Source: Octopus vulgaris (lineage: Eukaryota). Taken from it: DNA of 64,000 bases. The first letter of the stretch is position 1. Each line of letters starts with the position of its first letter. Location of the stretch: assembly GCA_951406725.2 (NCBI GenBank), contig OX597828.1, positions 34,596,001 through 34,660,000 on the forward strand. The letters are read 5' to 3'. Positions 1 through 64,000 of the stretch are shown in pieces. The translations under genes were made by a program, and so were the position numbers. A model generated the notes under the pieces. The model was not told the origin of the DNA and ran no database searches. It was given only the letters and a program-made list of their open reading frames with translations.

Positions 1-425
1 ACAACTACACTCTCACTCTCTCTCTGTCTCCATCTCTCACACACACATGCAACGAGGCGTACATCGTTTACAACCCGTTTATCACTTTTTTCTTGCGTCT
101 TTTACTTGTTCCAGTCAGTAGACTGCGACCATTCTGGAGCACGAGGAACGGTTCTCACTGTGAGATTTAATCTTGGAAAAGAGCCAAGAGACTTTGTTTT
201 TGTTAAACACGCAACATACTGCAAATAACGTCATCAAACAATCAAACAGATGTTTCGATATAATTTCGATTCCTCAGTTACAGACACTGCCTTTGTCGTT
301 TTGAATTACAATATATATATATATATAACGGGAAGCTTTATGAAACTAGACAAAAGACGAAGGCAGGTGGAAAACAAACAAACAATTGTATTAGTATGGC
401 GCTCAGGAAATATAAATAAAACAAG

Positions 426-463
426 TCTTTAACGTTTCGAGCCTACGCTTTTCAACAGAAAGA
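426..463 (-). ncRNA. Minimal type I hammerhead-like motif in the PLE pLTR (variant core CUGUUGA)
   Basis: Minus strand reads TCTTT-CTGTTGA-A-AAGC gtag GCTC-GAAA-C-GTT-AAAGA: stem I TCTTT/AAAGA, stem II, and a palindromic ACGT stem III. Confidence 0.75.
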
Positions 464-635
464 TACACAGAGAGAAAAAAAACACAGAAAGAAGGAGAGA
501 AAAAAATGCGTGCAGTAACTAACGAATCAACATGGCGATCTGATTTCGGCCAGAGGTCAAAGATCAAACATGAGACGCGAGAGCGAAATAAGGGGAGATA
601 ATAGGGATGATAATAGGGTTGAATGACCCTAGGAT

Positions 636-860
636 AGGTCTGGACAGGCGTATGTATGGGGTTGGTGTATGTATTAGTATGTATTAGTATGTATTAGTAC
701 GTATTAGTATGTATAAGTGTGTGTGTGTGTGTATGAGAGAGTATAAGTGCGTATGAGGGGTCTGGACGTGTGTATGTATAGGGTTGGTGTATGTATTAGT
801 ATGTATTAGTATGTATTAGTACGTATTAGTATGTATTAGTTGGTGTATGTATTAGTATGG
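636..860. repeat. (GTATGTATTA)n 10-mer repeats within a ~120-bp tandem duplication in the PLE 3' UTR
   Basis: GGTCTGGAC...GGGGTTGGTGTATGTATTAGTATGTATTAG occurs at about 636-715 and about 758-840. Confidence 0.8.
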
Positions 861-3800
861 CACATCATATATGATGTGATGTGTAAAGTCGTGTGGTGTA
901 GTGAGGAGAAGAGGGGGAGGGGGAGAAGAGGGGGAGAGAAGGGGAGGGGAAGGAGAGGGGGAAGAGGAGAGGAGGGGGGAGAGAAAGGAGGGGGAGGAAG
1001 GAGGAAAGGGGGGAGGAAGGAGGAAAGAGGGGGAGGGGGAGAGAGAAGCGGAGTGAGGGAACAGAGGGAAGAGGGAAGGAGGGAGGGAGAAAGAGGGAAG
1101 AAGGGAAGGGGAGTAGGGGTGAAAGGATGAAGGACTGAAGAAGTAGGGGTCGGGGGGAAGGATAGGTGAGGAGGGGGAGAGGGGGTTAGATGAGGAGGGG
1201 GAGAGTTGAGACCAAATGGCGTATAAGAGCGAAGAGAGAAGATTAATTCCTGTTCACGGCGCAAACGGGAATCCGGATGGCCTCTGTGTAAGGACAAACC
1301 GAACACAGATAGGTGTTGCAAGGAGTGATCGGTGGAGCGGAAATGGCGTGAGACCGGTGTGTCGTTCGCAAGGTGGATGTCACGAAGGTGTTCCGCGAAC
1401 CGGTCAGCCAAGCGGCGTCCCGTTTGTCCGATGTACAAGGAATTGCAGAGAGAGCAAGAGACGCAATAGATAATATTGCTGGAGGTGCAGGTGAAGGAGT
1501 GGATGATGGGATAGGGTCGATGGTGGGTGCTAGTGAGGCGGGTGGTGTTGGAGAGGTAAGGGCAAGTGCGGCAACGTGGGCGGGAGCAGGGGAACGAGCC
1601 GGGTTGGGAGGTAGGGTCAGGGAAGGAGCTATGGACCAAAAGGTCTCGAAGGTTGTGGGCTCGTTTGAAAGAGGGGAGGGGTCGGTTAGGGAAGAGGTGT
1701 GAAGTGGACGGGTCGGACTGGAGATGACGGAAAGCTCGAAGAATGGTGCGTTGGAGACGTAGGGTCGTGGGGTGGTAAGTGAGGGGAAAAGGGAGGCGGG
1801 AGACTACAGGGCGGGTTCGGGGAGAGAGAGCAGATACACGGTCCACGGACCGTGCTCTGGCAAGGGTGGTGTGGATAGTGGTGAGGGGGTATCCACGTAG
1901 GGTGAAGTGGTGAGCCATACGTTGAGACTGAGTCTCAAAGTCATGGTCGTCACTACAGAGCCTACGTAGACGGAGGAATTGGGAATAGGGGATGGAAAGC
2001 TTGGTGTGTTCTGGGTGGGAGGAAGAGAAGTTGAGGTATGAGTGTGAGTCTGTGTGTTTGTAGTGAATGGAGGTGGTAAGAGTGGAGTGAAGAATGCTAA
2101 CCGAAATGTCGAGGAAGGAGACAGAGGTGTTGGAGATAGTGGAAGTGAAGTGGAGGGCTGGTTGGAAAGATTGGACGAAAGAGAGGAAGGAATCTAGATG
2201 TTCGCGGGAGAGTGAGGGGGCACCGATAATGTCGTCAATGTAACGACCATATAGTTCAGGAGTGGGACCAGTGAAATTAGAGAATATTTGGGCCTCAACA
2301 TAGCCAACGAACAGGTTCGCATAGTTGGGGCCCATTCGCGTTCCCATGGCCACTCCCGAGATCTGATGGTAGAACTCGCCCGCGAACGAGAAGCAGTTCA
2401 GAGTAAGGACAAGTTCGGCCAGACGAATGAGTGTGGAGGTGTCAGGTACAGGGTTAGAGCGGAGGTCAAGAAAGTGTCGAAGGGCCTGCAGTCCTTCGTG
2501 GTGAGGGATAACAGTATAGAGGCTTTGGATGTCCATAGTAAAAAGGATTTTGGAGGAGCCGGGAGGAAAGGAGAAAGAGTTGAAAAGCCGGAGAGCATGG
2601 TTGGTATCGTGGATGTGGGAGGGAAGAGATGCCACTAGGGGGACAAGGACACGGTCGAGGTATTTAGAGATGAGCTCCGTGGGGCAGTTACAGGCGGAGA
2701 CGATGGGGCGGCCAGGGTTGTTGGGTTTGTGGATTTTGGGGAGGAAGTAAATGGTGGGGGTACGTGGGGTTCGCACAATTAGGTTGGATGCGGTGCGGGG
2801 GAGACGGGAGGACGAGATGAGGTCGCGGACAGTAGAGGATACCGTCTGTTGGTAGCTACGTGTGGGGTTAGAGGGCAGAGGGGAATAGAAGGAGGTGTCA
2901 TTGAGTTGGCGGAAAGCCTCGGCCCTATAGAGGTCCGCGCGCCACACCACTACAGCTCCACCCTTGTCAGCCGGTTTGATGATAATGTCAGCGCGCCGTT
3001 GGAGGGAACGAAGAGCCAAGAGCTCAGCCGGGGAGATGTTGAGGCGGCGTTGGCGAAGTTGGCGAAGTTGAACCGCTCCAATGCACGCTGACAAGCGCCC
3101 GCGAAAAGATCCACTGCTAGGATCTGGCCAGGGGCAGGCGTCCACGGGGATGGTCGGCGGCCCAGGCCAGTGAAGCAATACTCTTCGTTGGGTGTGGGTG
3201 GCGAGTCGTGGTAATGCGCACTCAACCGGACACGGCGCACAAAGCTGTGGACATCAACTCGCGTCTGGAATTCCTTACAGGATGGAGTGAGGGGGATGAA
3301 ACGCAGACCCCTACCAAGGACGGAGCGTTCAGCCGCAGAGAGGGGAAGATCGGGGGGAATGGTAACAACAGACGGAAGTGGAGAAGGGGTGGGTGGAATA
3401 GAAGTAGGAGGGGTGGTAGGTCTCGTGGAGGTCTGAGGGGGAGGGATTGGGGAGGTGTGTGGGGGTGGTTGGGGGGGCAGTAGGGTTAGGTGTAGGTGGA
3501 TGGAGCCTATCGGGAGGGGAGAAGGGGTTGTAGGGAGGGGCAGTGGGGTTAGGTGTGGGTGGATGGAGCCTATCGGGAGGGGAGAAGGGTGGTGGAGGAG
3601 TTGGGGTAGTGGCGTCGGGTAGGGTGGAATGGAAGAGTGATTGGAGTTTACGAAGTTTGGTATCAGAAAGAAATTGATGGAAGAGTTGATTCAAATGGAT
3701 AATGAAGCGTAGCGTGTTTGGCGCATAGAGAGGCGGCAGAGAGGAGAAGAAGGTGGAGAAAGCAGGAGGAAGAAGGCGGTTGATGGCATGTAGTTTAGAG

Positions 3801-4090
3801 AGATTGGAGCGAATGGTGGCCCGCATAAGGCGGTAAGATGTGGTGCGGAGTATGGGTAAGATGGAAGAATCCGAGTGGAGAGCAGGGTGGAAGTGGAGGC
3901 GGAAACCTTTAGGGATGAGTCGGTGATGTAGGCAGCGGCTTAGGAAAGAGACATGGCTAGAGAAGCGGGTTTTTTTTAAAAGAAGTAGAGAGAGATTAAC
4001 GGACGGCTGAAGGCAATATACAGGAAGAGAACGGAGATGATCCTTCAAACGGTGATGGAGGGTGAGGAGGTAGGACCTAGGATCCGGCAT
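836..4090 (-). pseudogene. PLE polyprotein (N-terminal domain, reverse transcriptase, Cys linker, GIY-YIG endonuclease) split by two frameshifts
   Basis: Motifs in order: LSRCLHHRLIPKGFRL; VLGRGLRFIP (middle frame); IIIKPADKGGAVVV (DKG); YFLPKIHKPNNPGRPIVS; GVAMGTRMGPNYANLF; RYIDD; CSRPRCRTC linker; NIIYCVSCSLCNSLYIGQTGRRLADRFAEH...PFGLN. Frames change at about 3400-3480 and about 3065. Confidence 0.92.
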
Positions 4091-4291
4091 GATGGGATAG
4101 CGGAAAAAAACAAACGTTCGAAAAAACAAAAAAAACAAAAAACAAAAAATTATCGTATGAAAAAAATAGAAAAAAAGGATAGCGAAAAAAGGGGAAAAAA
4201 CAAACGTTCAAAAAAACAAAAAAATAATAATCGTATGAAAAAACTAGATAAGTAAGCGATAGGGGCAGAAAAGACGGGGCAAACGGAAAAG

Positions 4292-4322
<31 letters not shown>

Positions 4323-4369
4323 TATATGTATATGCGTGTGTGTGTGATTATTATTATTATTATTATTAT

Positions 4370-4993
4370 TGTCATTCACTTTTAATCTGCATGTTTGATG
4401 CAATCACTTGCCGGGGCACACCCAGCGCCCTAGGGCAAGTGAAGGTTAAGAGTTGTTGAAATATAGCTGAAAGCTTGGGGAGGAAGTAGAGAAATATCTC
4501 CATGTAATACAACACAAATATTTATATTGATAGGGTTTTTCTAAGGATGTGGGCAGTACTTGTTAGCACAATCTTTTGGATTTCCTTGAGACATGGTTCT
4601 CCAGGGATATTGTCTCGGTGTTTCTGACATCCCTTTTTTATCATACCTAGGGCACCTACAATAACAGGAACAGTTTTTGTTTTAAGATTCCATATCTTTT
4701 GTATTTCGATTTCCAGGTCCTTATATTTACTATTTGTCAAATTCCTTTACAAATATATTGTTATCAGTGGGGACGCTTACCTCTATTAGTCTGCAGGTAT
4801 TTTCTTCCCTGTCTTTAAGAATTATATCTGGTCGATTAGCCCTGATCGTTCTGTCAGTGTTGACTGGAAAATCCCAGAGGATGGTGACATTTTTACCTTC
4901 AACAACTGGCTGAGGATGATGTTCATACCAGTTAGCAGGAGTGCCGAATTTGTAGTGTTTACATATCTTCCAATGTATATACTGTCCTACCCT
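4370..4993 (-). mobile_element. 5'-truncated R4/Dong-clade non-LTR retrotransposon (RLE domain and 3' UTR)
   Basis: YIHWKICK..WYEHHPQPVVE..ILWDFPVNTDRTIRANRPDIIL..LIEVSVP..KYKDLEIEI..VPVIVGALG. 3' UTR hairpin CACTTGCC/GGCAAGTG at about 4406-4441. (TTA)n flanks both ends. Confidence 0.9.
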
Positions 4994-5286
4994 ATTATTA
5001 TTATTTTTATTATTATTGACATAACGTGTGTGTGCCAATGAAACGCCAATGAAATGTAGTTTTCGTAAGAGAAAACATCTCTTTATAGACGTATTGTGTG
5101 AAAGAAACAAATAAAACAAAACCATACTTCAGAGCTTGACGCAACGAATGCACACCGGAAGTAACTGATAGAACGACCGATGCGCATTCTCCATTTCTTT
5201 TTTTTTTTTTTGAAGCGAGGTCGAATCACACACAATTCTGTTCTATGTGTCACAGTAACGATACACAATCTCTAGACCTGTTTCGA

Positions 5287-5525
<239 letters not shown>

Positions 5526-6097
5526 ACACACACATGTATGAATATATGCACGTATGCATATGGGAAAATGTAACATCATAATTTTTGTTGTTGTTGTTGT
5601 TATTCAGCAGATGACTCAACGTTGTTATTGCCTGTCACTAAAGAGAGCCATCTTTCCTGGTTGGTTGCTAGCACTTCCTCTTTTACAGAAATCGGAAGAA
5701 TACGGAGCAGCACAAGACACCATTAACATCTATAAACTATCTTTTTCTCTTTCTTTTCTCTTTCTTTTTCAATACAGTTTTTATCGAAGTCCACCACCAC
5801 CACCACCACCATCACTACCACACCGGATGCGTATTTGCTATTGTGTCAGTTGACAAATAAAGATGTCAATACAAAAAGTAGCTGCTTTCCTGGCCCTGGC
5901 AAACTTCCATTACGATCAAGTGACGACAGATCAGTGAACGGGACCAGTTTATGTCGTAACGGAAATATCCAGCATGCATGCGCTGTTCGCCAAATTACGT
6001 AAAGGTATCTCCATATGAACGACTTCGAGGCTTCAGTGATTATTAACTCATCCATGATATTTGCAAGACACATATACGCACACATGCATACATACAT

Positions 6098-6523
6098 AGG
6101 CGCAGGAGTGGCTGTGTGGTAAGTAGCTTGTTTACCAACTACATGGTTCCGGGTTCAGTCCCACTGCGTGGCACCTTGGGCAAGTGTCTTCTACTATAGC
6201 CTCGGGCCGACCAAAGCCTTGTGAGTGGATTTGGTAGACGGAAACTGAAAGAAGCCTGTCGTATATATGTATATATATATATATATATATGTGTGTGTGC
6301 GTGCGTGTATGTTTGTGTGTCTGTGTTTGTTCCCCTAGCATTGCTTGACAACCGATGCTGGTGTGTTTATGTCCCCGTCACTTAGCGGTTCGGCAAAAAG
6401 AGACCGATAGAATAAGTACTGGGCTTACAAAGAATAAGTCTCGGGGTCGAGTTGCTCGATTAAAGGCGATGCCCCAGCATGGCCGCAGTCAAAATGACTG
6501 AAACAAGTAAAAGAGAAAAGAGA
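6098..6523 (+). mobile_element. tRNA-derived CORE-type SINE, here called family A (octopus OR-like), full-length copy
   Basis: A-box TGGCTGTGTGG and B-box GGTTCAGTCCC; CORE-like CCTTGGGCAAGTG; internal (TA/TG)n; tail ending GACTGAAACAAGTAAAAGAG. About 20 copies or fragments occur in the window. Confidence 0.88.
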
Positions 6524-6680
6524 GTATACATGCATACATGCATACATGCATACATACATACATACATACATACATACATACATACATACATACATACATA
6601 CATACATACACCATATTTTTACTAATAGAAATATCATTATTTCTAATTCTCTCTAAAAGAGACTACGGCAGCGGTACTGG

Positions 6681-6985
6681 ATATTAATAGTTATCGCCGA
6701 GCTAACATGACAGTCCAGAAAAATAGGACGAATGCTGCCGTCAGCAGCGACGCCTGCTGGATTCGGCTACTCCACATTGATAAGAGGCAAACACCTCGAA
6801 ACTAGTCTGTGGGTGCCAGACCAGCAAGGGGAAGCTGCTGACTTCTCCAGTTTGAAGGTTATAATGAACACAGGATTGTGTATCACATAGCTAGCTAGAG
6901 GCGATGGCCTCTTAGAGCTAATCAACGGTAGCATTCGTCCTATTTATCTGGACTGCCAAGTTAGCTTGGCGATAACTGTTGATAT
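6681..6985 (+). mobile_element. Fold-back mini-element with 61-nt inverted arms enclosing a hammerhead
   Basis: Arms 6681-6741 and 6925-6985 match at 54 of 61 positions; a hammerhead motif lies inside. Confidence 0.75.
6740..6842 (+). ncRNA. Type I hammerhead ribozyme, U3-A8 variant, with extended stem I
   Basis: CCACA-TTGATAA-GAGG caaaca CCTC-GAAA-C TA GTC-TGTGG (6772-6812). Stem I continues through GGC/GCC, TGCTGG/CCAGCA and GTCAGCAGC/GCTGCTGAC. Confidence 0.82.
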
Positions 6986-7039
6986 AGTTTTACTAATGTT
7001 TTATGTGTATAGCTACGCATGTGTAGTCAAACAATTCAA

Positions 7040-7230
7040 ATAAACGGATAAAAATCGAAAACAAGAAAACAACGAAAGTGAAGACGTGCACAAGGAGTAT
7101 ATATTAGCTTGATGCCCAGTGAAAGAAGACAGCTTAACGTTTTGAACACTGGCTCTTCGTCGGAAAGAAGAAAAGGGAAAGTCCAAAGAAGGCGGGAAAG
7201 AGGAAATCGCCAATGGACCACGTGTAGTTA
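7040..7230 (-). mobile_element. Solo PLE pLTR-like remnant with degenerate hammerhead (7133-7167)
   Basis: Same layout as 327-480. Minus strand reads CTTT-CCGACGA-A-GAGC cagt GTTC-AAAA-C-GTT-AAG. Confidence 0.6.
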
Positions 7231-7315
7231 AATTGCCGAAGTATATATATGTGTGTGTATATATATATTCATATATGTGTGTGTTTGTATGTGTGTTTGT
7301 GTGTGTGTGTATGTG

Positions 7316-7346
<31 letters not shown>

Positions 7347-7363
7347 ATCTATCTATATATATA

Positions 7364-7645
7364 TGTTAGAACAAAAAAACTTATATCTTGGACATAGAGT
7401 TACTCACGGTTTCGTATCCATAAGGCCAAAGTCTTGTGGACAGCTCGTTTTTCTGGTTAGGTCTTGTTTTAAGGGTTGTTTTATCCCTGGTTCAAGGGAG
7501 ACAACCCGTCTTCATTACCGTTTTTTAAAAAATTTTTAAGATGTATATCTCATTTTCTGAGCGTTTCCTCACGTTCACAACGTAGAAATTAAAAATTTTT
7601 GTCCTTGCATGGAGTCTGACGAGCTGTCCGCAAGGCTTAGTGGAT
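7364..7645. mobile_element. (TA)n-flanked mini-element with two inverted partial hammerhead copies
   Basis: Plus strand 7608-7645 reads CATGGAGT-CTGACGA-GCTGTCC...TGGATA. Minus strand 7393-7448 reads ACGA-GCTGTCCA...TGGATAC-GAAA-C cgtga GTA-ACTCTATG. Confidence 0.65.
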
Positions 7646-8459
7646 ATATATATATATATATATATATATATTACATGTGTGTGTATATGCATTCATAAGC
7701 ACATTTGATACCGTTGACTCAGTCCCATATTTCATTAAATACTTATAACTCCAAATAAATATCTTGAGTGCTACTTTCGTTCGTTTGTTCCCCCACCCAT
7801 ATATGTTGATTCAGCCACCCCCGCCCTCATATATATATGGTTCTGGGTTCAGTCCCACTGCGTGGCACTTTGGGCGAGTGTCTTCTACTGTAGCCTCGGG
7901 CTGACCAGGGTATTTTTTAGTGAATTTAGTCGATGGAAACTGAAAGAAGCATGTCGTATATATATAAATACACACACACATATGTGTATGGGGGAGTGTA
8001 GGCGCATGTGTTTTTGAGGATGCCACGCGGGGTCGATTCGTTAGATCAAACCCTTGCAAGGCGGTTCTCCAGCATGGCCGTTGTCTAATGATCGAACCAA
8101 GTAACAACTAAAACATAGAAAAGCTACATTCCGACACTCACAAGGCTTTGGTCGACCCCAGGATATAGCAGATGATACTTGCGCAAAGTGACACACAGTG
8201 GGACTGAACCCGGAGCCATGTGTGGTTTAGGAAAGTAGTTTATTACCACACAGCCACGTCTGCGTCTATTTATGTACGAATGCTTGGTACTTTGCAAATA
8301 CCGCAGATGCAACAAATGGCGTGTCTATTGAGATTCTCCAAAGAACCGACTGGAGGAGTTTCTCGATTCCTTCTTACAGAAAGTTAAATATTCCAAACAG
8401 ATTAAGATAAAAGATAAAACAACATTTAGCAATCATAGCAATCAACAAATTAATTATAC

Positions 8460-8685
8460 CTATTTCTTTACCACCCACAAGGGGCTAAACACAGAAGGGA
8501 CAAACAAGGACGGACAAACGGATTAAGTCGATTACATCGACCCCAGTGCGTAACTGGTATTTAATTTATCGACCCCGAAAGGATGAAAGGTAAAGTCGAC
8601 CTCGGCGGAATTTGAACTCAGAACGTAACGGCAGACGAAATACGGCTACGCATTTCGCCCGGCGTGCTAACGTTTCTGCCACTTC
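8460..8685 (-). mobile_element. tRNA-derived SINE, here called family B (Meta-domain-like)
   Basis: Reverse complement of GAGTTCAAATTCCGCCGAGGTCGACTTT.CCTTTCATCCTTTCGGGGTCGATAAA; more than 20 copies in the window. Confidence 0.85.
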
Positions 8686-8945
8686 ATCGCAAATTAATTA
8701 TACCAATCAACAAATTAATATTCCGGACCCTAATACCTGAAGTATTTGTGAACATCTTGCAAAGCGATACGTAGTTGCATTGAGGTGACTTTTCTTTATT
8801 ATCATTTTATATTTTGCTTCCCAGTTACGTGGTTTTGGGTTCAATGCCATCGCATGGCACCGAGGGTAAATGTCTCATTCTATAGCCCCAAGACAACCAT
8901 AGCCTTATGAGTGGATTTCGTAGACGGAAACTGAAAGGAGCCCGT

Positions 8946-8985
<40 letters not shown>

Positions 8986-9135
8986 CATATGTGTGTGTGT
9001 GTGCGTACCTATGTCTATGTGTCTGTATATATAATGTGTATATATATATATATATATAATGTATGTATATGCATATATAATGTATATACATATAATATAT
9101 GCATATATATATATAATGTGTATACATATATAATG

Positions 9136-9188
<53 letters not shown>

Positions 9189-9845
9189 TTGTCCCACACC
9201 ACCGTTTGGCAGCTGGTGTTGGTTTGTTTATATCCCTGTAACCTAGCATTTTGCAAAAAAGGATGCTAGTATAAGTACCAAGCTAAGAACAAAATGAGAA
9301 AAAAATATACAAATAAACACAAAACAGGTGCCAATGTGTTCGATTAAAACTTCAAAGGCAGTACTCCAGCATGGCCGCAGTCCAATGCTTACAACGTGTA
9401 AAAAATAAAAGATAAAACATTATACTTTGTCTATACAATGAATGTCTTTGTTTTGTTGGAAACTTCCAATAATTTCTTTATATGTACTTCTATTATATTA
9501 AGTTACAGATTACCAGTAAAACTACGAATACATGTTATGTGGATAAATATAGATTGCAAATCCGATTATCTTGGTGTGAAATGGGTAAAAATAGTTATGT
9601 TTTGTTCTCTGATATAATCGCTCGTATTTTTGTTCAGTCAATCGTTGTTGGATTGTTTTGCGTCGTAATGTTTAGATTATGTTTATATTTCAGTTGGATG
9701 CTGGGAAATACGTAGTTTGTAATTTTATAATTTTATAATGATTAAAATAGTAAAGATATAAGTAATACTCACAAACACACACACACATACATACACACAC
9801 AAATGGGTGCATATATGTAAGTGTATTGGGTGTGTATATATATAT

Positions 9846-10093
9846 ATCAAAATAAGCAACAATATCAGATGTAATGCAGTATGATCGTGTCATGCAACTC
9901 CATTTAATTGAACAATGCAATCATTACATCAAAGTGTCCATCTGTTCTAATTTAATTAAATTCTATGTCTTTGTGTAGCTGGGGATTGCTCTACATTTTG
10001 AATTGATGTAATGATTGCATTTTTCAATTAGATGGAGTTGCATGAAACGATCGTACTGCATTACCTCTGGATATCCTTGTTGCTTATTTTGAT
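9846..10093 (+). mobile_element. Fold-back mini-element (~88-nt arms) with a hammerhead-like motif at 9973-10061
   Basis: Arms 9846-9932 and 10003-10093 are near-identical and inverted. The motif reads GTGTAG-CTGGGGA-[long stem II]-GAAA-C gatc GTA-CTGCAT. Confidence 0.65.
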
Positions 10094-10292
10094 TTTAATT
10101 ACCTCACTGTGTAATTGTATGGATAATACCGTACTAAATTCTGGTGCCTCAATTCTGGTACCATATTCATCTGAATCAAAATTTTTGATATATATATAAA
10201 CTTAGATAAAACTTAGATATGTTTCGACCAAAGATTGGTCCAGGTCATGTCTAACTTAATAGCACCACCTGATAGGGTTATCTAAATCCTTT

Positions 10293-10718
10293 TTAAGTCA
10301 AGTTTTGTGGTATCATGGTCCATTCAAGTAGTGAGTTCTTGTTGAGTGAGTTGTATCTATGTATGGGTGGCATATCTGGTATTCCTTGAAGAAATTTGTC
10401 TAAACTCCGGTTAAAGGGGATGGGAGCCTTTTCGTCTTTGATCAGTTTGGGGACAATGTTAAACAGGGCAGGGCCTGTTGAGAAAAAGAAATTGTGTCGG
10501 TGTGTACCTACATGTTGTGATCCTGAATTGGGTAGGGTGCGTATGGACCGTGGTCCCAGCCTTGGATGAACCTTGAAACTAATGTTCAGGTCGTTTGGGC
10601 AATACTGGCGGTATATTCTCCACATCGTGCAAATGATTTACTGCTCACGGCGGCGCTGGAGAGAGTAGAGTTTCAAGGCTTTAAGGTGATCCCAGTAATC
10701 GAGATCAGTCATGCCCAT
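10293..10718 (-). mobile_element. CR1-like LINE 3' fragment
   Basis: LDYWDHLKALKLYSLQRRRE...FFSTGPALFNIVPKLI...FNRSLDKFLQGIPDMP...NSLLEW, the typical CR1-group ORF2 tail. Confidence 0.85.
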
Positions 10719-10851
10719 ATATGGATGTTTGTACGTTAATATATTGTGTGTTTGGCTGTGTGGTAAGAAGCTTCCTACCCAATCACATGGTTCCGAGTTT
10801 AGTCTCCCTGTTTGACACCTTGGACAAGCTGAAAGAAGCCCGTTGCACACA

Positions 10852-10923
<72 letters not shown>

Positions 10924-11184
10924 CACACGCATACACGCGCGCATCATGTTACACTAACACGCGGTGCCAGATACAAGAATTTTCGACCCTAGTCAAATAT
11001 AACAAACTACTCTAAATCATTTCTAGAGTATTTGCAAAAGTGGAGTTTGAACTGGATTCCAGTCGTATTATTTGTAATATATGTGTATATGTGTGTGTAC
11101 GTGTCTATGTATGTATGTATGTATGTATTCATGTATGTATGTATGTATGTATGTATGTATGTATGTATTCATGTATGTATGTAT

Positions 11185-11537
11185 TTTTCTTTTTGTTTCA
11201 TTCGTTTCAGTCATTTGACTGCGGCCATGTTGGAGCACCACTTTAGACGAACAAATCAAACCCAGGACTTATTCCTTGTAGGTCTAGTACACATACTATC
11301 TGTCACTTTTGCCGAACCGCTAGTATACGGGGACGTAAACACACCAGCATCGGACGTGAAGCAATGATGAGGGGACAAACATAGACACAAATAACAAATA
11401 CATGCATATATATACACACATACACACGACGGGTTTCTTTCAGTTTCCGTCAACCAATCCGCTCACATGGCTTTGGTCAGCCCGAGGCTATAGTAGAAGA
11501 CACTTGCCCAGTGTGCCACACAGCCACTCCTGCGCCT
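11185..11537 (-). mobile_element. SINE family A (internal deletion in head)
   Basis: Reverse-complement match to 6098-6523. Confidence 0.85.
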
Positions 11538-11765
11538 TTATGTACGTACGTACGTATACCCTAGTTTCTGGCGTACCTGCGATGAAGTACATAGAGCAGA
11601 CATGTTGTGTTAGCATTCAGACATCGTCACTATTTTTCCAAATTCTGCTGCATTTCATACTGAAATTTTGGTCCGAGAAATTCCACTCTTATAATGGAAA
11701 ATACGTTTCAACTTGTTGCAATCATAGGTCAGAGGCCACGCTGAAGTACCATCCCAATTCGTGTC

Positions 11766-11814
<49 letters not shown>

Positions 11815-11818
<4 letters not shown>

Positions 11819-12024
11819 TACTCTAGGCACAAGGCGCGAAACTTGGGGATAGGGTCCAGTCGATTAGATCGACCCCAGTACACAACTGGTTCTTAATTTA
11901 TCGACTCTGGCAGGATAAAAGGCAAAGTCGATCTCGGCTAAATTTGAACTCAGAACTTAAAGACAGACGAAATATCGCTAAGCATTTCGCCCGGCGTGCT
12001 AACGTTTCTGCCAGCTCGCCGCCT
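11815..12024 (-). mobile_element. SINE family B
   Basis: Reverse complement of the GGCGGCGAGCTGGCAGAAACGTTAGC head and the Meta-like domain. Confidence 0.85.
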
Positions 12025-12500
12025 TCTGGTATTAAATTTTTAAAGTGTGGTATGTATTCTATCGAAAATCTTTCTCTGAACCGCTAGGTTACGCAGATGA
12101 AAGCAAATCAATCCTGGTTGTCAGGCGGTGGAGGAGACAACTTCAAAGGGCACACATACACATACCCATACACAAACCCATGTACAACAAGCTACCACAC
12201 AGTATCCGTTACCAAATAACCTCAAAAGGCGTTACTCCGCCCGAGCCTCTCGTAGGGAATATTTGTCCAAGGTATCACGATGCGGGAATGAACCCGAAAC
12301 CACGTAGTTGGAAAACGAGATGCTTAACTGCACAACCAGTCTTCATCTTTTTTTTTATTCTTTTATTTGTTTCTGTCAGTTGACTGCGGACTTACTGGAG
12401 CACCGCCTTTAGTTGAACGAATCAACCCCGAGGATTTACCCTTTGTAAGCTTAGTTCTTCGGTTGTCAAGTGATGGTGGGAGGTGACAAACAGACACACA

Positions 12501-12549
<49 letters not shown>

Positions 12550-12553
<4 letters not shown>

Positions 12554-12941
12554 TACTGTCGTTACTGTCCTGTTTTTTTACCATTTTTTTAACCATTTTT
12601 TACCCCTCTGCGAAAAGATCTCAGAATTTTAATTGATTTGCTTTTCACAGGAAGGAAAGTTTCTTGTCGAAGATACGTCTCGCTTTTATCCTTCGAAACG
12701 TAGAGTAGATGAAACCTTAGCGACTGAAGAAGGGTTTTTTTCGTTGTGTTAATTGTCCTGTACTCCATTTTTTGTTGTTTTTAAAAAATGTCCTGCTCCT
12801 TTGATTTGTGTCTATGTTTTCGTTTCTCTTTGTGTTCGACGTCCCTTTGGTGTCCTGTACTCATATATGCGTGTATATGTACATGTAGAGGTAGGTACGT
12901 ACATATATGTTTATATATATGCATATGTTTTATTTCATTTA

Positions 12942-12945
<4 letters not shown>
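12550..12945 (+). repeat. Dispersed (TA)n-flanked pLTR-like repeat (second copy at about 50648-51000)
   Basis: Shared GGAAGGA...TTCGAAACG(T/C)AGAGTAGAT(G/A)AAAC and TGTCCTGTAC(T/C)CATATATGC segments. Confidence 0.6.
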
Positions 12946-12992
<47 letters not shown>

Positions 12993-13013
12993 AGATGTGG
13001 AACACGAGTTGTG

Positions 13014-13285
13014 ATATATAAAAAAGGAAATGAAGAAAATGCTGACAAAATATTTTAAGTAATTTAAGTAATTTAATTAGGTGAGAGTTCTTTTTACCGG
13101 TTGCGCATTTGTTATGCTTATCAAAAAGAGAGATAGAGTTCCTTTCTGATAGATTTTTTCCTCTTAGAACTCTATCTCTCTTTTTGATAAGCATAACAAA
13201 TGCGCAACCGGTAAAAAGAACTTTCACCTAATTAAATTACTTAAATTATTTTGTCAGCATTTTCTTCATTTCCTTTTATATATAT
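13014..13285. repeat. Near-perfect ~120-bp-arm inverted repeat carrying a hammerhead-like motif in each arm
   Basis: Arms 13014-13141 and 13167-13285 with a 25-nt spacer. TCTTT-TTGATAA-GCAT aacaa ATGC-GCAA-C cg GTA-AAAAGA occurs at 13179-13219 (+) and 13089-13129 (-). Confidence 0.85.
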
Positions 13286-14020
13286 ATATATATATATATA
13301 CGACGCTCTTCTTTCAAATTCCGTCTACCAAATCCACTCACATGGCTTTCGTCACCCCGAGGCTATAGAGAACGGCGCTTGTCCAAGATGAAAGCAGTGG
13401 CACTGAACTCAGAACCATGTGGTCGGTAAGCAAGCTACTTACCACACAGCTACACCCTAGTATATATAGTCAATAAAGTGCTTTATGTCTACTTCAAATT
13501 TCTGTAATTCTCGTCTATCACGCACACACACGAATTCACACGCACGAACACACACACACATTCATATATATATACATATATATTACATACGCCGTGCAAA
13601 ATGCTTAGCGGTGTTTTGTCTGTTTTTTCCGTTCTGAGTTCAAATTCCACCGGGTGTCGAATTTGCCTTTCATCCTTTCGGGGTCAATAGAATAAACACT
13701 AGTTGAACACTGGAATCACGGTAACCACTTCCTCTATCCCCCGAAAACTGTTGGCCCTGTGCCCAAATTTGAAACCATAATGTATGTATGTATGTATGTA
13801 TGTATGTATGTATGTATGTATGTATGTATGTATGTATGTATGTATGTATGTGTGTATGTATATATATGTGCATGTGTGTGTAAGTGTGTGTGTGTTCGTT
13901 TAATTATCTATTTAAAAAAAAGAAAGGAAAGAAAAATGGAGAGCTGACTTCTATCGAATTCTGATCGATGTCATTTATTTTTAATTATTTCCTAAACATT
14001 TAATGTTTTCATAGTATTGA

Positions 14021-14067
<47 letters not shown>

Positions 14068-14238
14068 GTGGTTGTGGACGTGTTTATGTGTGTTTGGTGC
14101 ACTTATGCGTGCATCTTCGTGTGTAGATATGTTTGTAAAAAACGTGTGAAATGTGTGTGGGTGTATGATTGTGTTGCTGAATGCAAGCATCATGTGATTT
14201 TGTGTTTACGTGTTTGTATGCTTATGTGTACGTGTACA

Positions 14239-14239
<1 letters not shown>

Positions 14240-14335
<96 letters not shown>

Positions 14336-14348
14336 ATCTATTTATCTA

Positions 14349-14379
<31 letters not shown>

Positions 14380-14472
14380 GTCTATCTGTCATCTATCTAT
14401 ATATCTGTCTGTCTATCTGCCTGTCTGTCTGTCTGTTTGTCTGTCTCCTTATCTACCTATCTGTCTGTCTGC

Positions 14473-14550
<78 letters not shown>

Positions 14551-14609
14551 CTATCTATCTATCTATCTGTCTGTCTATCTATATGTCTATCTATCTATCT
14601 ATCTGTCTG

Positions 14610-14696
<87 letters not shown>

Positions 14697-14765
14697 GTCT
14701 GTCTATCTATCTATTTATCTGTCTATCTATCTACCTACCTACCTATCTATCAATCTATCTATCTG
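14240..14765. repeat. (ATCT)n/(GTCT)n tetranucleotide array
   Basis: Seen directly; similar arrays at 47640-48140 and 49272-49395. Confidence 0.95.
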
Positions 14766-14776
14766 TTTGTCGGCTG

Positions 14777-14815
<39 letters not shown>

Positions 14816-15048
14816 GAACACACACGCACACACGCACGCATGCACGTCGTTTGTAAATATAAATGTACGCGTGCGTATGTGTTTTTGTGTGTATGTTTTC
14901 GTTAGATGTGTTCGTCAGTTTGCGTGCCTTTTTTGGTCCGGCGGAGATGAATTCAGATAAAACTGTCCGCCGAGGAAACATCTTAGTGCTTATTACTAGT
15001 TCGATCGACAACTTAAAAGCCAAATATACAAAACACGTGACAAAAATA

Positions 15049-15094
<46 letters not shown>

Positions 15095-16849
15095 TACACA
15101 TGACAATACACACACATGTACGCACACACACACACGCACACTGTCACACAGCGTTGTAATCTTTTGTTTGCCTCGAAGGCAATGGATGGGAACATTTTAT
15201 GAAGGCAAATTACTAAATGGTATGTTTGAACACAACACGCACACAGACACACACATGCAAGCATTATAGATATGTGTGTATGAGTATGTAAAATTATGGA
15301 AAACGAGCGTGTGAAAAATTAGAAAAGTAACGATAAAAATATATAAAGATTAACAAGAAGCCACGCCCTGCTACAAAAATAGAATAAAACGGAATAAGAG
15401 TTTAATGTTTGGATTGTCTTGGACATAAAATCTCTCTGATAGTATCGTGATTCGGCATTAAGAAATTCCAATATGTAGCAATTACCAGCGCTGAATACTA
15501 ATTGATGGATAAATACTGCAACACAAATAAAACCATTGCGATATTGCCTTTCAAAATGGTGGTCGCTTGAATAGCAGAATTGTCAACTTTAGTTCGTTTT
15601 AATGATTTCTTACATTGGCACAAGATCAAACCAATATATTTTTTTTTCCCATTCCATTTTACTTTATTTTATTCTTCTATGAAAACGGTTGTTGTTTATT
15701 AAACGATTGCTGTACATGCCTGCTACATATGTTATCATATGCCAGACGCTTATTATCATTATTTAATTATTTTTTTAAAAGTCTATTGCGTGATTGAATA
15801 GTATGGTAGTGATAATAGTTCTGGTAGTGATGCTGATTCGGGATGAACGATCCTTTTTCTTTGATGGGTTCTACGAAGCTCAAGTAAAAACCTACATTAC
15901 ATACTAATGACAAACGTCTCTGAGTTCAAATTCTGCCGAGGTCGACTTTGCCTTTCATCCTTTCGGGGTCGATAAACTAAGTACCAGTTGCGTACTGGGT
16001 CGATCTAATCGACTGCACCCTGTGCCTAGAGTAGAAAAGAATACCACGATTAATTTCGTTTCAAGTTATACTTTATCGATATGGATTGGCGTTTACAATG
16101 CAGCAAGCTAGCAGAATCGTTAACACGCCGGGCAAAAAACTCAGCGGCATTTCGTTCTGGGTTCTGGGTTCAAATTCCGCCGAGGTCGACTTTGCCTTTC
16201 ATCCTTTCGGGGTCAATAAAATAAGTACGAATTGATCATTATGGTCGATGTTATCGACTTAACCCATCCCCCATAATTCCTAGCCTTGTGTCAAAATTTG
16301 AAACCGAAATGGATAAGTGTTTACATTTGACTTTGCTGCTGATGCTCTCAGTTCTCCTACCTGTTGAAGAGAACTGACTAAGGGTAACTTAGTCAGTTAT
16401 CCATACCTGACTAAGGGTAACTTTGAGCTAAAAAGGCAGACGATCTCTCAAAAGTTTGATATCGATATTAACAAGTGTAATGTAATTAATGCATGTAAAC
16501 ACACAGTACACACAACGCCATATGTGGTCGTGCAGTGAACTAGATTGGTGGCCACGGGTATTTCTGGTTCCCCTTCCAGATTTATCTGGATTAAAGGTGG
16601 TACCAGATCATCAGCTGCCGGAACACCGGTGGTATATCTGTACATAAAACTGCATTTACCAGAAAGGTATGAAGATTACAGAACAGAGTAGAATACAATT
16701 TTCTTTCTTTCTCTGATATCAGTCACTTAAGTGCAGCAATGTTGGAAACACAGCTTTCAATGGTTTTTATAATCGATCATATCGACCCCCAATAGTTGTA
16801 TCAGACTGATACTTATTTTATCGATCTCTGTTTATGGAATGGCGTAGTT

Positions 16850-17205
16850 AGCTTTTCATGTGCTGCTACTATTTTGCATCTAGTGAGAAGCTTCACGACT
16901 AATTATCACGAACTCACAAATACGTTCGACCCGTTCTTCTCCACCATCCGCTGCACGTGCTGTCTCATCTCTTTACATTTTCTAACAATGCTATTTGCTC
17001 CGCGGCTCTATCTGGTTTTGTTTCACAACCAGCCAGGCATCTGTTTTCCTTCTCATTACGAATGTTCTGTCTGCCTTCTCGAGCATCGAATTATCCGCTA
17101 TAGTCAGTTCTCCTTCGAGAGAATCTCTATTCTCTGGAAATCTCTCCCTGCATATGTCTTTCTTGCAATCTCAAGCGGAACCTTAACCACATCAGTCTCA
17201 CCAAT
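16850..17205 (+). mobile_element. Degraded CR1/L2-like LINE 3' remnant
   Basis: Pyrimidine-rich segment with ...QFSFERISILWKSLPAYVF..., resembling the SFFPRTSRLWNSLP..VFP tail motif. Confidence 0.5.
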
Positions 17206-17547
17206 CACGGAAAGCATACAAAGGCCAAGAGACATGCCTTCAGGGTTCACTGATTATAATTTAGACACAAGGTCAGAAATTTTGTCGGGAAGGATTGAGT
17301 ATGACTTTTGAAGTTTATTTATGGCTTTATATATATATATGCTTCAAGCTTCAATGTTCCGAAATAGAATTATTTCACGTTCATCCCGAAGTAATGTATA
17401 CATACGTGTGTATATATACGTGTGTATACATACGTGCTGGGGTAAAACAATTCAATGCGATTATGTAGCACTCATGCATTTCAAGCATTATTCACGAGTG
17501 CGAATTGAAACGACGTTACTTGGGAAAGGAAACTACGTTGTGTGAAA

Positions 17548-17945
17548 GGCAGCGTGCTGGCAGAAACGTTAGCGCACCGGGCGAAATGCCTAGCGGTATT
17601 TCGTCTGCCGTTACGTTCTGAGTTCAAATTCCGCCGAGGTCGACTTTGCCTTTCATCCTTTCGGGGTCGATAAATTAAGTACCAGTTACGCACGGGGGTC
17701 GAGATAATTGACTTAATCCGTTTGTCTGTTCTTGTTTGTCCCATCTGTGTTTAGCCCCTTGTGGGTACTAAAGAAATAGGTATTTCGTCTATCTTTACGT
17801 TTTGAGTTCAAATCCCACCGAGGTCGACTTTGCCTTTCATCCTTTCGGGGTCGGTAAATTAAATACCAGTTGCGTACTGGGTCGATGTAAGCGACTGGTC
17901 TCCTCTCTCAAAGTTTCGCGCCTTATGTCTAGAATAGAAAAGAAC
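17548..17945 (+). mobile_element. SINE family B, two tandem copies
   Basis: Two successive GAGTTCAAAT..CCGAGGTCGACTTTGCCTTTCATCCTTTCGGGGTCG units. Confidence 0.85.
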
Positions 17946-18661
17946 TGTGTTGTGTGGGCTCTTTTTCACGGAGTAAACAAACGTAGAAATAATTTACACA
18001 ACGAATATTTACACTCTTGTTACGTGAACGATAATGTGCTAAACGACAGGTGCGAAAAAGGACCTGAAAATTGGTAAGAAATTCCCAGTAGTACGTGACT
18101 GGTACTTTATCATATCTAACTCAAAAGGCTGCTATGGAAAATTGATCTCAGTAAGATTTTGAACTCCGGTTGTAAAGGACCATATAAATACCGTTTGGCA
18201 ATTTTTCCACTGCTCTGCCAACACTGTGACCGAGGGATTAAATACCGTATTCTAATCTTGGTTGAAGTTCTCGATTTCTTCGTGTCTGTAATGTAGGAAT
18301 TGATTATTTCCGATTGTATCGACTCAAAATTTAACTGGAACTTAGTTTGTCGATCTACGATTGATGAAAGATGAACCTGACTTGAACTCAGAAATAGATG
18401 GGACGTCACTAAATACTACAAGGACTTTTATCCTCTGCTGCCATCCACTGACGTCACAATGCTTAGATATTATCCTTGTTCCTTTTATTCAATTCCAAAC
18501 ATCATACTTTCATTCTTCTTTACATTTATTGTTCTTGTGCTTGTTTAGCTCCACATTATTCCTGGTCAAACATACTTATGATCAAGTGTGTTCCAGCAAT
18601 GGCCATCCCATCGTACTTGTTTGAATTTTCTTGTATTATTAGCTCTATTTTTCTATAGTGG

Positions 18662-18971
18662 AGTTGTTGTTTGTTCCTTCTCGAGCCATCCCTGGCTCAT
18701 TAGAGCCGGTTTCCCGGTTTTATTGGCGTATAGGTTCCCCACCTGGACGGGACGTCGGTCCGTCGCAGGCGAGCTGCAAGATGCAGGAGGAAAGAGTGAG
18801 AGAAAGTTGTGGCGAAAGAGTCAGCAGAAGTTCGCCATTACCTTCTGCCGGAGCCACGTGGAGCTTAGGTGTTTCGCTCATAAACACACACATCGCCCGG
18901 TTTGAGATTCGAACCCGCTAATCCCTCGACCGCGAGTCTGCTGCTCTAACCACTAGGTCATGTGCTTCCAC
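18662..18971 (-). mobile_element. tRNA-derived SINE, here called family C (V-domain-like)
   Basis: Head CCTAGTGGTTAGAGCAGC..GGTTCGAATC and central CTGCGACGGACCGACGTCCCGTCCAGG. Homologues at 21838-22140 and 44007-44315. Confidence 0.8.
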
Positions 18972-19411
18972 CTATAGTGAAGTAAGTGTGCGATTTATGA
19001 GAGATTTAACTCCTATTTCTTGCTGGTCAAATGACCACAGAGGTGTTCACTTGTTTAGAAGTAAAATTATGCAGTTCACTTGTTGGCCCTTATTGGCTTT
19101 TATCGCCTTTAATGCTTGGTTAGAAATGAATAAAACAAAAACAAAAAAAAATGGTCTACGAATAACACAATGCTACCTAGCGAATAATCAGAACTGAAGA
19201 AAGAATTAGATGAAAGAATGTCGCCATCTTAACAATGCATTCATTGGTGATATTGTATAAGTTTGATTTTAGTAAGGAATTTGTTTGAATTTCTCCATTA
19301 CTGACTATTGATAATCAATGCCATTCTCAGGGATTTCTTGAAGATCCTTTACTGAAAATCCCTTAAAAAAATTATACACGCACACACACACACACATACA
19401 CATATATGTAT

Positions 19412-19850
<439 letters not shown>

Positions 19851-20339
19851 TTACTGTATCAAAATCCCAGTATCTGTTGACTATAGTTTCTTTCATTCTT
19901 CAAATAAAAGATTTAATTTGTTTACTTATTTATGGATTCAGATGAGCTGAGGTCACCGTAATCTATTTAGCATCCTGCATCTTTTTACCGTACTTATGAT
20001 GAAAACAAATATAACTTTGAATGTGTTCTGTTTTCTTATTTCATTATCATTTTCTGTCTCTGCTGAGAGAGATTGATATCGCTTTTTACGTTGCCCATAG
20101 TGACTTCCATGTCAGATTGTTTGTGCATCTAACACTCTTCAATTGCTAGTTTCTCTCCCTCTTTCTCTCCCTCTCACTCTCTCTCTTTCTTTCTCTCTCT
20201 CTCTTTCTCTCTGTATGTGTGTGTATGTACTTGTGTGAATATATGTGTGCGTATGTATGTGTGTATATAACTGTATGTATTCTAATCAGTCCTCCATGCA
20301 CTACAGTAACCGACCCTTTCAATAAAGATCAGTTTATCA

Positions 20340-20425
<86 letters not shown>

Positions 20426-20454
20426 ATGTATATATGTATGTATGTATATTAATT

Positions 20455-20838
20455 TTCTTTTACTTGTTTCAGTTATTTTGACTGCGGCCATGCAGGTGCA
20501 CCGCCTTTTAGTCGAAAAAATCGACCCCAGGACTTATTCTTTGTCGAACTGGTACTTATTCTATCGGTTTCATTTGCCGAACCGCTACGTTACGGGAACG
20601 TAAACACACCAACATCGGTTGTTAAACGATGGTGGGAGGGACTCATACACACACACACACACATACACATATACGATAGGCTTATTTCAGTTTCCCTCTA
20701 TGAAATCCACTCACAAGGCTTTGGTCGGCCCGAAGCCATAGTAGAAGACAGTTGCCCAAGGTGCCACGCAGTGGGACTGAAACCGAAACCATGTGGTTGG
20801 GAAGCAAGCTTCTTACCACACAGCCAGCACTGCGCCTA
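20455..20838 (-). mobile_element. SINE family A
   Basis: Reverse-complement match to 6098-6523. Confidence 0.85.
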
Positions 20839-20915
20839 CGTTATTCAAAATGATTTCCATCAAATTGTTTGTGTATCCAAAGCTCTTCAAATGCTAGTTA
20901 GTCTCGCTCTCTCTA

Positions 20916-20919
<4 letters not shown>

Positions 20920-20999
<80 letters not shown>

Positions 21000-21373
21000 T
21001 ATACATATACATATATGCATATACATATATATACATATATATACATATATATATACATATATATACATATATATTCACATATATATACATATATATATAC
21101 ATACATATATATATATACCTATATATATGCACATATATACATATACGTATACATGTATATACATACATTTATATACATATATATATACATATATATACAT
21201 ATATATATATACATATATATATATATACCTATATATATACACATATATACATATACATATATACACATATATACATATACATATACATATATATATACAC
21301 ATATATACATATATATATATACATACATGCACATACCCACACACAGAGACATACACATACACATATGTATGTA

Positions 21374-21442
<69 letters not shown>
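20920..21442. repeat. (TA)n/(TACA)n low-complexity array
   Basis: Seen directly in the sequence. Confidence 0.95.
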
Positions 21443-21444
<2 letters not shown>

Positions 21445-21837
21445 ATTTATCAACAAACATTGTTCGACAACATTGTGATTCAATCAATCGATCTTTCATT
21501 ATATCCATCTCTCACACGTAGACATGATAAACAAAATCAATTACTTTTCTCAACAGGTTTGTAATCAGATATGTTCATCAATAACTCGGGATCACGATAC
21601 GGAAATCCTTGCTACATTCATAGACTCGGCGGCAGAAATACCTGACATAAATTCGACAGTGTAGCTTGGGAAACCTTTGGATTTAAGAAAACAACAAATT
21701 ACCATTGGAGATACACATACATACACACACACAAAGAAAGAAAGAAAGAAAGAAAGAAAGAGATAGTGAGAGCACGTGTGTGTGTGTAAGAAAGTCAGCC
21801 AGAGAAAGAGAGAAAGCAAATATTAGTTCGTAAAGTT

Positions 21838-22140
21838 CGGGATGCACATGGCCTAGTGGTTAGAGCAGCGGACTCGCAGTCGTGGGATCGAGGGTTCGAA
21901 TCTCAGACTGGGCAGAGTGCGTGTTTATGAGCGAAACGCCTTAGCTCCACGTGGCTCCGGCAGAAAGTAATGGCGAACTTCTTCTGACTCTGCCACCACA
22001 ACTTTCACTCACTCTTTCCTCCTGCATCTAGCAGTTCACCTGCGACGGACCGGCGTCCGGTCCAGGTGGGGAACCTATACGCCAATGAAACCGGGAAACC
22101 TTATATGGGTCAGGCATGGCTCGAGAAGGAACAAACAAAC
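21838..22140 (+). mobile_element. SINE family C
   Basis: TGGCCTAGTGGTTAGAGCAGCGGACTCGC...GGTTCGAATCTC head. Confidence 0.82.
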
Positions 22141-23044
22141 AGCAAAGTTGTCCAGAAAGAGTCACTCAGTTAAATTCTGAAAATAATCATTAAACCATGT
22201 CTAATCAATCTTATTGGAAATTCTGTCCCCCCCGTTGAGCTGGCAGAATCGTTTGTGTGCCGGACAAAATGCTTTGCGACCTTTCTTCTTGCTCTTTGCG
22301 TTCTGAGATCAAATCACGCTGAGGTCAACTTTACCTGCTTTTCATCCCTTCGGCGCCGATGACATAAAAGTACCACTCAAATACAGGGGTCGAAGTCTGC
22401 AAAATTACTGGCCTTGACGTCTGCAACGGAACCGCGACCGCTTCTGTGGGAATGTTATGATCTCGACCACCTGCACACCATAGAAACTAGTCTGAGATGA
22501 AGAACAATATGACTGATGCGGTTAGAAGAGAGCAGCGTGAAATGTGGCTTGAATCGCAGTGGGACTGAACCTGAAACCACTTGATTTTAAAGCCAGCTTC
22601 ATAACCGCAAAGCCATGCCAACACTTATGAAATAAACGAAGTTCGACGATGAAGTTTCCCTCACTGTTTTTTTCTGATCCGTGTAATTTTATTTTTTATG
22701 TCGAATATCTACCAGCTTGCAGAATGATGGAAAAAATAGCCAGAGAATGCAGAGAGCTTGCATTACATGTAAAGTATATGGTTCTATCAAACCATATTTT
22801 ATTTTTATTTCAAGTGTTATATGGGCATTCAAGCAGCACTCGTCCATCAGTTGCTTCGCCATAGATATTAGTACGAGAGGACTGTACGTGTAATGGACGT
22901 AGAGTCTTCTTTTAACAAAATAATTGAGAAACGCAGGATAGAAAGAACTCAAGTAAAATAAAACATCAGAACGTCCAAAACAAAACAAAAATAAAATAAT
23001 ACGATATGAAAATAAACCAGAGAAGCAACTGAAGTAACAACAAC

Positions 23045-23077
<33 letters not shown>

Positions 23078-23175
23078 CTGCAAAAGCAACAGCAACAACA
23101 GGAGGAACGCGGACAGCCATAACTGTATAGGAACAGAATGAAACAAACAGGAAACAAAAAAAAAGATGTTGGACA

Positions 23176-23215
23176 TGCGCAGGCGCAGCTAATCACAGGA
23201 GGGTTTTTACACGTG
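23176..23215. promoter_or_regulatory. Candidate regulatory element: NRF1/EWG-type site plus E-box
   Basis: TGCGCAGGCGCA at 23176-23187 and CACGTG at 23210-23215 in non-repetitive sequence. Confidence 0.35.
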
Positions 23216-23541
23216 ATCCACTGATCCTTTGTGTGCAATTACTGAATAGGAAACAAGGCTTCTTTTTTTTTCTTAAACCATCGGATTCACTCAATTAACG
23301 TCTCCCTTTCTTTTTTTTTATTTCCTACCTTTCCTCTTCATCCTTCATCCTCCATCATACCTAACATTTTTTATTTTATGTTCGCCATGTTTGTCTAACT
23401 CCCTGGTATTATTTTCCTTTTATAATCTGATCTCTTTTCGCTTCTGTTGTATTTTGTTCTATTTCTTCCCTTTTTTTTTTTTTTTTCATTTTTCGTTCAT
23501 CTATCTGAAATTTTCGCCATCACTTTACCCCATCGCTATGT

Positions 23542-23652
23542 TCATCATCGTCATCACCATCACCATCATCATCATCATCATCATTATCATCATCATCTTC
23601 GTTAAAGTCGTCATCGTCGTCATCGATATCATCATCGTCATCATCGTCGTCG

Positions 23653-23694
<42 letters not shown>

Positions 23695-23735
23695 GCGTCA
23701 TCATCTTCCTCATCATCATCCTCATTATCTTCATC

Positions 23736-23774
<39 letters not shown>

Positions 23775-23850
23775 GTAATCGGCATCGGCATCATCATCAT
23801 CATCGTCATCGTCGTCATCGTCATCATCATCGTCATCATCATCGTCGTCG

Positions 23851-23912
<62 letters not shown>

Positions 23913-24066
23913 GTCATCATCATCATCATCATCATCGTCATCATCTTCCTCATCATCATCCTCATTATCTTCATCTTCATCATCATCATCATCATCATCA
24001 TCGTCATCGTCGTCATCGTCATCGTCATCGGCATCATCATCATCATCATCATCATCATTGTCATTA
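23542..24066. repeat. (CAT)n/(CGT)n array with internal ~240-bp duplication
   Basis: The variant block CATCTTCCTCATCATCATCCTCATTATCTTCATCTTC occurs at about 23702 and about 23942. Confidence 0.9.
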
Positions 24067-24133
24067 TCAACCTATTGGTTAAATAATGAGTCGCATGATG
24101 CATGTACGTAGTATACGTGTGTGTGCGTGTGTA

Positions 24134-24170
<37 letters not shown>

Positions 24171-24396
24171 ATGTGTTCTCTGCACGTATGGATTGGAATT
24201 GAAATTAGAGAGGGAGAAGGAAGAGAGAAAACGAAAGAAAAAAAGAAAGAAAGAAGAGAGGGTAAGAAAGAGGAAGGGAGAGTAAGAGAAAGGGGGAAAG
24301 AGAGAGAGGAAGAAAGGCAATATGAACGAGTGAATGTGTCACAAATAGATAAAGTGAACGTAACACAACAAAAGCGAAATAAGAGAAAGCGAGAGA

Positions 24397-24462
<66 letters not shown>

Positions 24463-24584
24463 GAGAGGGTTGATAGAGAGAGGATTAAAGTTTTTGTTCT
24501 TTATCAGTTAAACTTGTCAGAATGGGAATATTATATTTTTCGCTATAGATTTTTTTTTCATTTGTTTCAAACTTGGAAGCGTGT

Positions 24585-25152
<568 letters not shown>

Positions 25153-25159
25153 GCGTATA

Positions 25160-26080
<921 letters not shown>

Positions 26081-28025
26081 GCATACCTAGCCAGCGGAGT
26101 GGCAACATGGGAAAGCTAAACAATATGAGGAAGCGCATTGTGACCAGTGGGGTATAACAGCATCCGGTAGTCAGGTCGTTACAGCGATGCAGTGTTTTAG
26201 ATGTTCTAATCTTTTGTTTTGTTTGAGTTCTTTCTTCCTGTGTTTCTCAATTATTTTGTTAAAGAAGTCGCTGCCTCCATTACACGAGTGAGGTTCTCTT
26301 CTCCACTTGTTGAGAACGACAATGATAATATATCCTACCATAAGGCAGGAACAATTCGACCGTCTAAGCTGTGGCAACCCTATAAAACTGCATGGATCAG
26401 GTGAGTGGTATGGGGCCAAACCTTCTAGTATCACAGAGCGGAAAATGAGAACGCGTATGAAGGGAGATAGACACATAGTGAAAGAGGGAGAAAAAGAATG
26501 AGAGAGAAAACCGGTTGATAATCCATATCTATTGTGATGATAACAAGTGATTATGTAAGTCACGTGTCTGTATTCCTCTGCACGAGTCACTGCTTGCTTT
26601 GTCGATAGTCTGTTGGACAAACCCGGATGGGGGTTTGACACCATAATAAAGATATTCCATTTTTAATAGCATCCAGAAACGAAATAGTTATAAATAGCTA
26701 TACAGTTGCACATTGGAGATAGCAGAAGCGATTTGAAATTTCTTTAGCTTTCTGTGCTCTGTGTAAATCGTTCTATGAATATTAGCCGTTGTTATAGATA
26801 AACGTAGTCATTCAAATTTGCACATGATACAAATTACCCAAAAGAAGAGGCGCCTCGATGGCCAAATCAATGATTAGATTTTATTCTGGTTGGTGTATAC
26901 GTTTTTACGATCCATTAATGGATCGTAAAAACGTATATGTGGAGGTCCATTGGTGTATATGTTTTCACAATCCATATATCGTATGGTTGATTTGCACACG
27001 GCCATTTAAGAATGAGTAAAACCTTCTTTTACTATATAAAGGTAATGGAAGAAAGAGAGAAAAAAAGAAGAAAACGAGAGAGATGAAGGAATATAGGTGT
27101 GTATGTAGATGTGTGTATGTAAGTGTGTGTGTGTGTGTGTTGGAATGAGATGCATAAAGGAAAATAATGAATTAGGGATAGTTAGAGGAACATGTCAGAA
27201 TAGGAATTATGACGCCTAGCTAGAAGCCTTTGTCTTCGCTCTTTTCTTTTTCTTTTGAACACATTAAGCTTCCGTGTGACGTCAATGTACCTCACCATGT
27301 TAAATTCTATCTAGTTTTCAAGTACATTAGCAAATGAGAAAACTAACAAAGATAAAGAATCAAATGAAACAAACAAAAGACAGAGACGAGTAAAGAGCAA
27401 AATTGTTATTAAATCAGTGATTTAAGCGTTGGGGGCTTTTAAATCAGATTATCTGCTCTTGTTGCATGAAAACTGGTGGATTAGCAGATCCGTTAGACCG
27501 TTGGGCAAATTCCGTTGCAGTATTTGTTGTAGCTGCTCTTTACGTTTAGAGTCCAAATCTCATTGAGTTTGAATTTAACTTCTATTCTTCCGGGTCGATA
27601 AGATAATGTACAAGTAAAATGTTGGAGTCAATTTGATCGATTATCGATCTGTGTCAACAATATGCTTTAGGCTAACATTCTGCAATTGAGCCCCTAGGGT
27701 TCCGACAACAGGTGAAGTGGTACGCTGTTTGGAGAACATTACCATCACATCTTCCTGTAACATACCACATTACTGCCAACACAACACTCAAAGACCAATT
27801 TTATTACATAATATGGCCGAAATATTAAGAATGATAATACAAGAGAAGGGGAAAGCAAGCTGCTACTTCGATTTGGAAACCTGGATTTTTATAAAGACAT
27901 ATCTGCATGCAACACCTCATTTACTCCCATGCATGTGTATATATGCATACAGATAAGCATACACACATACACACATACATACATACATACACATACCTAT
28001 ATATATGTATGTGTACATACATATC

Positions 28026-28129
<104 letters not shown>

Positions 28130-28638
28130 AGGCATGGCTGTATGGTAAGAAGCTTGCTTCTCAACCACATGGTTCCGAGTTCAGTCCCATTGCGTGGTAC
28201 CATGGGTAACTGTCTTCTGCTATACCCTCGGGCCGACCAAAACTTTCTGAGTGGACTTGGTAGACGGAAACTGTAAGAAGCCTGTCATATATATATATGT
28301 TTTTGTTTATCTGTCTTCGTCACCCCCACCATGACTTGACAGACAATGCTGGTGTGTTCACGTCTCAGTAATTTAGCAGTTTGGCAAAAAATACCGATAG
28401 AATAAGTACTAGGCTTACAAAGAATAAGTACTGGGGTGGGGGTGATTTGTTTGACTGAAGGCGATGCTCCAGTATGGCTGCAGCCAAATGATTGAAACAA
28501 GTAAAAGAGTAAAATACTATAGGTAAATACCGAACGATGAAAACGAGAGCTCAACACAACGTTGGATAGAATTTCTTTATTTGTGAATTACACACACACA
28601 CACATTCACACACACACATATATACATATACATACATA

Positions 28639-28972
28639 TAGGCGCAGGAGTGGCTGTGTGGTAAGTAGCTTGCTAACCAGCCACATGGTTCCGGGTTCAG
28701 TCCCACTGCGTGGCATCTTGGGCAAGTGTCTTCTGCTATAGCCCCGGGCCGACCAATGCCTTGTGAGTGGATTTGGTAGACGGAAACTGAAAGAAGCCTG
28801 TCGTATATAGGCGCAGGAGTGGCTGTGTAGTAAGTAGCTTGCTAACCAGCCACATGGTTCCGGGTTCAGTCCCACTGCGTGGCATCTTGGGCAAGTGTCT
28901 TCTGCTATAGCCCCGGGCCGACCAATGCCTTGTGAGTGGATTTGGTAGACGGAAACTGAAAGAAGCCTGTCG

Positions 28973-29007
<35 letters not shown>

Positions 29008-29219
29008 GTGTTTGTTTGTGTTTGTCCCCCTAGCATTGCTTGACAACCGATGCTGGTGTGTTTATGTCCCCGTTACTTAGCGGTTCGGCAAAAGAGACCG
29101 ATAGAATAAGTACTGGGCTTACAAAAAGAATAAGTCCCGGGATCGAGTTGCTCGATTAAAGGTGGTGCTCCAGCATGGCCGCAGTCAGATGACTGAAACA
29201 AGTAAAAGAGTAAAAGAGT
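28639..29219 (+). mobile_element. SINE family A with tandemly duplicated ~170-bp head
   Basis: The AGGCGCAGGAGTGG...GAAGCCTGTCGTATAT unit occurs at about 28639 and again, almost identical, at about 28809. Confidence 0.9.
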
Positions 29220-29260
29220 ATATATACATATATATACATACACACACACACACTCACACG

Positions 29261-29292
<32 letters not shown>

Positions 29293-29382
29293 CACACACA
29301 CACACACTCACACACACACACTCACACGCACACACACACTCACACGCGCACACACACACATATATATATACATAAATATATA

Positions 29383-29628
29383 TTGGGTTGGTGCATAATT
29401 ATTGCGGGTTTTTTTCAACAAATCTTATTCAACAAAACAATAACATTTCACAAAAACATCTTTAAATAATTATTCCGGAGCATATTCACCATCTACTTCA
29501 ATTACTGCTTCACATCTGCTTGGCAGACGGCCATACCGTCATTTGAAGATGTTTTTGTTAAATATTGTTATTCTTTTTGTTGAATAAAATTTGTTGAAAA
29601 AAGCCGCAATAATTATGCACCAACTCAA
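29383..29628. mobile_element. Mariner-derived MITE
   Basis: TA target duplications and long TIRs TTGGGTTGGTGCATAATTATTGCGG. The internal minus strand reads RLPSRCEAVIEVDGEY, a mariner C-terminus. Confidence 0.88.
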
Positions 29629-29684
29629 TATATAATTAAGTTTACACACACACACACACACACATCGATATATATATATACTCT

Positions 29685-29894
29685 CTTTCTCTTTTACTCT
29701 TTTACTTGTTTCAGTCATTTGACAGCGGCCATGCTGGAGCACTACCTTTAGTCGAGCAAATCGACCCCGGGACTTATTCTTTGTAAGCCCAGTACTTATT
29801 CTATCGGTGTCTTTTGCTGAACCGCTAAGTGACGGGGACGTAAACACACCAGCATCGGTTGTCAAGCGATGCTAGGGGGACAAACACAGACACA

Positions 29895-29928
<34 letters not shown>

Positions 29929-30099
29929 TATATATACATATATACGACGGTCTTCTTTCAGTTTCCGTCTACCAAATCCACTCACAAGGCTTTGGTCGGC
30001 CCGAGGCTATTGTAGAAGACACTTGCCCAAGATGCCACGCAGTGGGACTGAACCCGGAACCATGTGGTTGGTAAGCAAGCTACTTACCACACAGCCACT
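29685..30099 (-). mobile_element. SINE family A, young full-length copy
   Basis: Close reverse-complement match to 28809-29219. Confidence 0.9.
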
Positions 30100-30380
30100 A
30101 TACAATTTAATTTATAATACAGGAGGATATTGAACATTCAAATCACAACGGTAAGAGAGTCTCTCTAGCTCCAACATATTTCCGTGTCTGTGCTCTTGTG
30201 CTGGTTGTGCTGCAGTTGCTGTTGTTACTGCCGGAAACGTTGCTGGTGCAGCTGCTGCTGTTGCTGTTGCTTCTATTGCTAGACGTGGTGCTGGTGTTGT
30301 AGTTGTTGCTGTTGCTACTGCCATCGCTGCTGTTGATACTGTTGCCTTCGGACTCATTGTTAGTGTTGTTGTTGTTGCTG

Positions 30381-30671
30381 TACGAGCAACGTCTTAGCGA
30401 TCACAAGTCCTCTTTTAGAGATCCCAGAGAGACGGAAACTTGCATTCTTGGCCAGTTCCGGATGGCGTTTAAAATTATAATTGAATGGAAAATTATAATT
30501 AAATGGAAGCTCCTAGAACAACCTAGGCCATACTTTAACAGGATCAAATGATATAAAGTTTGCCTCCCCGAGAGAGTAAGAGTCTTGCAGAACTCGCTTG
30601 ACCAAGAGTTCTCCTTAAACTTCAGAAAAGAAAATTTTAGTCAGTGCCCTCATCAGAGGAAATTCAAGTTC
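30381..30671 (+). mobile_element. Second PLE lineage (Nematis-like): GIY-YIG C-terminal remnant
   Basis: YEQRLSDHKSSFR...KWKLLEQPRPYFN...VCLPER...LNFRKENFSQCPHQRKFKF resembles the HKSSF..KWKIL..PY..C.LC..E..LN.R.E....C.H tail. Confidence 0.7.
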
Positions 30672-30688
30672 GTATATATATATATATA

Positions 30689-30831
30689 GTTGAAATTTAT
30701 AGAAAATCAAAAGACGAAGTCAGGTGTATGAAAAACAAGTAAGTGTATTAGTTTGACGCTCTGGGAAAAATGAAAAAGTCCTTTACGTTTCGAGCTTAAG
30801 CTCTTCAACAGAAAATAATAAGAAGGATAAA

Positions 30832-30840
<9 letters not shown>
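30689..30840 (-). mobile_element. Solo pLTR related to 327-480, with hammerhead-like motif at 30780-30815
   Basis: CAAAAGACGAAG.CAGGTG and TGTATTAGT...CGCTC are shared with 327-480. Minus strand reads CTGTTGA-A-GAGC ttaa GCTC-GAAA-C-GTA. Confidence 0.8.
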
Positions 30841-30876
<36 letters not shown>

Positions 30877-31680
30877 TGTGTGTGTGTGTGATAAAACGTA
30901 TAGAGTTCAGCAGTCAAAATAAAATTTTACACCAGTTTGACCCAGCTCTATGCTACTTTCGTAGGCAGGTAGAACGAATCTTGACGAAAATTACGTCGCA
31001 TAAAACTGAATAAAATTGTCAAATGTGTTGAGTGCCCACTTTCTTTTGTTTGTCACACACTTGTACATACACACATGTATATGTAATTTCTCAATCAAAG
31101 ATACATTGGGAATGCATGTTCAGGCAAAAATCTGCTTGAGAACACAATGAACAATATAATGTAGAGCTGATCTTCATCAACTAATTATCTTGATCCCTCG
31201 AAAGCAACTGATCCAAATCGACTCTTTTCAGGCTCTTGAAAAACCAATCCCTTGTGATTTCCCCAGTTCCAGCAATTTTGTTTCGAACCATCGTTTGAAG
31301 GAATTTTTTCTAATTTTTACGGTTTTCACGAATTCAGGTGGCAGTAGATAACTTACGTATTTATTAACAGGTTCTCTCGTCAGGTGTGAAGCACTACAAC
31401 TTCATTAGTCATATGACTGAAAATGCTTTGTTTTTTTTTTAAGTAGTTATTTCCTCGTCATGTGCACTCGGAAATATTTTCAAAATTTTCTGGGCGAGAT
31501 GCCGTTTCCTCCCTTTGATCTGTTCCAGTGCCGTTTGAAAAGTGTCAGCATATGGGTGAAAGAAGTCTCGGATAAATCGCTTCAGATGTGTGTTAAATGT
31601 TCGACAAGACAAATTAGGAAATATAATACTTAGGTGGAAATAGCATGATTAATTTGTCCAGGAATATAAAAATCTTCGTG

Positions 31681-32060
31681 ATCGAACTCACAGTACCCTA
31701 AGAGGACACACTCGATATTTCCCACTACGTAACGAGAAGGAAATAGCAGGATTTAGTCGATGAGGCCCTTGTGAAAGGAGAGCGTACGGCTTTATTCTCC
31801 ACTGAAGTCGGCTGCCACTGCTTTCCTGCTGGATTAGTGCGCTATCTCTTACAGAAAATATATCTGGAACCTAGACAACTAAAGCAAGCCACCATGGAGA
31901 CAGGCCATGACAGCTGAAATTAGCTCAAGGTGGCCATGGTTGATAAGAGACGCAAGTAGAACCCTTCAACAGGTGAAGACTAGTTCAGTCCTCGCTAACA
32001 CACTCAGGTGAATTGTACAGGCTAAGGGCCGAAACGCCTGCGACCCTGAGATACCTGTTA
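31681..32060 (+). mobile_element. HERO-like non-LTR retrotransposon 3' remnant (RLE domain)
   Basis: IELTVP*ED...K*QDLVDEA..KG.....EVGCHCFP...AEISSRWPWLIR matches the IELTVPWE..KY..L....GW....EVGCRGF...AE.AS.WLW.KR pattern. Confidence 0.75.
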
Positions 32061-32643
32061 AAAATACAGAAGTGTTTCCAGCATTGCAATGAATTTAGAA
32101 GAACTTGCAATGAATTTAGAAGAACTCCGGCAGTTTCAGATATGCAGAGTTTCTCCTGCATCTCTGACGTTTATTTAAATTATTTCACTCACACCGTTCA
32201 AAATTATCAATTCTAGTTGAAAAAAGTAAGGTTGATAGATAGATAAATATTATCTTATTTCTGAGACAATGCTTTGGTATTGGTGGCGGACCAGGTTTAT
32301 TTTGTTTTAAAGATTTTTTCCGCATGGCGACGCCATAAGAAACAGAATCTCTAAAGCCGTTTCTGTTATCTTCTGATGAAATATAAAGAAAGCAGTGAGT
32401 TGAGGTTCATAACAGGAGTCTTTTAATATGGTCATTGGACAAGAGTGAATTCCGTTATTAAGTATTCTCTTTGTTTAGTAGACTCTCATTTATTAATTTT
32501 TAATTCAAGAGAATAAATCTGAATTAATTTATAGGACTTTAGAGAAGTTCTAGCTAGCAGCATAACGGTTAATGATAATCGTATATTACCTTTGTTTTAT
32601 CAATAACCTGCTCTTTCTTATTTGCAGTAGTAGTGGAGGTAGT

Positions 32644-32711
<68 letters not shown>

Positions 32712-33944
32712 AGCCTTTTTTCCCCTCCTTCCTATTTGAATTTTCAACCAGCAGCATAGTTTTTTTTTTCTGTGTCGTCTGCTTGTCAGAAATTGGAAAT
32801 CAAAAACAAAAATCAAAACAAAGGAAAAAAGAAACGAAATAAAAAAAATTTGAATAAATGCGTCATGGCCAAAGTAAATGTCAAAACACGGGGTATTGTT
32901 TTTATCTGCTAATTATCTCTAATCGTTTGGGTTTGGGAAGGAGCAGATGGATAAATTTCAGTTTTTTGCGATTGCTTTAATTATGTTATTCTATAGCAGT
33001 CTAGTTCAATTGAAAGGTCGAAATTCTTTCAAACCATATAAGTCAGATCCCATTATAATATATATATATATTAGCTATAGAATTGAACTTGTTTACCTTC
33101 TTTGCGATAGGCATGCGTAGTTGATGTTGCTCGTTCTATTGTTATTGTTGTTTGGTTCCAGTTCCGTTGTGATTGAAGCAGAACTGAGCAGAACTGTGAC
33201 GAAAGATAAGACTTCCAAATGTGACCATTACTGCATTATCTAATACGATCTATGGTGTTTAAGAAAGAATGTTGTGATTTGATAGACATTGGCTCCTATT
33301 TCTAGCGGAACGAGCAACTACATACCAGCGCCTTCGTGGAAATTATAGGAGAATGTATTTTGAGGCAGTGCAAAGCTTGGAAATATTTTGAACAAAAGAC
33401 ATAAAGTAGTTTTCATCATCATCATCATCATCATCATTTTTTCTTCTTTTCTCTTTCCTCTCCCCTTCCTCTCCCGTTTTCCTGCTCCTTCTGCTGCACT
33501 TTTTCTTCTTCCTGTTCCTCCTTCTCCCATTTCTTCTCCTCCCTCTTCTTCTTCTTCTTCTTCTTTTACTCCACCTCCTGCTCCTCCTGCTCCTCCTGCT
33601 CCTCCTTCTTCTTCTTTTTCTTGTCCACCCTTTCTCTTCCTGTTCGTCTGTTCCTCTTCCTGTCCGTCTGTTCCTCCAATTGTTCCTCCTCCTCTTGCAG
33701 TTGCTGTTTCTGCAACCCCTCCTGCTCCTCTTTGTCATCCTCTTAATCCTCTACCCTTCCCTTCCTCCTCTACTCCTTCTCCTCTTCTTTTTCTTCTTCA
33801 TTTGATTCAGTGTGGAGTATAGGGCACCAACGAGATATCTCTACGTGTTTCATCTTTGGCAATGTATTGCGGCTGTCCCCGAAAGAGCCACCTGCACGAG
33901 CTATGTTATAGCATGCTATAACGTGGTATATGTATATATATTTA

Positions 33945-34452
33945 TATGCTATCAGCGTCCAAAACTGAATATAAAACTTACAGAGTGCACTGGTCAACAG
34001 GAGATTACAATCCCAGAGCCTAAATCAGTGAGGGGCCTGGGTATCGACATAAGTGATGATACCTCTTTCCACGTGCACATTAACAGGATAGCGACGAAGT
34101 ACAGATGGCTGACTGGCTGGCTGGATCCTGAGAACGTTCAGAACCAGAGATAAGGAAACCATGATGGTCCTCTGGAGGACATTCGTCCTCAGCCGCTTGG
34201 ATTACTGCTCTCAGCTATGGTCACACAACAGTGTAAAATTAACAGTGGACCTTGAAGCAATTCAGAGAAGCTTCACAAAGATCGTTTCATTACAACAGCT
34301 CAGCTACTGGGAAAGGCTGAAACTGCTAGAAGGAATCGTGCCAAATTTTTGCATTGAAAGCTACACCAATGCCGGAACGGGTCGACACTGCACACTGCCA
34401 AAGATCCCAACAATGCCATCGGGCATCAGGACCAGTTACTGCAACAGCCTGG
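33945..34452 (+). mobile_element. CR1-like LINE RT C-terminal fragment
   Basis: SVRGLGIDISDDTSFHVHI...ILRTFRTRDKETMMVLWRTFVLSRLDYCSQLWS...LEAIQRSFTK..LSYWERLK. Confidence 0.88.
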
Positions 34453-34776
34453 AAACTAAAAAAAGTATATAAAATAATATATATATATATATACACACAT
34501 ATATACACTAAGTTAACCCCACCAAAACTTAACTATATGCTTTCTATCCAAAAGGCTGCTCTATGATATTTTATTTTGCCATTAATTTAATACGACTAAC
34601 CATTTTGCTTTTTCACCCGGAATCTTTTATTCTGTGAGTCTCCTTGGGTCCGTGAATACTGGTTAAACTATAATTCGTCGAAAAGGTCTTATAACCCCAA
34701 AGCATCCCCGAGGTTATCACCAGATACCAAAGATCGTACATACATGATTACACATGCTACTACTTAATATAATAAT

Positions 34777-35745
34777 TCTTTCTACTATAGGCACAAGGCC
34801 TGGATTTTATGGGGAGGAGGAACAGTCGATCACCTCGACCCCAGTACTCAACTGGTACTTGATTTATCGACCCCGAAAGGATGAAAGGCAAAGTCGACCT
34901 CGGCGAAATTTGAATCCAGAAAGTTGCAGTGGACGAAATACTGCTAAGCATTTCGTCCTGCGGTTTCTAAGGAGCCTGCCAGCTCGCCGCCTTCTTAATG
35001 TAACAAATAATGCAGAGTTTTTAATGAAAAACAAAAATTTCATTGAAGTTAAGGACTCTGCACTTCTCTATGTGCGCAGTTTTAATTAATTAAACGTTGT
35101 TCCTCGGCTAATAATACACATTGCTATGTTACATTAAAAATTGTTTCTAATTTTGGCACAAAGTCTCCAAGTTTAGGGGACAGGGTTAGTCGAGTATTTC
35201 GACCCTGGGATTCAACTGGTAAGTAGTTTATCACCCTGGAAAGGATGAAAGGAAAATTCTTCCTCGGCAGGAAATTGATCTCAGAACGCGAAAAAACAGA
35301 ACGAAACGCTGCAAAGCATTTTATTCGAGTCGCTAACGTTTCTCTTAGTTCGCCGCCTTCAGTGTTATATTCCTTCCAACTATAGGGGATATGGCCTGAA
35401 CCTTCGGGGCTGGGTTAAGTGGATTTAATCGACCCCGAAAGAATGAAAGGTAAAGTCGTTCTCGGCGGAATTTGAACTCAGAACGTAGCGGCAGACGAAA
35501 TACCGCTAAGCATTTTGCTCAATGTGCTTAACGCTTCTGCCAGCTAATCGCCTTAACGCCCTTAATGTTATATTAATAGTTCTTTTCACTAAAGCTATAA
35601 AGCTATATAGGTCAAGCTGATTGCATAGATCCCAATGCTCAACTAGTACCTTAATTTATTGACCCCGAAAGGATGAAAGGCGGGATTTGTAGTCAGATTG
35701 TGAAGCCGGAAAAAATGGCGCTAAACACTAGCTCACCACCTTCTG
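34777..35745 (-). mobile_element. Cluster of same-orientation family B SINEs
   Basis: Repeated CCCCGAAAGGATGAAAGG units (about four copies). Confidence 0.8.
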
Positions 35746-36334
35746 TGTTATATCAATAATACCATGCAACGATACTGTAATTATAACTGAATATAATCGT
35801 CAAAGATGTCACGCAGTACCATATTGTGCAAGCATTTTGTTTTCATAGTCCCGGGTCATTCCAAATAAGGTAGACGAAAACTGCTCAGAAGCCTTTAACA
35901 TTGATTGCATCAGAAATTCAAAGGTCCAAATTTGGCATGCTTGTCTCAGATTGATTCTGCTTTAAGTCTACGTTACAAATATAGGTCTCTGTGAAATGTT
36001 CTGCAACTTTGGCGATAATTTGAGTTCTTCAGTTGATCAAAGCCACTAAATACTCATCGTCGTATCGACGGAGGTCCGTTTTTTTTCTGCTATATTTTAT
36101 AAATTTTATATTTTGTTCCATTCTCTTGTTAAGGCTATTTAACCCCAAAGGTCTGTCAGTGAGCAGATCTATGATTAAATTCATCTCAGCCATGACCATC
36201 ATTTTTTAATTAAAGCAGTGTACCTGGCACTATGGAATCGATGCGTCCCTTCTTTTATTAAATACAGCAATAGTATGGCTCAAGAGAGATTTGGTTACTA
36301 TTTGTAGCAGGTCGAAATGGTTGCGGTGCTACAT

Positions 36335-37032
36335 GTTTAGCTACGTAATATTTTACTCTGCTACATAATTTTAATGCAGTGCTACTTTTTACTCTGCAAT
36401 ACTACATTGTATTATGCTATGCTCTGCTACGAAACCACAGGATGACTGTTATGCTATACAATCCTCTGTTAGACTATGCTACCGTTAATTATGCTTTACT
36501 ATGTTGTATTATGCCAAGCTACAATATATTTAGTCAAGCCAAGCTATACTATACCGAGCTGCGCTATATTAGACTATGTTACGATATACAGGGTGTTCAA
36601 AACGTCTCTACTCAGTGATATTTTTTCATTGAAGATGTATTTCAAAACATGTGTAGAAGAGTCAACTTATATATTGAAAATGAAGGACGACACCCTCAAC
36701 AGCTCTTATAAAGTTTTTTTTAAACTCTTATATATTCTTTTGTAGTCTTATGCCATCTTATAAATACTTACTGAGGAGAGACTTTTGAACACTCTGCTAC
36801 GTTATATTATGCTAAGTTACGCTACTTTATCCTAAGCTACGCTAAATTATGCCGCTCTACGCTATATTAGGCTATGTTACGAAATAGTTTGCCATGCTAC
36901 GCTATATTATGCCAAGCTAAGTTATATTATGTCAAGCTATGCTATGCTATGCCGCGCTACGCTCTATTATGTCAAGCTACGCTATATTAGGCTATGTTAC
37001 GTTACAGTAGGCTATGCTATGTTATATTATAT
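36335..37032. repeat. Degenerate pentamer-based (GCTAY/ATTAT) satellite
   Basis: Recurrent GCTACGCTATATTAGGCTATGTTACG variants. Confidence 0.75.
36589..36796. mobile_element. Tc1/mariner-type MITE inserted in the satellite
   Basis: TIR CAGGGTGTTCAAAACGTCTCTACTCAGT matches the reverse complement of the right end, CAGAGTGTTCAAAAGTCTCTCCTCAGT; TA at the left. Confidence 0.8.
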
Positions 37033-37210
37033 TAGGTTTCTTAAGGCGTCATTCTGGGATACTCTTACAACACCCTAGCTAGCAGCAGTAGCAGCAACAA
37101 CAGCGACTGCTGCAACAAAAGCAGCAACAATAACAGTAGCGATTAGTACTACTACTACTACTTCTTCTACTACTACTACTACTGCCGCTGCTGCTGCTGC
37201 AGCTACTACA

Positions 37211-37264
<54 letters not shown>

Positions 37265-37325
37265 ATTACTACTACTACTACTACTGCCGCTGCTGCTGCT
37301 GCATCCATTACTACTACTACTACCA

Positions 37326-37409
<84 letters not shown>

Positions 37410-37958
37410 AGCTAGCGCCAATTCATTATTGACGTAGATCAGCGACAAGCCTCTTTGAATTCTGCAGTTTACCGTAATTAAATATTCTTTCGTTAATATA
37501 AGCAAGGTGTGTTGCAGACTTCCTATAACAACGCTTATCATACTTCCGTGTTTTTTTTTTATCGTTCCTCCCCCTCCTCATCCCCACACGCCCGCTTCCT
37601 CTCTTAGAATCACCGTCTTAGACAAGTGAGGTTGGAATCTGGACAGATTGGCAAGGATGCGAACCTATCGCCAACCCCTTCGTAGTAAAAAGTGAAACGA
37701 GAAAAAAACAAAACATGTAATGTTCCCTAAATCTGATCAACATGACAAAAATATGCAGAAAATTACCATAATTTGGGGCCACTTCCGGCCGTCAATCTTT
37801 TCTATCTCGTAGTCGTCGTGTGTGTGTGTGTGTGTGTGTGTGTGCGTATAAACACACGCACTCACATATATACACGCACGAGTATGTCTGTGTATGTATG
37901 TACATATGTGTATATATATATATATATGCGTGTGTGTATGTATGGGTATACATGTACG

Positions 37959-37994
<36 letters not shown>

Positions 37995-38215
37995 CGTGTG
38001 TGTGTGTGTGCGGTAAATATATACCGAAATCTACACTGGTACCAATCCTAGGGCATTAGTGACAAGTCAACCCCTTAACTAAATGAATTATGAAGGATAA
38101 ATGTCAAAAACTAAATGTCATCTTATACATAAAAGAGTAATATTTACTGTCGAATATTCAGTGTGACAATGACGAAGTCGAACAATGCTGAAGGTGAGGG
38201 CGATGGCGATGACGG

Positions 38216-38265
<50 letters not shown>

Positions 38266-38372
38266 GCGATTGTGATGACGGTGGTGATGATCGTGATGAT
38301 GATGAAGACAGCGTAATGATAACTAGAATAATTACCAAACCAAAAATAGCATCATAATTGTTGTAGCTACTG

Positions 38373-38420
<48 letters not shown>

Positions 38421-38657
38421 TAAATAATAACTGGTTTCGGATTTTGACACAAGGCCAGCAATTTCGGGGTGGGAGCGTTTCGTTTAGTCGATTACATCGA
38501 CCTCCCCAGATGTCAGTTGGTACTTTATTTCATAGACCCCCGAAAGAGATGAAAAGCAAAGTCGACATCGGCGGAATTGGAGCTCAGAACGTACGGACGG
38601 ACGAAATGCTGCTAAGCATTTTGTCCGGTGTGTTAACGATTCTGCCAGCTCGCCGCC

Positions 38658-38723
<66 letters not shown>

Positions 38724-38825
38724 GCGATAAAACTAGGAAGTACAAGGAATCCTACTGGTTTAATAATATTAATAATAATGATAATGATGATGATGATAAT
38801 AATAATGATAATGATGATGATGATG

Positions 38826-38872
<47 letters not shown>

Positions 38873-38914
38873 GATGATGATTATCATTATAATGATAATG
38901 ATGATGATGATGAC

Positions 38915-38970
<56 letters not shown>

Positions 38971-39000
38971 TAATAATAATAATAACAATAACAACAACAA

Positions 39001-39560
39001 TGACACAACAATGTGGCCAGATATGTCCACTCTCTGCTGTGTGGTAAAGCAAACCTCGAGAGAGGGAATAATGGAAAATGAACCTTACAAAATACTCTGG
39101 GATTTTAACATACAATGCGTCCAAGTCATAGAGGCGAGACGGCCAGATATTGGGCTCATCCACAAAGATGAAAAAGAAGTAAAGATAATAGATGTTGTAA
39201 TACCAAGAAATTCGAGAGTGAAATGTAAGGAAACAGAAAAGACTGAGAAATACCAGCGACTGCAGGACAAGATAGGAAAAATATGGGACATGAGGCAAGT
39301 AATGGTGATACCGGTGGTAATTGGAGCATTAGGAGCAGTTTCCAAGAGCTTTGAAAAACATATTCAGAATATTGGAGCTGCTGCCAGGTTCGAAGTGATC
39401 CACAAGACAGCATTGTTGGGTAACAGCTCGCATTCTAAGGAGAGTATTGTCTCTTTGAGTCACAGGAGAAGGCACTACTCGAAACTTTGGGGGATTTGTT
39501 ATTGCCTGCTTTCAAGTAAAGAAAAACCGGAAATAGAACAGCAGGAATCAAAACAACAAC
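39001..39560 (+). mobile_element. R4/Dong-clade RLE fragment in an (AAT)n tract
   Basis: HNNVARYVHSLLC (alternative frame)...ENEPYKILWDFNIQC..VIEARRPDI..IIDVVIP..EKTEKYQRL..VIPVVIGALG, flanked by AAT/AAC repeats. Confidence 0.88.
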
Positions 39561-39584
39561 AACAATAATAATGATGATGATGAT

Positions 39585-40760
39585 CCTTCTTACTATAAGC
39601 ACAAGGCCTGAAGTTTTGGGGGAGGGTGCCAGTCAATTATATCGACCCCAGTACGCAACTGATACTTAATTTATCGACCCCGAAAGGATGAAAGGCAAAG
39701 TAAAAAAAAGCAGGAAAGATAATCCAGAATACTTATCCGTTACCGGATCGATCCCAAAATCTAATCATTTCGTGCCAGTCACAAGGCCAAACATCTCTGA
39801 AATTTGCATCTGAATCCATCCAGCTGTTCTTGAGATATCATGTCCACGGTCAAACAAACAAACAGATGCGACTGAAAACAATACCTCCACCTTCGCTAAG
39901 GCGGAGGTAATAATCCTTTCCACTATAGGCACACGGTCTGGATTTTGTGGGGAGGGGTATAGTCGATCACATTGATCCCAGTACTCAACTGGTACTTAAT
40001 TTATCGACCCCCGAAAGGACGAAAGGCAAAGTTGACCTCGGTGGAATTTGAACTCAGAACGTAAAGCGTCAGAAGAAATGTCGTTAAGCATTTTGTTCGA
40101 CGCGTTAACGATTACGTCTAATCCTTGTTACTTTAGAGTTCAAGGTCTGAAATTTAGGGGAGGGAGATAGACGAATACATCGATCCCCAGTACTTAACTG
40201 CTATTTATTTCGTCCCAGAAAAGATTGAAGGCAGAGTAGACCTCGACAGAAATTGAACTCAGAACGTAAAGACGGATGAAATGTCGTTGAGCATTTTGTC
40301 AGGTAGGCTCGTTCGCCGTATTTGTAACAATAGTAACAATTTTTCCTCATCGTCAAAGGCCTAAAATATTTGTGGGGAGGCGGCTAGAAGAATACATCGA
40401 CCCCAGAACTCAACTGGTACTTAGTATATCGACTCCGAAAGAATTGCAAGACAAAATCAATATCGGTAGAATAAATAATAATCTTTGCTACTTTTGGCGC
40501 AGAGCCTGAAATTTTGTGGGGAGGCGGCTAGAAGATTACATCAACCCCAGAACTCAACTGGTACTTAGTATATCGACTCCGAAAGAATTGCAAGGCAAAA
40601 TCAATATCGGCAGAATAAATAATAATCTTTTCTACCATTGGCGCAGGGCCTGAAATTTTGTGGTGAGGGGCCTGGTTAACTATATCGACCCCCAACTGGT
40701 ATTTATTTCATCGACCCCGAAAGGATGAAAGACAAAATCGGCGGAATTTGAACGTAGAAC
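39585..40760 (-). mobile_element. Head-to-tail array of family B SINE copies and fragments, including a ~140-bp tandem duplication
   Basis: Repeated AATAAT.CTTT..ACT..AGGC...GGCCTGAAATTTTG.GGGGAGG tails; 40340-40480 is nearly identical to 40480-40620. Confidence 0.8.
39711..39910 (+). mobile_element. Non-autonomous Helitron/Helentron-like element end
   Basis: CCAAAATCTAATCA, an (AAAC)n microsatellite, and a terminal hairpin TACCTCC-A-CCTT cgct AAGG-C-GGAGGTA at 39882-39909. Confidence 0.6.
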
Positions 40761-41117
40761 AAAAAGACGGACGAAATTCCGATCGACGATTAGTTCGACT
40801 AAAATTCCTCAAAGTGGTGCTCCAGCATGGCTGCATTCTTATGAATGAAACAAGTAAAACAGTAAAAACAAAACAAAACAATGGTAATTGTTTCAAAATT
40901 TGTCACGAGGCCAGCAATTTTAGGCAAGGTACGGTTGGTGAAGTAGTTGATTCATCAACGCTAGTGATTGACTGTTACTTTATTTTCTGTTAGTTTACTC
41001 TTGGGTTGACTCATTAAAAAACAACGACGAGGTACTATACAGAGAGTAGGAAGACAAGACTTATGTAACATTTCTACTTTATCGATAACATAAAATTATT
41101 CAAATTACGATTTCAAA

Positions 41118-41656
41118 GCAGTTCTAGTGATGTAAACATTATCGATTGCACATACACGGTTTATGCGATTTGTGTATTCGCTGCTGGATATCAGTTGGGG
41201 AAGCTCCCTAATAACGCTGGGTATTAAAACATGTGAAAGTCATAGATCAGGTGAGACAACTCGCTTCGGATCAAACCTAAGTGTGTTGGATATCGATATT
41301 TCTCGCCATTATTGTCGCATTTGGCTCGAACCGAAGCCGAATTGAATCCCCAGTCTATGACTGTATACAAGTAGTGTGAAAACTATTTGATGATATGCCA
41401 CGGCGATGCGTCATCGGTTCGATACCAGTGCTTGGTGTCGATAACCCACAATAATGGTGAAATACCGATTTCTACTACCCTTGGGGACGATCCGAGGCGA
41501 GTTGTCTCGCCTGGCCTATGACTTCAGAGGTGTTTTAACACCCAGCGTTATTAGGAAGTCTCCCTAAGTGCTATCCCGCAGTAAATTCGGCGGATAAACA
41601 AAATGCATATATTGTGTGTGTGCGATCGATAATAAAACTATTTGCTGGGCGATTGC
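41118..41656 (+). ncRNA. Putative long rod-like hairpin RNA or old fold-back element
   Basis: Arms at about 41138-41315 and 41448-41633 are complementary, with many G-U pairs and a structured apex. Confidence 0.5.
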
Positions 41657-44006
41657 CAAAGAGAAATTAATATTTTAACAGTCATAAAAAAAGATGGTTT
41701 AAAACTCATCTCTGTAGAACAAATATAATTAACACATTTACAAAAGCCAGTTATAATATGTGATTCTGTAGTATTGGAGTGAAGCGTAGTAACTAGTTTA
41801 TTGACAGTACTACTAGAAAACGTCACTCTTAGCATCATTAATTCTATGTTAATTAAATTACAAGTGAATTCAGACACCCAGCAACAGAACATACCAAGAA
41901 AAGATGGTGGTTATTGCGTGTCAGAGGAATAGTTTCAGACGACAGTTACCTACGCTGCCCGTTGTCTTTCCAGTACATCAAGAGCAGCTGCTATGTAACA
42001 TATTGATTATAATGGTACATAGTTAGAAAATCGATGACTAGTGCACCAGCGATAGTCTCTGAAAGAACTAGATATTGAACTTCTAAAATCTAAGCTTAAC
42101 GCAAAAACAATAAGATGGTGACAAATAACATGGCGATACCGCACAACTATAAACTCCTACCTTAGCCTGTTAGCTGCTATGTTGCCAACAAACCGCACAT
42201 TTTGCCTGGAATATTGGCAAGATTCAAAGTGGCGAGCGAAAAAAATCGTTAACCCGCCAGAGAAAATGCTTAGCGGTATTTTCTCCGTTTTTGCTTCTGA
42301 GTTCAAATTCCACCGTGGTCGGCTCTGCCTTTCATTCTTACGGAGCCGATAAAATAAGTACCAGTTGGACACTGGGATCGATATCTCCCAAAATTCCTGG
42401 CCTTCTGCAAAATGAAACCAGACTCCGAAAGGATGAAAGGCAAAGTCGACTTCGGCGGAATTTGAACTCAGGACGTAAAGACAGACGAAATACTGCTAAC
42501 ATTTTGCCCGGAGTGTTAACGATTCTGCCAGCTCACCGCCTTAATTTGGAACCAATATTGACAAGATGCAGAAGCGGTGATCTGGATGGATCGTTACGGC
42601 ACCGGACAAACCGATTAACGGCAATTTTGCCTACTTTATGTTTTGCGTTCAAATACCGACGAGATAAATTTTTATTTTACATCCTTTCCGGGTCGATAAA
42701 ATAAGTACAAGGTAAGCACTGGAGTCGACGTAATCGAATTCCTGTTGTATATATATATATATATATATACATACGTGTGTGTCTTTTTTATGTTTGCGTT
42801 TGTTCGTCACTACCATTTAACAACCGGTGTTGGTCTGCTTAGATCCCGGTAAATTAGCGGTTTCGGCATCAAGAGGCTGATGAAATAAATTACAGACTTA
42901 AAAATAAGTACTGAAGTCGATTTGTTAGACCAAACATGCTTCATCATGGTCGCAATCCAGTGACTGAAACGATCAGTATCTAAATGGAGCTAAGAAGCAA
43001 CAACGAAGAACAACAATAACAGAAATAACTAGAAACAGCTTTTACAAAGTTTCGCTGAAATTGCCCTTCATTGAAATATAAATATTACTCGGGTTTGCAT
43101 GATGGAATCCAACCTTACGAAGCAGAAAAATAGGACAAGTGTATTCGCCATTAAGAAAGAATCTATCACAACTGAACTCATTCAGAACGATATCCAAATC
43201 TCCGACGATATATCTTTATTCTTTTATCTTGTATTTGCTTCAGACATTGGTTTACGGCCATCATGGAGCACTGTCTTGAAGGGTTTTAGCCGAGCAAATC
43301 GACTGCTATTAATTTTATCAGAGTCTTTTGCCGAACTCCTAGGTAACGGGGATGTAAACAAACCAACACCTGTTGTTAATCGGTGATGGGGAATAAGCAC
43401 AAAAAACACGCACGCACACACACACACGCGCGCGCGCGCGCGCACGCACATATACGGCAGACTTCCATGTAGTTTCCGTCTCCCAAACTCAGTTATAAGG
43501 CATTGGTCGGTCGGAGCTATAATACGAGACTGTTGCCCAAAGTGCCACTCAGTGGAACTGAACTCGAAACCACGTCGTTTCTTAAAGCGAGTTTCATAAC
43601 CGTTCACCCATTCCTGCGACGAATGTCACCAGTATAGTGTATTTTCTTCGACAAAACTCCACATTGCATAAAGCTGTCAGACACTAACCGCTCGGAATAC
43701 GTTAGGCTTTCCTATCTAAATATTTTATATATGTTACTTATATGAACATCAATCTAACTTGGAAAATTCCAATGCGAAAATACTGTTGAGATTTTGCATA
43801 GAGAAACACGATAAGTTAGCACACAGTGAGCTAAACAAGAGTTACCATGGCAAGCATTACAATAGTATGTTAATATTCGATACTGTAATATCGGAGACCT
43901 CTAATATTGTGCAGATGCGACTGAGAAATTACGCAGTTAATTAGATTTATGGGAGATATGGAATGTGTACATTATCAATTTAATTTATAATTGGTAAGAC
44001 TTATGT

Positions 44007-44315
44007 GGAGGCGCAATGGCCCAGTAGTTAGAGCAGCGGACTCGCGGTCGGAGGGTTGCAGTTTCGATTCCCAGACCGGGCGTTGTGTGTGCTCATTGAG
44101 CGAAAACACGTAAAGCTCCACGAGGCTCCGGCAGGTGGTAGTGGTGACCCCTGTTGTACTCTTTCACCCCAACTTTCTCTCACTCTTTCTTCCCGTTTCT
44201 TGAGTAACGCTGCGATGGACTGGCGTCCCGTCCAGCTGGTGGGGGGAACTCATACGCCATAGAAACCGGGAAACCGGGTCCATGAGCGTGGCTAGGCTTG
44301 AAAAGGGCACATAAA
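44007..44315 (+). mobile_element. SINE family C variant
   Basis: tRNA-like head and CTGCGATGGACTGGCGTCCCGTCCAG V-like domain. Confidence 0.8.
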
Positions 44316-44929
44316 AAGACTTATAAATACACACATTGTCTAAAAAGAAAAGAGGGATTCTGTGGGGTCTGTATATATGTTGTTATTGGATTTATATACG
44401 GCGTTTGTTGATGTTGAACCCTTTTAGCTCTAGTTTTCAGTTACTTGTTTCTGTCATTAGACTTCGGCCATGTTGGGGCACCGCCTTGAAGAATTTTTTG
44501 TCAAATGATTAGTCCCCCCGCAACGCTAGTATTTATTTATTTTGTGAAAAAGGCACGTAATTATTCTATCGGACTCTTATGTTGAACTGCTAAGTTACGG
44601 GGACGTAAACCCACCAACAACAGTTGTCAAGGGATAGTGAAGGGTGTACACCCACCCACACATTTATGTATATACATACGACGGGCTTCCTTCAGTTTCT
44701 GTCTACCAAAGCCACTCACATAGCTTTAGTCGGCTCGAGATTTTAGTAGAAGAGACGTGCTCAAGGTACCACGCATTGGGACTGAACCCAGAACCATGTG
44801 GTTGGGAAGCAAGCTTCTTACAAAAAACGGCCACGCCTGTTTGTGCAGGTTTTTAAAAAATATATCAAATCGTTTTTTTTTTTGCTTTTTTTTTTGGAAA
44901 GTAAGAAAGGTAACTCATATAATAATTCT

Positions 44930-45890
44930 TTTCTATTTGGGGCCAGAGTTTGAAATTTCGATGGAAGGGGACAGTCGACGACATCTCCACACCTCGTACT
45001 TCATTTGTATTGAATTTTATCGATATCAAAGGATGAAATGCAAAGTTGACCACGGTGGTATTTGAACTCAGAGTTTACGAACCAGAAGAAATTCCTGTAA
45101 GCATTTTCGCCCGAATTGCTAACGATTCCGCCTGCTCGCCCTCTTCGCAATCCTTATAGCGATAGCAATAATCCTTTCTGTTAAAAGCACAAGGCCTGAA
45201 ATTTTGAGGGAGGAGACTAGGCGATAACATTGACCCCAGTGCTATACGAGTAATTGTTTCATATACCCCGGAAGGCAAAGTCGCTCTCACCGGAATTTGA
45301 ACCCGGAATGTAAAGATGGACGAAACGCCGCTAAGCACTTTGTCCGACGTGCTAACTGTTCTGCCAGCTCGCCGCCTTAATAATTAATAAAAATGATTTC
45401 AAAGTTTGGCACAAGGCCATCACGTTCAGGCGGGGGCGGGTGAGGTGAAGTCGATTACATCAACCCCAGTATTTCACTGGTACTTAATTTATCGATCTTG
45501 AAAGGATGAAAAGAAAAGTCAACCTCCGCGGAATTGAATTTGAACTCAAAACGTAAAGATGGGTGAACAGCCGCTAAGAATTTGTCTGACGTGCTAACGA
45601 CTCTGCCATCTCACCGCCTTATTAATACTACTACTACTAATAATAATCCTTTCTACTACAGGCACAAAACTTAAAATGGTAGGGTTGTGAGTGGGGGGGG
45701 CTAGTCGATTGCCTCGGCCCCAGTGTTTCATTGGTACTTATTTTATCAACCCGGAAGAGCTGAAAGACAAAGGTCGACTTAGCCTTTCCTCCTTTCAGGG
45801 GCTCGACAAAATTAGCACCATTTGAACACTGGAGTCGAGACAATCGACTTAGCCCCTCCCTTCAAAGTGGCTGACTCTGTGTTGAAATGA
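44930..45890 (-). mobile_element. Family B SINE array ending in an inverted pair
   Basis: Three or four minus-strand copies, with an orientation switch at GTCGAC 45773-45778. Confidence 0.75.
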
Positions 45891-47232
45891 AAGAATAAAA
45901 GTAACAATAGAGACTGATTTACATATGCAACATAAGTATGTAGTAGTAGTAGTAGTAGTAGTAGCAGCAGCAGCAGAACGATCGACAGCACATGCTGTGC
46001 ATATCTTATTTGACAATAAATAGAAAAACCTAAAAAACAAATGATGGTGGTAGTGGTGGCAATGATGGTGGCCATGGTGACGGCGGCGGTGGTGACGGTT
46101 GTGGTTGTGGTTGTGGGTGGTGGTGGTGCTGGTAAAATAGCAGGTGATCTTGTATAGTCGTTAATTGCTGGATTTTTCTTTTACACTTTACGAATAACGA
46201 GTCCTGAATTTCATATCAACTATAAAACCTTAACCGTCTTAAAAACATCTGAGCTGAGGCTGGCATTTGTTTTATGCGGCAGTGGTCATAGTGAGGGCTG
46301 TTGCTGCTAGTGTTGTTAGTGGTGGTGGTGGTGATGGTGGTGGTGATGGTGGTGGTGATGGTGGTGGTGGTGGTGATGGTTATATTGCTGGAGATGATAG
46401 TTTTGACTGCTGTGGTAGTGGTTTTGATCGAGGAGTTGGTGGTGGTGACGATGACGGCGGCGGTAGTGGTGACACTTAAATATTGTCGACAGCCGTATCG
46501 TGGTGCTGGTAGTAGTTGCAGCGGCATAGTTGTGTTGCTGTTGTCGTAGGTGGAGGTGATGGTAGCTGTTTTGATGAGGCAACGATGTTGCTGATAGTAG
46601 ATGTTGCTGATGTTATGAATGAATGATGGTAGAACATAAATGATGGTAGAACATAAATGAAGCATGGGTAACCTTTTTCGAGAAGCGGGCCGCATGAGAC
46701 ATGGTTCATCATCAGGTGGGCCGCACGACTAAAAATATACAAGGTAATTTTCTCGTTAGGCGTGCCATTCAGAATGTCCTACGGCACACTTTAGATTTTG
46801 GTGGGAGTACCAATTTTTACGTACTGAGTTCAAACTCCGCTTTTGGTGTCGAAGAAATGAATACCAGTTGAACACTGGGGGTGAGGTGATCGATTTTCTC
46901 CTGCCCCGCCCCAAAATTTCAGGCTTTGTACCTATAGTAGAAATAATTGTTAGGAGTGGTGGTAGTGGTGGTGGTGATGTTAGTGATGGGTGTATTGCGG
47001 TAGTTGTATTGTATAACGTTGGTAGAGACAGGTGGTGATGATGGTGGTGGTGGTGGTGGTAGTGGTGGTAGTAGTAGTGGTGGTCGTGGTGATGGTGCTG
47101 ATGATAATGATGATGATGGTGGTGATAGTGATGGTGGTGATGGTGATGATGATGATGATGATGGTAGTGTTATTGGTGGTGGTGGTGGTACGATAGCAGC
47201 AACAGCAGCAGTAGCAACAGCAGCAGTAGCAA

Positions 47233-47295
<63 letters not shown>

Positions 47296-47640
47296 TTGAG
47301 GTAGTGGTGGTAGTACAGTTTTGATTGGTAAAGTTGATAGTGGGTGTATTTGGGGAGAAGAGTAACGGGGGTGGGTGGTTATAGTAGATGTTGTAATAAC
47401 AGTAATACTATGTTGTATTATATGTTGTAGTAGCTGTAATATTATGGGAATGGCGGGGATTTGGCATGTAAAATAAATACAGAACAATAATCCTCCGATT
47501 TCGATTTCAAACTGATTGACTAGAAAGGATTAACCCCTTAATCCTTGTGCAAAATATTTGCACTTAAAGAATGAAACTGACAGCAGGAAGATATGAAGAA
47601 GGAAACGAATAAGAAACCAGCGAGGAAGAGAAGGAAGTGA

Positions 47641-47701
<61 letters not shown>

Positions 47702-47801
47702 CTCTCTCTATATATATATATATCTGTCTGTCTATCTATCTATCTATCTATCTGTCTATCCATTTATCTATCTATCTATCTATCTATTTATCTATGTTTA
47801 A

Positions 47802-47853
<52 letters not shown>

Positions 47854-47876
47854 TTATCTATCTATCAATGTTTCAG

Positions 47877-47923
<47 letters not shown>

Positions 47924-47946
47924 TTATCTATCTATCAATGTTTCAG

Positions 47947-48003
<57 letters not shown>

Positions 48004-48369
48004 GTATCTCTGTCTATCTATCTGTCTATATGTCTCTCTGTATGTATGTATGTCTATCTATCTATCCATCCGTCTATCTATCTCTACACCCGTCTATTTA
48101 TATCTATCTGTCTGCCTGTGTGACTGCCTATCTATCTACCTACATACATATACATGCATACACACACATACACATACACACACACACACACGCGTGTGTC
48201 ATGATGATATACGTGTAGAATATGCAGTGCATAAGAGCTTGGGGAAAAACTAAAAGCACTTGATGAACGTCATCTATGTTCGATTAAGCTTCTGTTCATA
48301 GATATAGGTACGATAAAGGGTGTGTGTGTATGTGTGTGTATGCACGTGCATGTATATGTATGTATGTAT

Positions 48370-48433
<64 letters not shown>

Positions 48434-48676
48434 ATATATATGCGTGTGGGTACGTACATGCCCATACATGTGTGTATATGTGTATACGTGTGTGTGTATG
48501 TGCGTGCATGTGTGTATATGTGTATATACATGTGGGTATATGTGCGTCCATCTGTGCATATGTATATATGCTGCTTCGGTGGCTCAGTAGACATGGGTGC
48601 TGAAAAGTAGTGATACAACACATAGGTGGTAGTTTCAAGTCTCTTCTAGGAATTACAAGAGATCTTGTTAAAATTT

Positions 48677-48728
<52 letters not shown>

Positions 48729-48749
48729 TGTGTGTGAGGTGGTGGGGTT

Positions 48750-48900
48750 CAAAATTGTACAAAAAACTGAAAACAAGACAGTTACAGGTGAAGGAACAAC
48801 AGAGAAGAAGCATTAGTATGCCGTTCAGGAAAGTAAAGAAACTGTTAGAGTCATCGACGTTTCGAACCTATGCTCTTCCACAGAAAGGAATGAGGAGACT
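48750..48900 (-). mobile_element. Solo pLTR-like remnant with hammerhead-like motif at 48851-48888
   Basis: Minus strand reads CTTT-CTGTGGA-A-GAGC atag GTTC-GAAA-C-GTC. Flanking CAGGTG and ATTAGTATG...TCAGGAAA match 327-480. Confidence 0.72.
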
Positions 48901-49284
48901 AACATAACGTGAATCAGATGGACTTCAATTATTTTAGATATTAGAAAGCCTTGCTGTGATATAAGATGACGAAAACGTAAACACATTCCTTTATACTTTA
49001 TGCTCTCACAAAAATCATTAGTAGTTCGTATATTCGTTCTGACCAATAATTTTGTATCGCAGAAAGTCTTTTACACACACACAAACACGCGCACACAAAC
49101 ACACACACACACACACACATACACACACACACACATATTGTTTTATACTTGTAGAGTATGGAAGATTTATGAACTTTTAAAAAAGCTTAATATCTAAAGG
49201 GAATACCATCTGCATTCGATTGGCTTGTGTTGTGTAGGTAAACATTGTTAAGCTACACACATATACGAATGAATCTATCTATCC

Positions 49285-49397
<113 letters not shown>

Positions 49398-50595
49398 CCT
49401 GTTTGTTTATCTGTCCTTCTCTCTTTCTCTCTTCGTATATATATATATATAATATATATATATATGTTTGTGTGTGCGCACGCTCGCGTCTGTGTATATG
49501 TATGTGTGCGCGTGTGTGTGGTGAATGCACCATCTTCACAAATGATTGCCGATTTCTTGTACTCCTTTTTGCTATCAATACTATTTCAGACATTCCATCC
49601 ATGACCACTCAGTTGACTAGTCAGCCCCGTTGCACATCTGCATGTTTTGAAATATGCGTGACAAAGGAAAGTTGGTACTTACTGGGCACTCCGAACTGGT
49701 TTTGTCTGCATATGTTGTTCTCTTCTATCGCCATAAGACTTTCAGTATATGACTTGATAAATGAAGTCACCATCAAGAGATATTTGTATCTCATTGGATT
49801 ATAGGGATGAAAGTTTGTACGACACGAGTACCAATCTCTGAGTTTCCGTGATAAGTACCTAGTGACAGGCTGAAACGAGATGACCAGTAATCACGCGAAA
49901 GTGAAGGGTTTACGGAAGAGTGTCCCTTTCTTAAAAGGATGTCGTGACAGCAGCTAGGGTTCAATCACTTCTGGTCGAAACCAACCAAGGGGATTCCTGC
50001 GTCACCGCACTCAACTGGATTACCATCACCTATGCTAGTTGCTACCACAATAGTTGGGACACTGACAGGTGCTACAACTCAGGGTCAGGATAGTGACTAA
50101 GAAGTGGCCCCCACGCTCTCCAAAACCCTGGAACTCCTGGACCAGAGCCGCACTAACGATTGCAATTTAAATCATACTCAGGACATAAATATATCGTTAC
50201 ATTTTTAGTTCGTTATGCCATGTAGGAAGTGCCCGATGATTGTGCTAGGATACCAAACGTGTTAAAAAAAACACAGTCTGGCATGCTCTCGGTACATGAA
50301 ACTAATAGTAGCATATAAAAACAGATATTGTGTTTATTAAATAATATTTCTTTCTCACCAGATGCAGTGCTTTTTTTGTTGATCTAACCATAGTACGTTA
50401 TATATATATATAGGCGCAGGCGTGACTGTGTGGTAAGAAGCTTGCTTCCCAACGACACGGTCCCGAATTCAGTCTCAGTGCGCTGCACTTTGAGCAAGTG
50501 TCTTCTATTATAGCCTCGGGCCGAATAAAGCCTTGTGAGTGGATTTGGTAGACGGAAACTGAAAGAAGCTCGACGTATATGTGTGTGCGTGTATG

Positions 50596-50646
<51 letters not shown>

Positions 50647-51011
50647 TCACCGTTTGGTTTTACTGTTTTGTTCTTACTGTCCCCAAAAGTCCCAAATTTT
50701 ATTTAATATGCTTTGCGGGAAGGACTGTTTTAACGAACTCGCATCTTCCCTACTTTCGAAACGCAGAGTAGATAAAACAAGGGACAACTAGTGAAGAGAA
50801 TGTTCTTTATGTTGCCTGTCTTGTTTCTCTATTTGTTTCTTTCGTTTTTCGAAAAAAAAGTTCGTTTTCTATGCTTTTTTATATTCTCATTTCTCTTTTT
50901 GCTCACGTTTCTTTTTATGTCCTGTACCCATATATGCATGTATATCTATTCATATATATGTAGGTATCTACATATATGTATGTTTATATTCATATATTTA
51001 CATATTATTTA

Positions 51012-51075
<64 letters not shown>

Positions 51076-51559
51076 CATACATACATACATATATACATAT
51101 ATGCGCGCGCGTGTGTATACATATACGTACGTGTGTATATGTGTGTTCTTAACTGAAACTTGACCACTGTGTCCAGCTCTCAGTATGCCCTCAGTATTTT
51201 AATCTAAACTTATTTTTACAAATCACATAAAATACATCTATCCGATTATGTTAATTAATTACAGCGAATTAAAATATTACATATGATTAATTAATTATAT
51301 TTGTTAGTTTTGGGGTTTTTTTTTTAATCTGTTGATGCTCGCTGGTAAACATTTTACATGTGTTTTATCAGCCCTGGCAACATAGCGTCGTTCATTTTAT
51401 TTGGTTGGTGGCCAATCGAAAATAATGATATTTTTCAAGCCAGTTTAGAGACTGACAGCTACGATGGCGTCAATCGAAGTTAAGAAAGCATTTGTTAGCT
51501 GTCAGTTGAGTTATTTAGCTGAAAACACCGCTTTGCGAAGCTGCACAATGACAACGAAA

Positions 51560-51700
51560 ACAGAGGAGACAGACCTACACAATTAGTTACAAGCTGAAGG
51601 TTGTTGAGTTTGTTAAACAACATAGTAACCAGGCATCTGGGTGAGAGTATGGACTACCGTTAACATTGAAATAATTATTCGTGAAGGGAGAAAATAAGAG
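51560..51700 (+). mobile_element. pogo-like transposase N-terminal (Brinker-type DNA-binding) remnant
   Basis: YTISYKLKVVEFVKQHSNQASG*EYGLP resembles Y...FKLKVV..A...GNRAA.R.F. Confidence 0.5.
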
Positions 51701-52367
51701 GAGAAAGGGAGGAGGAGAGGAAGAGGAGGAGGAGATGAAGAAGAGGAGGAGATAAAGATGAGGAGGTGAGGAAGAGGAGCAGACAGTTATGAAAACGGGA
51801 GTGGAAATAATTTAAAATTTATCATAAAGCAGCTTTGACATAAAAATAGCAAAATCTACAATTACTGGAAGATGTCATAATATTATGGATATACATTCGA
51901 CAAAGAATAGTGTGTGTATATATTGTTTTAACAAAGAGGATAATGTGTAAGGCGAAGAGATTGACAGAAGAGAGAAGAATATCATCGGATGAGTTTGTTG
52001 GATTTTCATCGTGTATCATGCTACTGTTTCATGACTTGAACATGTTAGTAAAGAATTGGATTGCACAGAATATAATTGAAGAATACGTAGAAAAGGATCC
52101 AGGAGTTTCACAAATAATTGATGAACGTCATGAAAGAAAAACACTGGTGAATACGAGCAAAAAGGTGATATGAATGGTTTGTCGTTAATATTCGTCGTGC
52201 CGCCAATTATTAATAAAATAGAATAAAGATGTAAAATAAAATAAAGATGTCGAAAATAAAGATGTAAAGATGGCGACTATAAAAAAAAAACAACAAAAGG
52301 CTTTAAACAACTCCTGTATTGTTGTATTGGTTTGTTATGTAGACGACACAAAAATCCTGTTTTACTA

Positions 52368-52728
52368 TATGGCTAAGTGGTTAGAACGTCGGACTCACAA
52401 CAATGAGGTGGTGAGTTCGATTCTCGGACCGGGCTGTGTGTTGTATCCTTGAATATGACACTTTATTTCTCGTTGCTCCAGTTCATTCAGCTGTAGAAAT
52501 GAATTGTGACATCGTCACTGGTGCCAAGCTGTATCAGCCTTTGTCTTTTCCTTGGATAAAATCGGTGGCGAGGAGAAGGGAGGCTGGCATGCATGGGCGA
52601 CTGCTGGTATTCCATAAACAACCTTGCCCGGATTTGTGCCTCGGAGGGGAACTTTCTAAGTGCAATCCCATGGTCATTCATGGTTGCAACCCCATGATCA
52701 TTCATGATCGAAGGGGGTCTTTACCCTT
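52368..52728 (+). mobile_element. tRNA-derived CORE-like SINE (fourth family)
   Basis: TGGCTAAGTGG A-box, GAGTTCGATTC B-box, and a CCTTGAATATGACACTT...TTGCTCCAG core-like segment. Confidence 0.65.
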
Positions 52729-53082
52729 AAAACAAAAACAATATTTTGCTTGCAAATATCCGGGTTTTTTTTGTCAAACTATCGCATCTCCAGCTGCTTC
52801 AGATGCCTAGATATGAAAATTGTCAACGTGTAGTACAACGGTTTAGCCTTTTTCAAAAGTGTAGAAAGTCCGACATACGACAGTTTTGCAAACATATTTC
52901 TGACTGAAAATATCATACATCGTAGAGTTACGATTTTATGCACCCAAGAAAGTATTATTGTTAAGCAGAAATTGTTGCTAATGCAAAAAGAAAAGGAATG
53001 GTGAAACTATTTTTTTTATTTTCTGAAAAAGCAATGTTTTGAACTCACAAAAGTTTTGCATAACGGCAACGATATCTATCTA

Positions 53083-53174
<92 letters not shown>

Positions 53175-53177
<3 letters not shown>

Positions 53178-54349
53178 GGTGCCTAAGATATTTGACGACA
53201 GATTTCTGTTTATGAAAAAAGTACAGATGTATAATAACAGATAATAACTTTATTTACCAAACAATGCTATGAGGATAAAAATAAACCTTCATTTCTATAA
53301 TGTTACCTCTAAAACTACCTTCAGCTTCAACAACTGCTTCTATATGAGATCTGAATCCTCCACATGCTCGAATCAAGTGGTCCTGGTTCATTTTGGACAT
53401 TACTTTGACAGCTTTCAAACACGCTTTGGTGTTATGAGCATGTTCACCTCTCTCTTAACAACACACCTCATATAATAGTCCAATCGCTTGAGATCTGGGG
53501 AATTAGAAGGCCAAATGTTAGTGGTTATGTGATCATAAAAAATTTCAGCCATCCATTCCTGTGTTACTAGAACCATGTGTGATAGTGCACAGGCTTACTG
53601 AAACACATATTGCCTTCAATTGCATACACTGTCTATCCAGGGCTTAATGATTATTTCCAGGACCTCAGTATAGGCGGCAGAGTTAACACTAAAACCTAGT
53701 GGGAAAAAGTAAGAAGGCATCACATTACTGACAAATTCTGTATGCATAACACTTGGAACTTCCGAACGGTCTGCACATAATCATCTGTCATTTCTTCTGT
53801 TAACTTTCTTATCTTGGTCATAATATTTTTCGTTTGAGAAAAACCAAATCAAATCTCCTGCTGGATTTTCAGTTTGTTTAAGAGCCTTTTAGATCTGATG
53901 TAGTGATTTTCTTTTGCTTTTTCTGACAATTTGACCTTTCCTCATCATATAAGACTTATATCTGATTTCTTTATGGACAACATTTCTGACTGTTCATTAT
54001 GACACATGGAGATCTTTTGCAATTGACCTCATGGACTTTCTAGGATTGTAATCAATGGTCTGTTGAACTTGCTGGATAAATTCAGGTGTTCTGATTATTT
54101 CAGAGCATTTAGAATGATATTTATGCTTTGATACTGGTGATACGTTTCCGTCTTCAGTCTCTAACTCCGTACAAACTTTGTAGACGAAAGATCTGGTAAC
54201 TTTTAAAACTCGAGATATTTCTAAATCGCTATGCTCAGCATTTATAACCACAATAACAGCTGAGGGTCTGCCATTATCATTATACAGAGTTAGCAAAAAA
54301 TGCAGCAATGACCCTAAAAGATATGTCCTCAAATATCTTACAAACCCTG
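53175..54349 (-). mobile_element. Tc1/mariner-superfamily transposon (maT/DD37D-like), degenerate
   Basis: TIRs CAGGGT...TAAGATATTTGA.GACA within TA tracts. Minus strand gives HSDLEISRVLKVTRSFVYKV...NPRKSMRSIAKDLHVS and IWPSNSPDLKRLDY. Confidence 0.88.
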
Positions 54350-54470
<121 letters not shown>

Positions 54471-54485
54471 GTGTGTGCGTGCGTG

Positions 54486-54556
54486 TGTGTCTGTGTTTGT
54501 ATGTATATACACACACACATACATAGTGTGAGTGTGAATTTATTCTTATACATTCA

Positions 54557-54610
<54 letters not shown>

Positions 54611-54686
54611 TGTGTTTGTATGTATGTATATACACACACACATACATAGTGTGAGTGTGAATTTATTCTTATACATTCATACATGT
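54486..54686. repeat. Tandem duplication of a ~77-bp unique block within (GT)n
   Basis: CATACATAGTGTGAGTGTGAATTTATTCTTATACATTCATACATG occurs twice. Confidence 0.85.
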
Positions 54687-54691
54687 GTGTG

Positions 54692-54745
<54 letters not shown>

Positions 54746-55211
54746 CGATATATTTCTGTTTCTACAATATTTCCGTCAATTATTTTTCAATAAACTACAT
54801 CTTGCTCAGCCTGACCCTATTGCAGAAGCCAGTTATCCTAAATGGCGCGCGATTATATCGAACCTAAAACCGCGAAATTTGTAATAATAAGCATAACAAA
54901 GGTAGTTTATAAAGCAACCCCCAATAAGTACAAAATATGTGTGCGTGAGTGTATGGCCGTGCAGGTATGTGCGTGTGTGTGCGTGCGTGTGTGTGTGTGT
55001 CGCAGAGAATTGGATATTCCATAGATTTAGGGCTCTAGAATTCATAGAAGTCTCTAAAGAAGCTGTATAGATTTAATGAGAAAAATAAACATATGCATTA
55101 TACATAGTGCATGCATACATGCATACATCCATACATGCATGCGTACATACGCATATACATATACATACATATTCATACATATGCATCCCTCCGCCCATTC
55201 CATCCGTGCAT

Positions 55212-55243
<32 letters not shown>

Positions 55244-56592
55244 GCACACGTACATGTGTTTTTAATCCGTTCCTGCTGATCTCCTATGCTTTCGCCCTCG
55301 ATAGATTTTGCTTTGCTTTTCGTTAACTTTTGCTATTTGTTTTGGCTAAATTCCATTCGGACACATTTGAGAATGTTTGTACAGTGTTAAGACGGATTTA
55401 TATAATCTATTTTATCCTTTTTTTCCTTTTTCTTTTTTCTTTTCCCTTCTTCATTTCCGGAATACTTTAGGTTGTGAAAATAAAATAAAATAAAAATGTA
55501 ACAACAAACAAATGATAAACAAAAAAAAAAGGAAGAAGAAGAAGAAAGAAAATGAGAAAGAAAAGAAAAATACAGTAAGAGAGAGTTGAAGAGAAATGGT
55601 TGCTTCAGCGGTATTGATCTTCGATGTAAATAATATGGGATAATATGAAAGATAAATAAAGGCAAAAAAAAGAAAAAAGAAACAAAGGAAACAAAATAAA
55701 CGACAACAGATAATGCATCCTATTAAATGTTAATATGTTTGTCAGAATAAAACATCGTCTGCTTTGTTTGAATTTGTTGGGTTTGTTTCTTCTTTCTCAT
55801 AATCATTGGCTGAAATTTTGTCGATAGCCTATAGACAGATTTGTTTTAGTATTGCTGGTTTTTCTTTTGTTTTCTGCGCTGACTTTAACCAGGACATTTA
55901 GTTATACATTTAGTGCGCATGCGTTTAATATGAACGAATGTTTGTTTCGGAGTCACGTCTTTTCGGATTTGAACTCGGCTGTACAGCATCTTCGACAAAT
56001 GTCGTGCAGTACGACCTTGTGGATGAAATTGGATTCACGGAAATTGTTTGTTTGGAAGTTCTTAAGATGGATTGTATCGATAATTTGGAATTAAAGCCTT
56101 GTCACGCTGTGTCATCGTTTCTCATGCCTGAACTTTAAGTAACTTTCGATTCCAAGAAAGTTAAGATACATTCTCGAAGCTAACCAACAAAATATCAGAT
56201 ATCGAATTATAAAACTTAAAAGGAAGAATATGTCACGAAAACATTCCACTCATTTTTTTTTCTGTCTCGTATTAATACCTTTGAGCAGATTGAACTCGGA
56301 TACAAATGCGGTGTTAAGATTTTTTTTTTAATATGCGCAACCAAATTGTACATGGCAGACGATAAATAACTATTTAATACTACACGGATTAAATAGTTGA
56401 ATTGATATGAGATTAGGTTCTAAAGAAGAAGCTGAACAACATGGAAGAGAGAAAAATTAATCAAGTACAACAGCCTCAAGCATGATAAAGAATTAATCCA
56501 AACACAGACTTCTAAATAAAAAGAAACCAATAAACCTGATAGTGTACAAAGTACACATAAATAATTAAAAGAAAAAGCTGTTTAGAAAGGAA

Positions 56593-56811
56593 TAGCGTAG
56601 TTTTCGGTATACAAGTCGACGTGGTAAATAATGTAAACATTCAAACATCGCCACTATCTTTCCAATTCCTGCTGTATTTCCCATGGAATTTTTGCTCGTC
56701 TGATGTTGTCTTGGTGTATAAGTCGACCTATTTTTTCATTTTTTCTTTTGTCATATTTTTGCTCTAAATTTTGGTCGAAAAAACTCGATTTGTATATCGG
56801 AAAATATGCTA
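56593..56811. mobile_element. pogo/Tigger-type MITE
   Basis: TAGCGTAGTTTTCGGTATACAAGTCGA matches the reverse complement of the right end, TAGCATATTTTCCGATATACAAATCGA; internal GTGTATAAGTCGAC repeat. Confidence 0.65.
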
Positions 56812-57499
56812 TTATAAATGGATGGAATCAATACTTAAAAGAGAACGAAATTCAAGAATGAAGTTAATAGACATCAAATACTCTTGTTGTCCTTGATATA
56901 AATTATAGTTGAAATATTCTTTATCAGACGCTAAGTTAATTAGCGAAAATAAACAGAAAAATAAGAAAATTAATTGCTGTATTTAGAATATACTACTAAA
57001 ACATCTGAAATAGATGGATTATATTGCCATGGATACAGGGAGGTAAAAGTGTCTCTGGGAAACAATCATAAAATGTCCGCCATAGGACTACAAAGCATCT
57101 GGTAAAGAAGAACGGAAAATTAATATAATTAACTACAAAACACGAGTAAAACATAAGCAGTTTTCTGTTTTCAAGGAAGTCAATAATTATTTTTTATCTT
57201 TCACTTGCTTCAATCATTGGACTGCGGCCATGCTGAGCCACTGCCTTGAAATGTTTTAGTGGAACAAATCGACCCTAATACTTATTTTTTCAAATATGTT
57301 ACTTGTTCCATCGGTTCTTCCATGGATAAAGTAGATCTACACACAAAAAATTAATCGTAAATTTGTTTGAGAAATGCAGGAGTCAAAGCTGGATACAAAG
57401 AATTCTGATTGTACGCAAGATCAAAGCCTTGTCACAGCAAACCACTTAAAGCATGTAATGATGTATAGGAGTGACTGTAGATATGTGATTTTAGGAGGT

Positions 57500-57988
57500 G
57501 GAAAATATAATTATGTACTTTATCGTTGGCCACTCGCTCTTACTCCAGAGAACACTTGTACAATGATCACAGCGTTAACTCATTCATACAATGGAAATTA
57601 TCTCAGTATTAGGAAATACTAACAGAAAGGACATGGTATACAGATACAGCAACAAGGGGCTTAGAGGATAATAAAACAAACAGTCTGAGATATGCTGGTT
57701 CATTGCATACCAAGGGATAAAAAATAATTGACCAGATATTGTTGTGAAGGACCGGTTTGAAGGGATGCGTTTTCTCATCGAAGTTGTAGTCCCATCAGAC
57801 GACCATGGATCTTGTTTAAAGAAATGAACAAACTATCCAAATACGAAGATCTGGAAATAGAGATAACCAAGATATGGGGATTGCAAACAGAAACAGTCCC
57901 TTATAGCTGTTTGTGTGTTACGAATGATTAAAACAAAAGCATGCAGACAAATACATAAACAGGAACTCAGAGCTTACAAATATACAAG
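57500..57988 (+). mobile_element. Old R4/Dong-clade RLE remnant
   Basis: PDIVVKDR...FLIEVVVPSD...KEMNKLSKYEDLEIEITKIWGLQTETVP, with stops and frameshifts. Confidence 0.75.
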
Positions 57989-58184
57989 GCAGGGAGGGAA
58001 AGAATAACTTCTGAACATAGTAAAGCTATGGCTGTTGGGTAAAGAAACTCGCTTCGTAACCACGCGGTTTCGTGTTCAATCCCACCGCGCAGCATCATGG
58101 ACAAATGTTTTTTGCTAAAATCTCGGGCCGACCAACGACTTATGAGTGAATTTAAAAGACTGAAACTGTGTTGAAGTTCGTCTG

Positions 58185-58254
<70 letters not shown>

Positions 58255-58503
58255 GAAATAAGAGCTTAAATGCACTAATATATATATATATATATATATA
58301 TTGAAAAATGTCGTGAGAATTCTGGAAAGAACTCTTTTTATTTTTTTATTCTCTGTTGTTTTTTATATCTTCATTTTCGTATTAGCGCTTTCGTTTGTCT
58401 TTCGAGGCGAACGAAATTATAATTTTTATAATAATAAAACAAGTTCTTTCCAAAATTCTGACGACTTTATTTCAATATTCAATTCTGTACATCACACCTA
58501 ACA

Positions 58504-58578
<75 letters not shown>

Positions 58579-59163
58579 AATATATATATATATATGTCAT
58601 ATATATTATATATATTTATATACATATATACATACATATATATATATGTATGTATGTATTATATGTTTGTGTGTGTGTGTGTTATTGTGTTTGGCATCCC
58701 GTCGTTTGCCAACCGGTATTTGTTTGTTTATGTTATCGGCAAGAAAGACCGGTAGGATCCAATCTTATTTTGCTTGTGGGCCCCCTGAGAGCTATTTTAT
58801 CATCTGTGGACCCCATATATGCACATTTAATTTTTGGAATAAGATATTTGTTTGTAGGTTCGTAAAAACCAACAATGAATTTCGTTACATTCATAACATA
58901 GATTCCAAATACAAATCTTGAAAATTTCAATAGATACAGGTACCTCTCCTAGGAAACAAAATTTATATATGGACCCACAGATTACAACTTTTTACTCGTG
59001 GAACCCCTTAAAGCTTCTGTGAACCCCGGTTGGGAAACGCTGGACTAAACCCATCCAAACCGTCACCCAGCATGACCGGAGTTCAATGAGTTTCTCAGTT
59101 GAAAGCAAAACGATAAAATAACCAGCAGTATTTGAGACTGCACACACACATACACACTCTCTA

Positions 59164-59197
<34 letters not shown>

Positions 59198-59734
59198 TCA
59201 CACATACACACACATACACACACACACACACAGACACACACACACGCACACACATATGTGCTGCTGTTGACTAGTGCTAATGCTGTGAAATCACCCGAAA
59301 GATCACGCAATAACAGTAAGAGTTGTGAACACTTAGATTCCATACAGAAGATTACATGTTATATAATATAATATAATATAATATAATATAATATGGCGGT
59401 GATGCAAGAGGGGGAAACAAGAAACATGAAAGCGGCGGAGAGTTGAAATGGAAGAGGAAGTCGAGGAGAAAAAAATAACTGAAGAAAGAAAAGAGCCACA
59501 TACACATACACACATACATACATACATACACATACACACAAACATGCACGGATACATTTTCGTGTATGTGTATAAGTATAGCTTGAAAATTGTTATGCAC
59601 TTCTTGTCTGGTGGTAACTTGAAAAAGAAGTCCGCAACGGATAATACTCGCCCACTGTTATTAATAACACTCATAAATATACAAACGAACGCAGACATTC
59701 TCACACATAACCGCACAGATATATGCATACGCAC

Positions 59735-59791
<57 letters not shown>

Positions 59792-61596
59792 TGTGTGTAT
59801 TTGTACGAGATAATTTGTACCCATGGCTCGGGTGACATCTAAACGCATATCTGTCTGTGAAGAGATCAAAGCCATCCGCTGTTGCCCAACAAACATGAAA
59901 GTATTAATTCTCTGCCCAAACAACATCAAAGTCGAAAAATGTCCTCTTAACAACAACAACAACAACTGCAAAAACAGCAGCAGCAGCAGCAGCAGCGGCA
60001 GCAGCAATAACTGATATCGATAAAATCCAAAAGCAAAACTGCAAAAACAACAAAAACAGCAACATAAATGTCCACCTCTATCCACAACAACAACAACGAC
60101 AGAAAAGAAAGGAAGGAAGGAAGAAGGAAAGAACGAAAGAAAAAAGAAAGAGAGGAAGAAAGAAAGGAAAGAAGAAAGGTAGCAAGAAAGAAAGAAATGG
60201 CAGGAAAAATGAACTTCATATCCGTCTACAAATAACCATGTTACATCAGTGAAACACACACAAACAAACACATCCATATATATATATATATATACAGAAG
60301 CACCTGTATGCACACATGTATCTGTATGTATGCATGATTATGTCTATGTATGTATGTATGTATGTATGTATGTATGTATGTATGCATTTATGTATGTATG
60401 TATGTATGTATGTATGTATTTATGTATGTATGTATGTATGTATGTATGTATGTATGTATGTATGTATGCATGTATGAATTTATGTATGTATGTATATACA
60501 TACCTACACAATCTCAAGTACACTGACACACAGTGGAGAAAATCTCACCCAACCGATTTAAATTGACTGAGGTCATATGCATTGTTTCAGCTCCCGTTAT
60601 TTCCACACACATACCCTCACACATACACACACACACACACATTCACGCACACACGTATATATACATATATACGCCGAGATATACATACGCACACTCACAT
60701 ACATGTGTGTGGATATAGAAATATAAACAGCGGTTGTACAATCTTAGGTCATCTAACGAAATATTGAATCACTGAAAGTTCGCTTCGACTCAATATGTTA
60801 TCGGTGCTATGATTTTGTGCTTATATAAATAACAACAAAAATAGAGAAGAATAGGTCTCAAATGTGCCACATAAATAAAATACGGAATATTTACCAGATG
60901 TCATGGGACATGTAGATCTTTTGATCAGTATTCACTTTATCAGTCGCTGTTGAAATAAAGACATTTATTTGTTTAGCAACACTGTAGCTGTTGTTGACGT
61001 TTCGAACAACGACTAGCTTTCAAATGGACAAGAAAATAATTCCCTGAAGAAGTTGCCGTACGTAGGAAAGTAATATTTTTGCACGCTAAAACATGTTAGG
61101 AGTGTAAACACAATTTCTATGACGAGTCTATATTATAAGCTTAAGCGTTCACGTCAATAAAAAAAAATATTTTTTCACAACCATCGGAGCGTGTAGTGCT
61201 CCTCACGAACGCACCTTCCTGTGATGGTTGTGATATATAAACAATTTTGAATAGGAACCGGAAAGCGAAGTAGGAACACGCAATGTGCATGCGCACACTG
61301 AATTCACAAACGGAAGAGAAGGATAAAAACGCAATGCACATGTCAAATTAAAACGGAAATCGAGAATAAAAGAAGCTATATAATGGTCTGCATGCTACGT
61401 CGGACATCACTATCATGCAGCTTTGGTGCAAATTTTCATGTTACACTTGTTGCTGTTAAAGATGGCGAACTGTCTGAATTGTTGGCAATTCGTACGGCTT
61501 TACGTTCCTTACGGCATTTCGTACGGCTTTGCGTTGCTTAGGTTCTGAGTTTAAATGCTTCCGAAGTCGACTTTGCCTTTCATTTCTTTCGGGGTC

Positions 61597-61685
61597 TTGT
61601 TTCACCGCGCGTGAAACAAGATCTTCATCCGCGTAAAACGATGTTGTCCGTATGGTGGGACTGGGAAGGGATTATCCATTACGAA
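61597..61685 (+). other. 89-nt mariner transposase coding fragment inserted in a family B SINE with a 19-bp duplication
   Basis: Translates PRVKQDLHPRKTMLSVWWDWEGIIHYE and is flanked by TTTCATTTCTTTCGGGGTC at 61578-61596 and 61686-61704. Confidence 0.85.
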
Positions 61686-62206
61686 TTTCATTTCTTTCGG
61701 GGTCACTGAAATAAGTACCAGTTGAGTGCCGAGGTAAATGTAATTGACGAACCTCGCTGCACCAAAATTTCAAGCTTTGTACCTATCGTAAAAAGGATTA
61801 TTGTTGCAGCCCTTACTATTCGTTAGAGCATCGTGAAATATGCGTTGACGTACTTGTTCCGGCTCTTCATGCTCTGAGTTCAAATTACGCTGAGGTCAAC
61901 TTTTCCTTTCATTTTTCTAGCACCAATAAAATAAAGTACCAGTCAAGTACTGGGATTGATGGTAAGGATTAACCCCTTCCCTTAAAAGTACTTTCTTTGG
62001 GGCCAAAGATTGAAATTATTATTATCGTTGTTGTTATTACATTTGAGAAAGTGCAGAGGATTTCAGAAGAATAGTAGTTTGTTTACAGGCAAACACAAAA
62101 ACGTACACACATACGCATACACGAGTACACATACACACACACACACACACACACAAAACATACACATAGATTCGAACATAAGTTGAAAGCAGTCTTATAG
62201 GCCACT

Positions 62207-62278
<72 letters not shown>

Positions 62279-63388
62279 AACACTGGAGGTGATAAATATA
62301 AAAATTCTGTGAAATGTATTTATGTTGTCTGTTCGTTTATTGGTAAAGGTTATAAGGCAAATATTTCTTTCCTCACTGCCTCCCCCCCCCCAACCGACCA
62401 AGTCTACAAGTGGAAGTGAAAGTGAAAGTAATACGAATATTTCGGAGATAAGTTGTAAGTTGTGGGGATGATAAAGATAGAAGAAGGAGAAGATGAAGAA
62501 GAAGAAAGCTAAGAATAATTGTTTTCGCAGCCGTTAGACATAAATATATTGTGACATTGCAATTAGTCTTTTGTGACTTTCGGAATTCTGCGTTTTGGGT
62601 TGTTTTACGATTGCAGAAATCGATTGTGTTTGCCTCCTAAACAGAACGGACAGAAATTCTTCTGATGATAAGAGAAATATATTTATTCTTGCCGAAAATA
62701 ATTTTAGCAAATTCCTAGCTGGATGATGAAAATGACCGAAATCAAAAGAAAGAAAGAAAAAAAGTAAATAAGAACTGCTGCAAGTTATAAAATTTGTAAC
62801 GTTTGTTACTACTATACGTTCAAGACCTGTCAATCTTATCATATTAGTAATATAGTTTAATAATTATAATTAAGTTTTTGTATAAAGAACCAAATTTTGT
62901 ACTAACTTAATAACTTATTTTATTAACCTTTCTGACGAAAAATCTCTCTTCTTGCTCACATCTTGATGAAATTTATAAGCCACCGTTTTTATAGTAGCGA
63001 TAGTACCGTGTATTCTTAATATCTATATATTTCTTAACTCTTTAAATACTCAAATTTATAGACCGTGTTTTTGTAATGGAGAAAATAGTGACCTCTCTCG
63101 TCGTTTCGATGAATGAAATCTCAGCACAACATAGCTGAAACGACAATCACCCAAAGGTCGCCTGTGTGCAAGGTCAAAGCTGAAGACCTCCGGTAAGATC
63201 CTCTACTTAACCCCGTCACCTCCTTCCCTCCCATCACTGGATTAATGAAGAAAGTGTTATGATGTTGATGATAATGTTTTGTTTTACCAGCACGACGAAT
63301 AGAATTATAGTAGGCATGGTCATCTTAAAATCTGAAAAACCTCATCTGCCCTGGGTCCGGTGGCGTGCTAAAATGATGTTTTTATATA

Positions 63389-64000
63389 TTGGGCTGCCAA
63401 CAAAGTTGCCGGCCGGTTTTTTTTAAATGTTAGAATTTATTTCGTTTTAAAATTTTGGAATCTATTTTTTTTTTCGAGAATTCTATTTTTGAATCATTTT
63501 GGAATCTTTTTCTTTTCTATTTAATTTTAGTTAATTTTTGTTTATTTTCAGATCATTAAAATGGAATGTCAAGTTAAGAAAAACGAGCATTTTCGACACA
63601 TTCTCTTTGCTTTTAATCAAGGTTCTAAGGCCGCAAAAGCTGCTCGCGACATTTGTGCTGAGTATGGAGAGGGTGCCATAGCTGAAAGAACCGCTAGTTC
63701 AAAAATGGAAATTTTGACTTCAAAGACGCACCTCGTTCTGGCCGTCCAGTTGAGTTCGATGAAGAACGATTAAACCATCTTTAGCACAAAAGTTCTTGTC
63801 AAACGACAAGGAAACTGGCAGAGAAATTGGAATGCTCCCACATTGCTATAGAGAAGCATCTTCACTAGATGAGAAATGTTCAGCAGTATGGAGCATGGGT
63901 TCCGCACGCTTTAAGTGACAACAACAAAAATCAACGAGCCACAATCTCCGCTGGTTTGCTTGCTCGTCACCGTTCAACTCATAGAAACAAGCAACGATTT
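63389..64000 (+). mobile_element. Mariner transposon, 5' part (pseudogenised; runs off the window)
   Basis: TA followed by a TTGGGCTGCCAACAAAGTT TIR-like end. Translation gives HFRHILFAFNQGSKAAKAARDICAEYGEGAI...DAPRSGRP...WVPHAL (WVPHEL motif). Confidence 0.9.

Follow-up and report, generated by a model that had tools for sequence, protein, structure and literature searches.

A hammerhead-bearing repeat of the retrozyme type in Octopus vulgaris and the Penelope-like scars of its insertions

Is a short stretch of octopus DNA that carries a complete hammerhead ribozyme motif between long complementary arms the template of an RNA active today, or the remnant of something that was once inserted there? 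The segment in question (305 nt, 6681–6985) lies in a 64,000-nt stretch of the Octopus vulgaris genome, referred to hereafter as the window, and a preliminary description took it for a fully structured unit closed by a 61-bp helix, and for the best candidate in the window for an active retrozyme or viroid-like RNA. We suggest a different reading, to which we give a probability of about 0.75: the locus would be a truncated, decayed insertion of a non-coding ~360-nt repeat of the non-LTR- The locus is composed of the following features.

6617–6626, no strand: left target-site duplication, 10 bp, exact
6624–6680, minus: inverted ~57-nt tail, the element's long 3' end (from family mapping; absent from the preliminary description)
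6681–6741, minus: final 61 nt of the monomer as an inverted, 5'-truncated copy; forms the left arm of the 'closing helix'
6740–6985, plus: main piece of 246 nt (0.68 of the 361-nt monomer), with the short 3' end as its terminus
6740–6842, plus: extended stem I rod bearing the hammerhead (outer helix 90% paired, 4 two-sided changes)
6767–6770, plus: CUAC bulge in stem I, predicted partner of loop II (from conservation and alignment to Rfam Hammerhead_HH9)
6772–6812, plus: type I hammerhead, U3 at 6777, A8 at 6782, predicted cleavage after 6807
6772–6776/6808–6812, plus: stem I of the hammerhead (from sequence)
6777–6783, plus: hammerhead core U3-A9 (from sequence)
6784–6787/6794–6797, plus: stem II, with loop CAAACA (from sequence)
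6798–6800, plus: GAA of the hammerhead (from sequence)
6801–6806, plus: stem III palindrome ACUAGU (from sequence)
6805–6807, plus: GUC cleavage site (predicted)
6898–6911, plus: GAGGC/GCCTC hairpin; families B and C have a hairpin at the equivalent place
6937–6953, plus: hairpin earlier called a ghost stem II, retained as a hairpin and not as a hammerhead
6988–6997, no strand: right target-site duplication, 10 bp, exact

All core residues of a type I hammerhead are present in the window (U3-A8 as a Watson-Crick 3-8 pair, G12 A13 A14, A15.1-U16.1, and H17), and every sequence statement made earlier about a complete motif with a compensated U3-A8 core could be verified. A type I hammerhead scan over both strands of the 64-kb window returned this locus as its single match, and no minus-strand hammerhead was seen in it. 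U3-A8 is a known natural covariant of the core, active in vitro (PMC3088659), and PMC4209133 reports it in Cercyon PLEs of Schistosoma, where ~1,300 minimal hammerheads carry it. The proposed target duplication also holds: TTTTACTAAT occurs in the window at 6617 and 6988 only, and 6613–6626 and 6984–6997 are identical at 13 of 14 positions. The element starts at ~6624, not at 6681, because 6624–6680 is its inverted 57-nt tail. The 'ghost' of a hammerhead stem II described in the arms is a plain hairpin read antisense, lacking a preceding CUGANGA, and the GAA that follows it is missing in families B and C. Microsatellites dominated a repeat scan of the window. Directly upstream of the insertion, at 6088–6520, lies an abundant SINE-like repeat followed by (TACA)n; the window holds at least 7 copies of it.

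A search of the genome (2.8 Gb, 227 contigs) with the window unit gave 1,871 candidates, and all 40 that were scored matched. Nearly all genome matches start at query position 60, and the left arm therefore lies outside the shared sequence. Comparison of flanks gave a monomer of 361 nt, the end of which leads back into its start; across families it ranges from 351 to 361 nt, with a GC content of 0.40–0.46 and no ORF of its own. The retrozyme-like size claimed earlier is supported. The repeat is dispersed, ~360 nt long, and arranged head to tail; this locus is one copy among thousands of relatives, and the 305-nt unit is not the biological unit. Four related families were distinguished, A (the window's own), B (2,888 candidates), C (2,498), and D (1,958); A and B are 81% identical, while C and D show 57–61% identity to A and B and to each other. 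After removal of 31 redundant loci, 150 loci of families A, B, and C were mapped, with main pieces of 0.5–2.6 units, exceeding one unit in 84/150 loci (loci were selected by similarity or motif, which biases the shares for length and for spanning the cleavage site upward). AT-rich flanks common to three loci (L006, L019, and L020) were considered as an element body and rejected, being a segmental duplication. At L119 (1143–1749) short microhomology connects a piece of family A with pieces of family C, which suggests template switching or recombination between two retrozyme families, and at L099 (5576–5810) the monomer has a fifth relative, more distant than the others, present as a 5'-truncated copy between TA repeats (profile E 3.5e-15).

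Within this family the window copy is unremarkable. It lacks ~56 nt of the monomer, its minus-strand part (6624–6741) consists of 61 nt and the 57-nt tail, and its main piece differs from the family A majority at 15/246 sites. It holds one ribozyme, where two hammerheads in tandem would mark an active retrozyme copy. With 0.68 of a unit, one ribozyme, and 6% decay it is thus a poor candidate for activity and most likely dead, contrary to its first ranking as the best candidate, and we found nothing in support of autonomous viroid-like replication.

Selection is better sought in the family than in the copy. At loci not chosen by a hammerhead pattern, the 3/8 pair is U-A in 48/50 family A pieces and 35/35 family B pieces, and C-G in 28/30 family C pieces; family D has mostly U-A with a few C-A copies. 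A loose motif matched the genome 2,698 times, compared with 15 for a reversed control, and a hand count among 100 matches listed gave 62 U-A, 25 C-G, 9 C-A, and 4 U-G. The preliminary description had staked its reading on homologues keeping U3-A8 or C3-G8, and in this comparative respect they bear it out. In 17 aligned copies, two-sided changes occurred in 17 of 33 pairs, including 4/5 stem I and 3/4 stem II pairs, and the covariation score was 0.43, against 0.21 in shuffled and ≤0.09 in slid alignments, a signal that reflects about four lineages and not 17 independent events. The C, U, and C of the CUAC bulge are invariant in the same copies and its A is nearly so. We conclude that the ribozyme is, on comparative grounds, under selection at the family level. 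Rfam returned no hammerhead for the window copy, either at the gathering score or at E≤10; a family C copy aligns over the whole Hammerhead_HH9 model (RF02275; 34.4 bits, E 1.3e-7, gathering score 52), and through this copy the CUAC bulge aligns to the bulge of the model. The family C copy thus resembles Hammerhead_HH9 throughout, bulge and loop II included, but differs in a stem III reduced to a palindrome and in a score below gathering.

Two side observations concern the core. Family D, the oldest, includes copies with an unpaired C3/A8 (L231, L238, L239, and L243), possibly intermediates between the two cores. Hammerhead-like motifs with an extra base after A9 and a CAA loop were matched 44 times, compared with 8 in the control (e.g. 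G000:C10:78052503).

Stem III has a constraint of its own. With the middle two bases left free in the search, they were self-complementary in 99 of the first 100 matches listed, and the versions TA, AT, GC, and CG all occur; stem III appears, then, to stay palindromic in four versions, as a dimer-type hammerhead requires. In the predicted monomer fold stem III is absent: the hammerhead-shaped monomer reaches −3.0 kcal/mol, compared with a minimum of −8.6 kcal/mol, while the self-duplex of the palindrome is predicted at −4.8 kcal/mol. Since a single molecule disfavours the hammerhead fold in these models, they point to cleavage by paired hammerheads.

The insertions bear a second kind of record. 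An inverted piece is present in 70 of the 150 loci, always head to head with the main piece, and absent from the other 80; the inverted pieces are 5'-truncated and ~40 to 350 nt long, and family D has them in 13/20 loci. The 3' ends fall into two groups ~57 nt apart (66 nt in family C). Insertions with a single orientation use the long end 38 times, the short end 39 times, and other ends 3 times, while inverted insertions combine one long and one short end in 47 of the 56 that could be classified (p=2.6e-7; 14/70 were unclassified, and the left end of the window copy was classed by hand). (TA)4 is found at the junction in 94/150 loci, compared with 197/1,930 control stretches. Junction-anchored repeats of at least 9 nt occur in 11/150 loci, one of them a simple-repeat artefact, compared with 7/2,981 mismatched pairs; the remaining 10 loci, the window locus among them with its 10 bp, have target duplications of 9–14 bp. 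This is similar to what is described for PLEs, the insertions of which show partial tandems, an inverted 5'-truncated copy, a 30–40-bp tail at one end, and a bias for (TA)n (PMC8557442), and to purified PLE protein, which nicks and extends both strands and starts at two internal sites that bound the tail (PMC11167929). The retrozyme tail of 57–66 nt is longer than the usual 30–40 bp. We suggest that the repeat insertions carry a PLE footprint and that the repeat is likely copied by Penelope-like retrotransposons.

What would the protein have copied? The cleavage site is spanned in 148/152 loci (a share inflated by the way loci were chosen), whereas of 211 piece 5' ends no more than 5 come within 5 nt of it; because 5' ends are rarely found there and loci span the site, cleaved linear monomers were not the main template. 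Either circles or uncleaved multimers would fit. We favour circles, since no array in 150 loci is longer than 2.6 units and two tandem hammerheads occur in 7/152 family loci only. In the sequence of events that we propose, two hammerheads would associate by way of their palindromic stem III, with cleavage following GUC, as the covariation suggests; the monomer would be ligated to a circle, so that cDNA could pass the cleavage site and exceed one unit. The insertion scars would then reflect a PLE protein that nicks AT-rich DNA on both strands and begins reverse transcription, on each strand, at one of two fixed internal positions separated by ~57 nt, after which the two 5'-truncated cDNAs join head to head. 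At the window locus the outcome would be 246 nt on the plus strand and 61 nt with the tail on the minus strand. In four runs guessed to be RNA, from three organism labels, contigs contain the monomer together with the joint between its end and its start, although genomic tandems give the same joint and contigs cannot reveal circles; to the dip in depth near the ribozyme in these uncontrolled data we attach no meaning.

The alternative in which the circle is unneeded, and the PLE copies an uncleaved multimeric transcript of tandem copies with the hammerhead acting elsewhere in the cycle or only with help from a protein, is unlikely. In PMC11167929, hammerhead cleavage is dispensable for the purified PLE, uncleaved RNA is the main template, and PAc hammerhead mutants still insert in vitro; the seven loci with two tandem hammerheads are possible sources of such a transcript. 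A point against the main reading is that predicted Xenopus retrozyme dimers were uncleaved in 8/9 cases and cleaved in 1/9 in vitro (10.64898/2026.07.22.740005). Against the multimer alternative, arrays are short in the mapped loci and no run of three hammerheads was found among the first 100 matches listed in each of two motif searches, although long arrays may have gone unseen. Linear copying with 5' truncation would, moreover, shrink arrays with time, yet the succession from A to B persisted.

A GIY-YIG search of the genome gave 6,136 candidates and 148 matches, many of them in 781-aa open frames; these include domains for RT and GIY-YIG as well as a cysteine linker of the Neptune type (the clade was assigned from the linker motif described in PMC8557442). 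Of the 44 loci fetched, 23 (21 of the 42 distinct ones) have a minimal U3-A8 hammerhead with an ACAUGU palindrome, 63–74 nt from a 3' end that is itself followed by (TA)n or a ~35-nt tail, and one hammerhead-bearing copy has a 766-bp inverted 5' piece. No PLE with the repeat as its pseudo-LTR (pLTR) was found by blastn and a family profile in the 44 fetched loci of the 6,136 candidates and the window PLE, where copies of the repeat were present as two separate insertions only, in L079 and L099. No RT/EN frame joined to family copies was found by tblastn, and no sequence similarity of the monomer to the pLTRs of the fetched Neptune-type families. A Neptune-type PLE is the likely helper, as a candidate only.

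Several of these elements merit description in their own right. L091–L104 (e.g. L091:2245–4587) form a young autonomous Neptune-type family with intact 781-aa frames and an overlapping upstream frame; its 3' region has tandem CCAAT/TGACGTC-like repeats, a minimal U3-A8 hammerhead, and an optional ~35-nt tail. Other Neptune-type families have different minimal hammerhead-like motifs (L076 and L082, 3' of the ORF; L099:4800–4840), among which one is U3-A8 and has the palindrome ACCGGU, while another is altered at position 4. The window itself holds a decayed Neptune-like PLE (380–4207, minus strand), with an 805-aa stop-to-stop frame at 836–3253 in which RT and GIY-YIG-like parts can be seen. 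The element also has a frame upstream of this one and, near 430–470, a degenerate motif like a minimal hammerhead; it has no similarity to the retrozyme.

A closer relationship can be imagined, in which the retrozyme parasitises Neptune with a ribozyme matched to that of its host: the youngest retrozyme family would have converged on the U3-A8 core and ACAUGU palindrome of the young autonomous element, the hammerheads would cleave as heterodimers, and the one-long-one-short rule would reflect a dimeric RT-endonuclease copying circular RNA from two fixed sites, one per target strand. We regard this as a doubtful conjecture with long odds. The possibility that the repeat is instead the solo pLTR of an autonomous PLE missed by the searches appears quite improbable. 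Every insertion scar is of the PLE type, and most PLE hammerheads are single truncated copies (PMC4209133), as this reading would have it; but in many loci the 3' end leads directly into the monomer start with no ORF between, tblastn found no RT/EN attached to family copies, and the hammerhead, with its bulge and a stem II of 4 bp, is canonical and unlike the minimal one of PLEs.

Returning to the inserted retrozyme-type repeat, its anatomy accounts for the conspicuous helix of the window. The two 61-nt arms differ at 7 sites, giving 4 G-U, 1 A-C, and 2 A-A, and 6 of the 7 are rare alleles. Across 62 arm pairs, mismatches show no G-U bias (144 G-U against 139 A-C, p=0.81). Arm divergence is 8.6% in family A, 2.9% in B, and 6.8% in C, and median divergence from the majority is 4.9%, 1.7%, and 5.1%, respectively; arm divergence appears to track family age. 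Since the inverted pieces vary in length and the mismatches are without G-U bias, the helix is not supported as a selected closure of an RNA. The '61-bp closing helix' is an insertion by-product, the overlap of two cDNAs. The predicted fold of the 305-nt unit lies far below shuffles (z=−17.6), and stem III is unformed in the predicted monomer. Much of the score is due to the inverted repeat, because the minus strand gives z=−15.1 and the fold energy rises to −97 kcal/mol, from −169, once the left arm is removed. When folded as circles, seven natural monomers gave z of −3.8 to −9.6 for plus and −4.5 to −8.1 for minus strands (25 shuffles each), and the two strands of the monomer fold about equally well. 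The original proposal that the 305-nt stretch is itself an active, selected, fully paired retrozyme or viroid-like RNA has its stable fold and its intact core residues in its favour; it is very improbable given that the arm length is private to the window insertion, that the arm differences are as described, and that its one hammerhead has an unfavourable monomer fold. A non-autonomous DNA transposon (MITE) with 61-bp terminal inverted repeats, which the inverted arms and target duplication of the window locus would suggest, is refuted for practical purposes by the family anatomy (80/150 loci without an inverted arm, variable arm lengths, and 5'-truncated tandem copies). The locus does not match a plant LTR retrozyme (defined by type III hammerheads in LTRs, a 4-bp target duplication, and PBS/PPT) in its type I topology, its 10-bp duplication, and its lack of an LTR pair.

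Among known systems, the octopus repeat comes closest to metazoan non-LTR retrozymes, described in PMC7229834 from coral, mussel (350–390 bp), and axolotl (330/350 bp). It has these traits of that class: a head-to-tail monomer within 150–450 bp, one type I hammerhead, no ORF, GC <50%, and target duplications >4 bp. The likeness extends to a canonical type I hammerhead, a monomer of 351–361 nt with a GC content of 40–46%, longer target duplications, a self-paired circle (here a predicted fold), and, as in axolotl HHR_Amex1, a weak palindromic stem III. Unlike those retrozymes as described there, most octopus families have the U3-A8 core, and in place of long arrays their copies are mostly dispersed insertions of 0.5–2.6 units that show inverted pieces and two kinds of 3' end. 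With PLE insertions and their pLTRs, as described in PMC8557442, PMC4209133, and PMC11167929, the repeat shares the inverted 5'-truncated copy, partial tandems, a tail at one end, two RT starts, and AT-rich targets, but differs in having no ORF, a canonical and not a minimal hammerhead, and a tail of 57–66 nt. A PLE origin of retrozymes is treated in bioRxiv 10.64898/2026.07.22.740005, and further literature is found in PMC7151607 and PMC6765202. Judged from listings, the literature searched, Repbase and subscription papers excluded, describes neither a retrozyme from a cephalopod nor one with the U3-A8 core; the supplements of PMC7229834 and PMC4209133 may list cephalopod cases.

The window copy would thus be an ordinary fossil of a large retrozyme-type family, although its hammerhead motif is itself real. 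Hammerhead counts made with C3-G8 descriptors are too low, because thousands of canonical U3-A8 hammerheads are missed by Rfam. The mobilisation of non-LTR retrozymes by PLEs has so far rested on co-occurrence and pLTR similarity; the octopus insertions bear a countable PLE footprint, namely an inverted copy and two fixed starts, one per end. With this footprint and young, intact Neptune-type ORFs in one genome, the helper and circle hypotheses become testable there. The core variant and each of the insertion features were known separately; what makes the mobilisation model testable is that they occur together in a repeat that encodes no protein and has intact Neptune-type elements alongside it.

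Follow-up and report, generated by a model that had tools for sequence, protein, structure and literature searches.

Inverted leader copies of a Penelope-like element carrying an A13C hammerhead in the genome of Octopus vulgaris

The closest described counterparts of the locus analysed here are the inverted pLTR insertions of EN+ Penelope-like elements (PLEs). As portrayed in the relevant passages of Arkhipova et al. 2013 (PMC3846280) and Craig et al. 2021 (PMC8557442), these share with the octopus family a head-to-head inverted terminal repeat, a one-ended tail of 30–40 nt, TATA and Inr elements in the pLTR, (TA)n targets and the CX2-5CxxC linker of Neptune and Nematis elements. What differs is that the tail rule is counted here (43/43 loci) and that most octopus arms end at the inferred start site; neither such a count nor arm ends at a start site was found in the PLE passages of these two papers. 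Hammerheads residing in PLE pLTRs have likewise been described (PMC4209133), and in the sections concerned they share with the octopus motif the location, the U3-A8 covariant core, G10.1-C11.1, a palindromic stem III for dimer folding, the occurrence as opposite-strand pairs 100–700 bp apart and, as in D. virilis, a helix I of 2 bp. Since U3-A8 minimal hammerheads in opposite-strand pairs are already on record there, the both-polarity arrangement is not new; the octopus family departs from that description in that A13C is fixed throughout an active family.

For the Poseidon PLE of Anolis, the pertinent parts of Frangieh et al. 2024 (PMC11167929) describe a protein that in vitro cuts and extends both strands, with two internal RT start sites defining the ends of the tail; these features, the AT-rich target and the predicted dimer all have parallels here. 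Poseidon belongs to a different clade, and AUAU microhomology to the target at both start sites distinguishes the octopus element. As both strands used both start sites in vitro, that work does not by itself explain a strict rule of one tailed and one untailed arm. Its hammerhead is protein-assisted and was unneeded for insertion, and in the same parts of the paper no RNA-seq reads were found to end at the cut, whereas genomic copies starting at the cut occur in octopus. Finally, the U6/LINE-1 chimeras generated by RtcB (passages of Moldovan et al. 2019, PMC6789731) share the joining of a U6 or U6atac 3' end to the 5' end of a retroelement RNA prior to retrotransposition. According to these passages the 3' ends of U6 and U6atac bear a cyclic phosphate, which RtcB can link to a 5'-OH, both groups being needed. 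In contrast to LINE-1, it is the ribozyme of the element itself that would supply the 5'-OH here, always at the same base, and an unrelated hammerhead contributes two of the partners as its cut ends.

The palindrome at 13014..13285 lies in a 64,000-nt stretch of O. vulgaris DNA (contig OX597828.1, positions 34,596,001 to 34,660,000), which was analysed as a whole and is referred to as the window. Alignment within the window defines inverted-repeat arms at 13014-13141 and 13167-13285 with a spacer of 25 nt. Between them are one internal substitution (G/A, region of 13091), a single mismatch where they border (TA)n, and a 9-bp indel, which is a repeated unit whose extra copy has its own T>A change. 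A palindrome of ~270 bp with near-identical arms and (TA)n on both flanks, as described in an earlier note on this DNA, is thus borne out, the tracts at 12945..12984 and 13278..13300 forming the left and right parts of the target site. Both arms carry the motif UUGAUAA-GCAU-aacaa-AUGC-GCAA-CCGG-UA, with U3 at 13184 (+) and 13124 (-) and C13 at 13205 (+) and 13103 (-). While the note's arms stand, blastn comparison with a full-length parent (L108; G000:C8:86304800-86310600) redraws the outer limit and the centre. The left arm (12985..13166, - strand), a copy of the element's leader, is 35 nt longer, reaching 12985, and its 5' end at TATA+33 lies ~4 nt or less from the inferred transcription start. 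It alone has the 35-nt PLE 'tail' (12985..13019, -), which continues into ORF1 in full-length copies, and the 25-nt 'spacer' (13142..13166, -) is additional 5' leader of this arm and no designed loop. The right arm (13167..13277, +) is untailed and has its 5' end at TATA+58. The left-arm hammerhead motif occupies 13095..13124 (-), with A17 at 13095 and the predicted cut at 13095/13094; the right-arm motif (13184..13213, +), of type I minimal hammerhead design, comprises a U3-A8 core, stem II GCAU/AUGC, A13C at 13205, a palindromic ACCGGU stem III and a GUA triplet, with the predicted cut at 13213/13214. In blastn, the window arms match the L108 pLTRs at 87–92%.

The palindrome contains no promoter. 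Read-through RNA of either strand is predicted to fold into a single hairpin of -174 to -176 kcal/mol, and the corresponding DNA hairpin is calculated at -122 kcal/mol. As such RNA folds as one long hairpin, the ribozyme motif is buried, and the hairpin should keep the hammerhead from folding. Hence, the expectation that transcripts of both strands carry a ribozyme and its antisense holds for what is encoded, not for what would be free to fold. Action of Dicer or ADAR on the hairpin RNA would be plausible, as would extrusion of a cruciform by the DNA. Among the matches listed for the locus in Rfam (150 of 189) there is no hammerhead model; miRNA-type hairpin models alone appear, below cut-off. 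Considered as a locus, 13014..13285 is ordinary transposon debris, namely a promoterless PLE insertion scar, and its two polarities are a by-product of PLE insertion, an architecture known from the relevant parts of PMC3846280, PMC8557442 and PMC4209133. Three further palindromes of 250–290 bp occur in the window (9846-10093, 29367-29644 and 42244-42524) and are older and more diverged.

A search of the genome (2.8 Gb, 227 contigs) for the exact 35-nt core with any base at position 13 yielded 1522 copies, against 0 for the reversed control. Position 13 is C in 1506 of them, T in 14, G in 2 and A in none, which establishes GCAA as the consensus of exact cores and leaves GAAA without a representative. 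The GCAA core is also found in intact parents, in both terminal repeats, and one GAAA copy with the same 3' strand exists in the genome. The proposal that U3-A8 and A13C are older than the duplication holds, both being family consensus and the arms coming from one template. Sampling in genome order gave 26 distinct loci, 11 with a head-to-head pair and 15 with a single arm. Contigs from four public runs, of which three are presumably DNA and one is of unrecorded kind, contain the family; pieces of the pLTR occur in contigs from four runs presumed to be RNA, and these contigs give no start, strand or level. In view of the copy number relative to the control, the proportion of head-to-head loci and the presence in public contigs, the palindromes are neither chance nor an assembly artefact.

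The leader unit is positioned behind RT plus GIY-YIG coding sequence in L031 and L081, and full-length partial tandems have the order TATA box, hammerhead, tail, ORF1 and an RT-endonuclease frame of 784 codons. ORF2 of L108 matches PF00078 and PF01541, both above the Pfam cut-offs, with RT followed by a C-terminal GIY-YIG endonuclease as in PLEs. A CxxxxCxxC linker, CNRPNCGIC, stands ahead of VYVLTCSGCNEHYIGQT with H residues downstream, so that the CX2-5CxxC linker and CCHH motif, which passages of PMC8557442 give for PLEs, are both present; a linker of the CxxxxCxxC type is ascribed there to Neptune and Nematis elements. Partial tandems (pLTRs), an inverted 5' copy and a 30–40-nt tail on one end complete the PLE features. 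Judged by the linker motif and the (TA)n targets, the parent would be classed as a Neptune-type EN+ PLE. Of 150 endonuclease matches scored, 52 are 100% identical to the query, several with the full 784-codon frame, which makes the family very young. The RT-EN frame overlaps ORF1 in the -1 frame, and the heptamer U-UUU-UUA lies at the overlap in 33/33 fetched rows (L108 2012-2040); no stimulatory hairpin is predicted behind this slippery site (-0.4 kcal/mol) and ORF1 has no match in Pfam. Frameshifted ORF1 is known in some PLE types, according to passages of PMC3846280 and PMC8557442. The window itself contains, at ~839-3690 (-), a long PLE-type RT plus GIY-YIG frame of another family, ~30% identical to this parent. 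Assignment to non-LTR retrozymes, which consist of head-to-tail hammerhead-bounded units, was rejected, since the arms form head-to-head pairs and represent an autonomous element's leader.

How the palindromes arise can be read from their tails and ends. One tailed and one untailed arm were found in 43/43 simple head-to-head loci (P ~1e-13 if arms were independent), 17 of which had been fetched for their opposite-strand pairs with the tail status not yet known. Of four complex loci outside the 43, L059 and L080 obey the tail rule and L066 and L079 do not: the inner pair of L066 is tailed/tailed and L079 is tail-to-tail. A further exception is the chimeric L237, in which both arms are untailed. 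The tailed and untailed ends are 35 nt apart, and each falls at a T-run followed by ATAT, able to pair with the (TA)n target. Three observations indicate that the arms of a locus derive from one template: the subfamily type is the same in 42/43 pairs, as compared to 39% expected, the remaining pair being mixed; 8/14 rare GTAA cores represent both arms of 4 loci; and arm lengths within a pair correlate (rho 0.70, n=45). Wherever one arm extends past TATA+20 in the upstream direction, the other does too (7/7 loci), and U6 is fused in both arms at L225, L239 and L352. Once three arms had been removed, being a spurious hit or local duplicates, 63/118 arm 5' ends fell at TATA+28..+33, as compared to 3 in the six preceding bases and 6 in the six that follow. 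One subfamily lacks 41 nt behind its TATA box, and its arms again peak at +28 to +31, in different sequence (20/32 arms). For these counts both the TATA box and the start site were placed from sequence, the ends of alignments are accurate to ±~3 nt, and an intact core was required, which limits how short an arm can be. Because the majority of arms stop at the inferred start, they represent complete leaders rather than random truncations from the 5' side.

The explanation we favour is that one sense RNA is copied twice. That is, Pol II would start ~30 nt behind the TATA box, and a protein dimer would prime from both nicked strands of the (TA)n target, using two sites separated by 35 nt, at each of which a U-run followed by AUAU would pair with the target. 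Both cDNAs would extend to the 5' end of the RNA, and host repair would join them there. The outcome, one tailed and one untailed arm without a promoter, is what is observed. Alternatively, the second arm could be a fold-back, that is a self-primed copy of the first cDNA, or stem from self-priming of an antisense transcript as in rotifer Penelopes, a possibility proposed in passages of PMC3846280. Such a course would account for shared rare variants, matched arm lengths and the single tail, and 24/45 pairs indeed end ≤3 nt apart. However, fold-back from a tailed cDNA needs the tailed arm to be the longer one, and the tailed arm reaches further in 11/45 pairs and the untailed in 10/45; as the two are longer about equally often, simple fold-back of this kind is disfavoured. 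The arms of L081, 3.5 kb and 0.5 kb in length, speak against it as well, and an anchoring of start sites on the sense strand does not fit an antisense template. We therefore regard fold-back and antisense self-priming as unlikely, and a sense RNA primed twice agrees better with our data than does the antisense scheme of 2013 as set out in those passages. Two other notions found no support: extra bases at the palindrome centre derived from a cap, the junction bases mostly fitting, by eye, templated starts at +29 to +31; and gene conversion as the source of arm identity. At L010 (1650-1790), the palindrome centre includes ~130 bp copied from a neighbouring LINE ~1 kb away.

Turning to the ribozyme motif, the consensus core (UUGAUAA, G12, A14, A15.1, U16.1, A17) is present in nearly all of 160 aligned arms, a sample that was partly core-selected. 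In place of the A13 of type I minimal hammerheads, the family has C as its consensus; G10.1-C11.1 and the palindromic stem III are in place, and stem II is 4 bp long with a predicted pairing P of 0.96–0.99. Stem I has 0–3 contiguous pairs, 3 at this locus and 2 in most subfamilies, rather than 4–6 bp, the predicted pairing probability at 2.1-1.1 is 0.00, and its 5' strand varies between subfamilies without compensation. The earlier reading of the motif is therefore correct for the core (UUGAUAA/GCAA/ACCGGU), not for stem I, where UCUUU cannot pair with AAAAGA in register. A side lineage (L313-L341) with a shorter A-run behind the cut has a perfect 4-bp stem I and keeps A13C (21/24 rows). Sister families with GAAA, UUGAUAA, ACCGGT or ACTAGT and varied stem II gave 738 matches against 161 in the control, 100 of the 738 being listed, and in most GAAA sister motifs examined stem I has 5–6 pairs. 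Because these sisters combine UUGAUAA and ACCGGT/ACTAGT with GAAA and a varied stem II, the octopus motif is a true hammerhead homologue. One canonical U3-A8 hammerhead of a sister PLE family lies in the window at 6765-6815 (+), between arms at 6681-6741 and 6925-6985, with GAAA, an ACTAGT stem III and a 6-bp stem I.

No second A13C family emerged: GCAA with other stems gave 16 matches versus 10 in the control, and a further GCAA search 71 versus 34, mostly mutants of the 1522-copy family, with a singleton (L141) resembling a GAAA family. Coding constraint on C13 was considered and discarded, the change being synonymous in a 4-codon upstream frame (CGC/CGA), so that protein is no explanation. 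Passages of PMC3088659 place A13 in the strict hammerhead consensus, and A13C is absent from the natural variants listed in the text of that paper; changes of A13 slow hammerheads 10–100-fold (a passage of PMC4075628, citing Nelson and Uhlenbeck). A hammerhead with A13C was not found in the literature text covered here, and an earlier description is possible. Lunse et al. 2017 reportedly concerns PLE hammerhead variants. A candidate retained GT..AG intron at 13211..13257 (+), read from the sequence, would use the GU of the cleavage triplet as donor. It recurs in L157, L163, L168 and others, and one subfamily carries ~200 bp more directly behind the donor. Contigs of four runs guessed to be RNA contain no spliced joint, and an upstream AUG would be in phase with ORF1 in 1/12 scored rows, some of which overlap the same copy. 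Splicing of this intron would destroy the ribozyme.

If the RNA is cut after GUA, insertions that start with the 3' product are to be expected. Forty matches open with this product as predicted and do not have the usual two bases in front of it; a script sorted them into 16 mutants with the motif still upstream, 2 members of the insert-bearing subfamily, 15 other junctions and 7 chimeras. The latter represent 5 independent events, comprise all three subfamily types and are joined at the exact predicted cut. Their partners are U6 (2 events), U6atac (1) and the 5' product of a retrozyme hammerhead (2). The 3' end of U6 is joined at two loci, each on both arms (Rfam scores of 52.5 and 47.3 bits for L196, cut-off 44), and U6atac scores 80.6 bits in Rfam (cut-off 33). 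At the remaining two loci, of which one has undergone local duplication, the partner is a retrozyme-type 5' product that stops at its own GUC; judged by eye, 96 of the first 100 rows listed show this partner continuing into its native strand. Inspection by eye of the 15 other junctions revealed ~9 that start at the cut, in the palindrome centre or after unrelated sequence, one possible hammerhead join, four ambiguous A-run junctions and one degenerate case. Copies starting at the cut make up ~1% of arms, at most ~20 of ~1800.

For comparison, positions one base to either side of the cut were inspected, which supersedes an earlier control position with a stricter pattern (3 matches, 2 true truncations). 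One base upstream, none of 35 matches, all of which were examined, is joined to a foreign RNA; one base downstream, no such join occurs in 37 examined of 60, the other 23 showing the GT of the normal motif. Most of these 60 belong to the L313-L341 lineage. Nor is U6 joined at the inferred start site, though half of all arms begin there. In a canonical GAAA PLE hammerhead (L352), a full U6 is joined at that element's own cut on both arms. The genome holds 180 matches to the U6 3' end, and most of the 100 listed are fused to 5' ends of tRNA-type SINEs through short variable linkers. Given the many other RNAs to which U6 is fused, a join of this type identifies an RNA 5' end and is no proof of a 5'-OH; as many of these partners are SINE 5' ends, template jumps are a possible source of chimeras. 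A hammerhead cut leaves a 5'-OH. We propose that a small share of RNAs would be cut after GUA, and that the 5'-OH product would sometimes be joined, probably through RtcB, to RNAs with a terminal 2',3'-cyclic phosphate and then copied into the genome. On the genomic record at the canonical base, it is likely that the A13C hammerhead cleaves in vivo. Two neighbouring cases may be mentioned. At L353 (G000:C6:133037150-133037850), U6 is joined on both arms of a head-to-head palindrome to a different AT-rich element, which may be one more product of PLE cleavage. At L164/L165 (G000:C1:116410987-116411054), both arms of a palindrome start from the predicted cut and enclose a foreign centre of 16 nt, which we take to resemble a tRNA anticodon arm.

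The same insertion scar could, however, carry the A13C motif as a dead relic, with the 5' ends at the cut coming from elsewhere: trans cleavage by a GAAA hammerhead via the ACCGGU palindrome, a protein nuclease, or stalling of RT at stem III followed by a template jump. The place of A13 in the strict consensus (PMC3088659, in the passages cited above) fits this idea, as do the near absence of stem I with its uncompensated 5' strand, and a subfamily with a ~200-bp insert two bases behind the cut that spread well nonetheless (~half of 30 loci). The genome has several GAAA families that carry ACCGGT, and insertion in vitro did not need cleavage, according to the relevant part of PMC11167929. Against it stands that 5/5 chimeric events sit at the exact canonical position and none one base to either side, and that the same U6 fusion on both arms favours a ligated RNA over two separate jumps. 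Moreover, the sister 5' strands GATAT, GGAAGT, CCACA and TACCA offer AAAAG 0–1 stem I pairs. On balance, we hold a dead relic to be doubtful.

Ambisense viroid-like circular RNAs have a ribozyme motif readable on both strands, and the octopus locus had been likened to them. It might accordingly be a selected element with ribozymes in both polarities, or one that feeds Dicer or ADAR by design, as each strand holds the motif and its antisense and the hairpin is very stable. The octopus locus differs in being genomic, linear and promoterless, with a centre that varies and two identical motifs set in a perfect hairpin. Indeed, the centre differs at nearly every locus, 15/26 loci in genome order are single arms, and no palindrome has spread as a unit among the loci examined, local duplications apart. 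Arms diverging by 1.8 per 100 within a locus versus 2.3 between loci are not kept identical, and the hairpin buries the core. With its unequal arms and lost promoter, the locus loses its likeness to a viroid-like rod, and a selected ambisense element is very improbable. An assembly artefact, to which the lack of a bridging contig for this junction in four public runs and the difficulty of assembling inverted repeats in (TA)n might point, can practically be dismissed, as the arms differ in sequence and tail and 43 loci show the same asymmetric rule.

Taken together, we consider it probable that the palindrome consists of two leader copies of a young Neptune-type PLE, one RNA having been copied twice from both nicked (TA)n strands, and that the A13C hammerhead cleaves slowly in vivo, not inside the hairpin. 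We also lean, with more reserve, towards the full sequence of events. In it, a hammerhead without A13 and nearly without stem I would self-cleave in living cells, and prior to retrotransposition its 5'-OH product would be ligated to U6, to U6atac and even to the cut ends of unrelated hammerheads; every palindrome would be the trace of a Penelope dimer that copied a single RNA as far as the cap, beginning at two start sites, with one for each target strand. Judged from its sequences, the family is one with a fixed-A13C, near-stemless hammerhead and an apparent genomic record of cleavage, and it offers unusually clean counts on the formation of inverted pLTRs. In the parts of the PLE literature considered here, two questions are open: whether weak PLE hammerheads cut in vivo, and how one-tailed inverted pLTRs originate. 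This family makes both testable, with its intact parents, a cut site marked by chimeras and sharp predictions on tails and start sites. If the A13C core works, hammerhead search descriptors, which according to passages of PMC3088659 now reject any change at position 13, would widen.

Follow-up and report, generated by a model that had tools for sequence, protein, structure and literature searches.

A rod-like hairpin in the Octopus vulgaris genome is most likely an old head-to-head insertion of a hammerhead-bearing repeat

The 64,000-nucleotide stretch of Octopus vulgaris DNA analysed here (the window, to whose positions all bare coordinates refer) contains a rod-like hairpin of ~540 nt. The question is whether such a structure is kept for its RNA duplex, as an earlier note on the same sequence had proposed, or is what remains of a mobile element. 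Our answer, to which we assign a probability of roughly 80%, is that two 5′-truncated and decayed copies of a ~340-nt hammerhead-bearing repeat lie head to head, likely inserted by the RT of a Penelope-like element (PLE) and likely neutral since. The hairpin at 41118-41656 is a real long inverted repeat and folds as a rod on both strands, with -272.7 kcal/mol (z -18.6) for the plus strand and -224.1 kcal/mol (z -14.5) for the minus strand; none of 100 shuffles folded as well in either case. The arms align over ~204 columns, 79% of which are paired, and comprise 151 Watson-Crick pairs, 17 G-U pairs, 6 A·C and 18 other mismatches. The earlier count of ~16 G-U versus ~5 A-C is therefore about right, though modest, as the two-sided p-value of 17:6 is 0.035 and a second count, made over the columns of the family profile and including apex columns that align poorly, yields 24:13 (p = 0.10). 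The features described alongside that count, i.e., a G-U-rich basal helix (13 pairs as read from the fold, five being G-U), a structured apex with stem-loops and the lack of a long ORF within the element, are all found. Rfam returned only chance miRNA and snoRNA matches and no ribozyme for the locus alone, and no match reached the gathering score in the whole 64-kb window.

The hairpin does not represent a unique RNA gene, its two arms being copies of a single dispersed, non-coding unit of ~340 nt, which is described by a 338-position profile and repeated in tandem with a period of ~333-350. Searching the octopus's own genome (2.8 Gb) yielded 544 first-look candidates, with the best non-self matches among the 40 scored being 76-80% identical. 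Based on 83 exact core matches and on four of 75 copies showing this core pattern, the family is estimated at ~1,550 copies (range 630-5,600), which implies a few hundred hairpins in the genome. Among the 74 loci found with hairpin-derived queries, 56 carry a head-to-tail (tandem) junction, while 23, the window included, self-align as inverted pairs, a few of which may reflect the internal stem of the monomer rather than a second copy. Of 24 new loci selected solely on the ribozyme motif, three are hairpins. Thirty of the 113 arms extend beyond one monomer (the longest spans 644 profile positions) and the inner junctions vary freely between copies. At one locus (L166:1339-2113), 2.3 monomers lie in tandem and two consecutive units carry hammerhead cores, with decayed helices in both; this locus offers the best natural dimer for a cleavage assay. 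The suggestion of an old fold-back of a mini-element stands in that the hairpin is a fold-back of a small mobile element and is old; the element is of retro-type and not a MITE.

The insertion can be dissected part by part. It reaches left to ~41100, where a tail of 37-38 nt (41100-41137, minus strand; profile positions 301-338) extends the left copy; no tail is present at the other end. The left copy itself (41138-41410, element sense on the minus strand) is a 5′-truncated monomer covering profile positions 1-285 (nhmmer, 219 bits), with 84% identity to the column majority over positions 1-190. Within it lies a broken hammerhead remnant (41283-41315, minus strand) that retains GAAA, the palindromic helix III TATCGATA, the UC cleavage site and the 3′ strand of helix I; a deletion of ~15 nt took out the catalytic core and a 2-nt insertion precedes GAAA. 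The apex (41317-41431, plus strand) consists of left-arm sequence without a mirror partner, whose stem-loops are intrinsic to the monomer, and includes the head-to-head junction at ~41410/41411. The right copy (41411-41633, element sense on the plus strand) runs from profile position ~225 to 1 (nhmmer, 207 bits), is 87% identical to the column majority and terminates at the main 3′ end of the family (…GATCGATAAT). Its degenerate type I hammerhead (41432-41478, plus strand) comprises helix I (TTGGTG/TACTAC), the core TCGATAA (41438-41444), GAAA, helix III and UC, with a nominal cleavage site that would fall after 41472. U4 has changed to C, the 10.1-11.1 pair of helix II is broken and the fold has a z of -0.69. 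Both ribozyme copies in the window are thus damaged. Finally, a third fragment of the element (41634-41656, minus strand; profile positions ~255-285, interrupted by a 9-nt gap) is a repeat of the final ~30 nt of the left arm, and its 14-mer AAAACTATTTGCTG occurs exactly in four other family copies. A side-by-side comparison identifies this fragment as the 3′ strand of the basal helix; the other strand is the tail, to which it is not homologous. The two arms are 77.5% identical and share five departures; for other copies, identity averages ~70% and peaks at 79-81%. The RNA 3′ ends of both copies point outward. While no recognisable transposon termini had been noted before, the outer ends correspond to the two recurrent 3′ ends of the repeat family: of the 113 arms, 46 terminate at profile positions 1-12 and 19 at positions 280-305, which makes 65 at either point. 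These 3′ ends often abut (TA)n or (CA)n runs, and the 5′ ends scatter.

In element sense, the family motif is ordered as helix I, UUGAUAA, a 4-bp helix II, GAAA, a palindromic helix III (TATCGRTA or CATCGATG), UC and helix I, by which the monomer is predicted to bear a type I hammerhead ribozyme with a U3–A8 core variant. U3-A8 is a known natural hammerhead covariant that was reported as active in earlier work (PMC3088659, in the text available), and U3-A8 cores are found in Cercyon PLEs (PMC4209133, likewise). A sister copy (L055) gives a sub-threshold match to Rfam Hammerhead_HH9 (31.5 bits against a gathering score of 52; E 3.7e-06). A relaxed hammerhead pattern fits 25 of the 58 rows that span the motif, with UUGAUAA in 16 of these 25, and the reversed control of the core pattern has 0 exact matches versus 83. 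In 30 motif-picked copies, for which helix II is fixed by the search pattern, the helix III pair 15.2-16.2 is UA (n = 17), CG (n = 8), UG (n = 4) or unpaired (n = 1). The covariation score is equalled by four of 500 shuffles, and helix I shows a G-C/A-U exchange (19/17), both signals being confounded by subfamilies (of 301 column pairs with p < 1e-3, only 46 are complementary). A loose hammerhead fit had previously been placed on the minus strand at 41287-41357. Its GAAA, helix III and UC (41302-41289) are indeed a real remnant, but the run CTGGGGA is not the core: a deletion has removed the true core (UUGAUAA) from the left arm, and a damaged version persists on the plus strand of the right arm. 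The term viroid-like is apt in the retrozyme sense through the link to the hammerhead. By-eye fits to the consensus of HDV-like, twister and pistol motifs failed, and a hammerhead-like run on the other strand of the monomer was dropped as it has no U-H site. Two further loci (L143, L145) give hammerhead-like matches with a canonical core under the Rfam cut-off and are unrelated to the family of the hairpin.

Both hpRNA/endo-siRNA precursors and the inverted SINEs that serve as ADAR substrates form a long imperfect duplex from two inverted copies. Likewise, either strand of the hairpin would give a long imperfect duplex if transcribed, but unlike in these systems, the locus shows no sign of constraint. 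Before a G-U excess in a single transposon-derived hairpin can be read as RNA selection, it has to be compared with sister hairpins as the null. The earlier note had itself counted multiple copies without strand bias against its proposal, and this is largely what the family presents: 25 pooled sister hairpins contain 296 G-U and 315 A·C, so no family-wide G-U bias exists. Dispersion across loci lacks significance when the window is excluded (p = 0.12) and is mild when it is included (chi2 36.8, 23 df, p = 0.034), and one or more of 23 loci would reach p = 0.035 by chance with a probability of ~56%. The most skewed of the 26 hairpins is not the one in the window but a sister head-to-head hairpin (L084, G000:C7:127481466-127482415) with 29 G-U and 7 A·C. 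In the window, non-transition mismatches are not depleted (19/204 vs 531/4211, p = 0.19); the pattern is a specific deficit of A·C, not a purge of mismatches. The 17:6 skew most likely reflects chance sampling, given that the genome is estimated to contain a few hundred hairpins of this kind.

A distinctly smaller share of the probability goes to a strand-biased mutation or repair process at this locus that involves no selection, for which we infer mechanisms such as one DNA strand preferentially folding back and undergoing G·T repair, or a displaced strand becoming deaminated. Such a process fits the specificity of the deficit for A·C, the mild overdispersion with the window included and the preponderance of A>G over T>C in the repeats of the window (80 vs 64). 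It would also agree with the variability of the arms. The hairpin is about twice as variable as its flanks: in two orthologous contigs, differences amount to 16/539 vs 12/852 (X2, p = 0.05) and 17/539 vs ~10/770 (X3, p = 0.03), flank counts being contig totals minus the hairpin, with one ambiguous X3 site (41233) left out. A further contig (X4), which covers the arms only in part, was not included in this comparison. On the other hand, the overdispersion loses significance without the window and the repeats flanking the hairpin are symmetric, with a strand asymmetry of 218:202 across the window and 78:68 at 30-50 kb (p = 0.46), i.e., no matching bias. The repeats that flank the more skewed sister hairpin even lean the opposite way (11:22). 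Literature searches on G-U/A·C asymmetry found only mitogenome papers. As a separate observation, the left repeats (5000-30000) show more A>G than T>C (53:30) and the reverse is seen at 50000-64000 (2:10) and in L150 (1:12), which, viewed post hoc, may hint at transcription or replication running in opposite directions.

Less probable again, and on balance unlikely, is that the dead head-to-head retrozyme insertion was later co-opted, its plus-strand transcript serving as a long dsRNA (hpRNA/endo-siRNA precursor or ADAR stem) in which G-U is tolerated and A·C removed, and which would feed small-RNA or ADAR pathways. The skew itself agrees with this, as does the absence of a regional mutational bias that could account for it. 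Moreover, transitions at paired sites among the orthologues lean the same way, with 10 of G-U type and two of A·C type (p = 0.039). After subtraction of the sites already in the window count, 6:1 remains (p = 0.125), and window and orthologue transitions combined give 23:7 (p = 0.005, post hoc). Among 14 hairpins folded, the window hairpin has the largest strand energy gap (-0.083 kcal/mol per nt; the next is +0.072) and is among the most stable per nt, and the insertion is present in runs under three species labels. Expression adds nothing to this: no RNA data set was listed as containing the locus, and a 153-nt contig over 41087-41239 at a depth of 4.1, from a run guessed to be RNA (X1), may be DNA and is not counted as evidence. 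However, selection on pairing should purge transversion mismatches too, and since these persist (19 fixed, eight variable), they count against co-option. None of the 21 variable arm sites is compensatory and eight toggle between a Watson-Crick pair and a transversion mismatch. The arms also vary more than the flanks, relative to which the locus is not conserved. In addition, X3 misses 9 nt at 41441, through the ribozyme remnant, a sister hairpin is more skewed (29:7), and no host exon was detected: in the 131 of 324 candidate ORFs scanned, only an RT and a Mos1 HTH are credible. What is left of the proposed RNA-level selection is weak support at best, namely a nominal p-value that chance would produce in at least one of 23 loci more often than not, and orthologue variants with the same lean. 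If true, the locus would be among a few hundred hairpins born from retrozymes that provide ready dsRNA substrates in a genome with heavy RNA editing; most likely, the locus itself is an ordinary fossil.

Which type of element left this fossil can be judged from comparison with known systems. By its testable features, and as far as sequence can tell, the family appears to be a non-LTR retrozyme or a non-autonomous PLE, and we regard the insertion as non-LTR-retrozyme-type, non-autonomous Penelope-like, with largely neutral decay. Like non-LTR retrozymes as described in the available text of Cervera & de la Peña 2020 (PMC7229834) and of Li, Clavereau & Pollet (bioRxiv 10.64898/2026.07.22.740005), it has a non-coding monomer without a long ORF (~340 nt, compared to 350-390 bp for mussel units and a range of ~150-450 bp for non-LTR retrozyme units), one type I hammerhead per unit with a short palindromic helix III, monomers and short tandems, and a structured RNA. 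It differs from them by the U3-A8 core, by mainly dispersed copies of 1-2.3 units instead of long arrays, by frequent head-to-head inversions and by the lack of visible young copies (seven exact matches to the 35-nt motif). EN+ PLEs and their pLTR minimal hammerheads (e.g., Cercyon of Schistosoma), as described in the available text of PMC4209133 and PMC8557442, resemble the family in several traits: they are truncated at the 5′ end, form partial tandems, carry an inverted and truncated copy on the 5′ side and a 30-40-bp tail that often marks just one end, insert into AT-rich or microsatellite DNA, and have the U3-A8 variant and opposite-strand hammerhead pairs. In the family, the 3′ end is likewise fixed and the 5′ truncation differs between copies, units occur as partial tandems or inverted, and a 37-nt tail is found on one side. 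Unlike EN+ PLEs, it has no RT/GIY-YIG ORF, and its helices II (4 bp) and III (3 bp) resemble the canonical type I hammerhead more than the minimal one.

Analogously to non-LTR retrozymes, source tandems would have been transcribed and self-cleaved, probably as dimers via the palindromic helix III, after which the cleaved monomers may have been circularised. A PLE RT/GIY-YIG protein acting in trans would then have nicked AT-rich DNA, and its RT would have copied more than one unit, starting at one of the two fixed 3′ points, with an inverted truncated copy joined at the 5′ side. An autonomous partner with a common 3′ end was not found among the fetched loci, in searches that scored top candidates only, and a genome search with RF02275 gave four matches, all under the cut-off and none in the family of the hairpin. 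Candidate partners were discarded: the PLE of the window (836-4207, minus strand) has no DNA similarity to the family in a profile search, and L155/L156 match only around the ribozyme, L155 not being a PLE end.

The arms could also be what is left of the pseudo-LTRs of an autonomous Penelope-like element that was heavily truncated at its 5′ end, instead of copies of a closed non-autonomous monomer, given that U3-A8 cores and pairs of oppositely oriented hammerheads, spaced 100-700 bp, were reported for truncated Cercyon PLEs (PMC4209133, in the text available). This is improbable, slightly more so than co-option, as monomer follows monomer in the family (tandem junctions, overlong arms and the 2.3-unit locus), as no unique sequence except host SINEs is shared beyond the 5′ ends of the copies, and as PLE protein matches lie near one of the 74 loci (~1 kb away and in the opposite sense) and none of the 24. 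A fold-back MITE or Helitron-derived element with the arms as terminal inverted repeats, for which the long inverted arms and a CTAG motif in the tail could be invoked, is highly improbable. An architecture of circularly permuted tandems largely refutes it, most copies have single or tandem arms (hairpins in only three of the 24 motif-picked loci), inner junctions vary freely and a hammerhead is conserved on one strand.

For the preferred reading as a retrozyme-type insertion, no published description of the family was found in the available text of the literature on octopus or cephalopod hammerheads, retrozymes or non-autonomous Penelope elements (e.g., PMC8967140), though supplements, Repbase or Dfam could hold one. 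The family would extend non-LTR retrozymes to a lineage for which the literature searched contains no report. Its two fixed 3′ points, one-sided tail and inversions would provide a large natural sample of Penelope-type integration products.

Other elements were observed in the window. A second, younger hammerhead repeat family occurs at 6620-6990 (core at 6777, plus strand), with the U3-A8 core TTGATAA and a helix III of CTAG. It counts 2,063 first-look candidates at 80-96% identity, also shows a head-to-head and tail anatomy, and has no profile match to the family of the hairpin. This single window contains at least two U3–A8 families, which would escape pipelines built on a CUGAUGA core. The minus-strand PLE at 836-4207 is near-intact, with RT (YIDD) and C-terminal GIY-YIG motifs, and is very young and abundant (15,845 candidates; 97-100% amino acid identity among the top 150). 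A degenerate minimal hammerhead of C3-G8 type lies downstream of it at ~330-380. The C-terminal part of a plus-strand ORF at 38327-39565, which has no Pfam match, resembles the endonuclease end of an R2/R4-type LINE. Finally, the Mos1-type mariner HTH fragment is located at 63531-63770 on the plus strand.
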